Translations under genes and position numbers: made by a program
Origin: Planctomycetota bacterium
GTDB taxonomy: Bacteria > Planctomycetota > UBA1135 > UBA2386
Assembly: GCA_965223545.1 (NCBI GenBank)
Contig: OZ245006.1
Location: forward strand, 2,304,001-2,368,000
DNA length: 64,000 bases
Direction of reading: 5' to 3'
The notes under the pieces: generated by a model
Seen by the model: the letters and a program-made list of their open reading frames with translations, nothing else
Databases searched by the model: none
What the model was told of the DNA's origin: nothing
In this document: positions 1 through 64,000 of the stretch, in pieces
Layout: every line of letters begins with the position of its first letter
Numbering within the stretch: position 1 is the first letter of the stretch

Positions 1-1268
1 ATCGCCTGGCCGGCCGGGGTCGGAATGCTGAAGTACGGCACCAGGATCGAGACCGCCGGGTTGACGAACAGATGGCCGGCGGGATTGACGAACAGGCCGC
101 TCTGGAACGACGACCCGCCGATCAGCAGGAACGCCGGTAGGCCCGGGGTACCACCGATGCCGACGTGCACGTGCGTGTGCTGGTCGACCGGCAGGGTCAG
201 GGTGACGTTGCTGAACTCGGCAGCGCCGATGTCGATCGCGACACTCACGTCGAAGTCTCCGTCCAAGCGCCGCGGCTGGTCATAAAGCCCCTGGTTGCGC
301 TGCGGGGACGCGGTCGGGTGGCCTGCATCGACCGCCGGTGAGCCGGCGGTCAGCCGCCAGTCGTTGAGGCCGTTGTAGGCCGGGGCAGCATCCAGGTTGC
401 CGCTGGCGAACGCCTGCCCGTTGAGCTGCGCAGCCGTCATCACCGTCGCACCGCGGCGATACGCGCCGGCGTTGTTGCCGTCGAAAATGCAGTACTCGAC
501 GGTCGGGTCGACCGACGTGTCGACCTGGTCGATGCCGAACACCGTGCCGCCGGAGGCCAGACCGTTGTCCGAGAAGATGCAGTTGCGGATCGTCGGGTTG
601 GCACCGTTGCGCAACCGAATGCCGCTGTTCTCGTTCTGATCGATGGTCAAGTTGATGAACGTGCCGGTGGCGTTGTCGACGTCGATCGCGGCACCGCTGC
701 TGGCATCACCGTTGTAGGCGAAGACGCTGTTCTCCACCTGGGCCACGGCACCGTTGCGCACCAGCAAGCCGGCGCCGGCGTCGGCGCTGTCGTTGTTGGA
801 ACGGATGAAGCTGTTGCGCAGGGTCGCGTTGACCCCATCCATCAACACGCCGCCGCCGCCCGGCGCACCCGCTTGGCCGCGAAGCACCCAGATGCCGTCC
901 AACACCGCCCCTTGGCCCATCGTCACGACGGTGCCGGTACCGGTACCGACCAGGTTGGTCACCTTCTGGAACGACCGGGCGAGCAGATCGGGATCGCCGC
1001 GGCCGACGACCGACTGTGCGTCGCCGACGAAACCACCGAGAACGGTCACGCCCGCGGGCACGTTGAACGCGCCGATGTAGGCCCCACTCGCCACCCACAG
1101 GGTGGTCCCCGGCCCGGCGGCGGCGAGCGCAGCGCCGAGATCCTTGTAGGCCGCTGCCCAGCTGGAGCCGTTGCCGCCGGTGGCGACGTTGGCGTCTACG
1201 TACAGGATCTGAGCGGCGGCCGGCATCGCGAGCGCCGCGGAGAAGGCCAGCGATCTGAAGACTTGCAT
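1..1268 (-). CDS. Secreted right-handed beta-helix protein (pectin lyase-like fold, choice-of-anchor-Q-like segment); 3' end runs off the window
   Basis: Absent from the ORF track because there is no stop in the window. Manual translation from ATG 1268: MQVFRSLAFSAALAMPAAAQILYVDANVATGGNGSSWAAAY...NPTIRNCIFSDN...DWRLTAGSPAVDAG...DIGAAEF. Confidence 0.8.
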   Translation of the reverse strand, partial: MQVFRSLAFSAALAMPAAAQILYVDANVATGGNGSSWAAAYKDLGAALAAAGPGTTLWVASGAYIGAFNVPAGVTVLGGFVGDAQSVVGRGDPDLLARSFQKVTNLVGTGTGTVVTMGQGAVLDGIWVLRGQAGAPGGGGVLMDGVNATLRNSFIRSNNDSADAGAGLLVRNGAVAQVENSVFAYNGDASSGAAIDVDNATGTFINLTIDQNENSGIRLRNGANPTIRNCIFSDNGLASGGTVFGIDQVDTSVDPTVEYCIFDGNNAGAYRRGATVMTAAQLNGQAFASGNLDAAPAYNGLNDWRLTAGSPAVDAGHPTASPQRNQGLYDQPRRLDGDFDVSVAIDIGAAEFSNVTLTLPVDQHTHVHVGIGGTPGLPAFLLIGGSSFQSGLFVNPAGHLFVNPAVSILVPYFSIPTPAGQA

Positions 1269-1295
1269 GGTTAGAGCCTCGCTCACAGAGTTCGG

Positions 1296-2954
1296 TCAGC
1301 GGGCGACGAAACGCCCGCCGCGCATCACATGGAACACCGGTGCCGGGCTCTGCGCCGTGGTCGGCACCAGCAACGGCATCGCGTAGAGCTCGATGCCGGA
1401 GAGGGACTGGTTGTTGGGCAAGGGGACGCGCAGGCTCGCCTGCGCGCTGAGCAGGGCCGGCAGGGTCACGGTCGGCTTGGCGAGATCGAGATACAGCGTC
1501 CACGGCGGCAGCGCCACCGACGGCCGCGTTGTCGACAAGCCAACCATCCACACCGCCGCGGTGCCCGGCTGCAGGTCGACTGCCAGGTCGACCGAGCCGC
1601 CCAGCGTGGCGGCGGTCGGCGTCACCCAGGCCGAGCCGATCCACGGCTGGCTGGCGAGGCTCTGAACTTGCACGTTGGCGCTGGCGGTGCTCGAGCCCAA
1701 GAACGCGCTGGCCAAGGTCGTCACGCCGGCGGCAGTGGCGTCGGTGATGTCACTGCGCACGAAATCGCAACGATCGGCGCGCACGCTCTTGGTGGTCGCT
1801 GCGTCGATCATCAGCGGCGCGCTGGTGTGGGCGTTGTCGGCGAGGTCGCCGCCGGGACCGGTCGTGCGCAGCACCACCTGACCGTTGGCGAAGCGGTTGT
1901 TGTGCAGCGACAGCACGCTCGCGCGGCTACCCAGCTGCAGCAAGACGTTGCCGTCGACCTGCGTCTCGCTCACCGTCATGTTGAAGCGCGCGCCACTCGG
2001 CGTCGTGCGCAGGGCGAAGTCGCCGGTGCCCGGGCCGCCGCGAAGATCGCTGTGCCGCACCGTCACCACCCCTGCGCCGATCGTGTCACCGGCGAGGTCG
2101 ATCGCCGAACCGCTGGCCGCGATCGTGGTGTGCTCGACGTCGAGCGTCAGCGTGCTGTCGGTCGCCACGGTGCGGGTCGCGACGATGCCGGTGGTCGCGC
2201 CGACGATCGCACAGCGGTCGACGACCACATCGACCGCCCCGACGGTGCCCCCCATCGTGAACCGCAGCGCCTCGCCACAGCTCTCGAAGCGAGTGTTGCT
2301 GATGCGCATGTCGGTATCGCCGGCAAACCCCTGATCCATGAACTCGATCGCCGTCGGCAGACCGCGGAACACGGTGTCGAAGATCTCGCCCGGCTGGATG
2401 CCACCCGGGGGGAACGCCGGCACGCGCACCTCGATCGCCTTCTTGCTCTGGCCCTCGAACAGGCAGTTCCTCACCCAGAACAACTCGCCGGGGTGGTAGT
2501 GCAAGAGCGTGTCGTAGCTGATCGCGATCTGCCCACCGCGCACGATGATGTCGCGCAGGTGGAAGTGGTTGGTCCGCGACGGGAAGATCTCGGTCGGGTT
2601 GACCCCCGTGGCGTCGATCACCGGCCGGCCGTTGATGCCGAAGAAGTTGCAGTCGACGTGCGCCACCGTGTCGCCGATCACCTCAGTGAGCTTCTGCTCG
2701 ACGGTGATCACCGGCGTGACGTTGAAGTCGATCTCGATGGTGTCGAGGATCGTCGTCGGCATGCCGCGAAACTGCGCCTGCTCGGCCGCCGACAGCGACG
2801 AATACGACAGGGTCGTGTTCATCACCCGGATCGCCTCGTCGAGCGACAACAGGCCGTCGTTGAGCTGACCGTGCGACTTGGGGTCGCTGACGATCGCCGT
2901 CATCTGCGCGGAGAGGGTCGCGCTGAGCGCGGCCACGGCTAGGAGGGTTCGCAT
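1296..2954 (-). CDS. Secreted beta-helix-repeat protein with shared C-terminal domain
   Basis: Signal peptide MRTLLAVAALSATLSAQ; LSLDEAI (CSLREA-like) motif; beta-helix-like repeats (VRNCLFEG, VDRCAIVG). Confidence 0.7.
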   Translation of the reverse strand: MRTLLAVAALSATLSAQMTAIVSDPKSHGQLNDGLLSLDEAIRVMNTTLSYSSLSAAEQAQFRGMPTTILDTIEIDFNVTPVITVEQKLTEVIGDTVAHVDCNFFGINGRPVIDATGVNPTEIFPSRTNHFHLRDIIVRGGQIAISYDTLLHYHPGELFWVRNCLFEGQSKKAIEVRVPAFPPGGIQPGEIFDTVFRGLPTAIEFMDQGFAGDTDMRISNTRFESCGEALRFTMGGTVGAVDVVVDRCAIVGATTGIVATRTVATDSTLTLDVEHTTIAASGSAIDLAGDTIGAGVVTVRHSDLRGGPGTGDFALRTTPSGARFNMTVSETQVDGNVLLQLGSRASVLSLHNNRFANGQVVLRTTGPGGDLADNAHTSAPLMIDAATTKSVRADRCDFVRSDITDATAAGVTTLASAFLGSSTASANVQVQSLASQPWIGSAWVTPTAATLGGSVDLAVDLQPGTAAVWMVGLSTTRPSVALPPWTLYLDLAKPTVTLPALLSAQASLRVPLPNNQSLSGIELYAMPLLVPTTAQSPAPVFHVMRGGRFVAR

Positions 2955-3124
2955 GTCGGACACTCGCGGACGCGAGTCAGTAAAGAGCAGCGGGGGCGGA
3001 CGCCAGCGGCACCACCCCCTGATAAGCGCAAGGAGCGGTGCCGTTCCGGTTTCGCCCCGGGCGGCGCCCGAGGCACTGCGGAGTGGGCCGCCCCCAGTCG
3101 GCCCGCCCGCAGCTCACGCAACGA

Positions 3125-4210
3125 TCACGGGTGGTTGGTGTGCAGAATGAGACCACCGTCCAGCACGCCGGAGCTCGCGGACGCCGCGTTCGGGTCCAGC
3201 GAGTAGAGGTGCACGCACTGCGAGTTCGTCGACGGGTCGATTGGCACGTAGGTCTTGCGGCCGACACCAAGGCCGATGCCACCCGGCTGGGTGTTGTCCA
3301 GAGCCACGGCCTGCGAGTAGAAGCTCTGGCCGATCAGGCTGGTGTTGTAGGCGATCGGGTCGATCGACAGGAACGCGAAGCCGGTGCCATCCGTGTTGCC
3401 CATGAAGACGTCGGTGACCGGGATGAGCTCGAGCGTGCTGCACAGGCCGCCGATGGCGATCGACTGCGCGGTGGTGCCGAGCAGCATCGTCGCCGGCGAG
3501 TTCGGCGCGGCGCGGGAGATGTCAAAGGCCGACGACATCTTGGTGCCGTGGTTGAAGAACTCGACGTGGTTGTTCATGCCGCGAGTCTGGCCCGTGGTCA
3601 CGCACGACGAGTTACCGGTGCTCCCGGTGGCGCCCTGCATCACGGACAAGACGACCGGGTCGGCGTCCATCGGGTAGGACTTGCCGGCCTGGTCGTTGGC
3701 CCAGACGCGGACCTCCCAAACCAGGTCGGTGCCGGTGGCCTGCTTGCCGAGGTAGCTCCATTGCGAGTCGAGCCACAGGATCGCCCAGTTCGACTCGGAC
3801 TGCGGCGCTAGCGCCGGCGCGGCCTGCCAGTCGGGGAAGCTGACGCGCTTGCGCGAGATCACCACGGTCTTGGTGCCGGCGGTGTAGTTGCCGTCGAAGT
3901 TGCTGGTCGCGGTGGCGAGATCGCCCTCACCCATCACCAGCTCCATGTCGAGCGTGCGCGCGACGTAGTTCGGATCGAACGGCATCAGGCCGTCGCGACG
4001 GAAGGCGATGCGGTTGCGGTCGGCCTTGGAGCCCCAGTTGGTGGCGTCGATCTGCTGGAATCGCAGCAGCGCTTCCTTGCCGATCAGGTCGACGGACAGC
4101 GACCCTTCGGTGCTCTCGTAGCCCGCGGGGCTCGAGGTGAAGTGATCGGGCTGAGCGATGACGGGGGTGGCGATCGTCGCCACCACCGCGAGATGGAGGA
4201 GGTTACGCAT
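3125..4210 (-). CDS. Secreted hypothetical protein
   Basis: 361-aa ORF with signal peptide ending VIAQ; contains the shared motif SLIGQSFYSQAVALD. Confidence 0.75.
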   Translation of the reverse strand: MRNLLHLAVVATIATPVIAQPDHFTSSPAGYESTEGSLSVDLIGKEALLRFQQIDATNWGSKADRNRIAFRRDGLMPFDPNYVARTLDMELVMGEGDLATATSNFDGNYTAGTKTVVISRKRVSFPDWQAAPALAPQSESNWAILWLDSQWSYLGKQATGTDLVWEVRVWANDQAGKSYPMDADPVVLSVMQGATGSTGNSSCVTTGQTRGMNNHVEFFNHGTKMSSAFDISRAAPNSPATMLLGTTAQSIAIGGLCSTLELIPVTDVFMGNTDGTGFAFLSIDPIAYNTSLIGQSFYSQAVALDNTQPGGIGLGVGRKTYVPIDPSTNSQCVHLYSLDPNAASASSGVLDGGLILHTNHP

Positions 4211-4581
4211 GGTTTCCTAGTTGTCAGGTGTGTGGGGTGCGAGGCGGCCTCGCGGCGCCCCGGCTCGGGTGAGCGCGGAGAAGCCTAGCGCAGACTCGCG
4301 CGTTGGCTAGGGGGTCGAGGCCGGGTTTGGGCCTCAAATCGGGAGTTTGGCCCCGGTCGTCGGGTTGCCGTCGGGCCGTCGGAACGCCGACAACCGCCAC
4401 GGCGCGGACCGAAACCCCCCGTGGATTCAGATCTTGATCTCTCTCCTGTGGCCGTTGCGGGGCTCCCACCGACGGGCACCGGACGGAGGCTCGGCTGCAA
4501 AAAAATCGACCCCTCAGCCGGGTCACGCGACACACATGGCGCGCGACCGACTCGAGTCGCTGCTCACTGGGTGGAGTCCCC

Positions 4582-5919
4582 TCAGTATTGCACTCGCATC
4601 CACGGGGTCTCGAAGAGGCTAACGGTGTCATCGACTCCAACCTTCCCATCGAGGGCGCCAACCCCCGTCCCAGGAATCGCCGGAAAGATGAATCGAATCT
4701 TGTCGCCCGCGCCGACCGGTTTCACGTCGATGATTGTTGGCGGCACGATCGGCGATGGAGAGCTGAACAACGCCGGAGATGCATGCGCGATCCACAGGGC
4801 AGCGGTGCCCGAGACCTGCGATCGGAGCGGCACGTAGTACCGGTCCGCCCCCAAGTCCGCGCGATACAACCCCGAGCTCAGCAGTGGGCTACCGCCGGGC
4901 GCACGATGGCTACCGATCATCTTGCGAACTCGATCCGATCGAGGATCGATGATGCACACTGCGTCACACTTGTCCGTGGACAAGAACTTGATCTTGATCG
5001 AGACCCGGTACCCGGTCGGAGTCAGAAGTGGATCGACCCTCCAACCTTGCCCCTTCGGCTCAGCGACCATCAACGGGTCGGTCGGATGGTCCGACGCGAA
5101 CACGATGGCGCCGACGCTCTCGTCCCAGGCGAGGCCGGAGATCTCCCCGGTCGGCGGAACACCGAAAGCGCTGTGGCCATCGAGCCACACGGTCGGCTCC
5201 GTCCATTCGGATCCTGTCCACTCCGTGAACAGAACATCGTTTCCGTCAACAGGTCCGATGTTGGTCCATTGGTTCGTCGCCGCCGCCGCGGACCCGTTGG
5301 TTACGGAGAAGATGAGCTTCGTACCCCCCCATGGCTCGGGATCGTTGATCAGCATGGGGATGTAGGACTCCAACGCGACCGTGTCCGGCTGCGTGTTTGG
5401 TTGCGTGACAAGGCTGATGTCCGAAACGTCGTTCGCGGTGAGCAGCTGGTCGATGTACTCGGGCGGCAGCCCGGTGCTCCCGTCGACGACGTACTGGAAG
5501 TGAATCCCGGCGCGATCCGAGGCCGGCTGCTGGTTCAGGTAGGAACCAGCTTCGCCGGTGGTGGACGGATCGACCGAGAGCAGCACCGCGATCCACCCGT
5601 CAGCGGTCGACGGGGCTTGCAATCGCCCCTTGTCCACGGGAATGAAGACATGATTGGTCGACAGCGCATCGATCTCGATCTGCTGACCATTGCTCCACGG
5701 CAAGATCCTGAAGTCGGGATCTTGCGCCCCCGGAGCAGGAAACGGCAGCGGCGACGCGCCGATGTCGTTCCTGTTCTTCAGCCAGCCGGGCAGCGCATCT
5801 CCCGGATCGATGAGACCCTCGTCGTTCGCCGTCGTTGGGGACACGACCACCGTCTGTGGCATGTCGTAGAGGTTGCCGTATTCCTGCGGCAGGAGAGCTA
5901 GGCAAAGCTCGAGTAGCAT
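4582..5919 (-). CDS. Secreted hypothetical protein downstream of the kinase
   Basis: 445-aa ORF with short hydrophobic N-terminus MLLELCLALLPQ; starts 3 nt after the kinase stop, with an AAGGAG SD upstream. Confidence 0.7.
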   Translation of the reverse strand: MLLELCLALLPQEYGNLYDMPQTVVVSPTTANDEGLIDPGDALPGWLKNRNDIGASPLPFPAPGAQDPDFRILPWSNGQQIEIDALSTNHVFIPVDKGRLQAPSTADGWIAVLLSVDPSTTGEAGSYLNQQPASDRAGIHFQYVVDGSTGLPPEYIDQLLTANDVSDISLVTQPNTQPDTVALESYIPMLINDPEPWGGTKLIFSVTNGSAAAATNQWTNIGPVDGNDVLFTEWTGSEWTEPTVWLDGHSAFGVPPTGEISGLAWDESVGAIVFASDHPTDPLMVAEPKGQGWRVDPLLTPTGYRVSIKIKFLSTDKCDAVCIIDPRSDRVRKMIGSHRAPGGSPLLSSGLYRADLGADRYYVPLRSQVSGTAALWIAHASPALFSSPSPIVPPTIIDVKPVGAGDKIRFIFPAIPGTGVGALDGKVGVDDTVSLFETPWMRVQY

Positions 5920-5922
5920 CGG

Positions 5923-8433
5923 TCACTCCTTCTCGGTTGGGGGTGGGTCTTCGATTGTGAAACTGCGCTGCGCTTCCCTTTCCGCCAACAGCGTGAAGAG
6001 GTGCCGCACGGCCTCGTGCGACTCGCGGCTGAGGTCCTCCGGCAAGGCGTCCGCCACCTGGCGCAAGTACTCCGGACTCTGGGGAGCTCGCTCGCACACG
6101 AGCTGGAACACAAACTCGTCCAGCACTGCCTCTCCCGAGCTGATCGCGATCGCAGCACGGCGATCTCTCTCGTAGCTTTCTCGGCGCGTGGACTGACCCG
6201 GCGGTAGCTCGGAGAGGGCCTGGGCAAACGCGTTTGCCGCGCGTTCAGCACTGTCTCTTGCATCCTCACGCCGCCCCGCCCAGATGCGGCCGATCGCTTC
6301 GCTCAACGCAACGTAGCCCTCGCCCTCCCATCGCAGATGGGACAGCTGCGGCTCTCCGGCCCGGCGCGCGGCGCGCGCCGCCTCCTCGAAGTCGCCTCCG
6401 TCGGAAAGCGCCGCATCCGCCAGGGCCTTCGCGAGAGCAAGTGCGGCTTTGGCGCCGCGGGGACGAATCTCCAGTGCATGCCGCGCGCTCTGCGCAGCCC
6501 TCTCGAAGTCTCCCGTCCTGCTGTAGCAGACTGCCAGGTTGGTGTGCGCGTTGTAGTAGCGCGGCGCCCGAGCTGCGACAGCCTCCAAGGGGAGGATGGC
6601 GTCCGCCCACTGCTGCATCAGAGTCAGCGCCGTGCCTTCGAGATACTGCAACGAGACCGACGGTTGGCCGTGCTCGGCTTGTAGCTTGCGGATTTCGACG
6701 TAGACGCTCGGTGCCCGCGCGGACTTGTAGAGCGCCAGCTCGACGGTCAGCCGGAGCTGGCGCACTCGCAGATCCGATCCAGCGACTCGGAGGTGATCGA
6801 ATGCGCGCCGGTAGGCATCGGCGACTCCGCTTCGCAACAGCCGATGTGCCTCCAAGAAGTGCTCCACCTCGGTTTGCGGCTCCGGAGTCTGAGGTCCAGG
6901 TTCCCGTCCAGCCACGGAAACATCAGCCAGGGCTCGGGCATACGGCGTCCCCAACACGTCGGCCACCGCCGCGAAATCCTCCGCAGCCCCCGCCGGATCG
7001 TGGTGATCCTGGCGGAACGCTCCCCGATAACTCCGGACGATCACGTCGTCGGGCACTAACCGCACCGCAGAGTCGAGCAACCGCTCCATGCGGTGGCGTT
7101 CGATGGCATCACCGATTTCGGGGTTCTTCCCGAGCGTCAAGTTCGGGATCAGCTGGCGAAAGACCGCCAGCATCTGGCCGGTGGCGAGGGACCGGGTTCG
7201 TTCGCTCCACGCGACGAAGCCCAGGACTCCAGCCAAAGCCCCCGCACCCAGGACACCCGCCTGCAGGTGGCGCGCCCTCGACACCGCGCGCCACGTCCGG
7301 GCAACGGGCCCCCGGCGCCGCGCGCTCACCGACCGGAAGTCCAGGAACGCGTTCAGGTCCGCCGCCAACGCGGCCGCGGTGGGATAGCGGTCGGCGGCGC
7401 GCCGCTCCATGCCGCGCTCGAGGATCGCAACCAAGTCGCGCGGCAGACCGCGACATACCCGATCGGGAGGCGGCGGCGCCTGGCGCTGGAGCGCGGCGAT
7501 CACCTGCCGCACGTCCCCGTCGTACGGGGCGCGGCCGGTGACCAGGTGGTAGAGCGTCGCCGACAGCGAGTAGATGTCGAGGGCGGGACTCGGTTCGTGA
7601 CCCCCCTCGGCCTGCTCCGGCGCCATGTACTTCGGAGTGCCCAGCGTGGTGTCGCCGACGGTGAGGGTGGCATCCCCCAGCTGCGCCGCGATGCCGAAGT
7701 CGAGCAGCACCGCGCGGCCATCGCGCGCGATGAAGACGTTGGACGGCTTGACGTCGCGGTGGAGGACGCCGGCGTCGTGCACCGCGGCGAGGCCGTCGGC
7801 GAGCTCGGCGGCCCAACGCGCCGCCAAGCGCAGGAAGCCCTTGCCCAGCTCGGCACCGCTGCCGAGCCGTTCGCTGATCCACGCGGTCCCCACGTCGGCG
7901 CCGACCGTCGCCGCCCGCGCCTCGCGCTCGTCGAGCAGCGCCGCCATCGACACACCCTGCAGCAGCTCCATCACGAGGTAGTGGAGGCCCTGGTCGGTGC
8001 AGCCGCGGTCGAACACCGTGATGACGTTGGGATGCCGGATCTGCGCCATCGCCTGCGCCTCGCGCAGGAAGCGGTCCGCGGCCACGGAGGCGTCGAGGAG
8101 GTGCGGGTGCAGCACTTTGACCGCGACCGGGCGCGCCAGCTCGAGGTCGACGGCACGGTAGACCGCGCCCATCGCGCCGGCCCCGATGCGCGCCTCGGCG
8201 CGATAGCGATCGGCAAAGCACAAGCCCTCGAGATCGCCAACGGCACCGACGCCGCCTCGCCAGGCGTCGACGCGCGTTCCCATCGCCAACGCCTCCCGCA
8301 GCGCCTCCAGCAGCTCGGGGTGGTCGGCGCAGACGTCGGCCAAGTCGGGATCGGCGCCGTTCTCGCGCAGCTCCAGCACGCGCTCGACCAGACCGGCCAG
8401 CGTGCCGTCGCGATCGTCGGCCGCGCCCTTCAC
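5923..8433 (-). CDS. Ser/Thr protein kinase with TM segment and C-terminal TPR region
   Basis: GAGAMGAVY, VAVK, HRDVKPSN, DFG and GTPKYMAPE motifs; TPR-like AHTNLAVCYSRTGDFERA. GTG start overlaps the ECF stop (GTGA). Confidence 0.92.
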   Translation of the reverse strand: MKGAADDRDGTLAGLVERVLELRENGADPDLADVCADHPELLEALREALAMGTRVDAWRGGVGAVGDLEGLCFADRYRAEARIGAGAMGAVYRAVDLELARPVAVKVLHPHLLDASVAADRFLREAQAMAQIRHPNVITVFDRGCTDQGLHYLVMELLQGVSMAALLDEREARAATVGADVGTAWISERLGSGAELGKGFLRLAARWAAELADGLAAVHDAGVLHRDVKPSNVFIARDGRAVLLDFGIAAQLGDATLTVGDTTLGTPKYMAPEQAEGGHEPSPALDIYSLSATLYHLVTGRAPYDGDVRQVIAALQRQAPPPPDRVCRGLPRDLVAILERGMERRAADRYPTAAALAADLNAFLDFRSVSARRRGPVARTWRAVSRARHLQAGVLGAGALAGVLGFVAWSERTRSLATGQMLAVFRQLIPNLTLGKNPEIGDAIERHRMERLLDSAVRLVPDDVIVRSYRGAFRQDHHDPAGAAEDFAAVADVLGTPYARALADVSVAGREPGPQTPEPQTEVEHFLEAHRLLRSGVADAYRRAFDHLRVAGSDLRVRQLRLTVELALYKSARAPSVYVEIRKLQAEHGQPSVSLQYLEGTALTLMQQWADAILPLEAVAARAPRYYNAHTNLAVCYSRTGDFERAAQSARHALEIRPRGAKAALALAKALADAALSDGGDFEEAARAARRAGEPQLSHLRWEGEGYVALSEAIGRIWAGRREDARDSAERAANAFAQALSELPPGQSTRRESYERDRRAAIAISSGEAVLDEFVFQLVCERAPQSPEYLRQVADALPEDLSRESHEAVRHLFTLLAEREAQRSFTIEDPPPTEKE

Positions 8434-9083
8434 GCCTCGAAACCCCGCCGGCGCAGCCCGACCAACACCCGCGCGTGCGCGGTCCGCGCCGCCTTGCGCG
8501 CGGCCTCCGCCGACGACATGCCGAGCGTCCGGGCGATCTCCGCGTAGGGTCGCTCCTGCCGGAACCGCAGCCGGAACACGTCGCGCAGCCGCTGAGGCAG
8601 CAGCGCGACCACCTCGTCCACCGCCGCGTCGAACTCGCGGTTGCGCACCGCGCGCGTCGGCGAAGTCATGTCGCTGGACAGCTCGGCGCGGGCCAGCACC
8701 GTCCCTGCCCGGTCGCGGCCGCGATCGCGGCACTTTGCCCGGTGGAACCGGATGGTGTCCATCAGCTGCGTGGTGACCGTCGTGGCCAGATAGCTGACGA
8801 AGGCGCGCTCATCGCCGGCCCGAAACCGGCGGAGATCCCGCATCACGCCCATCAGCACCTCGTGCACCACGTCGCCCGTGCTGAACAGCGCGGCCAGCGC
8901 CTGCTTGCTGTTGCGCACCTGCAAGTCCAGCTGGCGCCGGACCATGCGACTGACCTCCGGGTAGAAGCGCTCGATGAGCGCGTCGCGTGCCGGCAGGTCG
9001 CCCGCCTGGGCACGCCGAATCAGACGCTCGATCTCTCCGGCTGCCGGCCGCTCAGGCGAATTTGGGTGTAGCACCCCGACCAT
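8430..9083 (-). CDS. ECF sigma-70 factor, kinase-associated
   Basis: RAQAGDLPARDALIERF (region 1.2/2); LLPQRLRDVFRLRFRQERPYAEIARTLG (region 4 HTH). Confidence 0.9.
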   Translation of the reverse strand: MVGVLHPNSPERPAAGEIERLIRRAQAGDLPARDALIERFYPEVSRMVRRQLDLQVRNSKQALAALFSTGDVVHEVLMGVMRDLRRFRAGDERAFVSYLATTVTTQLMDTIRFHRAKCRDRGRDRAGTVLARAELSSDMTSPTRAVRNREFDAAVDEVVALLPQRLRDVFRLRFRQERPYAEIARTLGMSSAEAARKAARTAHARVLVGLRRRGFEA

Positions 9084-9153
9084 GATGCGGCACGAGGCGA
9101 GCGCCGTGGCGCGCAGCGGCCCAACACTCTCAAAAAAAGCGCGCCGGCCCCCG

Positions 9154-10587
9154 TCAGCGCACTCGATCGTACTCCGGGTTGACCGCGCGTTCGCCCCAAC
9201 GCTGCACGACGGCGCGGAGGGCGGCGTCGGATTCAGGGTATTGCCCTAAGTCACCCGTCTCAACCATCCAGCGGGCGAGCCGCACCCGCATCTCGCCCAA
9301 GGCTTGCGCGTGCGCGGGGTCGTGGACCAGGTTGCGCGTCTCGTGTGGGTCGGTGTGCAGGTCGTACAGCTCTTCGCTCGGCCGGTGCGGTCCGGCGAAC
9401 CGCTTCTGCACGGAGTCGAGGCGGCCCCCGTCGTAGAGCTCTTTGAGGACGCGCATCGTCGGCCAATCGTCGCGGTACTGCGGCTGCAGGTATGGACGAT
9501 CGGTCATGAAGTTGCGGATGTACTTGTAGCGCGCCGTGACCACGGCGCGGATGCGATCGATCGTGTAGTCACAGCGATCCCGCGCCGCGACGAAGTGATC
9601 GCGGCGAAAGCCCTCCGCAAACACATCGCGACCGTGCATGTGCGGTGGCACGGCTATCCCCGCCAACGCCAAGGTGGTGGCGGCGAGGTCGAGGCCGCTG
9701 ATCAGGTCGTCCCGCACGACCCCCTCCGGCACGCCGGGGCCGGCGATGATGCACGGCACGCGGATGCCGCCCTCGTACAAGAACTGCTTGTGGCGCATCA
9801 AGCCCATGCCGTGATCGGAGAAGAAGAAGATCACCGTGCGCTCCAGCAATCCGTCGCGGCGCAGCGCGGCGACGATGCGGCCGACCGCGGCGTCGAGATC
9901 GAGGATCGAGTCGTAGTGCTTGGCGATCGCCTCGCGGAACGCGGGATGGTCGGGGTAGTACGGCGGCACGTCGACTGCTGCCGGGTCGACGACGGCCGGG
10001 GCCTTCGTCTTGCCACCCGTCATCTGGATCTGGCCGAAGAACGGCCGCGTTCCGGCAGCGGGATCGGCATTCCAACAGCGCCCGTCCTCCGCGCCGTGGA
10101 AGTTCATCCTCGCGTCGTACCAGTCGTAGAGCCGATCGACGTCGTAGACGAAGTTGTAGTGCAGCTTGCCCTTGTTGAAGGTGAAGTAGCGCGCCAACGC
10201 CAAGATCTCGGGGATCGTGCGCACGGCGAGGTAGTTGGGGTCCCACGCGTCCATCTCGATGCCGCGCCATTGTTCGAACGAGCTGTAGTGCTGGTGCGCG
10301 CCGATCGAGGTCTGGTGCATGCTGGTGATCACCGCCGACCGGGTCGGCGTGCACACCGGCGCGGGCATGTAGCAGCGCGTGAACCGCGTGCCGGCCGCGG
10401 CCAGCGCGTCGATGTGCGGCGTCTGGATCACTCGGTCGCCGTAGCAAGACATCCACGCGTTGGTGTCCTCGACGTAGATCCACAGGACGTTGGGACGATT
10501 CGCATCGTTGGGTAAGGTATCGGCCGGCGGCTGCGCTGCGGCCGGCAAGAGACTGAGAAGACAGCAGGCAACGACGATCGGCGGCAT
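9154..10587 (-). CDS. Sulfatase (Cys-type, formylglycine-dependent)
   Basis: RPNVLWIYVED, CTPTRS (CxPxR), GKLH, FSDHG, LYEGGIRVP and EELYDL motifs; signal peptide. Confidence 0.93.
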   Translation of the reverse strand: MPPIVVACCLLSLLPAAAQPPADTLPNDANRPNVLWIYVEDTNAWMSCYGDRVIQTPHIDALAAAGTRFTRCYMPAPVCTPTRSAVITSMHQTSIGAHQHYSSFEQWRGIEMDAWDPNYLAVRTIPEILALARYFTFNKGKLHYNFVYDVDRLYDWYDARMNFHGAEDGRCWNADPAAGTRPFFGQIQMTGGKTKAPAVVDPAAVDVPPYYPDHPAFREAIAKHYDSILDLDAAVGRIVAALRRDGLLERTVIFFFSDHGMGLMRHKQFLYEGGIRVPCIIAGPGVPEGVVRDDLISGLDLAATTLALAGIAVPPHMHGRDVFAEGFRRDHFVAARDRCDYTIDRIRAVVTARYKYIRNFMTDRPYLQPQYRDDWPTMRVLKELYDGGRLDSVQKRFAGPHRPSEELYDLHTDPHETRNLVHDPAHAQALGEMRVRLARWMVETGDLGQYPESDAALRAVVQRWGERAVNPEYDRVR

Positions 10588-10649
10588 GCGGGCGAGCTGG
10601 AGAGACAGAGTGGCGTGCAGCATTGCACGGCGCAGGCGAAGATGCCCCG

Positions 10650-11108
10650 ATGAAAGTCCTGTTGTCCCGACTCAGCAACGACCGCCACCGCTTGGTGGTC
10701 GAACGCGCCGGCGGCGACCGGATCGAGCGCGAGCTCGAGACCCGCAGCGTGCTGTTGCACGACCTCGTGCACTACGCCCTAGAGGCAGAGGCCGGTATGC
10801 AAGACGGCTTCTGGGGGTCACTGGCGTCCGGCATGGACTTCGACACCCTCCTGGCCGAGACCCAGAGCCCAGAGCTGCGCGGCATCCATTTGGCCGAATC
10901 GCTGGTCGGCCCGATGCAATCGGTCTGGAAGGGGCAGCTGTCCGTCGACCGATACGTCGAGACCGCCCGCCGCACTGCGCCGTTCGTCGACCGCTCGTTC
11001 GTCGACGGGGTCCTGCGCCGCATGCGCCACCTGTGGGGCCACTGGTGCGGCACGCCATTTCACGAAACCATGGAGCTCACCTGGCCGCCGCCGAAGGCGG
11101 GACGGTAG
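10650..11108 (+). CDS. Hypothetical protein (LLHDLVHYALE, HDxxH possible metal-binding motif)
   Basis: 152-aa ORF from ATG 10650; partially duplicated at 13304-13554. Confidence 0.7.
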   Translation: MKVLLSRLSNDRHRLVVERAGGDRIERELETRSVLLHDLVHYALEAEAGMQDGFWGSLASGMDFDTLLAETQSPELRGIHLAESLVGPMQSVWKGQLSVDRYVETARRTAPFVDRSFVDGVLRRMRHLWGHWCGTPFHETMELTWPPPKAGR

Positions 11109-11111
11109 GCC

Positions 11112-11436
11112 ACTTGGGCAGCACCTTGCGCTCTCACCCCATCGCCCGGGCAGCGCGCGAGCTGGAGGTGAGCGAGCGCCAGCTCAGCCGGCTGTTCCAG
11201 CGCCACGTCGGCCTCGCGCCCAAGACATTCCAGCGCGTTAGCCGCTTCCGCAGCTTGTTGCACACGATGCAACGGACGGGAGAGCTCGCTTGGACGCGTG
11301 CGGCCTACCACTGCGGCTTTGCCGACCAGCCGCACCTGTGTCGCGAGTTCCGCGGCTTCGCCGGGATCACGCCGAGCCAGTACGTACCAGCCGCGGCGCC
11401 CGACTACATGCCGTGGGCACCGAGAGAAGGCGAAGA
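11112..11436 (+). pseudogene. Orphan 3' (HTH) fragment of the AraC-family gene at 16792-17682
   Basis: Near-identical to 17285-17609 (HPIARAARELEVSERQL...CGFADQPHLCREFR...PDYMPWAPR); lacks the 5' half. Confidence 0.85.
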
Positions 11437-11562
11437 GACTACGCCTAAGGACACGTTGTGCCGGGCAATAGGTCGCGCGCCGGCTCAGGAGTCCATCCAG
11501 CATGCCAGCGCCCCGCTCTCCTCAAGCGGATCCGTCCCGTTCCGATCCGCCCCTTGAGCAAG

Positions 11563-12915
11563 TCAGATCGAGAGCAGGCTCAGCAATAGGTCGAGCTCGT
11601 CTCGCACGCTTGCCTGCTCGACCGACCCAACCATCCAGTCTTGTGGCGGTGACACTCCATCAACTCGCAGCCGAACATTGGTGAGCAGGTTGGTGGCGGT
11701 CGACGTATCCAGGTTGGCGATCGCATTCGCAGCGTTGCGCACACGATTCGCCAGCGAGTTACGTCGCCCCTTTCTCGCATTGTCGTTGGCCCCGACGAAC
11801 AAGTCGAGGTCATACGCGTCGACAACCGCGGCGAGAACCCGCACTTGGTCTTCAAGGAAACCTGTCGTGACGCCCGGGATCGTCGGCGACGGATCAACAT
11901 CGTCGCTCACACCGTCTCCGTCACTGTCGACGTTGCACGGGTCGGAGCCCAGAGCGAGCACCTCGATCCCATCAGGGAGGCTGTCCCCGTCGGAGTCGGG
12001 ATCCAGCGGGCTCGGGCAGCCCGTACCCATCGCGATGTCCTCCTCGACGCCATCGAGCAACCCATCGCCATCCGTGTCCGCGTTCAGCGGGTCAGTGCCG
12101 ATCTCAGCTTCTTCGCCATCGTCCAGACCATCTCCGTCACGGTCGCCGAAGGCCAAACCGACGAGCCGGTTCGAGGTGTTCAGAGCCACCTCCAGCAGCA
12201 CGTCCCCGGTGTCCAGGTCGATCTGCAACAGCCGGGCGGGATTGAACCCCAGCGCCCACATCGCTCCTCCCGCGATCAGTGGATTGCTCGCAACCAAACC
12301 CGGAGGTGGGTAGTGGCGGACAACGGACTGCGTTGCCGGGCTGACGGTCAGCTCGTACAGGTCAGTAATGCCGGTACCATCGTGGTCCAGGTTGTAGATA
12401 GTCCCGGTGGCCGGGTCCACGATGACACCGTCCAGATCGTCGTCGCTCGCCGTGGAATAGTCCGCGATGACGGTCATGGTTCCATCGAGAGCCAGCGCGG
12501 CGAGAATCTCGGAGGTAGCGTCCTGGCCCGGATCAGCGCTCATGTGCAACAGACCGTTCAGGACGAACAGAGACTCACCGACCGTGCCGACACCGTTTAG
12601 AGAAGTGGTGACCGAACTGAGAATGCCCCCTGTCAGCGAGTCGATCTCCACGAGCTGGGGGTTCGTGAACAGTGCATCGCGCGCCAACGCGAAGAGCCGC
12701 CCATCGAAATTCGCCATCTGGACGTTGGCGAAGACCGATTGCCCCAGTGGGCCGACTGGCGAAACGTCGCCCGTGACACCATCGATCAACACGAGGCTGT
12801 CGTTGTCGGTATCAACGCTGAAGAAGGATGGCTGGGCTGCCGCGCTCAGGCCGAGAACCAAAGACGCCGAAGCGCGTCCGATTGCCAACACTAGGGTCAT
12901 CGGTGACCTGTTCAT
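11563..12915 (-). CDS. Secreted protein: beta-propeller-like N-domain, DxDxDG (TSP3-like Ca-binding) repeats, helical C-domain
   Basis: Signal peptide ending AAAQ; repeats DRDGDGLDD, DTDGDGLLDG, DSDGDSLPDG, DSDGDGVSDD. Confidence 0.8.
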   Translation of the reverse strand: MNRSPMTLVLAIGRASASLVLGLSAAAQPSFFSVDTDNDSLVLIDGVTGDVSPVGPLGQSVFANVQMANFDGRLFALARDALFTNPQLVEIDSLTGGILSSVTTSLNGVGTVGESLFVLNGLLHMSADPGQDATSEILAALALDGTMTVIADYSTASDDDLDGVIVDPATGTIYNLDHDGTGITDLYELTVSPATQSVVRHYPPPGLVASNPLIAGGAMWALGFNPARLLQIDLDTGDVLLEVALNTSNRLVGLAFGDRDGDGLDDGEEAEIGTDPLNADTDGDGLLDGVEEDIAMGTGCPSPLDPDSDGDSLPDGIEVLALGSDPCNVDSDGDGVSDDVDPSPTIPGVTTGFLEDQVRVLAAVVDAYDLDLFVGANDNARKGRRNSLANRVRNAANAIANLDTSTATNLLTNVRLRVDGVSPPQDWMVGSVEQASVRDELDLLLSLLSI

Positions 12916-13174
12916 GAGATCTCCATTCGAGATGTACGACGGGCTCACGCGACACGTAAAGCAGCGCCGCGCAGCCATCGGCAGCCCGATCGCGAAGACC
13001 CACGACGGGGCAACGGTGCCGACGGCGATCGTGAGTAGCAGCGCGATTCAGTCGAGTCGTCCATCACGGAGAGCCCCATTTCCCTTCGATTTCGGCGAGG
13101 CCCCCCTGCACCGGACGGTTTTTCGGGGGACCGTGATGGACTCCTACGCCTGTTGACCCCGGGTCGGGTGCAAA

Positions 13175-13554
13175 GACGCGCTCACATCTCTGCAGAATCA
13201 GGAACCCCGGGCAGCTCGCGTCGTCGAACTCCGCTTCTGCGGCGGCCTGACGATCGAAGAAGTTGCAACGCGACTGCACGTCGGCACGACGACAGTTGAA
13301 CGAGACCGCCACCGGCTGGTGGTCGAACGCCCCGACGTCGACCGGATCGAGCGCGAGCTCGAGACCCGCTGCGTTCTGCTGCACGACCTGGTGCACTTCG
13401 CCCTCGAGGCAGAGGCCGGCCTGCAGGATGGCTTCTGGGGTTCGTTGGCGTCGGGCATGGACTTCGACGCCCTACTGGCCGAGGCCCAGAGCCCAGAGCT
13501 GCGCGGCATCCATTTGGCCGAATCGCTGGTCGGCCCGATGCAATCGGTCTGGAA
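13175..13554 (+). pseudogene. Chimeric remnant: ECF sigma region 4 fused in frame to a partial copy of the 10650 gene
   Basis: Frame reads DALTSLQNQEPRAARVVELRFCGGLTIEEVATRLHVGTTTVERD-RHRLVVER...PMQSVWK; upstream in-frame TGA at 13154 and no start for the ECF part. Confidence 0.75.
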
Positions 13555-13556
13555 AA

Positions 13557-13808
13557 CCGCTCCGGCAAGAGCGGCATCCGAGTTTGGTTGCGGCCGTGGC
13601 CGCGCTGAGCCTCGGGGTCCGAGAATGTTCGAGCGGCAACAACCTTTCGGAAGGCCCGTCGTCGCCGGGACTTCGATACCGCAACTCCCGGAGGCTCGAA
13701 GACAACACTGGCGTCTGCGCTCAGCGCGGCGGCGGATGTGTCAGAACTTCCAACCCGCTCCGGCAAGAGCGGCATCCGAGTTTGGTTGCGGCCCCGGCCG
13801 CGCTGAGC
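13557..13808. repeat. Two 54-bp direct repeats (13557-13610, 13755-13808) containing a GCGGCC-nn-GGCCGC palindrome, REP-like
   Basis: ccgctccggcaagagcggcatccgagtttggttgcggcc[gt/cc]ggccgcgctgagc; the copies differ only at the 2 central nt of the palindrome. Confidence 0.85.
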
Positions 13809-13824
13809 ATCCCGACGGTCATCT

Positions 13825-14946
13825 TCAGGGCGTCGTCACGATGGTCGCCGAACTGAGCTGGAGACTTTGGTCGTAGAGCACCGTCTGCAACGCGACCGTG
13901 AACCCCAAGGGCAGCGGCGGATGGTTGATCGCCAGACGGTGGAGGCGGCTAGCGGGCAGAGTGCCGTAGCCGATGAACACGTGATCGGCGGGATTCACCC
14001 AAAGGGCGCCGAGAGGGCCAAGGAGGGCCGGAGACGGGTCGCTGATCAGGATTGCGAAGTCCGCTCCCGCCGGGCCGTGCAGCTCGACGTCGAGTCGCTG
14101 GCCGGTGGTGTCGGCGATAGTGCTCGATACTTCGCGATGAATGACCGTCGCCGGTCCCTCGATCGGAACGGCGCCGGGCGCGGGCGTCACCGTCGCCGAC
14201 GGGTCGAGGATCAGGACGCCACCCGAGGTCCGGATGGCGGGTTGCGGAAACACGGTGCCAGTGCCCTGGACCGTGGTGCGGGTCAGGGTCACTCGGCCGC
14301 CCATCAGCGTCAATCCGGCACCAGGGAACGTGCCAAAGCTCCCGCGAATCGAGCACGACACGCAACTGACGTCGCCGCTGGCGACAGTCAACCCCGAGAA
14401 CAGGTTGGGGTCGAACACGCAACGCTCGACCACGACCGACGCGCTGCCAATGGAGAGGGTTTCGACAACGGCGTCGGCGACGTGGACTTGCGCCGACGCA
14501 GACACTCGGAGATCCCACTGGGCGAGGTTCGACTGACCGAGGTCACGCAGCGACACGGACCCGGCACAGTCGCGCACGGTCAGTGGATAGGACGGCCCCG
14601 CGGTGTAGGAGGCGGTGTACGCATCAAAGCCGCGCATCGCGAACGTCTGCCCCGACGGCACGTCGTGGACTTCGATGCCCAAGAAGCCCGGCGGTGACAG
14701 CGAGAAGGAAGGCTCCAGACGAGCCCCCCTCCCGATCAGGTGGATGCCCTTGTCGATCTTGATGGCCTTGGACTCGGAGTAGATCCCGGCGCGCACCAGC
14801 ACGATGTCACCCGGAGCCGCCGCGACCACAGCTGACGAAATGGTCTGAAAGGGGCCGGCTACGGGGTCGACGATAAGAGTTTGCTGGCCGGTGGCGATGC
14901 CAGCGAGGATCGCAACGACGGCCACCACACGGGTGTGGGGAAGCAT
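13825..14946 (-). CDS. Secreted beta-helix protein with shared C-terminal domain
   Basis: Signal peptide; FQTISSAVVAAAPGDIVLVRAGIYSE beta-helix cap; paralogous to 29801-30958. Confidence 0.8.
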   Translation of the reverse strand: MLPHTRVVAVVAILAGIATGQQTLIVDPVAGPFQTISSAVVAAAPGDIVLVRAGIYSESKAIKIDKGIHLIGRGARLEPSFSLSPPGFLGIEVHDVPSGQTFAMRGFDAYTASYTAGPSYPLTVRDCAGSVSLRDLGQSNLAQWDLRVSASAQVHVADAVVETLSIGSASVVVERCVFDPNLFSGLTVASGDVSCVSCSIRGSFGTFPGAGLTLMGGRVTLTRTTVQGTGTVFPQPAIRTSGGVLILDPSATVTPAPGAVPIEGPATVIHREVSSTIADTTGQRLDVELHGPAGADFAILISDPSPALLGPLGALWVNPADHVFIGYGTLPASRLHRLAINHPPLPLGFTVALQTVLYDQSLQLSSATIVTTP

Positions 14947-15126
14947 TGGGGCGAAGCTCCTTCGAGAGGGGAACGGAACACCTTGGACGGCGCAAGTCTC
15001 GTGCCGGCAGCGGCAATCGCGATGCAGGCGCCGTACGCGCGGGCGCGCGGTCGATTCCGGGCACAGACATCGGCGCATCGGCACCCATTCGTCCGTTCGC
15101 CGACGGTGCGCACCCCTCGCATCACC

Positions 15127-16131
15127 TCACCCCCCGATGTTCGAGGAGTGGAAGTGCGCGACGCGCCACTCACCGCCACGCTGGACGACCACCGCGGTGC
15201 GGCGCCCCGGGCGCGAGGCGCGCTCCACGCGCCAGGTCACCAGCGCGCTCCGCGGACCGAGCTCGGTCACCGAGAAGTCGGTCGCAGCGTCGCGGACGCC
15301 GAGGGGAGCGCTGCCGCCAGCGGCGCGCCACTGCGCGAAGCGCTGGGTCATCGCGTCACCGATGGCATCTCGACCGGTCACCAGCCGGGTCGCATCGGCG
15401 TGAGGAAAGTAGATCGAGGCATCCTCGGTCAGCTCCTCCTGCACCGCGTCGCTGTCCATCGCATCGAGGGCGGCGACAAAGCGGTGGACCGCGGCGAGCG
15501 GTGTGCTGGCCCCACCCTCATCGGCCTCGGCAAACCGAACCGGCGCGGTCCACCGATGGGGCCCCCAGGCGAGCTGCAGCGTCATCTCGCAGCCATCGCC
15601 CGCCGTGCGCAGAGTGACCTCGAGCAGCTCGACCACCTCGTCGACGAGCTCGTGCCGCAGCGCGATCTCGATTCCCTCGGGATAGCGGTCGCCGAACGGC
15701 GGGTAGGCGCCGCGCGCATGCGCGTCGGCGGGTTCCATCAACCGCAGTGCCATGCGACCCGCGACATCGAACCCCCATCCGACATAGCGCAGCCCCGATG
15801 CGACCCGCTGGTCGCCGAACACGATCGCTCGGTTGTTGTCGATCGTGGCCCAGTAGTTCCGGCCGAGCCGAAACCAACGGTCGCGCGCTGGAGCGGAGAG
15901 CAGTTGCTCGTGCTCTGGCTTCCACCGCGGTTGCCCGCACGCGATCCGCACGAGCGCGAGGGGCTCGCCGTCGAACGCCAGCTCGAGGCCGTCCTTGCGC
16001 GGCTCGGTCGTCACCAAGAACGCAGCCGCGGTGCCACCTCCCGAGAACGTCAGGAGCTGTGTGGACTGGCCGGCGACCGGCGCAGCCGCGACCGTCGACA
16101 AGAGCAGCAGGAGGAAGCGCGGCTGACTCAT
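15127..16131 (-). CDS. Secreted DUF2911-like domain fused to a SnoaL/NTF2-like domain
   Basis: Signal peptide; WFRLGRNYWATIDNNRAIVFGDQRVASG...LQLAWG (DUF2911-like); FVAALDAMDSDAV...GRDAI...WRVAHFHSS (NTF2-like). ATGA overlap with the upstream gene. Confidence 0.7.
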   Translation of the reverse strand: MSQPRFLLLLLSTVAAAPVAGQSTQLLTFSGGGTAAAFLVTTEPRKDGLELAFDGEPLALVRIACGQPRWKPEHEQLLSAPARDRWFRLGRNYWATIDNNRAIVFGDQRVASGLRYVGWGFDVAGRMALRLMEPADAHARGAYPPFGDRYPEGIEIALRHELVDEVVELLEVTLRTAGDGCEMTLQLAWGPHRWTAPVRFAEADEGGASTPLAAVHRFVAALDAMDSDAVQEELTEDASIYFPHADATRLVTGRDAIGDAMTQRFAQWRAAGGSAPLGVRDAATDFSVTELGPRSALVTWRVERASRPGRRTAVVVQRGGEWRVAHFHSSNIGG

Positions 16132-16697
16132 CGGTCCTCCTCGTGGGTGACCCGCTCGTACGCGGTCTCGACGGCGAGCTCTTCGCGTCCATCGGGAGCG
16201 ATGTTGAACGCCGAGATGGTCAGCCGGTCGTCGGCCGCAAACGCGTACTCCGTTCGCCACCCCCACGGCTCCTGCGCCGCGTGCATGCGGTAGCTTCCGG
16301 TGACCGCGAAGCCATCGCGCGCGGGCTTCCCGCGGGACACCATCAGCGCGTTCGACATGTGGAAGGCGTCCCACCACACGAGCTGGAGATCGCCCGCGAC
16401 ACGATCGAACGCGATCGTCTCTTCGCCGGCCGAGGTCTTGCCGTCGCGGGCGCGCGTATAGCAGTGGCGCACCATGCGCCCCTCGAGCAGGGGCTCGAAG
16501 CGCCCGCGAATCACGGCGTCGTCGAGGAGCTTGCCGGCCGACCAGGCCTTGCACGTCCCCTGCCATTCGCCGAGTAGACGGTCGAAGAGATCATGGTCCA
16601 TGGCCTGGTTCGACTCCTGCAGACGATTCGACGGAAGGACAATCGGAGAGAAAACAGCGGCGAGTGAGCTCGCCAGCAAGAGCGACGTACAGCGCAT
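16128..16697 (-). CDS. DUF1579-family protein
   Basis: LLGEWQGTCKAW...WWDAFHMSNALMVSRG...WGWRTEY...AVETAYER. Confidence 0.75.
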   Translation of the reverse strand: MRCTSLLLASSLAAVFSPIVLPSNRLQESNQAMDHDLFDRLLGEWQGTCKAWSAGKLLDDAVIRGRFEPLLEGRMVRHCYTRARDGKTSAGEETIAFDRVAGDLQLVWWDAFHMSNALMVSRGKPARDGFAVTGSYRMHAAQEPWGWRTEYAFAADDRLTISAFNIAPDGREELAVETAYERVTHEEDR

Positions 16698-16791
16698 GCA
16701 CGCACTGTCCGCGCGGCGATCCGGTGAGGCTTGAACGAATCGGACACCTGCACGGCACCGCTCGGCGCGGCAGAATGGGACACCGAGCTCG

Positions 16792-17682
16792 ATGCGCTAC
16801 GTCCGCCGCCCTCCCCGTCTGCCGCTCGACACGATCGTCGATCACTACTGGGCCTTCGAAGGTTACGAAGTGCCCGTCGCCACCGGGCTACTGTTCGCCG
16901 ACGGCTGCTGTGACCTGATGTTCGCGCTCGACATCTCGATGACGCTGACCCGCGGCCAACGCACCCAGAGTTGGCGTGGCGCCGCGATCTCGGGCCAGCG
17001 GACCGCGCCGATCCGGATCGATCTGCCGGCCAAGCGCTTCACGATCGTGGGCGCTCGCCTGAGGCCGTGGGGACTCCCCCCTCTCATCGGCGCACCGGCC
17101 ATCGAGGCCCGCGACGCGGTGATCGACCTGCACGCGTTTTGGTCTGCCGACGCGGAACGCATTGCGGACAGGATGGCCGCGGCCGAGACGCCGGCGGCGC
17201 GCATCGACATTCTTGAAGATTTGCTCGAACGTCGCTTCGACGCTCGGCGATTACCGAGCACCGGCCTCATCGAAAAGATCGACGACTTGGGGAGCGCCTT
17301 GTGCGCCCACCCCATCGCCCGGGCAGCGCGCGAGCTGAAGGTGAGCGAGCGCCAGCTCGGCCGGCTGTTCCAGCGCCACGTTGGCCTCGCGCCCAAGACA
17401 TTCCAACGCGTCAGTCGCTTCCGCCGCTTGGTGCGCACGATGCAAACGATGGGAGAGCTCGCTTGGACGCGTGCGGCCTACCACTGCGGCTTTGCCGACC
17501 AGCCGCACTTGTGTCGCGAGTTCCGCGCCTTCGCCGGAATCACGCCGAGTCAGTACATACCAGCCGCGGCGCCCGACTACATGCCGTGGGCACCAAGACA
17601 AGGCGAAGACCACGCGCGGCGGCGGGATCCCGAGCGGAGCTCGGGCGCCGCGCGTAGTGGCGAGCGACTGCGCGTCAGTTGA
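16792..17682 (+). CDS. AraC-family transcriptional regulator (DUF6597-like N-terminus)
   Basis: VDHYW...ADGCCDLMF N-terminus; SERQLGRLFQRHVGLAPK...GFADQPHLCREFRAFAGITP HTH. Divergent from the DUF1579 operon. Confidence 0.9.
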   Translation: MRYVRRPPRLPLDTIVDHYWAFEGYEVPVATGLLFADGCCDLMFALDISMTLTRGQRTQSWRGAAISGQRTAPIRIDLPAKRFTIVGARLRPWGLPPLIGAPAIEARDAVIDLHAFWSADAERIADRMAAAETPAARIDILEDLLERRFDARRLPSTGLIEKIDDLGSALCAHPIARAARELKVSERQLGRLFQRHVGLAPKTFQRVSRFRRLVRTMQTMGELAWTRAAYHCGFADQPHLCREFRAFAGITPSQYIPAAAPDYMPWAPRQGEDHARRRDPERSSGAARSGERLRVS

Positions 17683-18388
17683 CGACGGTCCAGCGCTCCC
17701 CGTCCTGACCGGTGGCGTTGGCGGCGGTGGTCGACGCCATGCTGACGCTGCTGATGCCGGTGAGGAAGGCCGCCGGCCAGTTGAGCGTGGGACTGGTGCC
17801 CGAGTAGCGCGTCGTGGAGTTGCGCGACGCGAGCACGTCGCCGGCCTGGTTGACGAAGAAGATGCGCTTGCCGGAGTTGCCGTAGCTCGAGGGCCACGCG
17901 TAGCTCATCCACAGCACCTCCGACAGGGCGGCGTCGATCTGCTGGCCAGCGGCGCCGCCGCCGGGCGTGCCGGCCTCGGCGGCCGGCACGCCGCCGGACG
18001 CACGGTTGGGCAGCCACACGCCGAACACGTAGCCCGAGCGGATCACCTGGCGGTTGACGACATTGCCGAACGCGCCCGACAGGAACGGCGGGTTGATCCG
18101 CTCGGTGCCCACGCCTCCGGTCTCGTTGTTGCGCACGGGAACCGCGCCCGAGAGCTCGCCGAAGAAGCCGTACTCGCCGGCGCCGTTGCCGTTGGCATCG
18201 ATCACGGCAGCAGCCTGACACTGCGACTGCGCGGACGCGATGTTCTTCAGAGTGGCGATCGCCGCGGACTCGTTGGCGTTGAGCCGGGCACTGAGCAGGT
18301 TGGGAATCGCGATCGAGGCGATGATCGCGATGATCGCGACGACGATCATCAGCTCGATCAAGGTGAAGCCGAAGTCTCTTCGTTTCAT
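17675..18388 (-). CDS. Prepilin-type (type IV pilin-like) protein with DUF2950-like C-terminal motif
   Basis: MKRRDFG/FTLIELMIVVAIIAIIASIAIP class III signal; C-terminal AWPSSYGNSGKRIFFVNQAGDV. Confidence 0.85.
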   Translation of the reverse strand: MKRRDFGFTLIELMIVVAIIAIIASIAIPNLLSARLNANESAAIATLKNIASAQSQCQAAAVIDANGNGAGEYGFFGELSGAVPVRNNETGGVGTERINPPFLSGAFGNVVNRQVIRSGYVFGVWLPNRASGGVPAAEAGTPGGGAAGQQIDAALSEVLWMSYAWPSSYGNSGKRIFFVNQAGDVLASRNSTTRYSGTSPTLNWPAAFLTGISSVSMASTTAANATGQDGERWTVVN

Positions 18389-18583
18389 CGGTTGTTGCAT
18401 TCCTGAACAGGGATCCAATAGATGTGGTGCGGGGCCGCGCACACGCGTGCGCGCCGCTGCCGGCCCACACACGCAAAGCGCAGCACCGGCGGCTCCCGAA
18501 ATGCGGATCAATCACATTCGCGACGCTGGACGATGAGTCCGGTGCGGGCCGGAGATCGCGATCTCCAAGGCGAGGGAGATCCC

Positions 18584-19114
18584 ATGGCAGGTGGCGGCGA
18601 CGAGAACGGGACGGATCAGCTGGCGCTTGCGTATGACGAGCTGCGCCGGTTGGCAGGGCGCTATCTGCGCCACGGCGGTGCCGACCAGACGCTGCAACCC
18701 ACGGCCTTGGTGCACGAGGCCTGGCTGCGACTCGCCGGCAACCGCGCTCTCGACGAGATCACCAGCAGCCACGTCGCCGCGCGCGCGGCGCGTGCCATGC
18801 GCCACGTGTTGGTCGACCGCGCGCGCCGGCGTGGATCGGCGAAGCGTGGAGGTGATTGGCAGCGCGTCGCGCTGGAGGCCGCGCCGCCACGGTCGGAAGC
18901 CACCGCACTGCTCGACGCGGTCGTCCTGAACCAGGCCATCGACGCGCTGGCGGCATCCCACGCCGAGCTCGCCGAGCTGGCCGAGCTGCGGCTGCTCGCC
19001 GGCCGGTCCCTGGCCGACGCTGCCGCGATCCTCGACTGGCCCCTTTCGACCGCCAAGAAGCGGTGGCAGTTCACCATCGCCTGGTTGGCGCGCGCGGTGA
19101 GGTCGGACGATTGA
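18584..19114 (+). CDS. ECF sigma factor (TIGR02999-like, kinase-associated)
   Basis: YDELRRLA...TLQPTALVHEAWLRL...AMRHVLVDRARRRGSAKRGG...TAKKRWQFTIAWL. Confidence 0.92.
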   Translation: MAGGGDENGTDQLALAYDELRRLAGRYLRHGGADQTLQPTALVHEAWLRLAGNRALDEITSSHVAARAARAMRHVLVDRARRRGSAKRGGDWQRVALEAAPPRSEATALLDAVVLNQAIDALAASHAELAELAELRLLAGRSLADAAAILDWPLSTAKKRWQFTIAWLARAVRSDD

Positions 19115-22100
19115 ACGAGGCGCGCGTCGTGGAGCTGTTCGCGGCGGCGCAGGGGCTGAGAGACGCCGAACGGCGTCGATTTTTGCAGCAGGCCTGCTCC
19201 GACACGCGCCTGCGCACCGAGGTCGAAGAGCTGATCGCCGCCTACGAGGACCTCCCCGCCGAGCTGCAGACCGACCGATCGCCCGCGGACCGGCTCTCCG
19301 GCCAGGGAGACCGCCTCGATCCACCCAGTACCGTCGGCCCTTACACCTTGCTACAACGCATCGGCGCCGGCGGCATGGGCGTCGTGTTCCGCGCGCGGCA
19401 GGAGCTTCCCAGTCGCACCGTCGCGCTCAAGGTCGTCCGCCCCACTGGAGCCGGCGGCGATTGGCTGCGCCGCTTCCGCACCGAGGTCGAGACTCTCGGT
19501 CGGCTACGCCACCCGGGCATCGCTCAGGTCCACGACGCGGGGATCGTCGGGGGCAGCCACGGCGACCAGCCTTGGTTCGCCATGCAGCTGGTCGAGGGCG
19601 TGCCGATCACCGAGTACGCCGAGCGCCATGGCCTCGACTGTCGTGCGCGGTGCGCCATGCTGGCGCGGGTCTGCGACGCCGTGCAGCACGCGCACGAGAG
19701 GGGTGTCGTCCACCGAGACCTGAAGCCCGCCAACATCCTCGTCGACGCTGACCCTGGCGAGCCACCGCAGCCGGTCGTTCTAGACTTCGGCATCGCGCGC
19801 CTGCTCGACCAAAGCGATGCGACCGCGCAGGATCTGACCGAGCAGCCGATCGGCACGCCGCCCTACATGAGCCCGGAGCAGCTCGGCGGTGACTGCGCCG
19901 TGGACGCTCGCTCCGATCTCTACTCGCTGGGGGTCCTGTTCTTCGAGCTGATCGCCGGTTGGCGGCCGCACGAGATGGACGGCCAGGGCTATCACGCGTT
20001 CGCGCGGCGCGTGGCACAGTGCGAGCCGCCTCGACTCGGCACGCACGACGCGCGGCTGCGCGGCGACCTGGAAGCCATTGCGGGGATGGCGCTGGCCAAA
20101 GACCGAGACCGCCGCTACGCCTCGGCACGGGCGATGGCGGATGACCTGCGGCGCTGGCTCCGGCACCTGCCGGTGAAGGCGCGCCGGCCGAGCGTTTGGT
20201 ATCGCGCCCGCCGCTTCGCTCGACGCAACCGCGCGCTGGTGGGTGGCGCCGCCGCGACTCTGGTCGCGATCACCGTCGGCGTCGTGGCGACTGCCTTGTT
20301 TGCGCTGCGCGCCGTGCAAAACGAGCGCGCCGCCGCGCAACGCGAGTACGCGGTGCGCATGTCGCAAGCGCTGGCGATGATGAGCCGCGATCCGGTGGGT
20401 GCCGAAGAGCTGCTGGACGGCGCCGCTCCGGGCCTCCGCGGCTTCGAGTGGCACTACGCGCGGGCGCGCGTCGACAGCAAGCGGCACGCCTTGGTGGACG
20501 CGTTCTCCACTGCCGAGGCCGCCTGGCACGAGCAGTGCGCGGTGGCGTTTCCCGCCGACGGGCCGCTGTACGCGCGCACCGACTCGGAAGGGCTCCGGCT
20601 GATCGACGTGCGCACCGGCACCGTGCGCAAGATCCTGCGGGCAGGAGGCGCCCTCGAACATCCCGCCCTCAGCGAAGACGGCACCCGCGTGGCCGCGCGC
20701 CTGCGGAACGGATCCCAACGCAGCCTGCTGGTCTGGGACGCCGCCTCCGGCCGAGAGCTGTTGGCGCTGGGCCTGCCCGCCGAACACCTCGGTCCGTTCT
20801 CGCTGCGCGGCGACGGGCGCATCGCCGCGTTCGCGCGCTGGCGCGACGGCGGCGCGATCGTCGACGTCGACCGCGGCACCGTCATCGAGCTGCCACCGGC
20901 GCCCGAGGTCGTGCACGGACCGCTGCCGGCACCCAGCTTCGTCGCCGACGGACATCGAACGCGCATCGGCGCGCGCGTCTACGACACCCACTCAGGGCAG
21001 TTGGTGGCGGAAGACGCCACCGACGCGGCGGTGTGGCAGATGACGCGCACGCGGAAGGGGACACTGGCGACCGCACAATGGCGGCGACGGACGATCGAGC
21101 TCGCCGAGGCGTCGGCCGCGACCCCGAAGCGTTCTTTGACAGGACTGCGCAGCCACGCGCACGAGATGGTGTTCTCGGCCGATGGACGCCGACTGGCCGC
21201 TGCCGACTACGCCGGAGCCGTGCTGGTGTGGGACGTCGAACTCGGAGCGGTGCTGCGCGGGTTTCCCGACGCCGCCAAGTGGTTGGCGTTCGACGAGAGC
21301 GGGACCCGCTTGGCCGCATGCACCAGCACCGGCCCGGTGGAGTGGGACCTGACCGACCGCGGCGCGCGGGTGCTCGCGGCACACCGAGCCTACGGCCTCC
21401 TGGTGGCGTACTCGCCCGACGGCGCGCTCCTGGCCTCGATGGACACCGACCGGCGCGTCGTGCTGTGGGATCCGCTGACCGGCACGCCGCTGGCCACCAT
21501 CCAGTCGGCCAACCGCGGCCAAGCGCTCCGCTTCTCGGAGGACGGCCGGCGGCTGATCCTGGCGGGACCTCCCGACCAGGGCTGGGACGTCGCCACTGGC
21601 GCCCCGGCGCCGGTCGACGCACCCTTCGCCGCCCCCGGTCGACCCACGGCCGCGGCGCGCGAGGTCGGTGCGTGGGATGCGGCCAGCGACGACGGCGCTC
21701 TCCACGCGGTTGCGAGCAGCACCCACCTCTTCGTGCGCAACGCCGACGGCGATCCCCTGATCACGCTGGAGCTCCCGCCGGCGAACGGCGGCGGCCCCGG
21801 CCGCGCCGCCAGGCTGCGCGCCGCATTGGCGGAGCTCCACATCCTCTACGCCCCGAGCCTCGCCATCGACCCCCACCACCGCTGGGTCGCCGCCGGCCGC
21901 AAGGACGGGTCGCTGAACGTCGTCGATGCGAGCAGCGGCGAGGTGCGCACCGTGCACCGGCACTTCGGACCGGTCTACGGCGTCGCGTTCAGTCCCTGTG
22001 GGCGCCGGATCGCCACCGCAGGCAACGACGGCGCGGTTCGCCTGTGGGACACCGAGTCGCTCGAGCACGTCGCGGAGCTGCGCGGCCACGACACCTACGT

Positions 22101-22398
22101 GCGCGCCGTCGCATTTCGCCCCGACGGCCAACAGCTGGCGACCACGTCCGGCGACCTGACGGTGCGGCTGTGGGACGCCGCGCCGGATGGAGTCGTGCGC
22201 GCGGCGGCGCGCGCGCGGGCCGCCGCGCGAGAGCGGGCGCGGGTCGCGATCCGCACGGAGCTGCGGGGAGGTCGGGCACCGGCGGAATTGGCGCGGAGGG
22301 TGCGCGCGGATCCCGAGCTCTCGGAGGAGCAGCGGGTCGTGGCCCTGCAGGCGTTGCTGCTCGAGAGCCAAGCCGCGCGGTGGACCCGGGCGCGCTGA
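19111..22398 (+). CDS. Ser/Thr protein kinase with TM segment and WD40 repeats
   Basis: GAGGMGVVF, VALK, HRDLKPAN, DFG, GTPPYMSPE; WD40 repeats (GHDTYVRAVAFRPDGQQLATTSGDLTVRLWD). TTG start overlaps the ECF stop. Confidence 0.93.
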   Translation: MNEARVVELFAAAQGLRDAERRRFLQQACSDTRLRTEVEELIAAYEDLPAELQTDRSPADRLSGQGDRLDPPSTVGPYTLLQRIGAGGMGVVFRARQELPSRTVALKVVRPTGAGGDWLRRFRTEVETLGRLRHPGIAQVHDAGIVGGSHGDQPWFAMQLVEGVPITEYAERHGLDCRARCAMLARVCDAVQHAHERGVVHRDLKPANILVDADPGEPPQPVVLDFGIARLLDQSDATAQDLTEQPIGTPPYMSPEQLGGDCAVDARSDLYSLGVLFFELIAGWRPHEMDGQGYHAFARRVAQCEPPRLGTHDARLRGDLEAIAGMALAKDRDRRYASARAMADDLRRWLRHLPVKARRPSVWYRARRFARRNRALVGGAAATLVAITVGVVATALFALRAVQNERAAAQREYAVRMSQALAMMSRDPVGAEELLDGAAPGLRGFEWHYARARVDSKRHALVDAFSTAEAAWHEQCAVAFPADGPLYARTDSEGLRLIDVRTGTVRKILRAGGALEHPALSEDGTRVAARLRNGSQRSLLVWDAASGRELLALGLPAEHLGPFSLRGDGRIAAFARWRDGGAIVDVDRGTVIELPPAPEVVHGPLPAPSFVADGHRTRIGARVYDTHSGQLVAEDATDAAVWQMTRTRKGTLATAQWRRRTIELAEASAATPKRSLTGLRSHAHEMVFSADGRRLAAADYAGAVLVWDVELGAVLRGFPDAAKWLAFDESGTRLAACTSTGPVEWDLTDRGARVLAAHRAYGLLVAYSPDGALLASMDTDRRVVLWDPLTGTPLATIQSANRGQALRFSEDGRRLILAGPPDQGWDVATGAPAPVDAPFAAPGRPTAAAREVGAWDAASDDGALHAVASSTHLFVRNADGDPLITLELPPANGGGPGRAARLRAALAELHILYAPSLAIDPHHRWVAAGRKDGSLNVVDASSGEVRTVHRHFGPVYGVAFSPCGRRIATAGNDGAVRLWDTESLEHVAELRGHDTYVRAVAFRPDGQQLATTSGDLTVRLWDAAPDGVVRAAARARAAARERARVAIRTELRGGRAPAELARRVRADPELSEEQRVVALQALLLESQAARWTRAR

Positions 22399-22410
22399 GG
22401 CTTCCTATCG

Positions 22411-22426
22411 TGGCGGTGGCGCTGCA
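22411..22426 (+). promoter_or_regulatory. Possible sigma-54 -24/-12 promoter
   Basis: TGGCGGTGGCGCTGCA has GG and GC at the canonical 12-nt spacing, 28 nt before the tRNA-like element; a weak match in GC-rich DNA. Confidence 0.25.
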
Positions 22427-22453
22427 CAGTGGCTAACGTCCACGTTCACGTTC

Positions 22454-22528
22454 TCCGGGGTAGATCAGAGGTGAGATCGCTCGGCTCGGACCGAGAGGGC
22501 GCTGGTTCGAATCCAGCCCCCGGACCCA
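22454..22528 (+). ncRNA. tRNA-like RNA with a 6-nt anticodon loop
   Basis: Cloverleaf TCCGGGG-TA-GATC-AGAGGTGA-GATC-G-CTCGG-CTCGGA-CCGAG-AGGGC-GCTGG-TTCGAAT-CCAGC-CCCCGGA-C-CCA; all four stems are fully Watson-Crick paired. Confidence 0.8.
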
Positions 22529-22544
22529 TTTCGACCCAACGACG

Positions 22545-24866
22545 GTGACCATGCCCGGCGACGACAGGACGACCCCATCGGGCGCCAATCCTGGCTACGC
22601 CGCATACCAGCTCACCAAGGCGCTGGACACTCGCGACACCCACGCCGATCCGGAGACCCGCCGTCGCGCGGCAGCGAGGGTGACTCGGTGGGAGACGGTG
22701 TTGCGCGACCTTCTCACCGGCGCTGTCGACCACGGAAGCCGCGCCCCGCTCGAGAACGTCCCCGAGTGGGTCACCCTCGAGGTGATGACCGGCGGCTTCG
22801 CCACCGGCAATCTGGTCGCCGGGGGGCCGCTGCAACCGCACGAGCTCGCCCTCCTCGAGGAGCTCTCGAAGCCACCGAAAGGCCGCGAACGCGCCGCGTT
22901 GAACGCGCACTTCGTGAGCGAGCCCGGGCTCGCCGAGTTGGGCGAGCGTTTGCGCGCGGGAACGTACGACGTCACGGTCCCTGAGGAAGGCGCCCTGTTG
23001 ACCGTCGCGTGGCTGGTGCGGCACGGTCACGTCACGCAGGCCCACGCGCTCTTGGATCAGCTGCTGCCCTTATTCGACCGCGTGCGATTCTACCCCGTGC
23101 CGCGTTCGGGGCCTCCGCCCCGCGGACCGCACGTCCACCTGCAGACCGTCGGCGACACCGTCGCCGACCTCGATCAGATCCAGCCCAATCGCAAGGTGCT
23201 GGCGCAGAAGGAGGCGGTCGAGATCTGGGCTCCGTTCCATGACCGCGTGGTCTCGATGTTCTGCGAGACGGTCGTCGACGACTGGCCGTGCCGGCACTAT
23301 CCGCCGGACTGGAAGGAGCGTGCGCGCGCCCTGATCGACGAGTACTCGACGCTGCGCGCGCAGCACGTGCTCTGCAGCAAGCCGGATCGAAGAGGAGGAC
23401 ACCAGCTGCAGCTCCGCACGCTCCTGCAGCAATGCGCAGAAGACCCCGCCGCCCTCGACGGGCGCGCCGCGGGCATGGTCCGCCGGATCCTGCGCTGTTT
23501 CTCGCGCAAGCGGGGAGCTCCGGGGTCCGCCGCGTGCGCGCAGGCGCGCGCGCGGCAAGCCGAGGATGTCCGCGCCCCTGTCTTTGCCGCCATCGCCCAG
23601 CTCGTCGTCGCACGCCTCAACCGGCATCCCGGCGACGCAGCCCTGGCGGACGTGTAGGTGTTGACCGCGGCGGTGAGCGAGGTCGAAGCGCGGAGCGACG
23701 TCCCTGCGGGCACTCCGATCCCGCCGTGCATCGGCCGCAAGGCGGAACGCTGCTTGTCGGACACGCCGGTCGCCTTGATCCGAAAGGGCCTGATCACGTC
23801 GGGAGACACGCTGGCCCGGATCCTGCCACAGCTCAGTGCGGCAGTCAGCGGTGCCGCCATCGACGATCCAGAGCTGCGACCGCTGTACGCGGCGGTCTAC
23901 CGCGCCTTCCGCAGACGCCGATCACTCCTGCTGCTGAATCTGCAAGAGCAAGTCCAACTCGAAGAGCTGCCCTGGATCGCCGTGACCGCGCAGTTTCGCA
24001 CCCGCAGCCGCACCGGACGCGATCTGGCGCGGGAGACGCTCGGTGAGGCCGCGTTGCTGACCCTGACGTCGTTCCCCCACGCGCTCGTGCCCAACAAGCT
24101 CTTGCAGGAGTTTCGCGCGCTGAGCCGTGCCGCCGGCATCGACCTGGCTCTGGTCGACGAGCTTGCGGCCGACATCTTCGCGGGCACTTTCACCGGCAAG
24201 TTCACCGCTGCTCTCGAACGGGCCGCCCAACTGCTCGATGGATCGATCTACGCCACCTACTACGAGATCGACTACCCAGCGGCCGTGGCCGCCGTCGCCA
24301 GAGACCGTTCCCCCCGGCGCAGCCTCTTTCGCCGCCCGACCGACCGGCCCCCCAACGATGCCCTCGCCCGCCTGTGCGCAGCGCGCGCCGGGGTCGAACT
24401 CGACCGTTGGGCGCCGGCGATCAACGGCATGGTCATCGAGCAGCAGCAGATCCTCACCACGCAGAATCTCGCGGTTCTCGTCTCGGGGCTCGACCTGCAA
24501 GAACCGCTACGGCCGCACCTCGACGGCATGGCCAAGGGCTGCTTCACCTGGATCTGCAAGCGCCTCCAGGTCAAGCCGACCGATTGGCACGATCGGCTGA
24601 TCGCGACCAAGAACGCCGCCTACGCATGGCGTCAGATGCTGTTCTATCTCGCGCTGCAACCATCGGGCGCGACGGATGAGTTCCTGCACTGGGCAGACGG
24701 GGTCCTCGGCCAACAGCGACCGGAGTTCGGCGCGCGCTTCCGCCCCGCGTTGGATGGGCTGGTGCTCGTCGCCGGTGGCCAGCTCGACGACTCTCGGCGC
24801 AACCGAGTGCCGGGATTCCTGGGATGGTGCGACGGCACGCATTGGCTGTTGGAAGAGTCGGGCTAG
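22545..24866 (+). pseudogene. ~773-codon hypothetical protein gene interrupted by one in-frame TAG (23655-23657): nonsense allele, sequencing error or readthrough
   Basis: ORFs 22545-23657 and 23658-24866 are contiguous in one frame (GAC GTG TAG GTG TTG); no clear SD before the second; protein-like composition throughout. Confidence 0.7.
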
Positions 24867-24993
24867 GCTCGGGTTTTTTGGCGGAAAGGTGTCCAAACCG
24901 GGCACCGCGACGCGTCGCCTGGTGTCGGCCGATTCGACCGGCGAAACCAGAACCACTGACGAAACAGACCCGAAGCCTCGGAAAGGACACGCC

Positions 24994-25329
24994 GTGCCCA
25001 ACTACCTCTGCATCCAGCGAAGCCAACCCGGCGGACCATGCGACCAGCCGTCTCCCGCCCAGATGGAGGAGCTGTACGCTGCGTTCCTCGCCTGGAAGGA
25101 CAAGTTCCAAAAGAACATCGTCGACATGGGTGGCAAGCTCGGCGGCGGAAGCGTGGTCACTGCGGACCGCGCGACGGACGGCCCGTTCGTGGAGGCCAAA
25201 GAGATCGTCGGCGGATTCATGATCGTCGCCGCGGACAGCCTGGAGGAGGCGATCGCAGTCGCTCGTGAGAGCCCCGGAGTCGCCATGCCGGGGTCGTCGG
25301 TAGAGGTGCGGGAGATCCACACTCCTTGA
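24994..25329 (+). CDS. YciI/DGPF-family protein
   Basis: TDGPFVEAKEIVGGFMIVAADSLEEAIAVA...VEVREI; GTG start at 24994. Confidence 0.9.
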   Translation: MPNYLCIQRSQPGGPCDQPSPAQMEELYAAFLAWKDKFQKNIVDMGGKLGGGSVVTADRATDGPFVEAKEIVGGFMIVAADSLEEAIAVARESPGVAMPGSSVEVREIHTP

Positions 25330-26585
25330 CCGCGCCCTCGCTTCCCGAGCACTTCTTCCGGCACGAGTACGGGAAGCTCGTCGCCACGTTGGTGCGCCGC
25401 GCCGGCGCGCAGCACTTCGAGCTGATCGAGGACGCCACGCAGTCGGCCTTGCTGATGGCCGTCGACTCCTGGCCGCGGACGGGGTTGCCGGAGAACCCAT
25501 CGGCTTGGCTCTTTCGAGTTGCGCACAACGATCTCATCGGACAGCTGCGCAAACGCGCGCGCGAGCGCCGCCTTCTCGAGCAGAGCCCGCGGAGGGACGT
25601 CCAGTCCGACGACCCATCCGAGCTTGGCGATGAGGAAATGCAGGACGACCTGCTGCGGATGTTGTTCGCCTGCTGCGACGACACGATCGCGGTCGAATCC
25701 CAGCTCGTGCTGGCCCTCAAGACCCTCTGCGGTTTCAACATCCGAGAGATCGCGCTGCGCCTGTTCATTACCGAGGCGAACGCCTACAAGCGCTTCGATC
25801 GGGCCCGGCGCCGCCTGCGCGAGCGTCCCCCTCCCGGGGGCAAGCTGCAAGACGAGCGTTGCGCATCGCGACTCCCCGCGGTGCACAAGGTCCTCTACGT
25901 CCTGTTCACCGAAGGACACCTCTCCGTCCGGTTGGGAGAGTCCTTGCGGACCGAGCTCTGCGCCGACGCGATCCGGCTGGCGGAGATCCTGGCAGAGCAC
26001 CCGGCCGGCCAAGTTCCCGAGACGTTCGCGCTGTTGGCTCTGATGCACTTCCACGCGGCGCGCATGACCGCTCGCCAAGACGCATCCGGCGGACTGCTCC
26101 TCCTCGAAGAGCAAGACCGCGAGCTCTGGGACCGCGCGCGGATGCACACTGGGCTCGAGTGGCTGGCCAAGTCGGCACAGGGCAGCGCGTTCTCCCGATA
26201 CCACGCCGAGGCCGGCATTGCGGCGGAGCACTGCCTCGCCCCTTCGTTCGACGAGACGCGCTGGGACAGGGTCGTGGAGTGCTACCGCTTGCTGGAGAAG
26301 ACCGCCCCGTCCCCGATCCACAGGCTCAACTGCGCCGTGGCGGTCGCCGAGTGGAAGGGGCCGGCCGCGGGTCTCGCGACGCTCGAGGGGTTCGTGCCTC
26401 CGACTTGGTTGGCCAGTTCATACCTCTGGGCCGCGGTGATGGCGGACTTGCATCGACGGTGCGGAGACGCGGAGAGGGCGCGCGACTATCGCGAGGCAGC
26501 TCTGGACGCTGCCCCCACGCAGGCGGTGAGGCAACTGTTGGAACGACGACTCGCGTACGTCGCCGCCGACGGCGAGCGAGGCTGA
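25326..26585 (+). CDS. ECF42-type sigma factor with C-terminal TPR-like extension (DUF6596)
   Basis: FFRHEYGKLVATL...DDLLRMLFACC...VLYVLFTEG...LLLLEEQDRELWD; overlaps the YciI gene stop. Confidence 0.88.
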   Translation: MTAPSLPEHFFRHEYGKLVATLVRRAGAQHFELIEDATQSALLMAVDSWPRTGLPENPSAWLFRVAHNDLIGQLRKRARERRLLEQSPRRDVQSDDPSELGDEEMQDDLLRMLFACCDDTIAVESQLVLALKTLCGFNIREIALRLFITEANAYKRFDRARRRLRERPPPGGKLQDERCASRLPAVHKVLYVLFTEGHLSVRLGESLRTELCADAIRLAEILAEHPAGQVPETFALLALMHFHAARMTARQDASGGLLLLEEQDRELWDRARMHTGLEWLAKSAQGSAFSRYHAEAGIAAEHCLAPSFDETRWDRVVECYRLLEKTAPSPIHRLNCAVAVAEWKGPAAGLATLEGFVPPTWLASSYLWAAVMADLHRRCGDAERARDYREAALDAAPTQAVRQLLERRLAYVAADGERG

Positions 26586-26624
26586 GATTCGGCCGCGACC
26601 ACATCGCCCCCAAACGCGGCCTCA

Positions 26625-27266
26625 TCAGCGGCCCTTGGCGTAGTGCCGCGCCGCCTTGGCACGGTTGCCGCACGCGCTCATGTCGCACCAGCGGCGCCGC
26701 TTGCTTCGACTCTGGTCCAAGAACAGCCAACCGCAATCGACCCCGTGGCACTCGCGAACAAGAGGTGCGCGCACATCGTCGAGGAGAAGCGCGGCGGCCG
26801 ACTCCGCGATCGGCCACAAGACAAGGTCCAGTTCCTCGGGACCAGGGGTCCAAGTTCGCACGAAGCGACCAGTTCGAAACGTGATTTTCGACGCTTGCGC
26901 GGCATGACGACGGGCTGCATCGATGACGTGCAAGTCGCGAGACTGTGGGGCGCTGCCGCGCGCCAGCGCGGACGCGACAGCGTAGATGGACTCTCTCAGC
27001 TCCACGGCGAACTCGAACGCCGCTCCGGCCGCGCGGGAACGATCGGAGGCCACGCCCCGGAGCCTGCCGATCTCCTGCGAGGGCAGCAACGCAACCCGGC
27101 GGGCGAAGACCAAGACGTCCTCATAGTCATGCAGGTACTCTTGGGGGTTCGGCCCCCTGCGCAACTCGCGAGTATTCGCGAAGTCCAGGCACGACACGCC
27201 GGCGCTGAACGTGAGGTGCTTGGAGCGAATGGTCGCGCCGTAGGGGTAGCTTCGCGGACGGGCCAT
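26625..27266 (-). CDS. ABATE/CGNR zinc-finger protein
   Basis: CLDFANT N-terminus; RECHGVDCGWLFLDQSRSKRRRWCDMSACGNRAK. Confidence 0.92.
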   Translation of the reverse strand: MARPRSYPYGATIRSKHLTFSAGVSCLDFANTRELRRGPNPQEYLHDYEDVLVFARRVALLPSQEIGRLRGVASDRSRAAGAAFEFAVELRESIYAVASALARGSAPQSRDLHVIDAARRHAAQASKITFRTGRFVRTWTPGPEELDLVLWPIAESAAALLLDDVRAPLVRECHGVDCGWLFLDQSRSKRRRWCDMSACGNRAKAARHYAKGR

Positions 27267-27273
27267 GACTTGA

Positions 27274-27726
27274 TCACGAGCCGGGCGCCGGGAAGGGCCT
27301 CTTGAACGTGAAGGCCTCGGCGGTCGGACCCATCGACCGGAGCCGGTCGAGCTTCTCTTTCGCCTCGTCGACGGTCGGCTCATGCCCAACGGAAATCCAC
27401 CACAGGACGAACGGTGGCTCCAGCGGCGTGAACCACTGCATCCGGTCGCGGAAGGGCCCGGAGTGCGCACCGCGGTAGACGTAGAACCGAAGATCGTCGA
27501 TCGACGTCCACACCGACATGTTGAACAGGACGAGCTCGTCCTCGAACGCGCGCACCGCCGTCGAGTCGCCGGCCTCGGTCTGCAGCCGCCACACAAACCC
27601 CGGGCTGTGCTCGGCGGCGGCGTTGATGGCCGCGAGCTGCTTGCGAAACCCGTCCATGACCGGCGCCTCCAGAGGGGCGCGCATGCGGGCAACGTTGGCC
27701 TGAGCCAGGTGGTAGTGGTCGCTCAT
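27274..27726 (-). CDS. DUF3291-family protein
   Basis: HLAQANVARM...SPGFVWRL...NMSVWTS...VLWW...GPTAEAFTFK. Confidence 0.9.
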   Translation of the reverse strand: MSDHYHLAQANVARMRAPLEAPVMDGFRKQLAAINAAAEHSPGFVWRLQTEAGDSTAVRAFEDELVLFNMSVWTSIDDLRFYVYRGAHSGPFRDRMQWFTPLEPPFVLWWISVGHEPTVDEAKEKLDRLRSMGPTAEAFTFKRPFPAPGS

Positions 27727-28112
27727 GCTTGGACTATTCTAACCTCCTATCGACTTTTTCCGGTTATATCTTCATGCTGCCCCTCGCGAGTCCCCCGACG
27801 CCTCCCAGCTCGGTCGCCGCTAGACTGACGCAGTACCCGGCCCCAGTGCGCCGCACATCCCTTGCGCCGTCACGGATCATCCCGGTCACGGACTCCACGA
27901 ACTTGCCAAAGTGCTTGAGCAGCGGCGACGACTCGGCGATGCGGTTCGGCTCGTTCCTGCGCGTGTTGGCCGCGAAGCACGAAATGGCATTCTTCATCCG
28001 GCTGCACAACCTCCGAAGCTTGCTCGTCGGACCAACACGAGAACCGGTGCAAACCGGCGCTCTTGCCGACAAATCCTCAGAACTCTGGTGCGTGTGGCGA
28101 CACGAAGTGTGC

Positions 28113-29642
28113 ATGGATCTACACGCTCTACGTTCGAGTCTAGTCGCCGCCTCGGTGACCGTTCTTCCCGCGATCTTCGCGGCACCACAGGTCTTCGCTC
28201 AGTGCAATGCCACCTGGAACCTTGCTGGCGGTATTCCCGGTTTCGACAATCCGGTGCTTGATCTGCTGCAGACAGACGGTGGTCTCTTTGCCTGCGGCAG
28301 GTTCAGCACAGTCGCTGGCTTCCCGGCGCTCAACATCGCGCGCTGGGATGGGACGGCTTGGCAGAATGCTGGCTCCATCGGCAGCACGGCTTCCGAGGTA
28401 CGCCAGCTCCTGGAGCGCAACAACGGTGACCTTCTCGCTTGTGGCTCGATTGGCTTCCCGACGAATCCCAGTGCTCACATCGCCCGATTCAATGGCACGT
28501 CCTGGGGCCCAGCTTTCCCGGGATTCACGGGCGGGTCGGTGAGCGCGATGACTGAGCTTCCGAACGGGGACCTCGTCGTCGGTGGCGACTTCAACTCCGC
28601 CGGAATTGCGTTTGCTCCGAACATCGCGGTTTGGGACGGAAGCGCCTGGTCGGGCCTCCCCACGAACGTCGGGAACGTGAAGGCGCTGGCGACTGCACCG
28701 GGCGGCGGCTTCTACGCAGGAGGAGACTTCACGACCACACTCACAGGTGGCGCCGTTGCGAACCGGATCGCGCGATGGAGCGGCTCGTCCTGGTCCGCAC
28801 TCGGTTCAGGGCTCAACGGCTCCGTGCGCTGCATTCGCGTGCTCGACAACGGTGACGTCATCGTTGGCGGCGGTTTCTCGACCGCGGGCGGCCTCCCAGC
28901 GAACGGCGTTGCGCTGTACCGCCCGGGTGGTGGCGGCTGGATGCAGCTGGGTGCAGGACTCTCCGGTGTCGTCAACGATATCGAGGTCTTGCCCAGCGGC
29001 GATCTTGTGGCAGGCGGCAACTTCACCGGAGTTGCAAATCCGGGCATCACGAACATCGCGCGGTTCGATCAGACGACGTCGACATGGGTCGCGCTGGCTC
29101 CAACAGGCAGCAACGGGCAGGTGCTCGCACTTGAGCTCACCACGGAAGGGGAGATCGCGGCCGCGACGTTCGCGACAGCCGCTGGCTTTACGACCCAGTA
29201 CTTCGCTCGCCTGGTTTCCGGATGCCCGCCCGTAACCACCCCCTACGGAACGGGCTGCCCTGGTCAGGGCGGTTTCCTGACACTGACGAGCGACATGCTT
29301 CCCTGGAGCGGGACGACAATCTCGATGAACGCCTCCGGCTTCGGCCCCAACTCGCTCGGCCTGTCCATCTTGAGCTTGACGCAGGCGAATGTCTTGCTCT
29401 CGACTGCCCCTGAGTTCGCGGGCATCGCGGGCCCGACCTGTCTCGCTCTCGCGACGCCGGAACTGTCAACGCTGGTGATCCCGATCAACGGCGAAGTGAG
29501 CTGGGATATCGATCTTCCCATCGACCCGATGTTCGCGGGGACCGACCTCTTTCACCAAGGCATCGAGCTCGAGTTCGGCACCAACGGCATCGTTTTTGTC
29601 GGTTCGACCAACGGAATCCAAACCACGATCGGGACGTTCTGA
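28113..29642 (+). CDS. Secreted beta-propeller protein (IARWDG/GDLVVGG repeats) with shared C-terminal domain
   Basis: About six repeats of NGDLxxGGxF...IARW/FxG..W; C-terminal YGTGC...LFHQGIEL...STNGI. Confidence 0.8.
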   Translation: MDLHALRSSLVAASVTVLPAIFAAPQVFAQCNATWNLAGGIPGFDNPVLDLLQTDGGLFACGRFSTVAGFPALNIARWDGTAWQNAGSIGSTASEVRQLLERNNGDLLACGSIGFPTNPSAHIARFNGTSWGPAFPGFTGGSVSAMTELPNGDLVVGGDFNSAGIAFAPNIAVWDGSAWSGLPTNVGNVKALATAPGGGFYAGGDFTTTLTGGAVANRIARWSGSSWSALGSGLNGSVRCIRVLDNGDVIVGGGFSTAGGLPANGVALYRPGGGGWMQLGAGLSGVVNDIEVLPSGDLVAGGNFTGVANPGITNIARFDQTTSTWVALAPTGSNGQVLALELTTEGEIAAATFATAAGFTTQYFARLVSGCPPVTTPYGTGCPGQGGFLTLTSDMLPWSGTTISMNASGFGPNSLGLSILSLTQANVLLSTAPEFAGIAGPTCLALATPELSTLVIPINGEVSWDIDLPIDPMFAGTDLFHQGIELEFGTNGIVFVGSTNGIQTTIGTF

Positions 29643-29647
29643 CGCGC

Positions 29648-29797
29648 CTAGGTGCCGGGGTGTGATTCGCCCTGTTGGGGACTTATGCAGGGCCGCGCGT
29701 GCTCGGCCGACCTCTACGAGGATCTGCTCGGCAGTCTTCCGCCACACGAACGGCTTCGGATCGTCGTTGTGCTCGTCGATGTAGGCCTTGAAGAGGA
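29648..29797 (-). mobile_element. IS630-family transposase C-terminal remnant
   Basis: Minus-strand frame KAYIDEHNDDPKPFVWRKTAEQILVEVGRARAAL, typical of IS630 ends; CTAG at 29648. Confidence 0.65.
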
Positions 29798-29800
29798 CGT

Positions 29801-30958
29801 TTAGAACAGGATGACCATGGCGGGGTTCGACAGTTGCAGGCTGCCGCCCGGTGTCTGTACCAGCGCCTGGTAGGTGAGCACCTGCTCGCTCGGGTTGAAC
29901 GCCGGACCGACGGTGGTCTGGAACGACACTTGTCCGGTCACGGTCGTGCCCGCCGCCAGGACCACGAGGCTCGTGCTGACCCACAGCGGGCCGAAGGCGG
30001 TCGGAATCGGTCCGGTCGGGAGCCCCGCGACGAGCGCGTAGAGGCTGCCCGGCTGGGTCACGAGGTCCGCCCGCGTTGTCCCACCGGGGCCTGCGCCCGA
30101 CGCCGTGAGCGCCGGGACGTGCGTGATCGTAGGGAAGAGCACGCCGGCGATCGGGCCTTGCACACGGACTCTTGGATCGAGCAAGAGTCGGGGGCCGCCG
30201 ACGATGGCAGGGCCCGTGATGGCGCAGCTGGCCGGGAACAAGGGGCAGACTCCACCCGCGGCGATCCGGGTCGTCGCATCGCGGCCCGTCACCAGGATGG
30301 TGCTGCCGGTGGATCGGATCGCCGGAGCTGGCGTACCGCCAAAACCCTTGAGGGCGTCACCCCCGAGGATCTCGCCGTCAGCGAACAGGAGGTGGCTGTT
30401 CTGCAGGTGCAGCCCGGGAGCTTCCATCATTCCGGTCACCCGGCAGTCGCTGAACGACAGGATGGAGTCGGTCGCGCCGATGGTGTTGAGCGAGCTGTTG
30501 GCGAAGGTCACGTGGTGTGCGCCGTCGATCACCACCGCGATCGCGTTCGGGTTGGTCGGTGATGTCGAGGCGCTGAACGTGCAGCCCTCGAAGTGCAGCT
30601 GGCCCGAGCAGTTGCGAACCGTGAGACTCGACGTGAGAAGGCCGAACAAGCCGAGCGATCTCGCAGTCAGTCCCTTGCACAAGAACGAGCGCCCGGCTCC
30701 GACACCGTCGACCTCGAGTGCCAATGTGGTCACCCCCGGTTCGCAGAGCAGACGGATGCCCGTCGTCACCTTGCCCGGCGAGTAGGAGCCGCGCCGCACG
30801 AGGACCGTGTCGCCATCGGCGGCCGCGGCGAACGCAGGTGGCAGGTCGGTGAAGTGGGCGCCCGCGCCGCCTGCCTGGTCGACGACCCACGTGGTCTGGG
30901 CGGTCGCCGTGGACCAACATGCCGTGAGGATGAGCGCCGCGCGCAGGGTCGTGTGCAT
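29801..30958 (-). CDS. Secreted beta-helix protein with shared C-terminal domain
   Basis: Signal peptide ending ATAQ; FTDLPPAFAAAADGDTVLVRRGSY; ends YQALVQTPGGSLQLSNPAMVILF. Confidence 0.8.
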   Translation of the reverse strand: MHTTLRAALILTACWSTATAQTTWVVDQAGGAGAHFTDLPPAFAAAADGDTVLVRRGSYSPGKVTTGIRLLCEPGVTTLALEVDGVGAGRSFLCKGLTARSLGLFGLLTSSLTVRNCSGQLHFEGCTFSASTSPTNPNAIAVVIDGAHHVTFANSSLNTIGATDSILSFSDCRVTGMMEAPGLHLQNSHLLFADGEILGGDALKGFGGTPAPAIRSTGSTILVTGRDATTRIAAGGVCPLFPASCAITGPAIVGGPRLLLDPRVRVQGPIAGVLFPTITHVPALTASGAGPGGTTRADLVTQPGSLYALVAGLPTGPIPTAFGPLWVSTSLVVLAAGTTVTGQVSFQTTVGPAFNPSEQVLTYQALVQTPGGSLQLSNPAMVILF

Positions 30959-31059
30959 GATGCCGGTTTCCTTCCGCCTCGATGGTAACCGAAGCGGGGC
31001 CCCCTGCCTTGGGCAGCCCGGTTTGGGCAGTCACCGTCGTCCTCGGCCTGAGACGAGCG

Positions 31060-31570
31060 GTTTCCACGGCCGCTTCGCCCCAGCTCCAATGGACGGACGG
31101 CGATCGGAAGCTGCCGGCCCCACACCACGAGCCCGGACGGCGACGCGTTTGCCACCCGCGTCGGCGACTTCTTCGCCGCGTCGCAGCGCCACGGAGCCCA
31201 CCTCTGGCGCTCGGAAGGCACGACCGTGGGCACGTACCCGATCGCGCACGACACCGGTCTACTCGGGGTTCGAGCTCAGGGTCACCGACGGGACCACGGC
31301 CGGGACCCGGCTGGTGAAGGAACATCGACCCCAATGGCGCGTCGTTCCCCCGACAGCCCACGGCCGTGGGTAACGAGCTCTACTTCTCGTCGAACGACGG
31401 CACCAACGGCCGCAAGCTGTGGGTCTCGAACGGCACCGCGGCCGGCACGCGCATGCTGTCGCACTCGGCCCCGCGGACGCCTCGCCGAGCGGCATGACGC
31501 GGGTCGAGAACCGTCTGCTGTTCGCGGCGCGGACCGCGGCGGCGCGCGAGGAGCTGTTTGCCGTCGCGCC
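31060..31570 (+). pseudogene. Frameshifted remnant of an ELWxxDGT-repeat protein
   Basis: Fragments in different frames: HLWRSEGTTVGT, FELRVTDGTTAGTRLVK, NELYFSSNDGTNGRKLWVSNGTAAGTRML, RLLFAARTAAAREELFAV. Confidence 0.7.
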
Positions 31571-31661
31571 AACGTCCACTCGGCGACAATGGAGAGCTCG
31601 GCAATCGCGTGGCGTGTCCTCGCTGATTGCGGATTCTGGCCCCGACCTCTACTGTGTCTGG

Positions 31662-33854
31662 ATGAGGAGTTGTTGTGCAAGTGCGTGCTGGGTCTTGGCG
31701 ATGCTCACCACGATCGCCGAGTCGCCGTGCCAATCGGCGTGGGTTCGGATCGCATCTCCGCTCGTGGGGCCGGAGCAGCGCCTGGTGTGGGACGAGTCGC
31801 GGCAGCGACTGGTGTTGGCAGGCGCAGCAGTGTTGTTCGGTACCGTCCACGCGGCAGCGGAATGGGACGGTGTCTCCTTTGCGCCGAGACCTGCGAGCAT
31901 GCGGGCGGGCCGAGCGCGCTCATCGATGGCCTACGACGCGCTGCGTCAGGAGAGCGTGCTGTACTTGCGCGCCGCGACCTGGGTGTGGGACGGCTTCGAC
32001 TGGACACAGCGGTCGCCAGCGGCAAGCCCGAACGCCAGCACGATGACAGCAATGGCTTTCGACTCGGCGCGCGGCCGGACCATCCTGTTCGGCGGGCTCG
32101 ACTCGCGCAGCCGAGCACAAGGTGAAACGTGGGCGTGGGATGGCGCGAACTGGACCCTGCGCTCACCGGCGTCGTCGCCTGGTCCCTGGGTGGGGCACGG
32201 CATGGTCGAGGACCGGGCTAGGGGGCGTCTGGTCTTGTTCGGTGGTGGACCGTTCTTTCTGGGACGCACGAGTGCAACTTGGGAGTGGGACGGCTCGACC
32301 TGGATCGACCGATCCTCCGCGAAGGCGCCGCCGCCTCGCACGTACGTCAGCATGGCGTACGACGCGCGCCGCCAGCGCGTCGTGGTCTATGGCGGATTTG
32401 GGCCGGGCGGTGTGGTCCTTGGCGACACTTGGGAATGGGACGGGGCGGATTGGCAGCAGATCATGCCACCCAGTAGCCCCGGCCCGCGATTCTGGCACTC
32501 GATGGCGTACGATGCAGTCAGTCAGCAGGTGGTGCTTTCCGGTGGCCAGAGTGGGACCGCCAGCTCGAGCGTCGTGCGCGACGTATGGCAGTGGAATGGC
32601 ACGACGTGGACCGAGCGCGCGGCGTCGCCAGCACCGGCGGCGCGCCGAGAGACCGCGCTGACCTACGACCGGGATCGCGGCCGGGTGGTGCTCTACGGCG
32701 GCCTGACCGACAGCGCGTACCCCTGGCGCTCGGACACCTGGGAGTGGGATGGCCGCCGATGGACGCCGCGGGACCCGTCGCGGAGTCCGAGGGTCCTGAC
32801 TGGGCACCGGCTGGCCTACGACCGCGTCCGGAAGCGCACGGTGTTGTTCGGCGGTCAGGCGTGTCCGACGCCGCGGTCGACCTGGGAATGGGACGGGACC
32901 GATTGGGACCTGAAGACGGTGGCGGAGTCGCCGCGCGGCCGGACCAGGCACGCGATGTTCTTCGACCCCAATCGAGGCACCGTCGTGGTCATGGGCGGTG
33001 TGTCGACCGATGGCGCGTGCCGGACCGGTCCGCCGCTGGATGACATGTGGGAGTGGGATGGCTCGCGCTGGAGTCTGATCACCGTGAGCCCTAGGCCGAG
33101 CGCGCGCGCCGGCGCCGCGGTCGCGTACGACGAGGCCCGTCGGCGAGTCGTGCTGTACGGCGGCACCGACGCCGCATCGTTCCGCCTCAACGACACGTGG
33201 GAGTGGGACGGATCCACCTGGCAGCTGCGCACGCCGACGCAAACCCCCGCGCATCGCGAGTTCTTCGCGGCCTACGACGCCCGGCGTCAGCGCGTCGTGC
33301 TCCACAACGGCAACGACCCGCCATGGGAATGGGACGGCACGAACTGGCAGCCAGCAGCCGCCGTCGCCCGGTCTCCGGTGTTCGGCCTCGCCTACCACGA
33401 GAACCAGGAGCACTTGCTCCTGCTAGCGGAGTACCAGGGCGAGACCGAGACTTGGCTGTACGGCGCTAGCCCGCTCGCGAGCCAGCAGGCGGTGGGCACA
33501 GGCTGCGGAGCGGTGCAGCTCGCGGCAATGGGCCAGCCGGTCCTCGGCAGTCCGCGATTCGCGTTGGACTTGGATACCGGCAAGCCCACGGCGCCGGCGG
33601 TGCTCCTGTTGTCGACCGGGCCGGCCAATATCCCGTTGGGCGGGGCCTGCACGCTACTGGTGGACATGACCGGCAGCTCGGCGGCGCTCGGGGTTGTGAC
33701 CAATGGCCGTGGTTGGGCTTCGCTCACGCTACCGGTGCCAAGTGCACCTGTGCTCGGCGGGAGCTCCCTATGGAGTCAGGCAGGGATTCTGGACGCCAGT
33801 CAGAGCGCCGGGGTCGCGTTGTCCTCGGCACTGCAACTCACGCTCGGGGTGTAG
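31662..33854 (+). CDS. Secreted Kelch-like beta-propeller protein (DTWEWDG repeats) with shared C-terminal domain
   Basis: About a dozen repeats of MAYDxxRxRVVLxGG...DTWEWDGxxW; C-terminal GTGC...LWSQAGILD...LSSALQLTLG. Confidence 0.85.
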   Translation: MRSCCASACWVLAMLTTIAESPCQSAWVRIASPLVGPEQRLVWDESRQRLVLAGAAVLFGTVHAAAEWDGVSFAPRPASMRAGRARSSMAYDALRQESVLYLRAATWVWDGFDWTQRSPAASPNASTMTAMAFDSARGRTILFGGLDSRSRAQGETWAWDGANWTLRSPASSPGPWVGHGMVEDRARGRLVLFGGGPFFLGRTSATWEWDGSTWIDRSSAKAPPPRTYVSMAYDARRQRVVVYGGFGPGGVVLGDTWEWDGADWQQIMPPSSPGPRFWHSMAYDAVSQQVVLSGGQSGTASSSVVRDVWQWNGTTWTERAASPAPAARRETALTYDRDRGRVVLYGGLTDSAYPWRSDTWEWDGRRWTPRDPSRSPRVLTGHRLAYDRVRKRTVLFGGQACPTPRSTWEWDGTDWDLKTVAESPRGRTRHAMFFDPNRGTVVVMGGVSTDGACRTGPPLDDMWEWDGSRWSLITVSPRPSARAGAAVAYDEARRRVVLYGGTDAASFRLNDTWEWDGSTWQLRTPTQTPAHREFFAAYDARRQRVVLHNGNDPPWEWDGTNWQPAAAVARSPVFGLAYHENQEHLLLLAEYQGETETWLYGASPLASQQAVGTGCGAVQLAAMGQPVLGSPRFALDLDTGKPTAPAVLLLSTGPANIPLGGACTLLVDMTGSSAALGVVTNGRGWASLTLPVPSAPVLGGSSLWSQAGILDASQSAGVALSSALQLTLGV

Positions 33855-33859
33855 CGCGC

Positions 33860-33934
33860 TCAGACCGGCGCGCGGCAGACCCCGCTTGCGTCGTGCAGAC
33901 GGTAGCTCGGCACTTGGGTTCGTTTCCTGCTCAC
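33860..33934 (-). pseudogene. Integrase stub (first ~18 codons) of a second, leftward island
   Basis: GTG 33934: MSRKRTQVPSYRLHDASG then diverges and stops; near-identical to the start of the integrase at 48752. Confidence 0.75.
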
Positions 33935-34042
33935 GATTCGAACGGCAGCTTGCTGGTAGTGGACTACCCAAGAACCAGGCTTCAGCGGCCGCCCAGCTCG
34001 AGAGCTGGTTCACCCAAGGGCGCGATCAGCAAGTAGATAAAC

Positions 34043-34087
34043 TGGTCGGAGCGACTGGATTTGAACCAGCGACCCCTACAACCCCAT
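34043..34087 (-). repeat. att-site copy: 3' 45 nt of tRNA-Pro(GGG)
   Basis: tggtcggagcgactggatttgaaccagcgacccctacaaccccat is identical to 48860-48904. Confidence 0.95.
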
Positions 34088-34808
34088 GGCACACTTTCTC
34101 GGTGCCGCAGCGACTGTAGCCTGTGGGCAGGAATCATCTTAGCGCAATTCGCACTCGTTGCAATCGATGCGTTCAGTCGTCCTAAGTCGCGCTTGTTCTG
34201 GTAGCCCAGGTAGTCCGTGGGTAGGGAATACTGCCTCGAATACCGGGACTCGACCTCTTCCTCCATGTTGTAGGGGTCGGCTGTTCGGGATGTCCACGTA
34301 CGCGAGGAAGCGAGCACAGCCGGAACCAGCCTGTCGAAGTCGGCCGACGACAGGCGCAGATCCGTCAACGGTGCATGGGTCAGCGTCGGCGGCAGAGGAA
34401 CCAGGGAACAGCGGCAGCAGCTGCCCGGTGGAGGCTCCCTGCTTGCCCCGCCCGCGGCCCACGTGCTCACCGACCACGACGCCGTTCTCGAAGTCTCCCG
34501 GCTACACCCGGGGACCGTTCCAGTCCAAGTCTTAGCCGCGCGCTTCGAGCGCTGGAAAGGCGAAGTAGGAAGTAGACTGCCTACCCGCCGCGCTCAACCG
34601 CCTGAATGCGGAGCTTCGCCTCGGACCTTCGCTGTTTGAACGAGTCTTGGATCGCAAGGGCAATCCAGTATCCGACGCGACGCTGATGCTCGCGCTGGCG
34701 ACCCTGCAGAACGACGCCAAAGAGGTCGACGCCGAGGGACACTACCGCTTCGACGACCTCGCCGGCGACGAGTGGTCGATAACGATCGACGCGGAAAAAT
34801 CGCTGAAC

Positions 34809-36485
34809 TCAACAAACAGTCTCAACATTCATGAGGAGGTCGCGTATCAACTTCCTGAGCTGCTCCCAAAGGAGCGCCCCGATCTTTATCCGAATGTCGC
34901 CAAACACGAAGTCGGATGCCGGTAGGCTTCTAAACTTTGCGAGAGCCTCACGCACCGTCATCTCAGTTTCGCTTGGCAGGTTGAGTTCACTGAGAATAGC
35001 TTCAAGCAAAGAAATCCAGTCCGTCGGCGTAGTTGTCCTAGGTGGTGAATGGTGGCATACGGCGTGATGAACTTTGCTTGGACTCCTCCAGCTGGATCTC
35101 GTGCAGTCCGGCCAGTACTGTAACGCTGCAATCGGATCCCGGAGAAGGTGATTCGGGACACGCAAATGTTCTGCCCATAGTTTAACCCGTAGTTCATGTG
35201 CGAACCGACACACGGTGACCTTCTCGCCGTCCATGGCCCCAGTAAGCGTGTCCTCATCGACAACTGCAACGCCCAACTCGCTGTCCGTAGTGGCGCTACG
35301 CTTGTTGATATTCATACTGCCGATTGTCGCGTAGCAATCGTCCACAATCATGAGTTTCGAGTGAACGTAGACCTGCTGACTCCCAGGATTTTGCTCTAAG
35401 TGAAACGCGAACACTTGGCCCTTGGACCACCCCTTGATCTTTTGGAGACATTCCCGACGCATATCGTAGTGGATCGCATCCATCGGGGCAGGGAGGTCGT
35501 AGTCTCGCGCAAGAACAATCACGACTTTCAGTTTCGCGTTCGATCGGACAGCTAAAGCCAATCGGTCAACAACCCGGCATGGCCAAAGATACTGTTCTTC
35601 TATGTAGATGAAGTGCTCGGCGCGAACGATCGCCCGCTCATATGCAAGTTGACAAGTTTGCTCGCCCCTGGGGGCGAAGCTATAGACGTTCTTGCAGACC
35701 AAGGTCCGGTGCACCTGAATGTGTTGCCTGCCGGCAGACGCCGGCGGTGGAGGGAGTGACCCAACTGGAGGTGGGGCACCGATTCGTGGCGGGGAAGCCG
35801 TGGGAACAGGGCTTGGGGAGCGCGCAGGAGGCCTTGGGTCGTCCCATCTCTCACGGAAATTCTCCCAAACTTGAGTAACGGCAGGCCCACGAATTCCGCA
35901 TTGCACGTCGTGCCATGCATCCAAGAACTCTCTCTGCCTGGCCGGGTGGCTCTTGTGGCTTGGCATGTCCCAGCGATCCAGGGCGATGTCAATACCTCCA
36001 ACGTACGCCCACCAACTTCCTGGTGATTGCACTATTATGAACTTCTGATGATGCGAGGAGCGCTTGTGAAGAAGGCGCTCGTCTAGGATTCCATGGCCTC
36101 CAGCCTTGATCACGGCCTTCGTAAAATCTACATTTCCTTTGGGATGCGCAGTGAGCTGCGAGTTAACTAGCGCTATAGAAGACCCGACCACGTACCAGAG
36201 CATAGATCGGATACGAACACCGGCTATGCCGAGGCTGGTAACTACATCGACAAACTTCACCGGCGATGGCCCAACCAACGGTTGCAAGTGCTGATCAGGG
36301 CTAACGCGCCAACCGGCGATGTAAATCTCGTTTCCATCGACCATCTTGGCCACCCGAGAAGCCACGTGGTCGAAGTACGCCTGGCCGTCGACTAGAGCGA
36401 GCGCGCTGTTCTCGGATGTGTACGCGGGACTTCTTGGTATATGCCGTGCAGGTAAAAACCAGTGGTCAGGGTCAGTATTCGCCAC
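34809..36485 (-). CDS. Phospholipase D-family protein (eukaryote/plant-like motif layout)
   Basis: HHQKFIIVQ...YVGGIDIALDRWD, WHDVQ, FIYIEEQY, YVHSKLMIVDD...IGSMNINKRS...DSELG; SD GGAGG 7 nt before GTG. Confidence 0.88.
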   Translation of the reverse strand: MANTDPDHWFLPARHIPRSPAYTSENSALALVDGQAYFDHVASRVAKMVDGNEIYIAGWRVSPDQHLQPLVGPSPVKFVDVVTSLGIAGVRIRSMLWYVVGSSIALVNSQLTAHPKGNVDFTKAVIKAGGHGILDERLLHKRSSHHQKFIIVQSPGSWWAYVGGIDIALDRWDMPSHKSHPARQREFLDAWHDVQCGIRGPAVTQVWENFRERWDDPRPPARSPSPVPTASPPRIGAPPPVGSLPPPPASAGRQHIQVHRTLVCKNVYSFAPRGEQTCQLAYERAIVRAEHFIYIEEQYLWPCRVVDRLALAVRSNAKLKVVIVLARDYDLPAPMDAIHYDMRRECLQKIKGWSKGQVFAFHLEQNPGSQQVYVHSKLMIVDDCYATIGSMNINKRSATTDSELGVAVVDEDTLTGAMDGEKVTVCRFAHELRVKLWAEHLRVPNHLLRDPIAALQYWPDCTRSSWRSPSKVHHAVCHHSPPRTTTPTDWISLLEAILSELNLPSETEMTVREALAKFRSLPASDFVFGDIRIKIGALLWEQLRKLIRDLLMNVETVC

Positions 36486-36497
36486 GTTGCAACCTCC

Positions 36498-39275
36498 CTA
36501 GACCTGCCGCCCCGTCTTTGGGTCATAGGAGACTTCTACAGGGACAATTTGATCCGTTGGCAACACCTCAATCCACTGGTCGAAGACCTCGAACGGCTCA
36601 TTTCCTGGTTGAGCACGAAAACCTCCCTGAAGTGGGTAGAAGCCGTGCTCATAGACTTTGTCGAGTGGAGTCGCACTCACCTTGTTGTCGTCGCTGACCT
36701 CTTCGGTCGGGTATCGTCCGACCTCCAGTGACGCTTCGTGCTTTTCTTTCACGACATCACACAAATGATTGATCGCATCGAGTACGGTCGGTTCCACACC
36801 GCCATGTGGTATGCTAGCCAGCTCATCGGGCGGGGCTATATAAACGTCCGCGAGCCCTTCGGTGCCTTCGACCTCGACTTGTTGCAGCCAATTCATGGCA
36901 GCACGCTCTTTGCCCGGACGAATGGGAATCACGGCCTTGACCCAAGGCGCGTTCAAGAAAGCGTTGCGCATGTTGTCGCCATCAAGTTGAAGTAGCCAGC
37001 CTAAGGAGCTACCAAGCTTTGCAGTGGCAGAGTCTTCGGTTATGTAGTAGTTATCTTTGCGTCCTTCGCCAGAACCGCCCCATGACACCGTTTCGCTTGG
37101 CGCAACCTGTGTCTGCGTGGAAGTATTTGCGGGCGCCATGTTCGACTTCTCGTGCTCTGCTAGTGCGTAGGCCGCCAGTGTCTTGTAGCTTGTTGTGCCG
37201 TTCGTTGCACTGGGCGCCCCGAGGTCCTGGTGACTCTGATGGAGACGTGGACGCCACCACTCCGGGGCCACGAAGTAGAGCATCTTGTCAACGTCGAAAA
37301 TAGTATTGATCAGCTCAGATACAACGTGCCGCGTCCGGTCGTCAGGGGCCGGAATTGTCTTCGTGAGCATGTCTTGAATGAGACTTCGGTAAACAACGAT
37401 CCGCTCCTCGTCTCGAAGCTCCTCAAACTTCCGTGGCTCGATGTTGCTGGCGAGCTTGATTCGCTCGCGGGCAGATTTGACGAAGGCTTCTTCATATGCG
37501 CGACGTTCTTTAGCTGTAAAAAGAGCGAACTTCGCCTCGTTCTCCGTTGTGATCTCCTTAATGGTGGCATCGGTCGGAACCCATCGAATATTTGCCGTAA
37601 CTCGAATCGGCGAGTTGCCGCGGAAGTTCACGTAGTCGAGGTAGATGCCAAACTTGATCTTACCCGGTGTCGGCTTCTCTAAGTCCGTGTGATGCAGCCG
37701 CACGTCATTACCGTTCAAATCCCACGTAATACTCTCAAACTCATAACCCGGTTGATCGCATATTGCTGTGTAGCCATCGAACTGCGCTTGGATTCTCTCG
37801 CGATCTCCTTCAAACATATCCGTATCTACCTCAACCCCGTTCTTGAATCCTTCGTCAAGATCACCTCGACCCTTGGACGTCTGCACGAACGGAATGTCGA
37901 TCGCGACTTCGGTTGTGGTCGGTTCTGGTAGCGGAATAGACTCCGGTGGTGGCGTGCTGCTGAGATCCGGCTTCTTCGAGGCGTGTATGAGCTCGGCAAC
38001 ACCGAGCTGCTTCCCAGGATCGTCGACGTAGGTCTGCCAACACAGATATGTTCCGATATCTTGCACTTGCACACCAACCTGACGCATTTTGCGGCGGAGC
38101 TCGTAGTTGAGAAGGTCGGGAGTATTGTTGCTCAAAACAAAGCGCTTGCTCGAAACGTCCGTGATCTCAGAGACGGTACGGAATGTTGAGGTGTAGTTCC
38201 TGCGAATCTCCGTCGAAAGCTTCTCGGTCTGTTGGCGCATGTGTCGATGCGTGGTCTCGCGAGCTTTTACCTGTGTCTTTGCAAGGTCGATACTCGCAGA
38301 TGCGCTGGCGCTACCCCCAATCCAGCTCTGGTGCGCAGTTGCGTTCATTCCGAACTTCGTGTCGGATTGATTGCTTTGCTTTACAGCTTCCGACAATTCG
38401 TCCTCCTCCGTAGTTGACTTTTCCGTTTTGACCGTCGTGTCGATACTACTTTCGAATGTTCGCTCGATAATGGTTTTTCGCGTGCTTACCTCCATCAGCT
38501 CAACCGTGGCTCCAGGACTCAGCCAGACGTGCTGGACCGAAGGCCCCAAAAACGTGTCGAGCTCGAAGAAGTACTGACGGAATAGATGGACGATACCGAT
38601 CGGAGAGAGACTGACCCGATCAATCTCACTGCTCGGATCAATTACGTCTAACGGATCTTCGTACTGTAGAGCAGCAATCAATCGGTCTGTGGTGTCATTT
38701 GCATAAAACATGCTCCTGAGTTTGGTGTAGTTCTTTGCGCGCCTCAGACGTAGCAAGTGCCCTGCAACCTTCGATTCTCGAGTAAGCTGCTCGGCAACCA
38801 ATTGGTTGATTTGAGAAAGGGACTTGCCTTGTTGTAGAAGATCGTCAGAGGAACGCTCATACCAACTTGAGGTCTCAGCCACTACTTGCTGGTTGAGAAC
38901 GGCCTGGACCTTGTCATCGCTCAGCAAAGTTTCCCATACGCCGTCGTCGTAATCGACGCTCTTGGGCAACGCTTTGGCCAGCTCGTTCACCAGGAAACTG
39001 CTGGTTTGAACGAGCGGCTTTGCCACCAGATCGGACGGCGTGATTTCAGCGATGCTCGCAACACGCCCTTGGCCATCAAGCTGTGCCGCAAAGTGAGGTG
39101 TTGACTGCTCGTACAGAGCTTCGTAGAGCTCCATTTTGTCATTGGCAAACCCCTTGGCGATCCGGCGCTGAATGCGTTGTGAACGCCAACCTAGCATCGG
39201 CTGATAGACACCGAAGATTTCGCTAGCGTAGGGGATGATTCCTGTATACGGAGCTAGGTTCGTGGACTTCTTCAT
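36498..39275 (-). CDS. 925-aa hypothetical protein, possibly beta-pore-forming-toxin-like
   Basis: Long lower-GC ORF with no signal peptide; Ser/Thr/Glu-rich strands flank the hairpin-like DTKFGMNATAHQSWIGGSASASASIDL. The CDS is well supported; the function is inference. Confidence 0.75.
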   Translation of the reverse strand: MKKSTNLAPYTGIIPYASEIFGVYQPMLGWRSQRIQRRIAKGFANDKMELYEALYEQSTPHFAAQLDGQGRVASIAEITPSDLVAKPLVQTSSFLVNELAKALPKSVDYDDGVWETLLSDDKVQAVLNQQVVAETSSWYERSSDDLLQQGKSLSQINQLVAEQLTRESKVAGHLLRLRRAKNYTKLRSMFYANDTTDRLIAALQYEDPLDVIDPSSEIDRVSLSPIGIVHLFRQYFFELDTFLGPSVQHVWLSPGATVELMEVSTRKTIIERTFESSIDTTVKTEKSTTEEDELSEAVKQSNQSDTKFGMNATAHQSWIGGSASASASIDLAKTQVKARETTHRHMRQQTEKLSTEIRRNYTSTFRTVSEITDVSSKRFVLSNNTPDLLNYELRRKMRQVGVQVQDIGTYLCWQTYVDDPGKQLGVAELIHASKKPDLSSTPPPESIPLPEPTTTEVAIDIPFVQTSKGRGDLDEGFKNGVEVDTDMFEGDRERIQAQFDGYTAICDQPGYEFESITWDLNGNDVRLHHTDLEKPTPGKIKFGIYLDYVNFRGNSPIRVTANIRWVPTDATIKEITTENEAKFALFTAKERRAYEEAFVKSARERIKLASNIEPRKFEELRDEERIVVYRSLIQDMLTKTIPAPDDRTRHVVSELINTIFDVDKMLYFVAPEWWRPRLHQSHQDLGAPSATNGTTSYKTLAAYALAEHEKSNMAPANTSTQTQVAPSETVSWGGSGEGRKDNYYITEDSATAKLGSSLGWLLQLDGDNMRNAFLNAPWVKAVIPIRPGKERAAMNWLQQVEVEGTEGLADVYIAPPDELASIPHGGVEPTVLDAINHLCDVVKEKHEASLEVGRYPTEEVSDDNKVSATPLDKVYEHGFYPLQGGFRAQPGNEPFEVFDQWIEVLPTDQIVPVEVSYDPKTGRQV

Positions 39276-40447
39276 GCTTCGCTAGGGTTGGTTGCCGGCA
39301 TCGACCGGGGCTTGCGCGGATTGGAACGCAATTCGGTACCCCTGATTCCTCAGCCGTAGTGGTGATATCTGTTTAGGCAGCCCGATTGCGTTGGATTGCG
39401 AATGCGATGCGTACGGATCCCGCGGCAGCGTCGACGCCTTTCCATGTACGCGTCAAAAGACAAATGCGCTCAATGGCATCGATTCTTCCCAGCAGAGCAG
39501 CACTTCTCCGGCGCTCTCTCGGTCCCTTACCAAATCTCAGTCTGGGAGAGCTCGATGGGCTTGCATGCCTCCCGGTTAACGACTGCGTCACCTGCCCTCT
39601 CGGGAGCGAGGCTCGGCGCAGGGATGATGACCGGGCAGCTTCGAGGATGTCGCCCTGCTTCGGTGTGACCAGCAGACTACCTCGCTCTTGGGGCGGCAGT
39701 TCGATGCAGGCAACCCAGCGGAGAACGTCTGCGGAAGCTGCCGGGAACGAGCTGGCTTCACCTACCTGTGCGTTTCGGTGACCGTTGGCAGCTCGGCCCA
39801 TCAGAGCCTGCTCAACCCGATCGCGGAGTAGTTCGCCGACAGAGGTCCTCTGCTCTAGAGTGAGAGACTCGAGCTGCTGCCTTAATTCTGGGGCCATCTG
39901 AATGCCCATCTCCTAAAAGTCTAGCAGAGAACGACGTCGGACGCATGCCCTGCCACGTAGGTGCCTGAGAGGACTTCCCTTACCCGTCTTCGTCAAGTGT
40001 CACCCGCCACGCTGATTGGCCCCTCACGAACTCGGCGAGCTCAAGCGAAGCACGACGAAGCGTTTCATCAGCAGGCGAGCGCGGGGTTGAGGTTACAGGG
40101 TTGGGATGCGTCCTTTGAAGTAGATGGCAAACTGGCCGACCACGCGCTCCAGTTCCTGAGCGCTCTGTTCCACTTCTTGTCGCAGCGCCTGAGCGCGCGG
40201 CGTCCGTTGCCCTCCAGATGTGGCGCTCGACGATACAGACCACGACTTTGGCTCTCGGACGACCCTCTACTACAAAGACCCTGAAAAGACACAAGTGATC
40301 GCCGGCGCGTTCTCCTACTGCGGCAGCCGTACCTTCATCTCAACAGGCATTCAAAGCTCGTAGCCGCTTACCGTTTAGCGCCAAGTGTCGGTAAGCGTCC
40401 GGTGACGCCATGGCGGCCAGCGGTTGAAAAGCGACCGCCGACGCGTC

Positions 40448-42001
40448 TCAGCAGGACTGGCCGGCAGCGCGTGCCTTCGCCCATCCCCAGGGCGTGAGTT
40501 CGGCGATGCGCGACGACGGCGTGGTGGCGACGGCGACCAGGACGTCCTCGAGGTAGCGCTCGACGTTGACCTTCGCCAGCTTGCAGCTGAGCACGATCGA
40601 GTAGAGGCGAGCTGCCACGTTGCCACCCTTCTCGCTGGCGAGCGTCATCCAGTTCTTCCGGCCGGTCACGACGTGGCGCAGGTCACGCTCGGTGTCGTTG
40701 TTGTGGATCGGCAGCCGGCCGTCGTCGAGGTGCGCGAGCAACGGGTTCCGCTGCCGGATGGCGTAGCTCACCGCCTTGCGAAGCAGCTCGTTGCCCGCGG
40801 TCGCCGGGTCCTCTTGGAGGCTGAACACGATCTCGTAGAGGCCGTGGAGCACCGCTTTGGATCTGCGGCTGCGAACGGTCTCACGCAGTTCGATGAGGGC
40901 TTCACGGGTCAGGTTCCGGTCCTTCGCTCGGGACAGTACGGCGCGCTCGATCCAGAAAAGCCTCTGGATCGGTCGCAGCGCCAAACCAGCCCGTGATGCA
41001 CCAGCAGTGAGCGCATCCCGAAACTTCCGACGGGCGTGCGCCCAGCACCCAGCCCGCGTGATCGCGTTCTGCTGCGCTTTCGGGTTCACACCGTCGTAGC
41101 CATCGGTCAACAAGGTCCCGGACCACGCGCCGAGAAAAGCGTTGGGCCCCTTCGCGGATCGATTGTCCCTGAAGTCGGCCACGACCATCTCGTTGGGGCT
41201 GCCGCGAGCGCTCCGCCAGGCCCAGAGCACACCGCGCCGGGTGCCCTTCTGGCCTTCCAGTCGCACCCTGATCGGGGTCTCGTCGGCTTGAAGAACATCT
41301 TCTTGAAGCAGCTGGCGCCGCATCTCGGCCAGGATCGGACGCGCCGCGATCTCGTCGAAGCGCGCCAGCATGTCCCACATGGTCTGCTTCGGGACGTGCG
41401 CCCCGAAGCGGCGGAAGATCCCCTGCAGGCGGTTCAGCGGCAGGTGGTCGCCGTACTTCGCTGTGACGAGATGCGCGTAGACGGAGGGCTCGTACTTCGC
41501 CTTCTCGACGACGCCGGCAGGCATCGACGCCATCTTCATCCTGTGCCCGTGCGGGCACGCGTACTTGTTGCGCACGTAGCGCTTCACGACCAACCGCGCT
41601 GGGATGATGTGGCCACGCTCGGTGACGTCAGTCCCGATGCAGTGCATGGCTTCGCCGCACTCGGGGCAGCAGCGCTCCGCTTCCGGCACGTCGACCTCGA
41701 CGACATGCCGATCCAGGTGCTCGGCGAACTGACCGCGACCGTGACCGCGCTTCCGCTTCTTCTTCGGGTCAGGCTTCGCGAGTTCGCTCGACTGCTCCGC
41801 TTCCTGCGCCTGCTTCTGCAGCTCTTCGAGCTGCGCGACGCCGGCCTCGAACAGCAGCAGTTGGTTCGGATTGATGTGCTCGCGGCGCCGTCCGAACGTG
41901 CGCTGCTTCATCAGTTCGAGCTGCCCGCGAAGGCGCTCGATCTCGGCGCGCAGCTTGACGATCGTCGAGTTGGCTTCGTCGAGGTCCGTGAGCGGCGTCA
42001 C
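40448..42001 (-). CDS. tnpC: IS66 DDE transposase TnpC
   Basis: CPECG Zn motif, HLPLNR, ADET, TDGY, CWAHARRKF, NNDTERDLR, ELTPW. Confidence 0.95.
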   Translation of the reverse strand: MTPLTDLDEANSTIVKLRAEIERLRGQLELMKQRTFGRRREHINPNQLLLFEAGVAQLEELQKQAQEAEQSSELAKPDPKKKRKRGHGRGQFAEHLDRHVVEVDVPEAERCCPECGEAMHCIGTDVTERGHIIPARLVVKRYVRNKYACPHGHRMKMASMPAGVVEKAKYEPSVYAHLVTAKYGDHLPLNRLQGIFRRFGAHVPKQTMWDMLARFDEIAARPILAEMRRQLLQEDVLQADETPIRVRLEGQKGTRRGVLWAWRSARGSPNEMVVADFRDNRSAKGPNAFLGAWSGTLLTDGYDGVNPKAQQNAITRAGCWAHARRKFRDALTAGASRAGLALRPIQRLFWIERAVLSRAKDRNLTREALIELRETVRSRRSKAVLHGLYEIVFSLQEDPATAGNELLRKAVSYAIRQRNPLLAHLDDGRLPIHNNDTERDLRHVVTGRKNWMTLASEKGGNVAARLYSIVLSCKLAKVNVERYLEDVLVAVATTPSSRIAELTPWGWAKARAAGQSC

Positions 42002-42031
42002 TCCCTCTGATTAACACAAACCGGAGACGGA

Positions 42032-42412
42032 TCAAGTCGCGGCCAGTCGTTGCAGCACCTGATCGCGAACTTCTCTGCGTCGCGCGCCACGGAGGTCGAT
42101 GCCGTCCAACAAGAGCGCGAGATCGCTACTCGCAATCTCGAATCGGCTGTTGTTCTCAGCCGAGCGATCGAAGACCTGAAAGCGGCCGCTCGTCAGTCGC
42201 TTCGCCAGCACCCAGTAACCAGACGGCTCCCACACCAGTGCCTTCATCATGGTCCGGCGCTTGTTGAAGAAGAGGAAGAGGTGACCAGATTGCGGGTCGT
42301 GGTCGACCACGTCGATGACCGCACCGGACAGACCGCTGAAGCTCTTCCTCATGTCCACCGGCTTCCGGCAAACGAAGATCTTGACTTGCGGCGAGGGAGG
42401 AAAGCTCAGCAT
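42032..42412 (-). CDS. tnpB: IS66 accessory protein TnpB
   Basis: PVDMRKSFSGL...SGHLFLFFNKRR...KRL..GRF...LLLDGIDL. Confidence 0.95.
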   Translation of the reverse strand: MLSFPPSPQVKIFVCRKPVDMRKSFSGLSGAVIDVVDHDPQSGHLFLFFNKRRTMMKALVWEPSGYWVLAKRLTSGRFQVFDRSAENNSRFEIASSDLALLLDGIDLRGARRREVRDQVLQRLAAT

Positions 42413-42750
42413 GGCAGCAGGACTCCGAGCAGCCGTCGGAGCGTCGCTTCGTCGAAGTCGCGCTGCACATCGACAACCGCGCCCGACGGCACCCGCAACT
42501 CAATGGCCGCTGCTCGTCGCGGAGACGGGTCTGCGGCGACCACCAGCTCACCGAAGTCCGACACCGCCGGCGCGGACGTAGGCGCCGCCGCAGCTCGGGC
42601 TTGCCGCCTTGCCCAGTAGATGCGGTTTGCGTTGACGCCACGCCGGCGCGCGAACTCGGCGACCGTCACGCCTGAGGTGTCCAGCTCTTGAAGTAGCTCG
42701 CGCATCTCCGCTCGAGCCCACACGGGGATTCTCTTCGTCATCCGCCGCAT
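42406..42750 (-). CDS. tnpA: IS66 accessory HTH protein TnpA
   Basis: SGVTVAEFARRRGVNANRIYWAR HTH; overlaps tnpB. Confidence 0.85.
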   Translation of the reverse strand: MRRMTKRIPVWARAEMRELLQELDTSGVTVAEFARRRGVNANRIYWARRQARAAAAPTSAPAVSDFGELVVAADPSPRRAAAIELRVPSGAVVDVQRDFDEATLRRLLGVLLPC

Positions 42751-43795
42751 CCTGCCGATCCGCCAGCGGCTTTCGAGATGCCTTCACCGGACGCTTACAA
42801 GTGTCGGACGCCATTCACGCGTGCAGGCCACGGCGCGCGCCGGGCCAAACTCTGCTAGCATGACCCCCCTAGACTCACGGAGGTCTCTCGGTGCCTGACA
42901 TCAACATCGCTTGGTGGAACCTCGAAAACCTGTTCGACCGCGAAGGCGCGTCTCGTCCTCAATCTCTAGCTGACCGGATAGGCAAGGAGCTGCTCGGCTG
43001 GACCGCAGCGATTCGAGACAAGAAGCTCGATCAGCTCGCGTCGATCATCTCACAACTGTTCGGTGGCGCTGGCCCCGACCTGCTCGGCGTCTGCGAGGTA
43101 GAAAGCGAAGCCGTCCTGCAGCTTCTCGTCGACCGGATGAACCAGGACTTGCCGAATCGAACCTACAGGATCTCGCACCACAACTCACAGGACGCACGCG
43201 GTATCGACACTTCCCTCGTCTTCGACCAGAAGATGCTGAGCAGAAAAGAGCGCGACTTCGTGATGATTCAGAAGCGCCGCGCCACACGAGACTTGTTCTG
43301 GACTCGCTTTGAAACCAAGCAAGGCAGCAACGCCTTTGTCGCCATCGCTGCCCACTGGCCGTCACGCTCCGGTGGACAATACGCGTCGCAACCATTTCGC
43401 ATGATGGCTGGGGAGACAACGAGCTTTCTTATGGAGCAGCTTCGTGCGCAATTCGGCGCGGACATTCCCATGGTCCTGATGGGAGACTTCAACGACGAAC
43501 CATTCGATCGGTCGATGCAGGAGTATCTCCTGGGGAGCAGGGACGTTGGCCGGGTCCGCGCAGCGAAGAACCCCATGGCACTCAACCTCATGTGGCCACT
43601 CATGTTCAGCGACCAGTCGAACGTGAATCCAGGCACCTATCTCTACAAGTCGGACTGGAACATGCTCGACCAGTTCTTGGTCAACAAGCCCCTTGTTGGA
43701 ACCAGCGGGTTTCGCGCTGACCGAAACTCCGCCACGATCTTCACGCCACCGGAAATGCAAGTCGGCTCCAGCAAGAAGCCTAGGCGGTTTGGGCG

Positions 43796-45176
43796 GGGAT
43801 ACTGTCAAGAGTTGTGGATGGCGATTTGATCACGCGGCGTCGACCTTGACTCCATCCTTGAACTGAACTCCCTCGATCACGTCGCGGACGAGTAGCGCGC
43901 CGGTGAGTCGGCGCCACTTCTTCTCAGCCGCCTGACTGAGTTTGAAGACCATCGTCAGGCATGCGGCGCGCGTGCCCGAGCCTTTGGTCCGGCGATGTCG
44001 CAGGCGCACCGTGGCAAACATTGACTCGATCGGGTTGGTCGTGCGCAGGTGCACCCAGTGTTCGGCCGGGAAGTCGTAGAACGCGAGCAGCTCCTCGCGG
44101 TCCTTCTGCAGGCACGCGACGGCCTTCGGGTACTTGGCCCCGTACTTCGAGACAAACAAGTCGTAGGCCTTGGTCGCGTTGTCGCGGGTGTCAGCCATCC
44201 AGATGTCCTGGAGATCGGCCTTCGCGGCGGCCTGCTTGTGCTTCGGGAAGTGGTTGAGCACGTTCGCGGTCTTGTGCACCCAGCAGCGCTGCGCGCGGGT
44301 CTCGGGGAACACTTCGGCGAGCGCCTTCCAGAAGCCGAGCGCGCCATCGCCGATTGCCAGAGCAGGGTCGTGCTCGAGTCCCCGAGCCTTGAGGTCGAGC
44401 AGGATCTCCTTCCAGCTCTGGGCGCTCTCGCGGTAGCCGTCGTCGATCGCAACGAGTTCCGTCTTGCCGTCCCTGGTGGCTCCCATCACCACCAGAATGC
44501 ACTGCCGGCCCTCCTCCAGGCGGATGTTGAAGTGGACGCCGTCAACCCACAAGTAGACGTAGCGCTTGCCCGCGAGTGACCGACGGCTCCACTCCTGGCA
44601 CTCCTTGGTCCAGATCTCCTTGAGCCGAACAACCGTCGTCGTTGACAGGCTGGCCGAGCTGTTGCCCGTCAGGTGCTGCAGGCACTCCGAGAAGTCGTTG
44701 GTCGAGATCCCTTTCAAGTACAGCCACGGGATGAAGTCCTCGAGGCTCTTCGTGCGCCGGAGGTACGGTGGCAGAATCTTGCTCGTAAACCGGAACCGGA
44801 CACCGTCACTGTCGACGCGTCGGTCGTTCACCCTCGGCTGTTCGACTTCCACCGGCCCGACGCCAGTGTCGATCGTGCGCCGCCGGTGGCGACCGTTTCG
44901 CACGACGAGGCGACGGCCGGCGGCATCGACATCCTCCTTGTGCTTTTCGATGTAGGCTGCGACCTCGGCCTCCACAGCCGTCGCGAGCATCTGCTGAGCT
45001 CCGGCGCGGAGAACTTCGGTGAGCGCGTCCTGGACGGAACCTGGACCTGAGAGAGCGGGTGACGTAGCTTGCATGTCGTGGCGTACCTGCCCCTTCCGGG
45101 GCGCTTGGCTTTCTTGAACAACTGCCAAGGTACGCCGCGTGTCTGTACGGTCATCCACAACTTCCGTTCATATCCC
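43796..45176 (-). mobile_element. Complete IS256-family element (1381 bp)
   Basis: Imperfect IRs GGGATA(n8)AGTTGTGGATG; 9-bp target duplication GTTTGGGCG at 43787-43795 and 45177-45185. Confidence 0.95.
43830..45074 (-). CDS. IS256 transposase
   Basis: LYLKGIST, YLWVDG, GDGALGFW, QRCWVHK, RTTNPIES; start codon uncertain. Confidence 0.95.
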   Translation of the reverse strand: MQATSPALSGPGSVQDALTEVLRAGAQQMLATAVEAEVAAYIEKHKEDVDAAGRRLVVRNGRHRRRTIDTGVGPVEVEQPRVNDRRVDSDGVRFRFTSKILPPYLRRTKSLEDFIPWLYLKGISTNDFSECLQHLTGNSSASLSTTTVVRLKEIWTKECQEWSRRSLAGKRYVYLWVDGVHFNIRLEEGRQCILVVMGATRDGKTELVAIDDGYRESAQSWKEILLDLKARGLEHDPALAIGDGALGFWKALAEVFPETRAQRCWVHKTANVLNHFPKHKQAAAKADLQDIWMADTRDNATKAYDLFVSKYGAKYPKAVACLQKDREELLAFYDFPAEHWVHLRTTNPIESMFATVRLRHRRTKGSGTRAACLTMVFKLSQAAEKKWRRLTGALLVRDVIEGVQFKDGVKVDAA

Positions 45177-45443
45177 GTTTGGGCGACCGTCAAGCCCCAA
45201 GACTTTTGACGACACGGGTTTCTCGGACCACTTCCCCATCACAATGCGCTTGCTCGGGTAGCTGTGTAACGCCAAGCCCACAACTCCGAATCACGAGCCA
45301 AGGTTCCAGCAGAACGTTCACGCGCCTTGAACTCGCCACCGCAGATCGCGGGCTCGGCAAGCATCGCTCGAGGATCCCTCAACAAGAACCGTCGCCTCCG
45401 GATCCCCCCCCCTGCGGACAAACCCATCATCGTAGCCGCAACT

Positions 45444-47882
45444 CTAGCTCAACAGCTGATGCTTTGTTTTCGCGTCTAGCGCATCAGAACTCCCTGTGCG
45501 AAAAATTTGGACGGCCCCCTGATAAGCTTCAAGTGCTTTGGCAAGGAACTCCTTGCCAACATCACCCTCGGTCCTGTTGCCAAGAACGCGAAGCGTGTTC
45601 CCCAAGTTGGTTTGCGTCATCGCCCACTTCCTCGGGAGATCACTCCGAGTCCTGACCTCTAGGGAAGCTTCGTAGGCGTCTACGGCTTGTGAAAGGAATT
45701 GCCGCCCCTCTTCCCCCTTACTGCCCACGCCCAACATGTGCAGTGCTATACCGAGGTTGTTCTGAGTTGCAGCCCAATCCTGAGGCAGATCATTCCTGGT
45801 GCGAACCCGAACCAACTGCCTATAAGCAGTGACGGCTTGATGGAGCAATTTCCGCCCCTCCTCTCCCTCAGTTCGTCTACCCAGCTCGGTAAGCGCGATG
45901 GCCAGGTTGTTTTGGGTTGCAGCCCAATCTTGGGGGAGGTGTTCTCGGGTTCGGACTTGGAGAACGTGCCGATACGCGACGACGGCTTGAGCGAGCAGCT
46001 CTTTGCCTTTCACGCCAATAGACTCGCTTCCGAGGACCCTAAAAACCGCACCCAGATTGCTCTGAGTCCTCGCCCAATCTTGCGGGAAGCGTTCCCGAGT
46101 TCTCACCTCTAGGGCACTTCGGTAGGCCGCGATCGCTTCAGAAAGAAGCGTGCGCCGCTCATCTCCACTTGCTCGGATCCCCTGCTCAGTCAAAGCGACG
46201 GCCAAGTTGCCCTGCGCATCCGCCCATCTCAGAGGGGCGTCCTCACGTTCAAGAACTTCCAGAGCACTGCGGCTAGCCGCAACGGCCTTACCCAGAAGCA
46301 AGCGACCCTCATCACCTGCAGCTCGCCGGCCTTGACACATCAACGCGTTACCGAGAGTGTATTGTGCAGTGGCCCATCCCTGTGGGAAACGCTTTCTAGT
46401 AAGAACCTCTAACGCACTTTCGTAAGCGCTAACTGACTCGGCGAGAAAATTTCTCCCTTTGCGTCCGGCCGTTCGTACTCCTTTCGCACAGAGCGCAACA
46501 CCCAGGTTCACAGAGATAGACGCCCAACTTTCCGGATACAACTCGCGGCGAAACACCTCGAGAGAGTTGCGGAAGGCCGCAACAGCTTGCGCAAGGAGCT
46601 CGTTTCCCTGTTCTCCACGGGTCCGACTGCCCTGCGAAACTAACGCGCTGCCGAGGTTGCTCTGAGCAGCCGCCCAGTCTTGCGAATGCTGTTCGCGCGT
46701 CACAACTTCGAGCCCCAGTCGCAGTGCATGGATTGCTTCTCGTAGTTTGGTGACGCTTACCGCGCCCTCGGAGGCTAGCGCGCTATTCTTGAGCGCGGTG
46801 CCAAGCAAAAACTGTATCATGGCCCAATCACTCGGTTCTTCCGCTCTCGGCGTTAGCGCCAATGCATTCTCGAGCGAGGCTACTGCGAGATGCGCCAAAT
46901 CATCTGCCAACAGCGCCTGGCTCTCTAGAACCCAAGCCTTGCGCTCCTCATCACGAGCAGCCTGCGTTTCCACGGCAGCGCGTCGTGCGAGCCCCTCTGC
47001 CGCGTGTCGCCGGTTCCGTGCACTCTGCGCTGCCAGCGCTGCATGCTCCGCGGAACTCGAGAACTGTCTTTGCGCAAAATGCGCAAGAGCTCGGTCCATG
47101 GAACTAGCGGTTGGGTCATTATTAGTGGCAGCAACAAAGAGAGCGAACCCTGCCCTCAAATCGCTTTCGGATAACGCGTTACGCTCAGCAACGACAGCTA
47201 CGGCGCGATCGAAAAGCTCGTCGCCCGTCATCTCAAGAGCTGCCATCTCTGTTTGCTGGAGAACGTAAACACTGGCTACCGAGCCGATGTACCGCCGCTG
47301 CCGATCCAGCTCCAGTTCAACACGAGCGAATCGCTGCGCCGTGACCCGGCTGTCCCACCAAAGCCCGATACCGAGCCCGGTAACTGACAGAACGCCAGCG
47401 ATCACCACAAACTTGAGCCTAGCGAATGGAAGCTGGAAGAACTCGGCGACGACTCTTGGATGTCTTTTGACCCGTTCGTCGAGCTCGGAACCACACCAGA
47501 ACCGGCAGTCGAACTTTCCGGCCACCCTGCTTCGAACTCGACTGCGGGTGTCAGCCGATACCGTGCCGCTAACTATCAAAGCGTACACCTCCGGCATTTC
47601 TTCCAAAGGCAGGCTAAAGACCCTTTCCAGTTCCCGTTCAGCGTCTCGGGGTCCGAAGGTCGAGACCCGCTTGCACTGAAAGACCCATCTTCGTCCCTCC
47701 ACAGTAGCCACGATGTCCCGTCCTCCGTCACGCCCTGCAGCTCCGAAATGTTGCGCGTTCTCAAAGCCTTCTAACTGCACCAGCCAAAGACAGAGACGCT
47801 CGAACTCACTTGGTGACAGCTTCTCGAACGGTAGGGAATGCGAGGTTCCAGTCGCCGGAGGCTTCCCACGGAGGCGTTTCAC
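45444..47882 (-). CDS. Mrr-like PD-(D/E)xK restriction endonuclease domain + TM helix + TPR array
   Basis: LSPSEFERLC...GRDGGRDIVA...VFQCKR; TM FVVIAGVLSVTGLGIGLWW; about nine repeats like PQDWAATQNNLAIAL...AVxAYRxALEVRTRE. Likely GTG start 47882. Confidence 0.85.
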   Translation of the reverse strand: MKRLRGKPPATGTSHSLPFEKLSPSEFERLCLWLVQLEGFENAQHFGAAGRDGGRDIVATVEGRRWVFQCKRVSTFGPRDAERELERVFSLPLEEMPEVYALIVSGTVSADTRSRVRSRVAGKFDCRFWCGSELDERVKRHPRVVAEFFQLPFARLKFVVIAGVLSVTGLGIGLWWDSRVTAQRFARVELELDRQRRYIGSVASVYVLQQTEMAALEMTGDELFDRAVAVVAERNALSESDLRAGFALFVAATNNDPTASSMDRALAHFAQRQFSSSAEHAALAAQSARNRRHAAEGLARRAAVETQAARDEERKAWVLESQALLADDLAHLAVASLENALALTPRAEEPSDWAMIQFLLGTALKNSALASEGAVSVTKLREAIHALRLGLEVVTREQHSQDWAAAQSNLGSALVSQGSRTRGEQGNELLAQAVAAFRNSLEVFRRELYPESWASISVNLGVALCAKGVRTAGRKGRNFLAESVSAYESALEVLTRKRFPQGWATAQYTLGNALMCQGRRAAGDEGRLLLGKAVAASRSALEVLEREDAPLRWADAQGNLAVALTEQGIRASGDERRTLLSEAIAAYRSALEVRTRERFPQDWARTQSNLGAVFRVLGSESIGVKGKELLAQAVVAYRHVLQVRTREHLPQDWAATQNNLAIALTELGRRTEGEEGRKLLHQAVTAYRQLVRVRTRNDLPQDWAATQNNLGIALHMLGVGSKGEEGRQFLSQAVDAYEASLEVRTRSDLPRKWAMTQTNLGNTLRVLGNRTEGDVGKEFLAKALEAYQGAVQIFRTGSSDALDAKTKHQLLS

Positions 47883-48188
47883 AAGCGAACAACATAACAG
47901 GAACTCGCTCGCCGCGTACCACCAACGGCACACCAATCCGAGAATTCGCCTTGGCGAGCAGCCGTGACAATCAGTGATGACCGGGTCGTCAAGCCCCTTC
48001 AAGCGCCATCCAAGACTCCGAGCATCTTTCTGTCACCCGACGACCACAGGTGGTGCGGTACCGAAAATGCGGACCCCGTGCACGCCAAGTCCATGGCAGC
48101 GTCTCTGGTTGACTGTCTTGGCACGGGGTTCAAGTGGAAACGGGGAGCGCCAAGATGCGAGAGGATGCGCGCCTGACGTGACCTCGCC

Positions 48189-48285
48189 CGTCACCCCGTA
48201 GCTTCGTCCCCGTCGGTGTCGGCCGCACCGTCGGTGAGCGAAGCGTTCGGGCCGGCGCCGAGGGGGACGAAGCTACGGGGTGGCG
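48189..48285 (+). repeat. 97-nt T-shaped inverted repeat (36-bp stem capped by two mini-hairpins)
   Basis: 48189-48224 pairs with 48250-48285 (32 WC, 3 G-U, 1 mismatch); the loop holds CACC-GTC-GGTG and CGAA-GCG-TTCG. Confidence 0.85.
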
Positions 48286-48752
48286 CACCCCGATAGCTTT
48301 CGAGCCCGAGGTCGAGGTCGTTCTCGATCAGCCACGCCCCGGGACAGACCTTGGTCAATCAAGTGCGCCCGCACTCTCTCCAAGGCCAAGGGGCCGAAGT
48401 CCTTGGCCGGCATCTTCCCGCAGGTCTCCATGAGCGGCCTGAGGGCCAGCTTGATGCGTAGCAGTGCGTGCTGCTTTGCTACGTCGTCGACTGCGTGGAG
48501 TGGTTCGACGTAGTCCAGGTAGCGATCGATCAGATCGTTGACGCGAAGGCGACTACTCTCGACCTCGGGGTGCTTCGGTGGTTCGCGCCTCCCGTTCTCT
48601 TCCCACTCCTGGATCAGCCGGACGTACTTCGCCCGGCTCTCCGGAGTGCCGTGCACGCCGAGGTAGAAGTCCTTCCCGGAGAGCGTGACCCGAGCCTGAC
48701 CGCTTGCGTCGTGCAGACGGTAGCTCGGCACTTGGGTTCGTTTCTTGCTCAC
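48273..48752 (-). pseudogene. Truncated tyrosine integrase (arm- and core-binding parts only)
   Basis: MSKKRTQVPSYRLHDASGQARVTLSGKDFYLGVHGTPESRAKYVRLIQEW...DFGPLALERVRAHLIDQGLSR, then ends without a catalytic domain; adjacent to the tRNA 3' end. Confidence 0.85.
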
Positions 48753-48859
48753 GATTCGAACGGCAGCTTGCTGGTAGTGGACTACCCAAAACCAGGCTTC
48801 AGCGGCCGCCCAGCTCGAGAGCTGGTTCGCGCAAGTGCGTGATCGGCAAGTAGATAAAC

Positions 48860-48936
48860 TGGTCGGAGCGACTGGATTTGAACCAGCGACCCCTACAACC
48901 CCATTGTAGTGCGCTACCAGGCTGCGCCACGCTCCG
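48860..48936 (-). tRNA. tRNA-Pro(GGG)
   Basis: CGGAGCG-TG-GCGC-AGCCTGGTA-GCGC-A-CTACA-ATGGGGT-TGTAG-GGGTC-GCTGG-TTCAAAT-CCAGT-CGCTCCG-A-CCA; C1-G72, A73. Confidence 0.97.
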
Positions 48937-49066
48937 ACCGGGGGTGGGCCCCGCGAGGGGCCCGATTTGGGGACGAGTAGCCTAGCCACCCCACGCCCCG
49001 CCGCAAGCACCCGCGCAAGAACGCTCCGGGGCTCAGCGCGACCGTCCGGCCCGCGCCCCACCCCCT

Positions 49067-51313
49067 TTAGAGCATCGCGACCGGATCCACATCCAGCGTC
49101 ACCCGCAAGCTCCGCGTCGCCCGGTCCTCCACCGTGCGCAGCACGTCCATCGTTTCGGTGAACGCCTGCTCGGTGAAGCACTTGGTCAGGGTGTGCCAGC
49201 GGAAGCGGTCCTTGATGCGGGCAACGACCGCGGGGGCGGGGCCGAGTGTGCGGCGGCCTTCGCCGTCGGGCAGGTCGGCGCGGACCGCGCGGGCGCAGGT
49301 GTGGACCTCGGCCTCGCGCGGCGACTCGTAGAGGACGCGGATCAGGCGGCTGAAGGGGGGGTAGCCGGCGTCGCGGCGGTAGCGCAGCTCGCGCTGGACG
49401 AAGGACTCGAAGTCGGTGCGGGCGGCGGCGGCGACGGCGTAGTTCTCGGGGCACAGGGACTGGAAGACCACGACGCCGGGCTTGGCGGCGCGGCCGGCGC
49501 GGCCGGCGACCTGGTAGAGCAGCTGGAAGGTGCGCTCGGCGGCGCGGAAATCGGGCATGAACAGGCCGGTGTCGGCGGAGACGACGCCGACCAGGGTCAC
49601 GTCGGGGAAGTCGTGGCCCTTGGCGATCATCTGGGTGCCGACCAGAACGTCGATCTGGCGCTTGCGGAACGCGCCGAGGACGCGGTTGACCGCGCCGCGC
49701 TCGGCCATGGTGTCGGCGTCCATGCGGGCGACGACCGCTTCGGGGAACAGCTGCTGGACGGCAGCGGCGAGGCGCTCGGTGCCGGCGCCGAGCTCGTGGA
49801 AGCCAGCGTGCTCGCAGACGTCGCACAGCTCGGGGCGGCGGCGTTCCTCGCAGCAGTAGTGGCAGACGAGCCGACCGCGGCGGCGGTGGAAGGTCATCGC
49901 GACGTCACAGCGCTGGCATTTGACGGCGGCGCCGCAGCCGGGGCAGATCAGGGCGGGGGCGAAGCCGCGGCGATTCAAGAACAGCAGCACCTGGTCGCGC
50001 GCCTGTAGGCGCTCGCGCATCATCACCTGCAGCGTGCGGGACAGACGCACGCCGTCGATCTGCGCTTCGCGCCCCTCGACGCGCAGGTCCTCGACCACGA
50101 TCCGCGGCAGGGTGCCCTGGCCGGCGCGACTCGGCAGCTCGACCAGCTCGTAGACCCCGCGCTTGGCACGGCCGTAGCTCTCCAGCGTCGGCGTCGCCGA
50201 GCCGAGCACGACGACCGCGCCCTCGATCCGCGCCCGCTCGACCGCCATCTCCCGCGCGTGGTAGCGCGGCGTGCTGTCCTGCTTGAACGAACCGTCGTGC
50301 TCCTCGTCGACGACGATCAGACCGAGGTCGCGCACCGGCGCGAACAGCGCCGAGCGCGCGCCGATCGCGATGCGCGCCTGTCCGCGCAGCAGCCGATGCC
50401 ACTGCCGGCCGCGCTGCGCCTCGGTGAGGCCCGAGTGCAGCACCGCGACATCATCGAAGCGGGACGCGAAGCGCCCCACGGTCTGCGGCGTCAACGAGAT
50501 CTCGGGGACCAACACGATCGCCGACCGATCGCGCTGGCGCACCGCCTCGAGCACGCGCAGGTAGACCTCGGTCTTGCCGCTGCCGGTGACTCCGTGCAGC
50601 AAGAACGGGCGCGCACCACCCTGCAAGCCGGCGACGATGGTGTCGACGGCGCGCCGCTGGTCCGCGTTGAGGTCGACGTCGGCAGCCGCCATGCTGGCAT
50701 CCGGCTGCCAATCATCGCCCTCCTCATCGAGCAGCACCCGCCGCAGCAGGCCCTGCTTGACCAGCGTCTTCCACGGGCTGTCGCTGGTCTGCGTCCGCCG
50801 GCGCACCGCGTTCAGCGGAGCGGGACCGCCGTACTCGAGCACGGTGCGCAACACCCGCGAGCGCGAGGAGAAGCGCTCCTCCAGCTCGAGCACCGCCTGC
50901 TGCGCCAGCTCCGGCGGCGTCGCCAGCTCCAGGTGCGGCACCTTCTTGACGCCACGGCGCTTGGCCGCCGCCGGCAACGCCGCGTCCAGCGCCTCGCCCA
51001 GGCTGCAGCCGTAGTCCGCGGCGATCCGCTCGGCGAGGGCGAGCACCGCCGGCGGCAGGACCATGGCGGGGTCCAGCACGCGCTCGACGGCGCGCACCTT
51101 CTCCGCCGGCAGCGCGCAGGTCTCCTGGACCGCCACCACGACCCCGGGCAGCGCTCGACCCCGGAACGGCACCCGCACCCGGTTGCCGACCCGCGCCCGC
51201 ATGCCGGCCGGCACGGCGTAGGTGAACGTCGTCCGCAGCGGCAACTTCAGCGCCACCTCGACGAAGGCACCGGCGCGGTCGCCGGGCTGCACCACCGGTT
51301 CTGGGGTCGACAT
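49067..51313 (-). CDS. priA: Primosomal protein N' helicase
   Basis: GVTGSGKTEVY, VPEISLTPQ, DEEH, GSATP, LNRRG, CxxC pairs, GTQMIAKGHDFP, QVAGRAGR. Confidence 0.97.
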   Translation of the reverse strand: MSTPEPVVQPGDRAGAFVEVALKLPLRTTFTYAVPAGMRARVGNRVRVPFRGRALPGVVVAVQETCALPAEKVRAVERVLDPAMVLPPAVLALAERIAADYGCSLGEALDAALPAAAKRRGVKKVPHLELATPPELAQQAVLELEERFSSRSRVLRTVLEYGGPAPLNAVRRRTQTSDSPWKTLVKQGLLRRVLLDEEGDDWQPDASMAAADVDLNADQRRAVDTIVAGLQGGARPFLLHGVTGSGKTEVYLRVLEAVRQRDRSAIVLVPEISLTPQTVGRFASRFDDVAVLHSGLTEAQRGRQWHRLLRGQARIAIGARSALFAPVRDLGLIVVDEEHDGSFKQDSTPRYHAREMAVERARIEGAVVVLGSATPTLESYGRAKRGVYELVELPSRAGQGTLPRIVVEDLRVEGREAQIDGVRLSRTLQVMMRERLQARDQVLLFLNRRGFAPALICPGCGAAVKCQRCDVAMTFHRRRGRLVCHYCCEERRRPELCDVCEHAGFHELGAGTERLAAAVQQLFPEAVVARMDADTMAERGAVNRVLGAFRKRQIDVLVGTQMIAKGHDFPDVTLVGVVSADTGLFMPDFRAAERTFQLLYQVAGRAGRAAKPGVVVFQSLCPENYAVAAAARTDFESFVQRELRYRRDAGYPPFSRLIRVLYESPREAEVHTCARAVRADLPDGEGRRTLGPAPAVVARIKDRFRWHTLTKCFTEQAFTETMDVLRTVEDRATRSLRVTLDVDPVAML

Positions 51314-51543
51314 GCGGATCCACGGAGCACCCGGTCCTGCGGGCGCCTGGGCCCTCGGATCAAACGGCCCCGCCACCGACTCGGCAAAGCTCCATCCACA
51401 AGAAGTGCGGCGCGGGAGCCACTTCATTGGAACCGGAGAGCCACGAAACCGGCCGCCAACCACCCCACAAAAATGATTTGCCGGCCAAGGGGGCTCGGAG
51501 CAACCTCAAGGGAGGTTGCGCACAGGCCCGATATCCGCCCTGG

Positions 51544-53430
51544 GTGAGCATTCGCAAAAAGATCCTCGCCGCCGTCATTGCAGGCGCAGCGATGCAGTGT
51601 GCGATTCTGTACGTCACGAATCGCCAGGGGGCGACGCTGCAGGCCGACGCCGAGGCGCGCGCGCAGCTGCACTGGCTGCGGGGCCGGGTCCTGCATCTCG
51701 CGCTGATGTCGACCCAACTGCGCGAGGGCCAAGACGTCGCCAGCACGATCGAGCAGACCGTCACCGCGGTGTCCAACGAAATCGACATCCTGGCGGCAAC
51801 GGCCGAACGGACCGGCGGACCGGAGATCGGGACCGACGCCGACGAAGCGGGCTACCAGTTGGCCGAGCGGTGGCACGCGTTCGCCAACCCCACCCGGCGC
51901 CTCGCCGAAGACGTCGCCAAGGCAGAGGCCGCCGATCAGCTCACGGCCTACAGCTTCAGCCCCTGGCTCGCGTCGCTGTCGCACCTCGAGGGGACGGTCA
52001 GCGAGCTGGCCGATCAAGGCGACATCGATCTGGACACGACCCGCAGCCAGCTCTCCGTCGTGACCCAGGCCCGCGACGTGACCACTTCGCTGCGCGGGGC
52101 GATCCTGCGGCATCAGAACATCCCCGTCGGTGGCGACCGCGGCGGCGCCGCACGCGAAGTCGACGTGTGGTACGAAATCGGACGCGACGCGCTGAACTCG
52201 ATCATCGAGGGTTCTTTCGAACTCGAGATCGAAGCCGCCGCCGACCCGGCGGTGATCGAGGCCGTCAACAACTGCGTGGCCAAGCTCGACAAGCTGGAGG
52301 CGAGCTGGCGTTCCCTGGTGGCGGCCACGCGGGTCCTGGACACGACGCAGCGCGCGCACGGGGATGCCCTACAACGGCTGATCAGCAACGTCGACCGGGC
52401 CATCGACGACAGCAACACGGCGTCGGCGGACCGCCTGGCCGACAGCCAGTCGACCCAGGTCGCCCTGGTCACCGGCGGGATCGCGGCCACTCTTCTGCTG
52501 CTGTGGTTCGTGTCCGCCCGCGTGATCCGCCCGGTCCGGGTCGCGCTGATCGCGGTGCGCGAGTCGGCCAACGATCTGTCGGAGGCCGCGCGCGGGATCG
52601 AAGAGATGGCCAATGCGCTGGCCGCCGGCGCCGCCAACGCCGCCGAGAGCACCGACCACGTCACGAGCTGCGCGGAGGAGGTCGGCCGCGACTTGACCCA
52701 GGTCGGCGCTTCCACGTCGCGCATGACGCACGACATCACCGGCGTCTCGGCGGCGGTCGAGCAGGCGACGGCGACGGTCACCGACATTGCCGGCCTCGCC
52801 GACCGCGGCTCGCAGCTCGCCAACAACGCCACCCAGCTCGCCGAGGAAGGCGGTCAGCGGGTCGCGCGCCTGGGCGAGGCGGCCACCGAGATCGAACGCG
52901 TGCTGGAGACGATCCGCGGCATCGCCGAGCACACCAACCTGCTGGCCCTCAACGCCACCATCGAGGCGGCGCGCAGCGGCGCGGCCGGCCGTGGATTCGC
53001 CGTAGTCGCGGCGGAGGTCAAGCGGCTGGCGGAGCAGGCCGCGGAGGCCACCGAGGACATCTGCACGCGGGTCGAGGGCATCCGCGCGTCGACCACCGAC
53101 ACGATCGACGTGATGACCGAGATCCACCAGGTCGTCGCCCGCGCCAACGAGGCGTCCACCGAGATCGCCAAGGCAGTCGGCGCGCACCGCGAAGTCGCGT
53201 CCAGCATCTCCAGTGATTTGGTCGCCACTTCGCAGGCGGCGACGTCGGTCGCCGAGTCGATCACCAACAGCGTCGCCCGCAGCCGCAGCATCGCCGACAG
53301 CGCTGCCGTCGTCGGCAACACGGTGGAGCAGACCACGCGCGAAGCCACGGGGGCGCGGCAAGCCTGCCGCGTACTGAACAACCTGGCGGCGCAGCTCGAC
53401 GACTTGGTCTCCGGCTTGCGCCAACTCTGA
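51544..53430 (+). CDS. Methyl-accepting chemotaxis protein
   Basis: Two TM segments; IAEHTNLLALNATIEAARSGAAGRGFAVVAAEVKRLAEQ signalling hairpin. Confidence 0.93.
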   Translation: MSIRKKILAAVIAGAAMQCAILYVTNRQGATLQADAEARAQLHWLRGRVLHLALMSTQLREGQDVASTIEQTVTAVSNEIDILAATAERTGGPEIGTDADEAGYQLAERWHAFANPTRRLAEDVAKAEAADQLTAYSFSPWLASLSHLEGTVSELADQGDIDLDTTRSQLSVVTQARDVTTSLRGAILRHQNIPVGGDRGGAAREVDVWYEIGRDALNSIIEGSFELEIEAAADPAVIEAVNNCVAKLDKLEASWRSLVAATRVLDTTQRAHGDALQRLISNVDRAIDDSNTASADRLADSQSTQVALVTGGIAATLLLLWFVSARVIRPVRVALIAVRESANDLSEAARGIEEMANALAAGAANAAESTDHVTSCAEEVGRDLTQVGASTSRMTHDITGVSAAVEQATATVTDIAGLADRGSQLANNATQLAEEGGQRVARLGEAATEIERVLETIRGIAEHTNLLALNATIEAARSGAAGRGFAVVAAEVKRLAEQAAEATEDICTRVEGIRASTTDTIDVMTEIHQVVARANEASTEIAKAVGAHREVASSISSDLVATSQAATSVAESITNSVARSRSIADSAAVVGNTVEQTTREATGARQACRVLNNLAAQLDDLVSGLRQL

Positions 53431-53438
53431 CCCGCCGC

Positions 53439-54230
53439 TCAGGCCGGCCGCAGCGGCTCGCTGTCGGCGGCCGCCCGCTCGACCTCGACCCCGGGAAGGG
53501 CGGCGCGCAACTGCGCGCACAGTCGCGGCAGGTAGCCCCGCTCGGTGTTGGAATGCTCGCACAGCACGACGCTGCAGCCGCGCGCCAGCGCGGCCAACAC
53601 GTCGTGGTGCCGCATCTCTCCGGTCCAGTACACGTCGGCGGCGACGCCGGCGAGGACACTGCCGCCAGCGCCTGCACAAAGCGCGATGTCTCGCACCGCC
53701 GCGCGGCGGTGGGCATCCGCGGTGGCGACTCGGACGGTACGCAGACCGAGATGCTCCTTGATGCGTCGCACCACGGTCGACAACCGCACGGGACGCTGGA
53801 GCCGGACTCGGCGCCCCTGCGCCGCACCGCTGGCCGGCTCGCCGACCGGCTGCAGGCCCTGCCGCTCACCGCGCCCGAGCCCATCGGCGAGCCAGTCGTT
53901 GACGCCGCCGGGCGCCGCATCGAGGGCAGTGTGCGGCGAGTAGACGGCGATGCCGGCGGTGACACAACCGAGCACCACGCGCTCGATTCCCGAGCCGCTG
54001 GTCAGCCGGCGCAGCCCGTCGAAGATCGGTGGGTGATAGGCGACCACCAGGTCGGCGCGCCGGGCCGCGGCTTCCTTCAACACCGCTTCGGTGAGGTCGA
54101 TCGCCACCAGCACGCGGTGCACGGTCCGGCGCCGCGGCGGCTCGACCAACAGCCCGACGTTGTCCCACTCCTCCGCCCACTCCAGCGGCGCCAACTGCTC
54201 GAGGGCGCGGACCGCGGCGCCGAGCCTCAC
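53439..54230 (-). CDS. Nif3-like dinuclear metal centre protein
   Basis: EEWDNVGLL, YHPPIF, YSPHTALD, TGEMRHH, EHSNTER. Confidence 0.93.
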   Translation of the reverse strand: MRLGAAVRALEQLAPLEWAEEWDNVGLLVEPPRRRTVHRVLVAIDLTEAVLKEAAARRADLVVAYHPPIFDGLRRLTSGSGIERVVLGCVTAGIAVYSPHTALDAAPGGVNDWLADGLGRGERQGLQPVGEPASGAAQGRRVRLQRPVRLSTVVRRIKEHLGLRTVRVATADAHRRAAVRDIALCAGAGGSVLAGVAADVYWTGEMRHHDVLAALARGCSVVLCEHSNTERGYLPRLCAQLRAALPGVEVERAAADSEPLRPA

Positions 54231-54532
54231 GCCGGCCCCCGCGCGGCCTTCGGACAAGCACACGGCGTGGCCTCACAACGCGGGCAACCGCGCGCGTACT
54301 TGGCCCGCCCCACCGCATCCAGATCGACCCCGTGCAGGGACGCCAGCGTCGCCAGCCACGCGTACACGTCGGCAAACTCCTCCTCGAGGTTGTCGCGCTC
54401 GCCGCGCCGGATCGCCCGCACCAGCTCGCCGACTTCTTCGACGAACCAGAGCGTGGTGCCGGCGATGCCGCGGGCCGCATCGCGCTCGAGGTAGATCGCC
54501 TCGATGCGTTGCTGGAACGAGGACTCGGCCAT
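54227..54532 (-). CDS. MazG-like nucleotide pyrophosphohydrolase
   Basis: EEVGEL...EEEFADVYAWLATLA; C-terminal CPRC...PCAC. Confidence 0.9.
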   Translation of the reverse strand: MAESSFQQRIEAIYLERDAARGIAGTTLWFVEEVGELVRAIRRGERDNLEEEFADVYAWLATLASLHGVDLDAVGRAKYARGCPRCEATPCACPKAARGPA

Positions 54533-55638
54533 CACCACCTCTTGGCGGTGAGCAGCACGACGTCCTCGCGCAAGCCGCCGTCCCCGGCATCACTCTCGAG
54601 CCCGCCGAGCACCAGGTTCATGAACGGCGCCGTGTGCTTGGGCGCGTGCTCGGCCACCAGGTCGACAAACCCATCCAGCCGCAGCGCGGCGTCGTTGGCG
54701 AGGGCGAGGCGCACGCCCTGCGCCACCGGCACGCTCACCGAGCGCAGCCCCTTCTCGAACACCGGCCCGGCGTCCAAGCCCAGGGCCAGCCCCTCGGCGT
54801 TGACCTCCTCGACTTGTCCCGCACGGCAGACCAACGCCGGCGCGCGAAAGCCGCACTGGTAGAGCTTGACCGCCTCGTCGCGCAGCTCGAGCAGACAGGC
54901 CGTGGCGCAGGCTCCCTTCGGCAGCTGCTTGTGCAACACGCGGTTGGTGTGGTGCAGCGCCTTGCGCGCCGCGGCGCCGGCGTTGAGCGCGCGAACGACC
55001 TCGTCGCGCGCCATCCGCGCCGCGGTGGCCGAGATCGCGCCGACGCCCTCGTTGCCGATCAAGAACAGCACGGTGAAGCCGTCGCCGGCGTGCCCGCCGT
55101 AGTACTCCACCCCGCCGCGCGTGCCCGGACTGAGCGCACCATCGACCTCGAAGCCCTCCTGCTCCGGCAGCTCCTCGGGCAGCGCGGCGTCGCGGAAACC
55201 GCGGACCTGCGGGTCCATGTTGACGCCGAGGCCGCCGCTCTGCTCGGCCTCGGCGGCGACCGCGGCGATGTCGGTCGCCAGATACTGCAGCGCCCGCCCC
55301 ACCTTGGTGACCTCGTCGTTGCCCGACACGCGCAACCGCACCTCGGAGCTGCCACGACCGATCTTGGCGATACCGAGACCGAGCTCGGTGAGTCGGCTGG
55401 CGATGGCCGCGCCCTGCACGTAGGCCACCGCGCCAACCACCAGACCCGCGAGCACGACGAACACCCCGCTCAACAGCCAAGCGCGCTGCACGAGGTCTTG
55501 GTCGGCCTGCCCCGGCCCGAGGGTGCGATTGACGATCAGCAGCGCGATCGCCGTGACCGCGATGCCGGCCAAGCCGCAGACCAACCCGAGCTTCAGCGCC
55601 AGCGCGCCCGATCCACTCCGCTTCGACCCGCGACTCAT
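54532..55638 (-). CDS. Membrane HAMP + SpoIIE/PP2C-like protein with degenerate catalytic motifs
   Basis: Two TMs, HAMP (GNDEVTKVGRAL), ALHHTNRVL, GLALGL, EDVVLL. Confidence 0.75.
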   Translation of the reverse strand: MSRGSKRSGSGALALKLGLVCGLAGIAVTAIALLIVNRTLGPGQADQDLVQRAWLLSGVFVVLAGLVVGAVAYVQGAAIASRLTELGLGIAKIGRGSSEVRLRVSGNDEVTKVGRALQYLATDIAAVAAEAEQSGGLGVNMDPQVRGFRDAALPEELPEQEGFEVDGALSPGTRGGVEYYGGHAGDGFTVLFLIGNEGVGAISATAARMARDEVVRALNAGAAARKALHHTNRVLHKQLPKGACATACLLELRDEAVKLYQCGFRAPALVCRAGQVEEVNAEGLALGLDAGPVFEKGLRSVSVPVAQGVRLALANDAALRLDGFVDLVAEHAPKHTAPFMNLVLGGLESDAGDGGLREDVVLLTAKRW

Positions 55639-55653
55639 TGTCCCAAAAGCCCT

Positions 55654-56217
55654 CTACGTCACGAACAGCAGCCGGCGCGCGCGCAGGACGTACTGTACGC
55701 CGGAGACCACGGTCAGCACCAGGGTCACCCAGAACGCGACCTCGGCGATGATGGTGAACTGGATCTCGCCGGCGACCACGGTGAGCAGCGCCCCCGCGGT
55801 CACGCACTGCGCCACCATCTTCCACTTGCCGACCTGCTCGGCGGGAAACGGCACTCCCATCGACTCGGACAGGCCGCGAATCGTGGTCACCAAGAACTCG
55901 CGCGCCAAGATCACCACGACGAACCAGGTCTCCAACACCGTCAGCGCCGCCTGGAACTTGAGCAGGATCACCAGGATGCCGCAGATCAGCACCTTGTCGG
56001 CGAACGGGTCGACAACGCGACCGAAGGCGGTCACCGCCTGCATCCGCCGCGCCAACCAACCGTCGACGTAGTCCGTCACGGCAGCGACCGTGAACAACCA
56101 GAACGCCCACCACACGGCAGTCGGGTCCGGCGCCGCCGGATCCACGAGCTCGAGCACCGTGAAGCAGGCGGCCGTGATCACGAGCCGCGAGACCGTAATG
56201 GTGTTGGGGAGATTCAC
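55654..56217 (-). CDS. pgsA: CDP-diacylglycerol--glycerol-3-phosphate 3-phosphatidyltransferase
   Basis: NLPNTIT, TDYVDGWLARR...FGRVVDPFADK, GKWKM. Confidence 0.93.
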   Translation of the reverse strand: MNLPNTITVSRLVITAACFTVLELVDPAAPDPTAVWWAFWLFTVAAVTDYVDGWLARRMQAVTAFGRVVDPFADKVLICGILVILLKFQAALTVLETWFVVVILAREFLVTTIRGLSESMGVPFPAEQVGKWKMVAQCVTAGALLTVVAGEIQFTIIAEVAFWVTLVLTVVSGVQYVLRARRLLFVT

Positions 56218-57575
56218 CGCACCGAGGGGGCCGAAACCCGGCCGACGAGGTCATAGTCATCGACCCCTTCGATCCGCGCAAGGACGAGGTCGCCGGCGCG
56301 CACGGCCTCGGTCGGCGGCAGCAACACGGCACAGTCCACCTCCGGCGCGTCGCGGTAGGTCCGCCCGACGAAGCCGTCCCGCTCGGGGTGTCGGCCGTCG
56401 ACCAAGACCTCCAACGACTGGCCCACGCAGGCCGCGTTGAGCTCGGCGATCACCTCGCGCTGCAGCCGCATCAAGATGTCGCGGCGCTCTTCGGCGACCT
56501 CCGCCGGCACCTCGCGGCCCAGGTCGAAAGCCGGCGTGCCCTCCTCCGCCGAGTAGGTGAACACGCCGAAGCGTTCGAAGCGGTACTCGCGCACGAGCTG
56601 CACGAGCTCCTCGAAATCGGCCTCCGTCTCGCCCGGAAATCCGACGATCGCCGTGCTGCGCACCGCGATGCCGGGGACCTCGTCGCGCAAGCGCCACAGG
56701 ATGTCGCGCACCTGCTGGGACGACACGCCGCGCTTCATGGCGCGCAGCATCGGCGTCGCCACGTGCTGGATCGGGATGTCGAGATAGGGCACCACCGCTG
56801 GGTGCTCGCGAATGACGGCCGTCAACGCGGGCAGCACCGTGTGCGGGTAGGCGTACATCAGCCGCACCCACCGCACCCCACGGACGTCCGCCAGTCGCTC
56901 CACCAGCTTGTGGATCGAGCGCTTGGCATCGACGTCCAAGCCGTAGGCGGTGCTGTCCTCGGCCACCAAGACCAGCTCGCGGACGCCGCGCACCACCAGC
57001 CGCTCGGCCTCCTCGACCAGCACGTCGATCGGCTTGCTGCGGTTGCGGCCGCGCATCGACGGGATCGCGCAGAACGTGCACTTGTGGTCGCAGCCCTCCG
57101 AGATCCGCAGATAGGCGTAGCTTTGCGGCGTCAGCACCACCCGACCGATGTCGCTGCGCGCGGTCTTCGCCGCGCCACCGTCGACGGTGGCGACGAACCG
57201 CCGCTCGCTGCCGTTGACGATCTTGCGCACCACCGACGGAACCCCCGAGTAGTCGGAGATGCCCATCACCGCGTCGACCTCGGGCAGCTCTCCGGCGAGC
57301 TCACCGGCGTAGCGCTGCGCCAGGCAGCCCACCGCGACCACCCCCTTCACCTGCCCCTGCTCCTTGAGGCGCACCGCCTCCAGGATGGTGTCGATCGATT
57401 CCTGCTTGGCCGCTTCGATGAAGCCGCAGGTGTTGACGACGACCACGTCGGCGTCGACTGGCTCGCGCACCACCTCGAGGCCGTCGCCCACCGCGTGGCC
57501 GAGCAGCACCTCGGAGTCGACCAGGTTGCGGGCGCAACCCAGGCTGATCACGGCGACGCGGACGGTGTCGACCAT
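56214..57575 (-). CDS. rimO: Ribosomal protein S12 methylthiotransferase
   Basis: SLGCARNLVDSE, NTCGFI, CDHKCTFC radical SAM motif, DAPEVD and TRAM domain. Confidence 0.95.
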   Translation of the reverse strand: MVDTVRVAVISLGCARNLVDSEVLLGHAVGDGLEVVREPVDADVVVVNTCGFIEAAKQESIDTILEAVRLKEQGQVKGVVAVGCLAQRYAGELAGELPEVDAVMGISDYSGVPSVVRKIVNGSERRFVATVDGGAAKTARSDIGRVVLTPQSYAYLRISEGCDHKCTFCAIPSMRGRNRSKPIDVLVEEAERLVVRGVRELVLVAEDSTAYGLDVDAKRSIHKLVERLADVRGVRWVRLMYAYPHTVLPALTAVIREHPAVVPYLDIPIQHVATPMLRAMKRGVSSQQVRDILWRLRDEVPGIAVRSTAIVGFPGETEADFEELVQLVREYRFERFGVFTYSAEEGTPAFDLGREVPAEVAEERRDILMRLQREVIAELNAACVGQSLEVLVDGRHPERDGFVGRTYRDAPEVDCAVLLPPTEAVRAGDLVLARIEGVDDYDLVGRVSAPSVR

Positions 57576-57599
57576 GGACGCCCGGGGGGCCCGGCTCTC

Positions 57600-58052
57600 T
57601 TAAGAGGGTTTGGCCTGGACGACCCAGACCTTGATGGTGGCATCGACGTCGGCGTGCAGGTGCACCACGACGTCGAAGACCCCGATCTCCTTGATCGGCG
57701 CGGCGATGCGCACCGCACGATCGTCGAGCTGGAAGCCCTTCTCGCGCAGCTCGGCGGCGATCTGCGGCGCCGTCACCGAGCCGAACAAGTGGCCGTCCTC
57801 GTTGGCGCGCCCCTCGATGGTCACCGAGGTTTGCGCGAGACGCTCGGCGAGCTCCTTCAGATCACCGATCCGGGCGCGTTCCTCGGCCATCGCCAAGGCC
57901 CGCTCCTTCTCGATCTGCTCGATGTTGGCCTTGGTCACCGGCACCGCGTAGCCGTACGGCAACAGGTAGTTGCGCGCATAGCCGGTGCGCACGGAGACGA
58001 CGTCGCCGATGCGCCCCAGCTTCTCGATACTCCTCTTCAGCAGGATCTCCAT
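57600..58052 (-). CDS. rplI: 50S ribosomal protein L9
   Basis: LGRIGDVVSVRTGYARNYLLP; GHLFGSVT. Confidence 0.97.
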   Translation of the reverse strand: MEILLKRSIEKLGRIGDVVSVRTGYARNYLLPYGYAVPVTKANIEQIEKERALAMAEERARIGDLKELAERLAQTSVTIEGRANEDGHLFGSVTAPQIAAELREKGFQLDDRAVRIAAPIKEIGVFDVVVHLHADVDATIKVWVVQAKPS

Positions 58053-58054
58053 GG

Positions 58055-58312
58055 TCAGCTCCTGCCGGCGATGTAGGGCAGCAAGCTCATGTGCCGCGCG
58101 CGCTTGATCGCCAGGGCGAGACGCCGCTGGTGCTGGCCGGAGAACCCGGTGCGCTTGCGCGAGTAGATCTTGCCCTGTGGAGTGACGAACTTGCCGAGGT
58201 ACTCGACGTTCTTGTAGTCGAGCGGCTCCTCGGGGACGGCCGACTTGCGCGGGCGACCGAAGCGGCCGAACTTGCCGCCACCGCGGCGGCCTCGGGAATC
58301 ACCGTTCTTCAT
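58055..58312 (-). CDS. rpsR: 30S ribosomal protein S18 (no Zn-ligand cysteines)
   Basis: LDYKNV...[10 protein letters not shown]...[19 protein letters not shown]. Confidence 0.96.
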
Positions 58313-58905
58313 GACTTCTCCTCGCTGCTCTCCGCGGTCTCCGCCGAGGCTTCGGCAGCGGCGGCCTCACCGGCGCCCGCCTCCGCGTTGGTGGAGGCCT
58401 CGCCCTCGGCGGGAGCCTCGGTCTCGGCAGGCGCCTCGCCCTCGGCGGGCGCGTCACCGCTCTCCTTGGCTTCGCCCTTGGCCTCGGCCTTGGCTTCGCC
58501 CTTGGCCTCCGGCTCGGCGTTGCTCTCGTCGGACGCCTCGGCCTCGGCAGCCTCCTCGCCCGGCTCGGGAATCGCGCTGACGTCGACCTCGGCCTCCGGC
58601 TCGTAGGCCTCGGCCGGGATCTCCTCACAGGTCGAGATCATGTAGCGCAGCACGGTCTCGCTCAGCTCGAGCTCACGCCGCAGCGGCGTGTTCCGCTCGG
58701 GGTCGCCCTTGTAGTAGACCAGCAGGTAGGTGCCGCGGATCTGGCCCTTGATCGGATAGGCCAGCCGGCGCTCGGACCAGTGCCGCGCGCTGAGGATCTC
58801 CGCGTCGCACTTCTCGAACAGACCGGTCACCGCTTGCTTGAGCGGTTCCCAGCCCTGCTTCACCTCCCGGTTGTCCAGGAGGACCATGCACTCGTAGGTA
58901 TTCAA
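58309..58905 (-). CDS. rpsF: 30S ribosomal protein S6 with long acidic tail
   Basis: TTG start overlapping the pth stop; YECMVLLD...RRLAYPIK...VLRYM; Glu/Ala-rich tail. Confidence 0.93.
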
Positions 58906-59522
58906 GATTCTTGGCTCGGTGCTTGGCCGTTGTAACGGCACATCAAGTCTTCGACGGGCGCGCCTCCGAGCCACTCGAGCACGGCGTCGGCGGCGCGATC
59001 CAGAACGGGACCCAGGACCTCCCGTTCGTCGGAATCAAACGCGCCGAGCACGTGGCCCACCATGGCGGCGCCACTCGCGTGCCCGATGCCGAGACGGAGA
59101 CGGGGGAACTCGGCGGTGGCCAGCGCGTCCTGAATCGAGGTCAGGCCGTTGTGGCCACCCGCACTCCCCGCCGGCCGGATGCGCATCCGGCCCAGCGGCA
59201 GGTTCAGGTCATCGACAACAACAAAGAGCGAGGTGGCCGGCAACTCGGCGATCCGCAACAGCGGGCCGGCGACCTGACCGGACAGGTTGACGTAGGTGAG
59301 CGGCTTGACCAGGGCGAACGGGTCGTCCGGGCCATCCCCCGCGAGCGCGATCTGCGCCTTGACCTTGCCGCTGAACCCGTAGTCCCGGCGGTTGAGTCGG
59401 GCGAACTGCAGACCCCGTCGCTCCGCCACCCGATCCATCACCATGAAGCCGACGTTGTGGCGAGTCTCGACGTACTCGGCACCGGGATTGCCGATGCCCA
59501 GCGCCACGCGCGTCCACTGCAT
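58902..59522 (-). CDS. pth: Peptidyl-tRNA hydrolase
   Basis: GIGNPG...TRHNVGF, KPLTYVNLSG, GSAGGHNGL, RLRLGIG. Confidence 0.97.
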   Translation of the reverse strand: MQWTRVALGIGNPGAEYVETRHNVGFMVMDRVAERRGLQFARLNRRDYGFSGKVKAQIALAGDGPDDPFALVKPLTYVNLSGQVAGPLLRIAELPATSLFVVVDDLNLPLGRMRIRPAGSAGGHNGLTSIQDALATAEFPRLRLGIGHASGAAMVGHVLGAFDSDEREVLGPVLDRAADAVLEWLGGAPVEDLMCRYNGQAPSQES

Positions 59523-59650
59523 GGGATCGAACGGCGGAAAAGGGGGCGGCGAACTCTAGCCATCCGCGCCGGCTGTCGCCAGGGGCTGGCGACAAAACAG
59601 GGGCTCGGGCGGAAACCCGTCCACGCCCCGCCCGGCCGGCTCGCGGCCGG

Positions 59651-60292
59651 TCAGCTCGACGGGCTGTCGCCGCCGCCGTCGCCCTCGCCAGAGCCCTCGG
59701 CAGGGGCGCCCTCGCCCTCCGCTGGAGCCTCTTCCTCGACCAAGGCGGTCTCGTCACCGGTCATGTGGCAGACGACCGCATCGTCGGGAACCCGCAGGGT
59801 GACCCCCGACGGCAGCTCGACTTCGCTGGCGAGGATCTTCTCGGCGAGGTCCAGCTCGGAGACCTTGATCTCGATCGTCTCGGGCATCGACGCGGGCAGA
59901 CAGGCGATCGGCAGCGCGTTCATGTCGCGGATCAACCGCCCACCCTTGCCGGCACCCACGGGGTGGCCGAGGTAGGTCAGCTCGACATCGATGTCGATCG
60001 GCTTGTTCAGGTCGATGCGCTGGAAGTCGGCGTGCAGCGGGCGATCGGTCAGGCAGTCCCACTGGACCTCCTTGAGGAAGATCGCCTGCTCCTTGCCGTC
60101 CATCGCCAACCGAAAGACGCGGTGGTGGTTGCGAATGCGGCCCATCAGCTCGCGCTCGTCGACGCTCAGCGACAGGCTGTCCCCGCCACCGCCGTAGAGG
60201 ATGGCCGGCACGCGCCCGGCCTCGCGCAGGCGCGCGACCTGCGCGCTGCCACGCTCGGAGCGGGGGGCGACATCGATCTTCGTGACTTCCAT
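59651..60292 (-). CDS. rplY: 50S ribosomal protein L25/Ctc
   Basis: LREAGRVPAILYG...KEVQWD...HADF, with C-terminal domain. Confidence 0.95.
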   Translation of the reverse strand: MEVTKIDVAPRSERGSAQVARLREAGRVPAILYGGGGDSLSLSVDERELMGRIRNHHRVFRLAMDGKEQAIFLKEVQWDCLTDRPLHADFQRIDLNKPIDIDVELTYLGHPVGAGKGGRLIRDMNALPIACLPASMPETIEIKVSELDLAEKILASEVELPSGVTLRVPDDAVVCHMTGDETALVEEEAPAEGEGAPAEGSGEGDGGGDSPSS

Positions 60293-60334
60293 GACAGTGC
60301 TACTCGGCGAAACGGTGTTTCTCGGATGTGAAGG

Positions 60335-61297
60335 CTACTTGTCCAAGCGCTCGGAACGGCCATCGAACAACACGCTCACCGACTCGCTGCGGTGGATGCG
60401 GTCGATCGCGCGGGCCAACAACGGCGCCACCGAGGCCACGGTGAGCCGCTCCAACGGATGCTGATCGAGGGGGATCGTGTCGCTGAAGATGATGCGCTCC
60501 ACCGGCGCACTGTTCAGCTTCTCGACGGCACTGCCGGCGAGCACCGCGTGGCTGGCTGCGATGAACACGCGCCGCGCCCCCTTCTCGACGACGATGCGCG
60601 CGGCGTCGGTGATCGACCCGCCGGTGCTGACCATGTCGTCGACCATCAGGACGTCGCGGCCGGACACGTCACCGACGACGTGCTCGATGACCGTGGTGTC
60701 GCCGGTGATCCGCCGCTTGTCGACGATGGCGATCTCCGCCGACAGCGACTTGGCGTAGGCGCGCACCAGCTTGACGCCACCGACGTCCGGCGAGACGACG
60801 ATCGGGTGATCGAGCTCGAGCTGCGCGACCGCCTGCATGATGCAGGGACGCGCGTAGAGGTGATCGACGGGGATGTCGAAGAAGCCCTGGATCTGCGCCG
60901 CGTGCAAGTCGATCGCCAGCACGCGGTCGGCGCCGGCCTTGGTGATCAAGTTGGCGACCAGCTTGGCGGTGATCGGCGTGCGCCCCTCGTCCTTGCGATC
61001 CTTGCGCGCATAGCCGAAGTACGGAATCACCGCGGTGATGCGGTCGGCCGACGCCCGTCGCAGACAATCGATGAAGGTGAGCAGCTCGAACAGGTTCTCG
61101 TGTACCGGCGGACACGTCGACTGGACGACGAACACGTCGGCGCCACGCACGTCGCACTCGACCTTGAGGTTGATCTCGCCGTCCGGAAAGCGCGCCAGAG
61201 TGGCCTCGCCCTGCGGCACGCCCAGGTGAGCGCAGATGTCCGCGGCGAGCTTGGGGTGGGCGTTGCCAGTGAAGATCCGCAGCCGATCCTTGGTCAT
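60335..61297 (-). CDS. prs: Ribose-phosphate pyrophosphokinase
   Basis: FPDGE, PYFGYARKDRK, DLHAAQIQGFF, SPDVGG, VDDMVSTGGS. Confidence 0.97.
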   Translation of the reverse strand: MTKDRLRIFTGNAHPKLAADICAHLGVPQGEATLARFPDGEINLKVECDVRGADVFVVQSTCPPVHENLFELLTFIDCLRRASADRITAVIPYFGYARKDRKDEGRTPITAKLVANLITKAGADRVLAIDLHAAQIQGFFDIPVDHLYARPCIMQAVAQLELDHPIVVSPDVGGVKLVRAYAKSLSAEIAIVDKRRITGDTTVIEHVVGDVSGRDVLMVDDMVSTGGSITDAARIVVEKGARRVFIAASHAVLAGSAVEKLNSAPVERIIFSDTIPLDQHPLERLTVASVAPLLARAIDRIHRSESVSVLFDGRSERLDK

Positions 61298-62565
61298 CGC
61301 TGCCCGTCCTTGCTCTTGGTCAGTCGCCGCGCCGGCACGCCGATGACGACCTCGCCGTCGCCGACCTCGGTATTGCGCGTCACCACCGCACCGGCCCCGG
61401 TCATCGCGCCGTTGCCGATCACCGCCGGTGCCACGACGACGGTGCCGCTGCCGAGAAACGCGCGGTCGCCGATCGTGGTCTTGTGTTTTCGCACGCCGTC
61501 GTAGTTCGCGGTGATCGTGCCGGCGCCGATGTTGGCCGCGGTGCCGATCGTCGTGTCACCGAGATAGGTCAGGTGCTTGGCCTTGCTCCGCGGGCCGAGC
61601 ACGCTGTTCTTCATCTCGACGAAGTTGCCGATCTGCGCGCCGTCCTCGAGCACCGCGCCGGTGCGCAGATGGCTGAAGGGGCCGACCTCGCACCCCTCGC
61701 CGATGCGCACGCCACTGTGGATCACCGTGCACGGCAACACGCGCGTGCCGCGGCCGATGCGCACGTCGTGCTCGATGTAGGTCGTGGTCGGATCGTCGAT
61801 CAGCACGCCGCGGCTCAGGTGCTCGAGCAGGATCCGCGCCTGCATGATGTTGCGCGCCACCGCCAGCTCGGCGAGCGAGTTGACCGCCTGGGTCTCCTCG
61901 ACGTCCTCGGTCAAGAGCGCGCGCACGGCTTCGCCCTGGCCGAGGAAATCGGCGATGGTGTCGGTCAGGTAGTACTCGCCCTGCGCGTTGCCGCGCTCGA
62001 GTTTGGCGAGCGCCGCCGGCAAGCGCGCCGCGTCGAAGCAGTAGAAGCCCGAGTTGACCTCATCCACCACGCGCTCTTCGTCGCTGCAGTCGCGCTCCTC
62101 GCGGATCGCGCGGACCTCGCCATCATCGCCGCGCAGCACGCGGCCGAGGCCGGTGGGATCGGCCGGCCGGTGGGTCAACAGCGACATGGCCGCCCCGCCG
62201 CGCGCCGCGATCAGCGCGCGCAGGGTCTCGGCGGTGATCAGCGCGCCATCGCCGTAGAGCAGCAGCACGTCGCCGTCGAAGCCTTCCAGCGCGCGCATCG
62301 CCACTTGGGCGGCGTGGCCGGTGCCGAGCGGTTCGCCCTGATCGACGAAGCACAGATCGTCGCGCGCGGGCACGCTGTCGACGACCTTGTCCTTGCCGTG
62401 GTGGACGACCACGACCGTCTTCACCGGCGCCAGGGTGGCAGTGGTGTCCAGCACGGTCTGCAACAACGTGCGGCCGCACAGCGGCAGCAGCACCTTGGGC
62501 AAATCGACCTTGGTGCGGCTGCCGAGACCGGCGGCGAGGATCACGACGGCGAGCGGACGAGTCAT
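61294..62565 (-). CDS. glmU: Bifunctional UDP-GlcNAc pyrophosphorylase/acetyltransferase
   Basis: ILAAGLGSR, PKVL, LGTGHA, NAQGEYYLTD, GNFVEMK, HLTYLGD, NYDG. Confidence 0.95.
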   Translation of the reverse strand: MTRPLAVVILAAGLGSRTKVDLPKVLLPLCGRTLLQTVLDTTATLAPVKTVVVVHHGKDKVVDSVPARDDLCFVDQGEPLGTGHAAQVAMRALEGFDGDVLLLYGDGALITAETLRALIAARGGAAMSLLTHRPADPTGLGRVLRGDDGEVRAIREERDCSDEERVVDEVNSGFYCFDAARLPAALAKLERGNAQGEYYLTDTIADFLGQGEAVRALLTEDVEETQAVNSLAELAVARNIMQARILLEHLSRGVLIDDPTTTYIEHDVRIGRGTRVLPCTVIHSGVRIGEGCEVGPFSHLRTGAVLEDGAQIGNFVEMKNSVLGPRSKAKHLTYLGDTTIGTAANIGAGTITANYDGVRKHKTTIGDRAFLGSGTVVVAPAVIGNGAMTGAGAVVTRNTEVGDGEVVIGVPARRLTKSKDGQR

Positions 62566-62731
62566 GGCGGGGCCAGAGCGGATGCGGCCCGAAAAACGGG
62601 GCGGGGATTGTGGGAACGCCGGTGGCCCGGGTCAAGTCCGGGCTGCCCGTGAGCCGGCGCCTCCTCCGCAGGTGACCACTCCGCGCGCGGTGGTCAAGGG
62701 ACCCCCGACCGGTGGTCGAGAAAACGACCGG

Positions 62732-64000
62732 ATGGGCTACATCCTGTTCGCCGCACCCGGCCTCCGGCGACTGCACCTGCACCAACTGCTGGCGCGCGCG
62801 CTCGTCTCGCGCGGCCACCGGGTGGCGGTGCTGTCGCCGGACCGGCCGGAGCTCGAGACCTACGGCGCCCAGGGACTGGCCACCGAGCGGCTGATGGAGG
62901 GCAAACCCCGAACCGGCCACGCCCCGCTCGAGGAGTTCGCCGCCCGCGACCAGCTGCTGGGCCCGGCCTGCGCGCGGCCGCGCCGCGCGGCCGAGTACGC
63001 CCGCGTGCTGGGCGGCGTCACGGAGCTGTTCGAGCGCGACCGCCCCGACTTCGTCATGCTGCACCAGGAGCGCAGCGGCCTGCACCAGCTGCTGCACTTC
63101 GCCGCGCGCGAGTTCGGCTGCCCCATCCTGCACACCGGCGACGGCATGCTGCCCGGAACCATGCAGTGGGACGGGGAGGGAATCGACGGCGACGCCGCGG
63201 TCTGCCGCCGGTCGCGGCGCGAGGCGCTGCGGGCGGCGGCCGACGAGGTGCTGCTGCGCGCCGCGCTGGCCGGCTGGCTGGCGCGCAGCCTGCCGCCGCC
63301 GCTGGCCCGCGACCCCGTTTGCCGCCCCTCGCTGGCCGCCCGCGCCCGGGCGGCGCTGCGCATGGCGGTGCCACTGCGCGGGCGCGAGGCGTGGCGTTGC
63401 CTGCGCGGTTGGCGCCGCGCCCTGCCGGTCGCGCCCCCCACCCCGCGGGTGGCGCCGATCCCCCCACCACCGTTCCTCGCCGTCCTGCTGCAGGCTCCCG
63501 ACGACGTCCGCCTCCTGCTCGACGCCGGCCCGGACGCCAACTCGATCCGGCTGGCGGTCCATACGGCCGAGGTGGCCCGCCGCATCGATCCCCAGCTCCG
63601 GGTCGTCGCGGTGCTGCCCGACCGCGGCATGCCCGCCGCCGCCGAAGCCGCCCTCCAGCACGCCGGCATCCTGCCGGTACCGGCCGGCGTCGGCCCCGAG
63701 GTCATCCTCACCGCGATCGCCACGGTGACGATCAACCACCCGGCCGCCGTCGGCGCTCTCCTCGCCGGCACGCCGGTGCTGCACACCGGCCGCGCCCCCT
63801 GGGCTTTCATCGCCCGCCGCACTTCGATCGACCTCTTGGCTGCCGACCTCGCCGAGGAGCTGGAGGTCGACCGCGAAGCGGAAGGCCAGCGCTTTCTGAC
63901 CGGCTACCTCGGCATCGACCACGTTTGGTGCGCGGCCGACCACCCCGACCACAACGGCCTCAACGGCCTGATCGCCGGCATCGAGGGCGGCTTGCGCGCC
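62732..64000 (+). CDS. Capsule polysaccharide biosynthesis/export (KpsS-like, GT-B fold) protein; runs off the window
   Basis: Manual translation from ATG 62732: MGYILFAAPG...LARALVSRGHRV...GDGMLPGTMQWDGEGIDG...TVTINHPAAVGALLAGTPVLHTGRAPW. Confidence 0.6.
   Translation, partial: MGYILFAAPGLRRLHLHQLLARALVSRGHRVAVLSPDRPELETYGAQGLATERLMEGKPRTGHAPLEEFAARDQLLGPACARPRRAAEYARVLGGVTELFERDRPDFVMLHQERSGLHQLLHFAAREFGCPILHTGDGMLPGTMQWDGEGIDGDAAVCRRSRREALRAAADEVLLRAALAGWLARSLPPPLARDPVCRPSLAARARAALRMAVPLRGREAWRCLRGWRRALPVAPPTPRVAPIPPPPFLAVLLQAPDDVRLLLDAGPDANSIRLAVHTAEVARRIDPQLRVVAVLPDRGMPAAAEAALQHAGILPVPAGVGPEVILTAIATVTINHPAAVGALLAGTPVLHTGRAPWAFIARRTSIDLLAADLAEELEVDREAEGQRFLTGYLGIDHVWCAADHPDHNGLNGLIAGIEGGLRA

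Follow-up and report, generated by a model that had tools for sequence, protein, structure and literature searches.

Several described systems come close to the locus reported here. The thrS leader is bound by ThrRS, t-elements are tRNA-like processing signals, and type III toxin-antitoxin systems carry RNA repeats directly upstream of one gene. RNA-repair loci harbor the tRNA mimics YrlA and b7a-tRNA, and allo-tRNAs, as set out in the accessible part of PMC5389517, have 8/4 or 9/3 acceptor branches and serine or alanine identity. We found no description of the present RNA-gene pair in the literature searched, which did not extend to Burroughs and Aravind 2016 and its supplements, where the family may be listed. 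The accessible parts of PMC6514570, PMC8007984, PMC13092985, PMC8421152, PMC9897764, PMC11090510, PMC7609411 and PMC3399842 do not describe the pair either.

The element lies in a 64-kb stretch of planctomycete DNA, called the window below. ARAGORN calls it 'tRNA-???', and it matches the Rfam tRNA model RF00005 at 57.6 bits (E 8e-10; gathering score 29), as high a score as the window's ordinary tRNA-Pro(GGG) reaches. It has a 7-bp acceptor stem with U1-A72 and C73, a 4-bp D stem with a D loop of 8 nt against the family's usual 7, and a 5-bp T stem with the T loop UUCGAAU (Table 1). A first-pass annotation had given the same coordinates, the same four paired stems and the same 6-nt CUCGGA loop, and the sequence itself, ARAGORN and RF00005 all agree with it. 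That annotation had also called for a check of the reads for a 7-nt loop. Contigs from two short-read runs, X3 (depth 33, possibly the source run) and X4 (depth ∼450, another sample of the same study), show the 6-nt form with no other letters and no gaps, which rules out an assembly indel; the identical CUCGGA loop also occurs at two other loci (L035 and L125). The element was rightly held not to be a tRNA-Pro: it carries U1-A72/C73 in place of C1-G72/A73, the genome has its own Pro tRNAs, and the nearest canonical bodies are tRNA-Asn, so that a tRNA-Pro pseudogene is likewise ruled out. Indeed, the genome's own tRNA set is complete, including Pro CGG, GGG and UGG, and the element is therefore an extra. 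It is present as a single copy with no second att-like piece in the genome. Its folding energy is unexceptional (MFE z −1.2) and no distinct switch was seen when it was folded with its flanks; it is the family evidence, not free energy alone, that singles it out. A family model, R1, scores the element at 88.2 bits and the next best tRNA of this genome at 66.9 bits. A sigma-70 scan of 22200–22700 found nothing, and the single sigma-54-like match is not conserved and is probably due to chance. None of the window's flanking genes recurs beside homologues of the partner gene. Elsewhere in this genome (G000), a second tRNA-Arg(CCU) call at C1:3830886–3830963, whose 3′ half matches C1:6881227–6881303 and whose 5′ half is unpaired, is likely an integration remnant, judging from these sequences.

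Table 1. Features of the RNA-gene unit and its surroundings, in window coordinates
Feature	Position	Strand	Basis or remark
Upstream flank: ECF sigma factor and kinase-WD40 gene	18584-22398		
Sigma-54-like -24/-12 match	22411-22425	+	similar match in 2/73 upstream regions
tRNA-like RNA: tRNA-Asn-like body, U1-A72, G47, C73, CCA	22454-22528	+	family model R1, 88.2 bits
Anticodon loop CUCGGA, 6 nt	22485-22490	+	on a 5-bp anticodon stem
Variable loop AGGGC, G47 = 22499	22496-22500	+	family signature, against canonical U47
Encoded CCA	22526-22528	+	sequence
Partner gene, 773 codons	22545-24866	+	start GTG 22545 (16 nt after the CCA end) or ATG 22551; uncharacterised all-helical family of ∼780 aa
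In-frame amber TAG, codon 371	23655-23657	+	GTG directly after (23655-23660)
Downstream flank: YCII protein and ECF-DUF6596 sigma factor	24997-26585		
Ordinary tRNA-Pro(GGG)	48860-48936	-	A at position 32

Homologues of the downstream gene place the element in a family. Of the best 80 of 152 genome loci, four had no upstream DNA, and 73 of the remaining 76 carry the RNA body directly upstream of the gene. We built an RNA model from 64 copies, which enter into this count but had originally been located by ARAGORN and pattern matching; it scores family members at 79.8–100.7 bits and this genome's ordinary tRNAs at no more than 67. A search with the RNA pattern returned 47 metagenome loci, all of which lead into the gene (44 by tblastn and the other three by an in-frame N-terminal motif; the genes of L099 and L119 are truncated). 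Among 29 RNA-model hits examined phylum-wide, 23 are tRNA-Asn and three are family RNAs, each of the three before the gene, and all six actinomycete plasmid loci fetched (L162–L167) carry a diverged RNA copy. A family RNA without the gene was never found. In the other direction the association is looser: no RNA was detectable before the gene at five loci (L060, L075, L176, L178 and L185) and before the fragment L182, and an unbiased phylum sample has the RNA at six of nine near-complete genes. Two loci end tRNA arrays. At L009 (5986–6915) the gene follows a nine-tRNA array of ordinary-looking tRNAs and no family RNA, and at L174 an array upstream of position 1393 ends in a family RNA and then the gene. 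Linkage is thus one-way, tight from RNA to gene and looser from gene to RNA, and it is near certain that the element is part of a real, conserved RNA-gene unit. The unit extends over at least eight named phyla, is also found on plasmids of actinomycetes, and has cultured carriers in Pseudomonas, Achromobacter, Massilia and Janthinobacterium. Eight loci bear tandem RNA copies (L022, L028, L040, L052, L079, L164, L168 and L172), with three copies in L164. The RNA persists beside a broken gene in this window and at L099, L119 and L184.

Base pairing in the RNA is maintained throughout the family. Across 64 copies, 99.3% of alignment cells in stems are paired and 12 of 21 pairs have changed on both sides; none of 500 shuffles scored as high, a control that relatedness inflates, and slid controls fell far below. 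Together with the linkage, this bears out the proposal that the tRNA mimic is conserved and belongs to one module with the gene behind it, and the predicted covarying cloverleaves with abnormal loops do stand upstream of homologues. The 6-nt loop, on the other hand, does not define the family: among 65 distinct copies the anticodon loop has 7 nt in 54, 6 nt in nine, 5 nt in one and 4 nt in one. The 54 seven-nt loops present 21 triplets, corresponding to 11 amino acids and UGA. With the metagenome set added there are 25 anticodon triplets, and GUU is absent from all 85 seven-nt loops (54 + 31). Shortened loops could be read as decay, but nine of ten short-loop loci have an intact gene and we reject that reading.

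What is fixed lies outside the anticodon. All 65 distinct copies have C32, U33, G30, G46, G47 and, at position 73, a pyrimidine (the last also in 41 of 41 in the metagenome set), and U1-A72 is found in 63 of 65. Mapped onto a tree built from 70 intact proteins, changes number 24, 20, 17 and 11 at positions 35, 36, 37 and 34 and nine in loop length, against none at positions 30, 32, 33, 46 and 47. Free D-loop and T-loop positions changed 15–17 times, about as often as the anticodon positions, and drift and diversifying selection are for that reason inseparable here. G47 separates the family from host tRNAs, 28 of the 29 parsed tRNAs of this genome having U47. Body identity is 85% across at least eight named phyla, compared with 83% for tRNA-Asn within one phylum. 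CCA is encoded in 31 of 65 copies. Two clades depart from the common pattern. One has C1-G72/U73 (L003, L168, L172 and L177), and the actinomycete form has C1-G72/G73, no CCA, a G-rich T loop and A18. In the actinomycete copies, D-loop position 18 and T-loop positions 54, 55 and 58, which we take to be tertiary partners in tRNA, change jointly, which points to a retained L-shaped elbow. All clades share one face, formed by the D stem, the upper end of the anticodon stem and the variable loop.

The partner protein, with its stop read as X, has 1319 homologues of ∼780 aa, and the family forms 1704 clusters at 50% identity. Homologue names, among those checked, are 'hypothetical protein', and ESM Atlas matches are unnamed hypothetical clusters only. 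The distribution of the gene is patchy: it is found in 2 of 41 relatives, in 13 of 401 genomes of the host's own phylum, in 3 of 401 from the phylum to which an actinobacterial MAG belongs, and on seven plasmids. Searches of viral contigs and phage records matched neither the RNA nor the protein. Pfam, NCBIfam and PADLOC have no family for the protein (best PADLOC E 0.009), and PDB sequences gave no match. A structure predicted from 143 sequences is almost entirely helical (pLDDT 95.7, pTM 0.92). Searched as a whole 768-aa model, it had no Foldseek match at E ≤ 0.001 in the pdb and viral sets, and the best VIA-align Z was 7.5, over ∼50 residues of an N-terminal hairpin (6.1 with a first model). 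The predicted fold is thus novel-looking, on comparisons of the whole 768-aa model and not of single domains, which fall short of establishing newness. Neither sequence nor whole-model searches found a nuclease fold or a clear catalytic motif, and Foldseek and VIA-align matched the whole model to no transferase fold. Invariant residues cluster in the segments RRRRS, ELPW, VEExAADIF, NGxxIEQQQ and KNxAYAWRQ (A4 consensus) and include a basic patch, R446/R448/R449/S450; the median net charge is +7. These clusters are consistent with RNA binding, though they are not proof of it. One family member, P0271, is 1569 aa long and joins a kinase/TPR part upstream of a whole family protein; it may represent a read-through across the RNA.

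In the window itself, the first-pass annotation had placed a gene of ∼773 codons 16 nt downstream of the RNA. The position stands, and the frame is interrupted by an in-frame amber codon. The amber stop is genuine: it is unchanged in the contigs of X3 and X4 and also appears in those of X5 and X6 (depth 2–3, two other studies). It falls in a column that varies among 26 homologues (S 13, G 6, T 3, E 2, A 1, R 1) and, by the secondary structure of the predicted model, in a long linker between two protein halves. Of 104 strongly conserved residues the window protein retains 102, in line with intact homologues. The variable column and the retained residues suggest that the nonsense change is recent or that a split is tolerated, and this copy of the protein has probably been recently inactivated or split by the stop; with the GTG after it, translation of the two halves could be coupled, as in a split gene. 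Programmed read-through or recoding of TAG was considered and rejected, as TAG ends 2042 of 7389 long frames; the genome (91% complete) has no match to PylRS (TIGR02367). Nor is the amber codon conserved in homologues; in two other genomes that had carried a '1 TAG' flag, the gene as aligned contains no stop. An earlier suggestion of frameshift suppression by the altered loop is not supported, for 54 of the 65 distinct copies have loops of 7 nt and the gene has an amber codon and no frameshift.

The ends of the RNA and the placement of the start codon point in different directions. A pyrimidine occupies position −1 in 98 of 110 RNAs and a purine position −2 in 99 of 110, the preference of RNase P. 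C74-C75 is kept in 24 of 25 Pseudomonadota copies compared with 4 of 16 Planctomycetota copies, the pattern expected of a CCA end finished by the host. The first in-frame start lies at a median of 19 nt after N73 and follows N73 in 85 of the 90 rows that could be scored (the motif pattern missed in the other 20 of the 110). In five of six actinomycete loci an ATG stands 1–3 nt after N73. Five planctomycete loci (L018, L022, L048, L052 and L067; element ∼6906–7004) have no in-frame start other than an ATG within the D loop, and a GGAG of the acceptor stem stands 7 nt ahead of this ATG. In L067 the spacer is 12 nt longer and the frame is kept, and L018, L048 and L067 have no second RNA copy. Translation from inside the D loop would make the cloverleaf part of the coding sequence, as the N-terminus of the protein, and cutting out the RNA would remove the start codon. 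Loci with such a start are related, three of them grouping on the protein tree, and may reflect one event; excision and a cis role may also both hold.

There is no conserved third gene; the widely shared clusters are shadow frames of the partner gene itself. Flanking genes are mostly housekeeping, with no defence islands. The unit stands beside Hen1 in L028–L030 and behind EF-G paralogues in L011 and L072. The proposed connection to Ro60/RtcB RNA repair is weakly supported: RNA-repair genes adjoin 3 of 80 genome loci and, within 3-kb flanks, none of the 47 metagenome loci, and in this genome the rtcB-rtcA pair lies 1.3 Mb from the unit. Where it occurs, the association is close. L005 has the unit in an RNA-repair operon with rtcB and rtcA; L040 has rtcR, Ro60, a YrlA-like RNA and rtcB around it; and L068 has Ro60, rtcB, rtcA and a second rtcB. 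The two RtcB genes of L068, at 3716–4948 and 9926–11131, flank the unit, and the RtcB of L005 (3699–5648) carries an intein. Three loci in 80 compares with a rough expectation of 0.19–0.56 (P 0.001–0.02), an enrichment that is overstated because the three fall in one clade of the tree.

We favour, tentatively, an RNA that is excised, takes no part in decoding and is bound by the protein in a response to tRNA or translation stress. The unit would be a horizontally spread pair of RNA and protein, the RNA having descended from a tRNA-Asn-type body whose decoding identity was lost. RNA and gene would be transcribed together from a nearby promoter, and host tRNA-maturing enzymes would then cut the RNA out, by RNase P at the 5′ end followed by 3′ trimming and CCA addition, after which it would remain uncharged or at least outside decoding. 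The protein would ignore the anticodon and bind the RNA by its core, made up of the D stem, the variable loop with G46-G47 and the upper end of the anticodon stem, where C32-U33 lie. By analogy with Ro60 and Y RNAs, the complex may serve as a tRNA-shaped decoy or cofactor in the response to damaged tRNAs or stalled ribosomes. The free anticodon, the RNase P-like ends, the tandem copies and the stress-gene contexts argue for this reading; the few RtcB loci, the genes without RNA and a functionally uninformative fold argue against it, as does the abutment of RNA and translation start, which fits a cis role. More speculatively, the complex may be a new kind of bacterial ribonucleoprotein in which the protein has a new fold and the RNA, read by its core and G47, is used on ribosomes or damaged tRNAs without codon reading (for rescue, as a decoy or as a sensor), the cloverleaf also serving as its own translation switch, down to the D-loop starts.

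The main rival, a cis element in the mRNA leader that governs translation of the gene, strikes us as rather unlikely. The RNA would be a protein-bound tRNA-mimic operator or a t-element-like processing signal at which cleavage creates the end of the translatable mRNA, and the protein's true substrate a cellular tRNA, recognized independently of its anticodon. The RNA is always 5′ of the start and close to it, never downstream; its confinement to loci with the gene, the D-loop ATG with its GGAG in five loci and the frame-keeping 12-nt insert of L067 all suit such a role, and 3′ cleavage at the five actinomycete loci with an ATG just behind N73 would yield a leaderless mRNA. An operator, however, needs no CCA, yet the encoded CCA/C74-C75 tracks host phylum; tandem copies reach up to 350 nt upstream (L164), far from the start; and genes without the RNA exist, with the D-loop starts perhaps a single event in related loci. 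The same arrangement of one or several tandem RNAs directly upstream of one gene could instead be an RNA antitoxin or defence module, in which the protein harms cell or phage, probably via tRNA or the ribosome, and the mimic holds it in check until cleaved or displaced. The patchy spread (13/401, 2/41 and seven plasmids), the unrelated flanks and the broken genes beside persisting RNAs, here and at L099, L119 and L184, agree with this, but intact-looking genes without RNA are hard to reconcile with a strict antitoxin, and the lack of a PADLOC family, the housekeeping flanks and the failure to find a nuclease fold or clear catalytic motif leave it unlikely.

We consider it quite unlikely that the RNA is a charged tRNA, whether an allo-tRNA-like miscoder or an aminoacyl donor for a non-ribosomal reaction carried out by the protein. 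Its 7/5 geometry, T loop, C32-U33, mostly purine 37 and CCA are canonical. Positions 36 and 37 tend to go together (G-G in 18, U-A in 18, mixed in 6 of 42), which is suggestive of the link seen in real tRNAs, but among independent pairs the association does not reach significance (median p 0.25). Loops of 4–6 nt occur in 11 of 65 copies, with intact genes. Synthetases blind to the anticodon rely on G3-U70, a long variable arm or G-1, none of which the family has; its discriminator, moreover, varies by clade (C or U with U1-A72, U or G with C1-G72), and no transferase fold was matched. Charging through body determinants does have a precedent in allo-tRNAs with 35 different codons (PMC5389517, accessible part). 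Finally, the element might be a decayed tRNA pseudogene, an integration scar or an assembly error with no connection to the gene. The amber-broken gene and unremarkable MFE would fit, but the reads confirm the letters, there is no second copy or att-like piece, linkage and covariation extend across the family, and the protein keeps nearly all of its conserved residues. We regard this as highly improbable; for the family decay is refuted, although this one copy may now be idle.

The unit joins a tRNA-like RNA family with a free anticodon to one dedicated, structurally uncharted protein. In it nature has run an experiment on what counts in a tRNA apart from decoding, and the cultured carriers make it open to immediate testing. 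It also bears on annotation. ARAGORN labels family RNAs as Lys, Arg, Gln, Trp, Thr, Ser, Leu, Pro, Gly, Ile, Cys, SeC and Pyl, and mislabelled copies can distort tRNA counts and inferences about the genetic code; the combination of G47, U1-A72 and a pyrimidine at 73 serves as a marker. Calls of tRNA-SeC (UCA) or tRNA-Pyl occur at L027, L032, L174 and L137/L184.

The family shares with canonical tRNAs the 7/4/5/5-bp stems, the T loop and CCA, but not a 7-nt loop with a conserved, identity-matched anticodon. Its nearest canonical body, tRNA-Asn(GUU), accounts for most of the phylum-wide model hits (23/29) and shares U1-A72 and C2-G71, whereas the family never has GUU and carries a pyrimidine instead of G73 and G47 instead of U47. 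Allo-tRNAs resemble it in their conserved body, highly diverse anticodons and mobility, and some are translation-inactive and lie near toxin-antitoxin genes; the family RNA differs in being 7/5 and fully paired, in its short variable loop and in having a single, fixed partner gene (comparison with the accessible part of PMC5389517). The cryptic tRNA L-arrays in the available part of PMC8421152 are likewise extra, horizontally spread tRNA genes tied to translational stress and rtcB, and the array ends at L009 and L174 recall them, but their tRNAs are mostly charged and keep their anticodons. The Bacillus cereus pseudo-tRNA tRNAOther is confined to a single lineage, and no comparable partner gene was found for it in the accessible part of PMC3399842. 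Like the thrS operator and t-elements, the RNA is a tRNA-shaped element directly 5′ of a start codon; unlike them, it is a complete cloverleaf with CCA, often tandem, and tied to one gene across phyla. With type III toxin-antitoxin systems it shares the arrangement of RNA repeats upstream of one gene, but the RNA is a cloverleaf instead of a pseudoknot, and Pfam and PADLOC detect no ToxN, TenpN or CptN nuclease. The b7a-tRNA/band-7 pair is set apart by its partner, a band-7/SPFH protein in place of the ∼780-aa all-helical protein found here. RtcB adjoins the present unit at 3 of 80 genome loci and at none of the 47 from metagenomes. No band-7 family was found by Pfam among 117 + 74 + 19 neighbouring ORFs (the nearest one or two per side). 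Ro60 (Rsr) with the Y RNA YrlA offers a tRNA-mimicking RNA with a helical RNA-binding protein, a tie to RNA repair and a proposed decoy role (10.1101/312249 and PMC7790460, accessible parts). The partner has no TROVE or vWA hit in Pfam, and these domains are absent from the Foldseek and VIA-align listings of the whole 768-aa model; the element matches RF00005 only, not RF02553, and has an open acceptor end with CCA as opposed to the closed acceptor loop of YrlA. By analogy, and as far as the available parts of 10.1101/312249 and PMC7790460 describe them, the unit would work most like these tRNA-mimic partners of RNA-repair loci, YrlA and b7a-tRNA, while departing from both in defining features.
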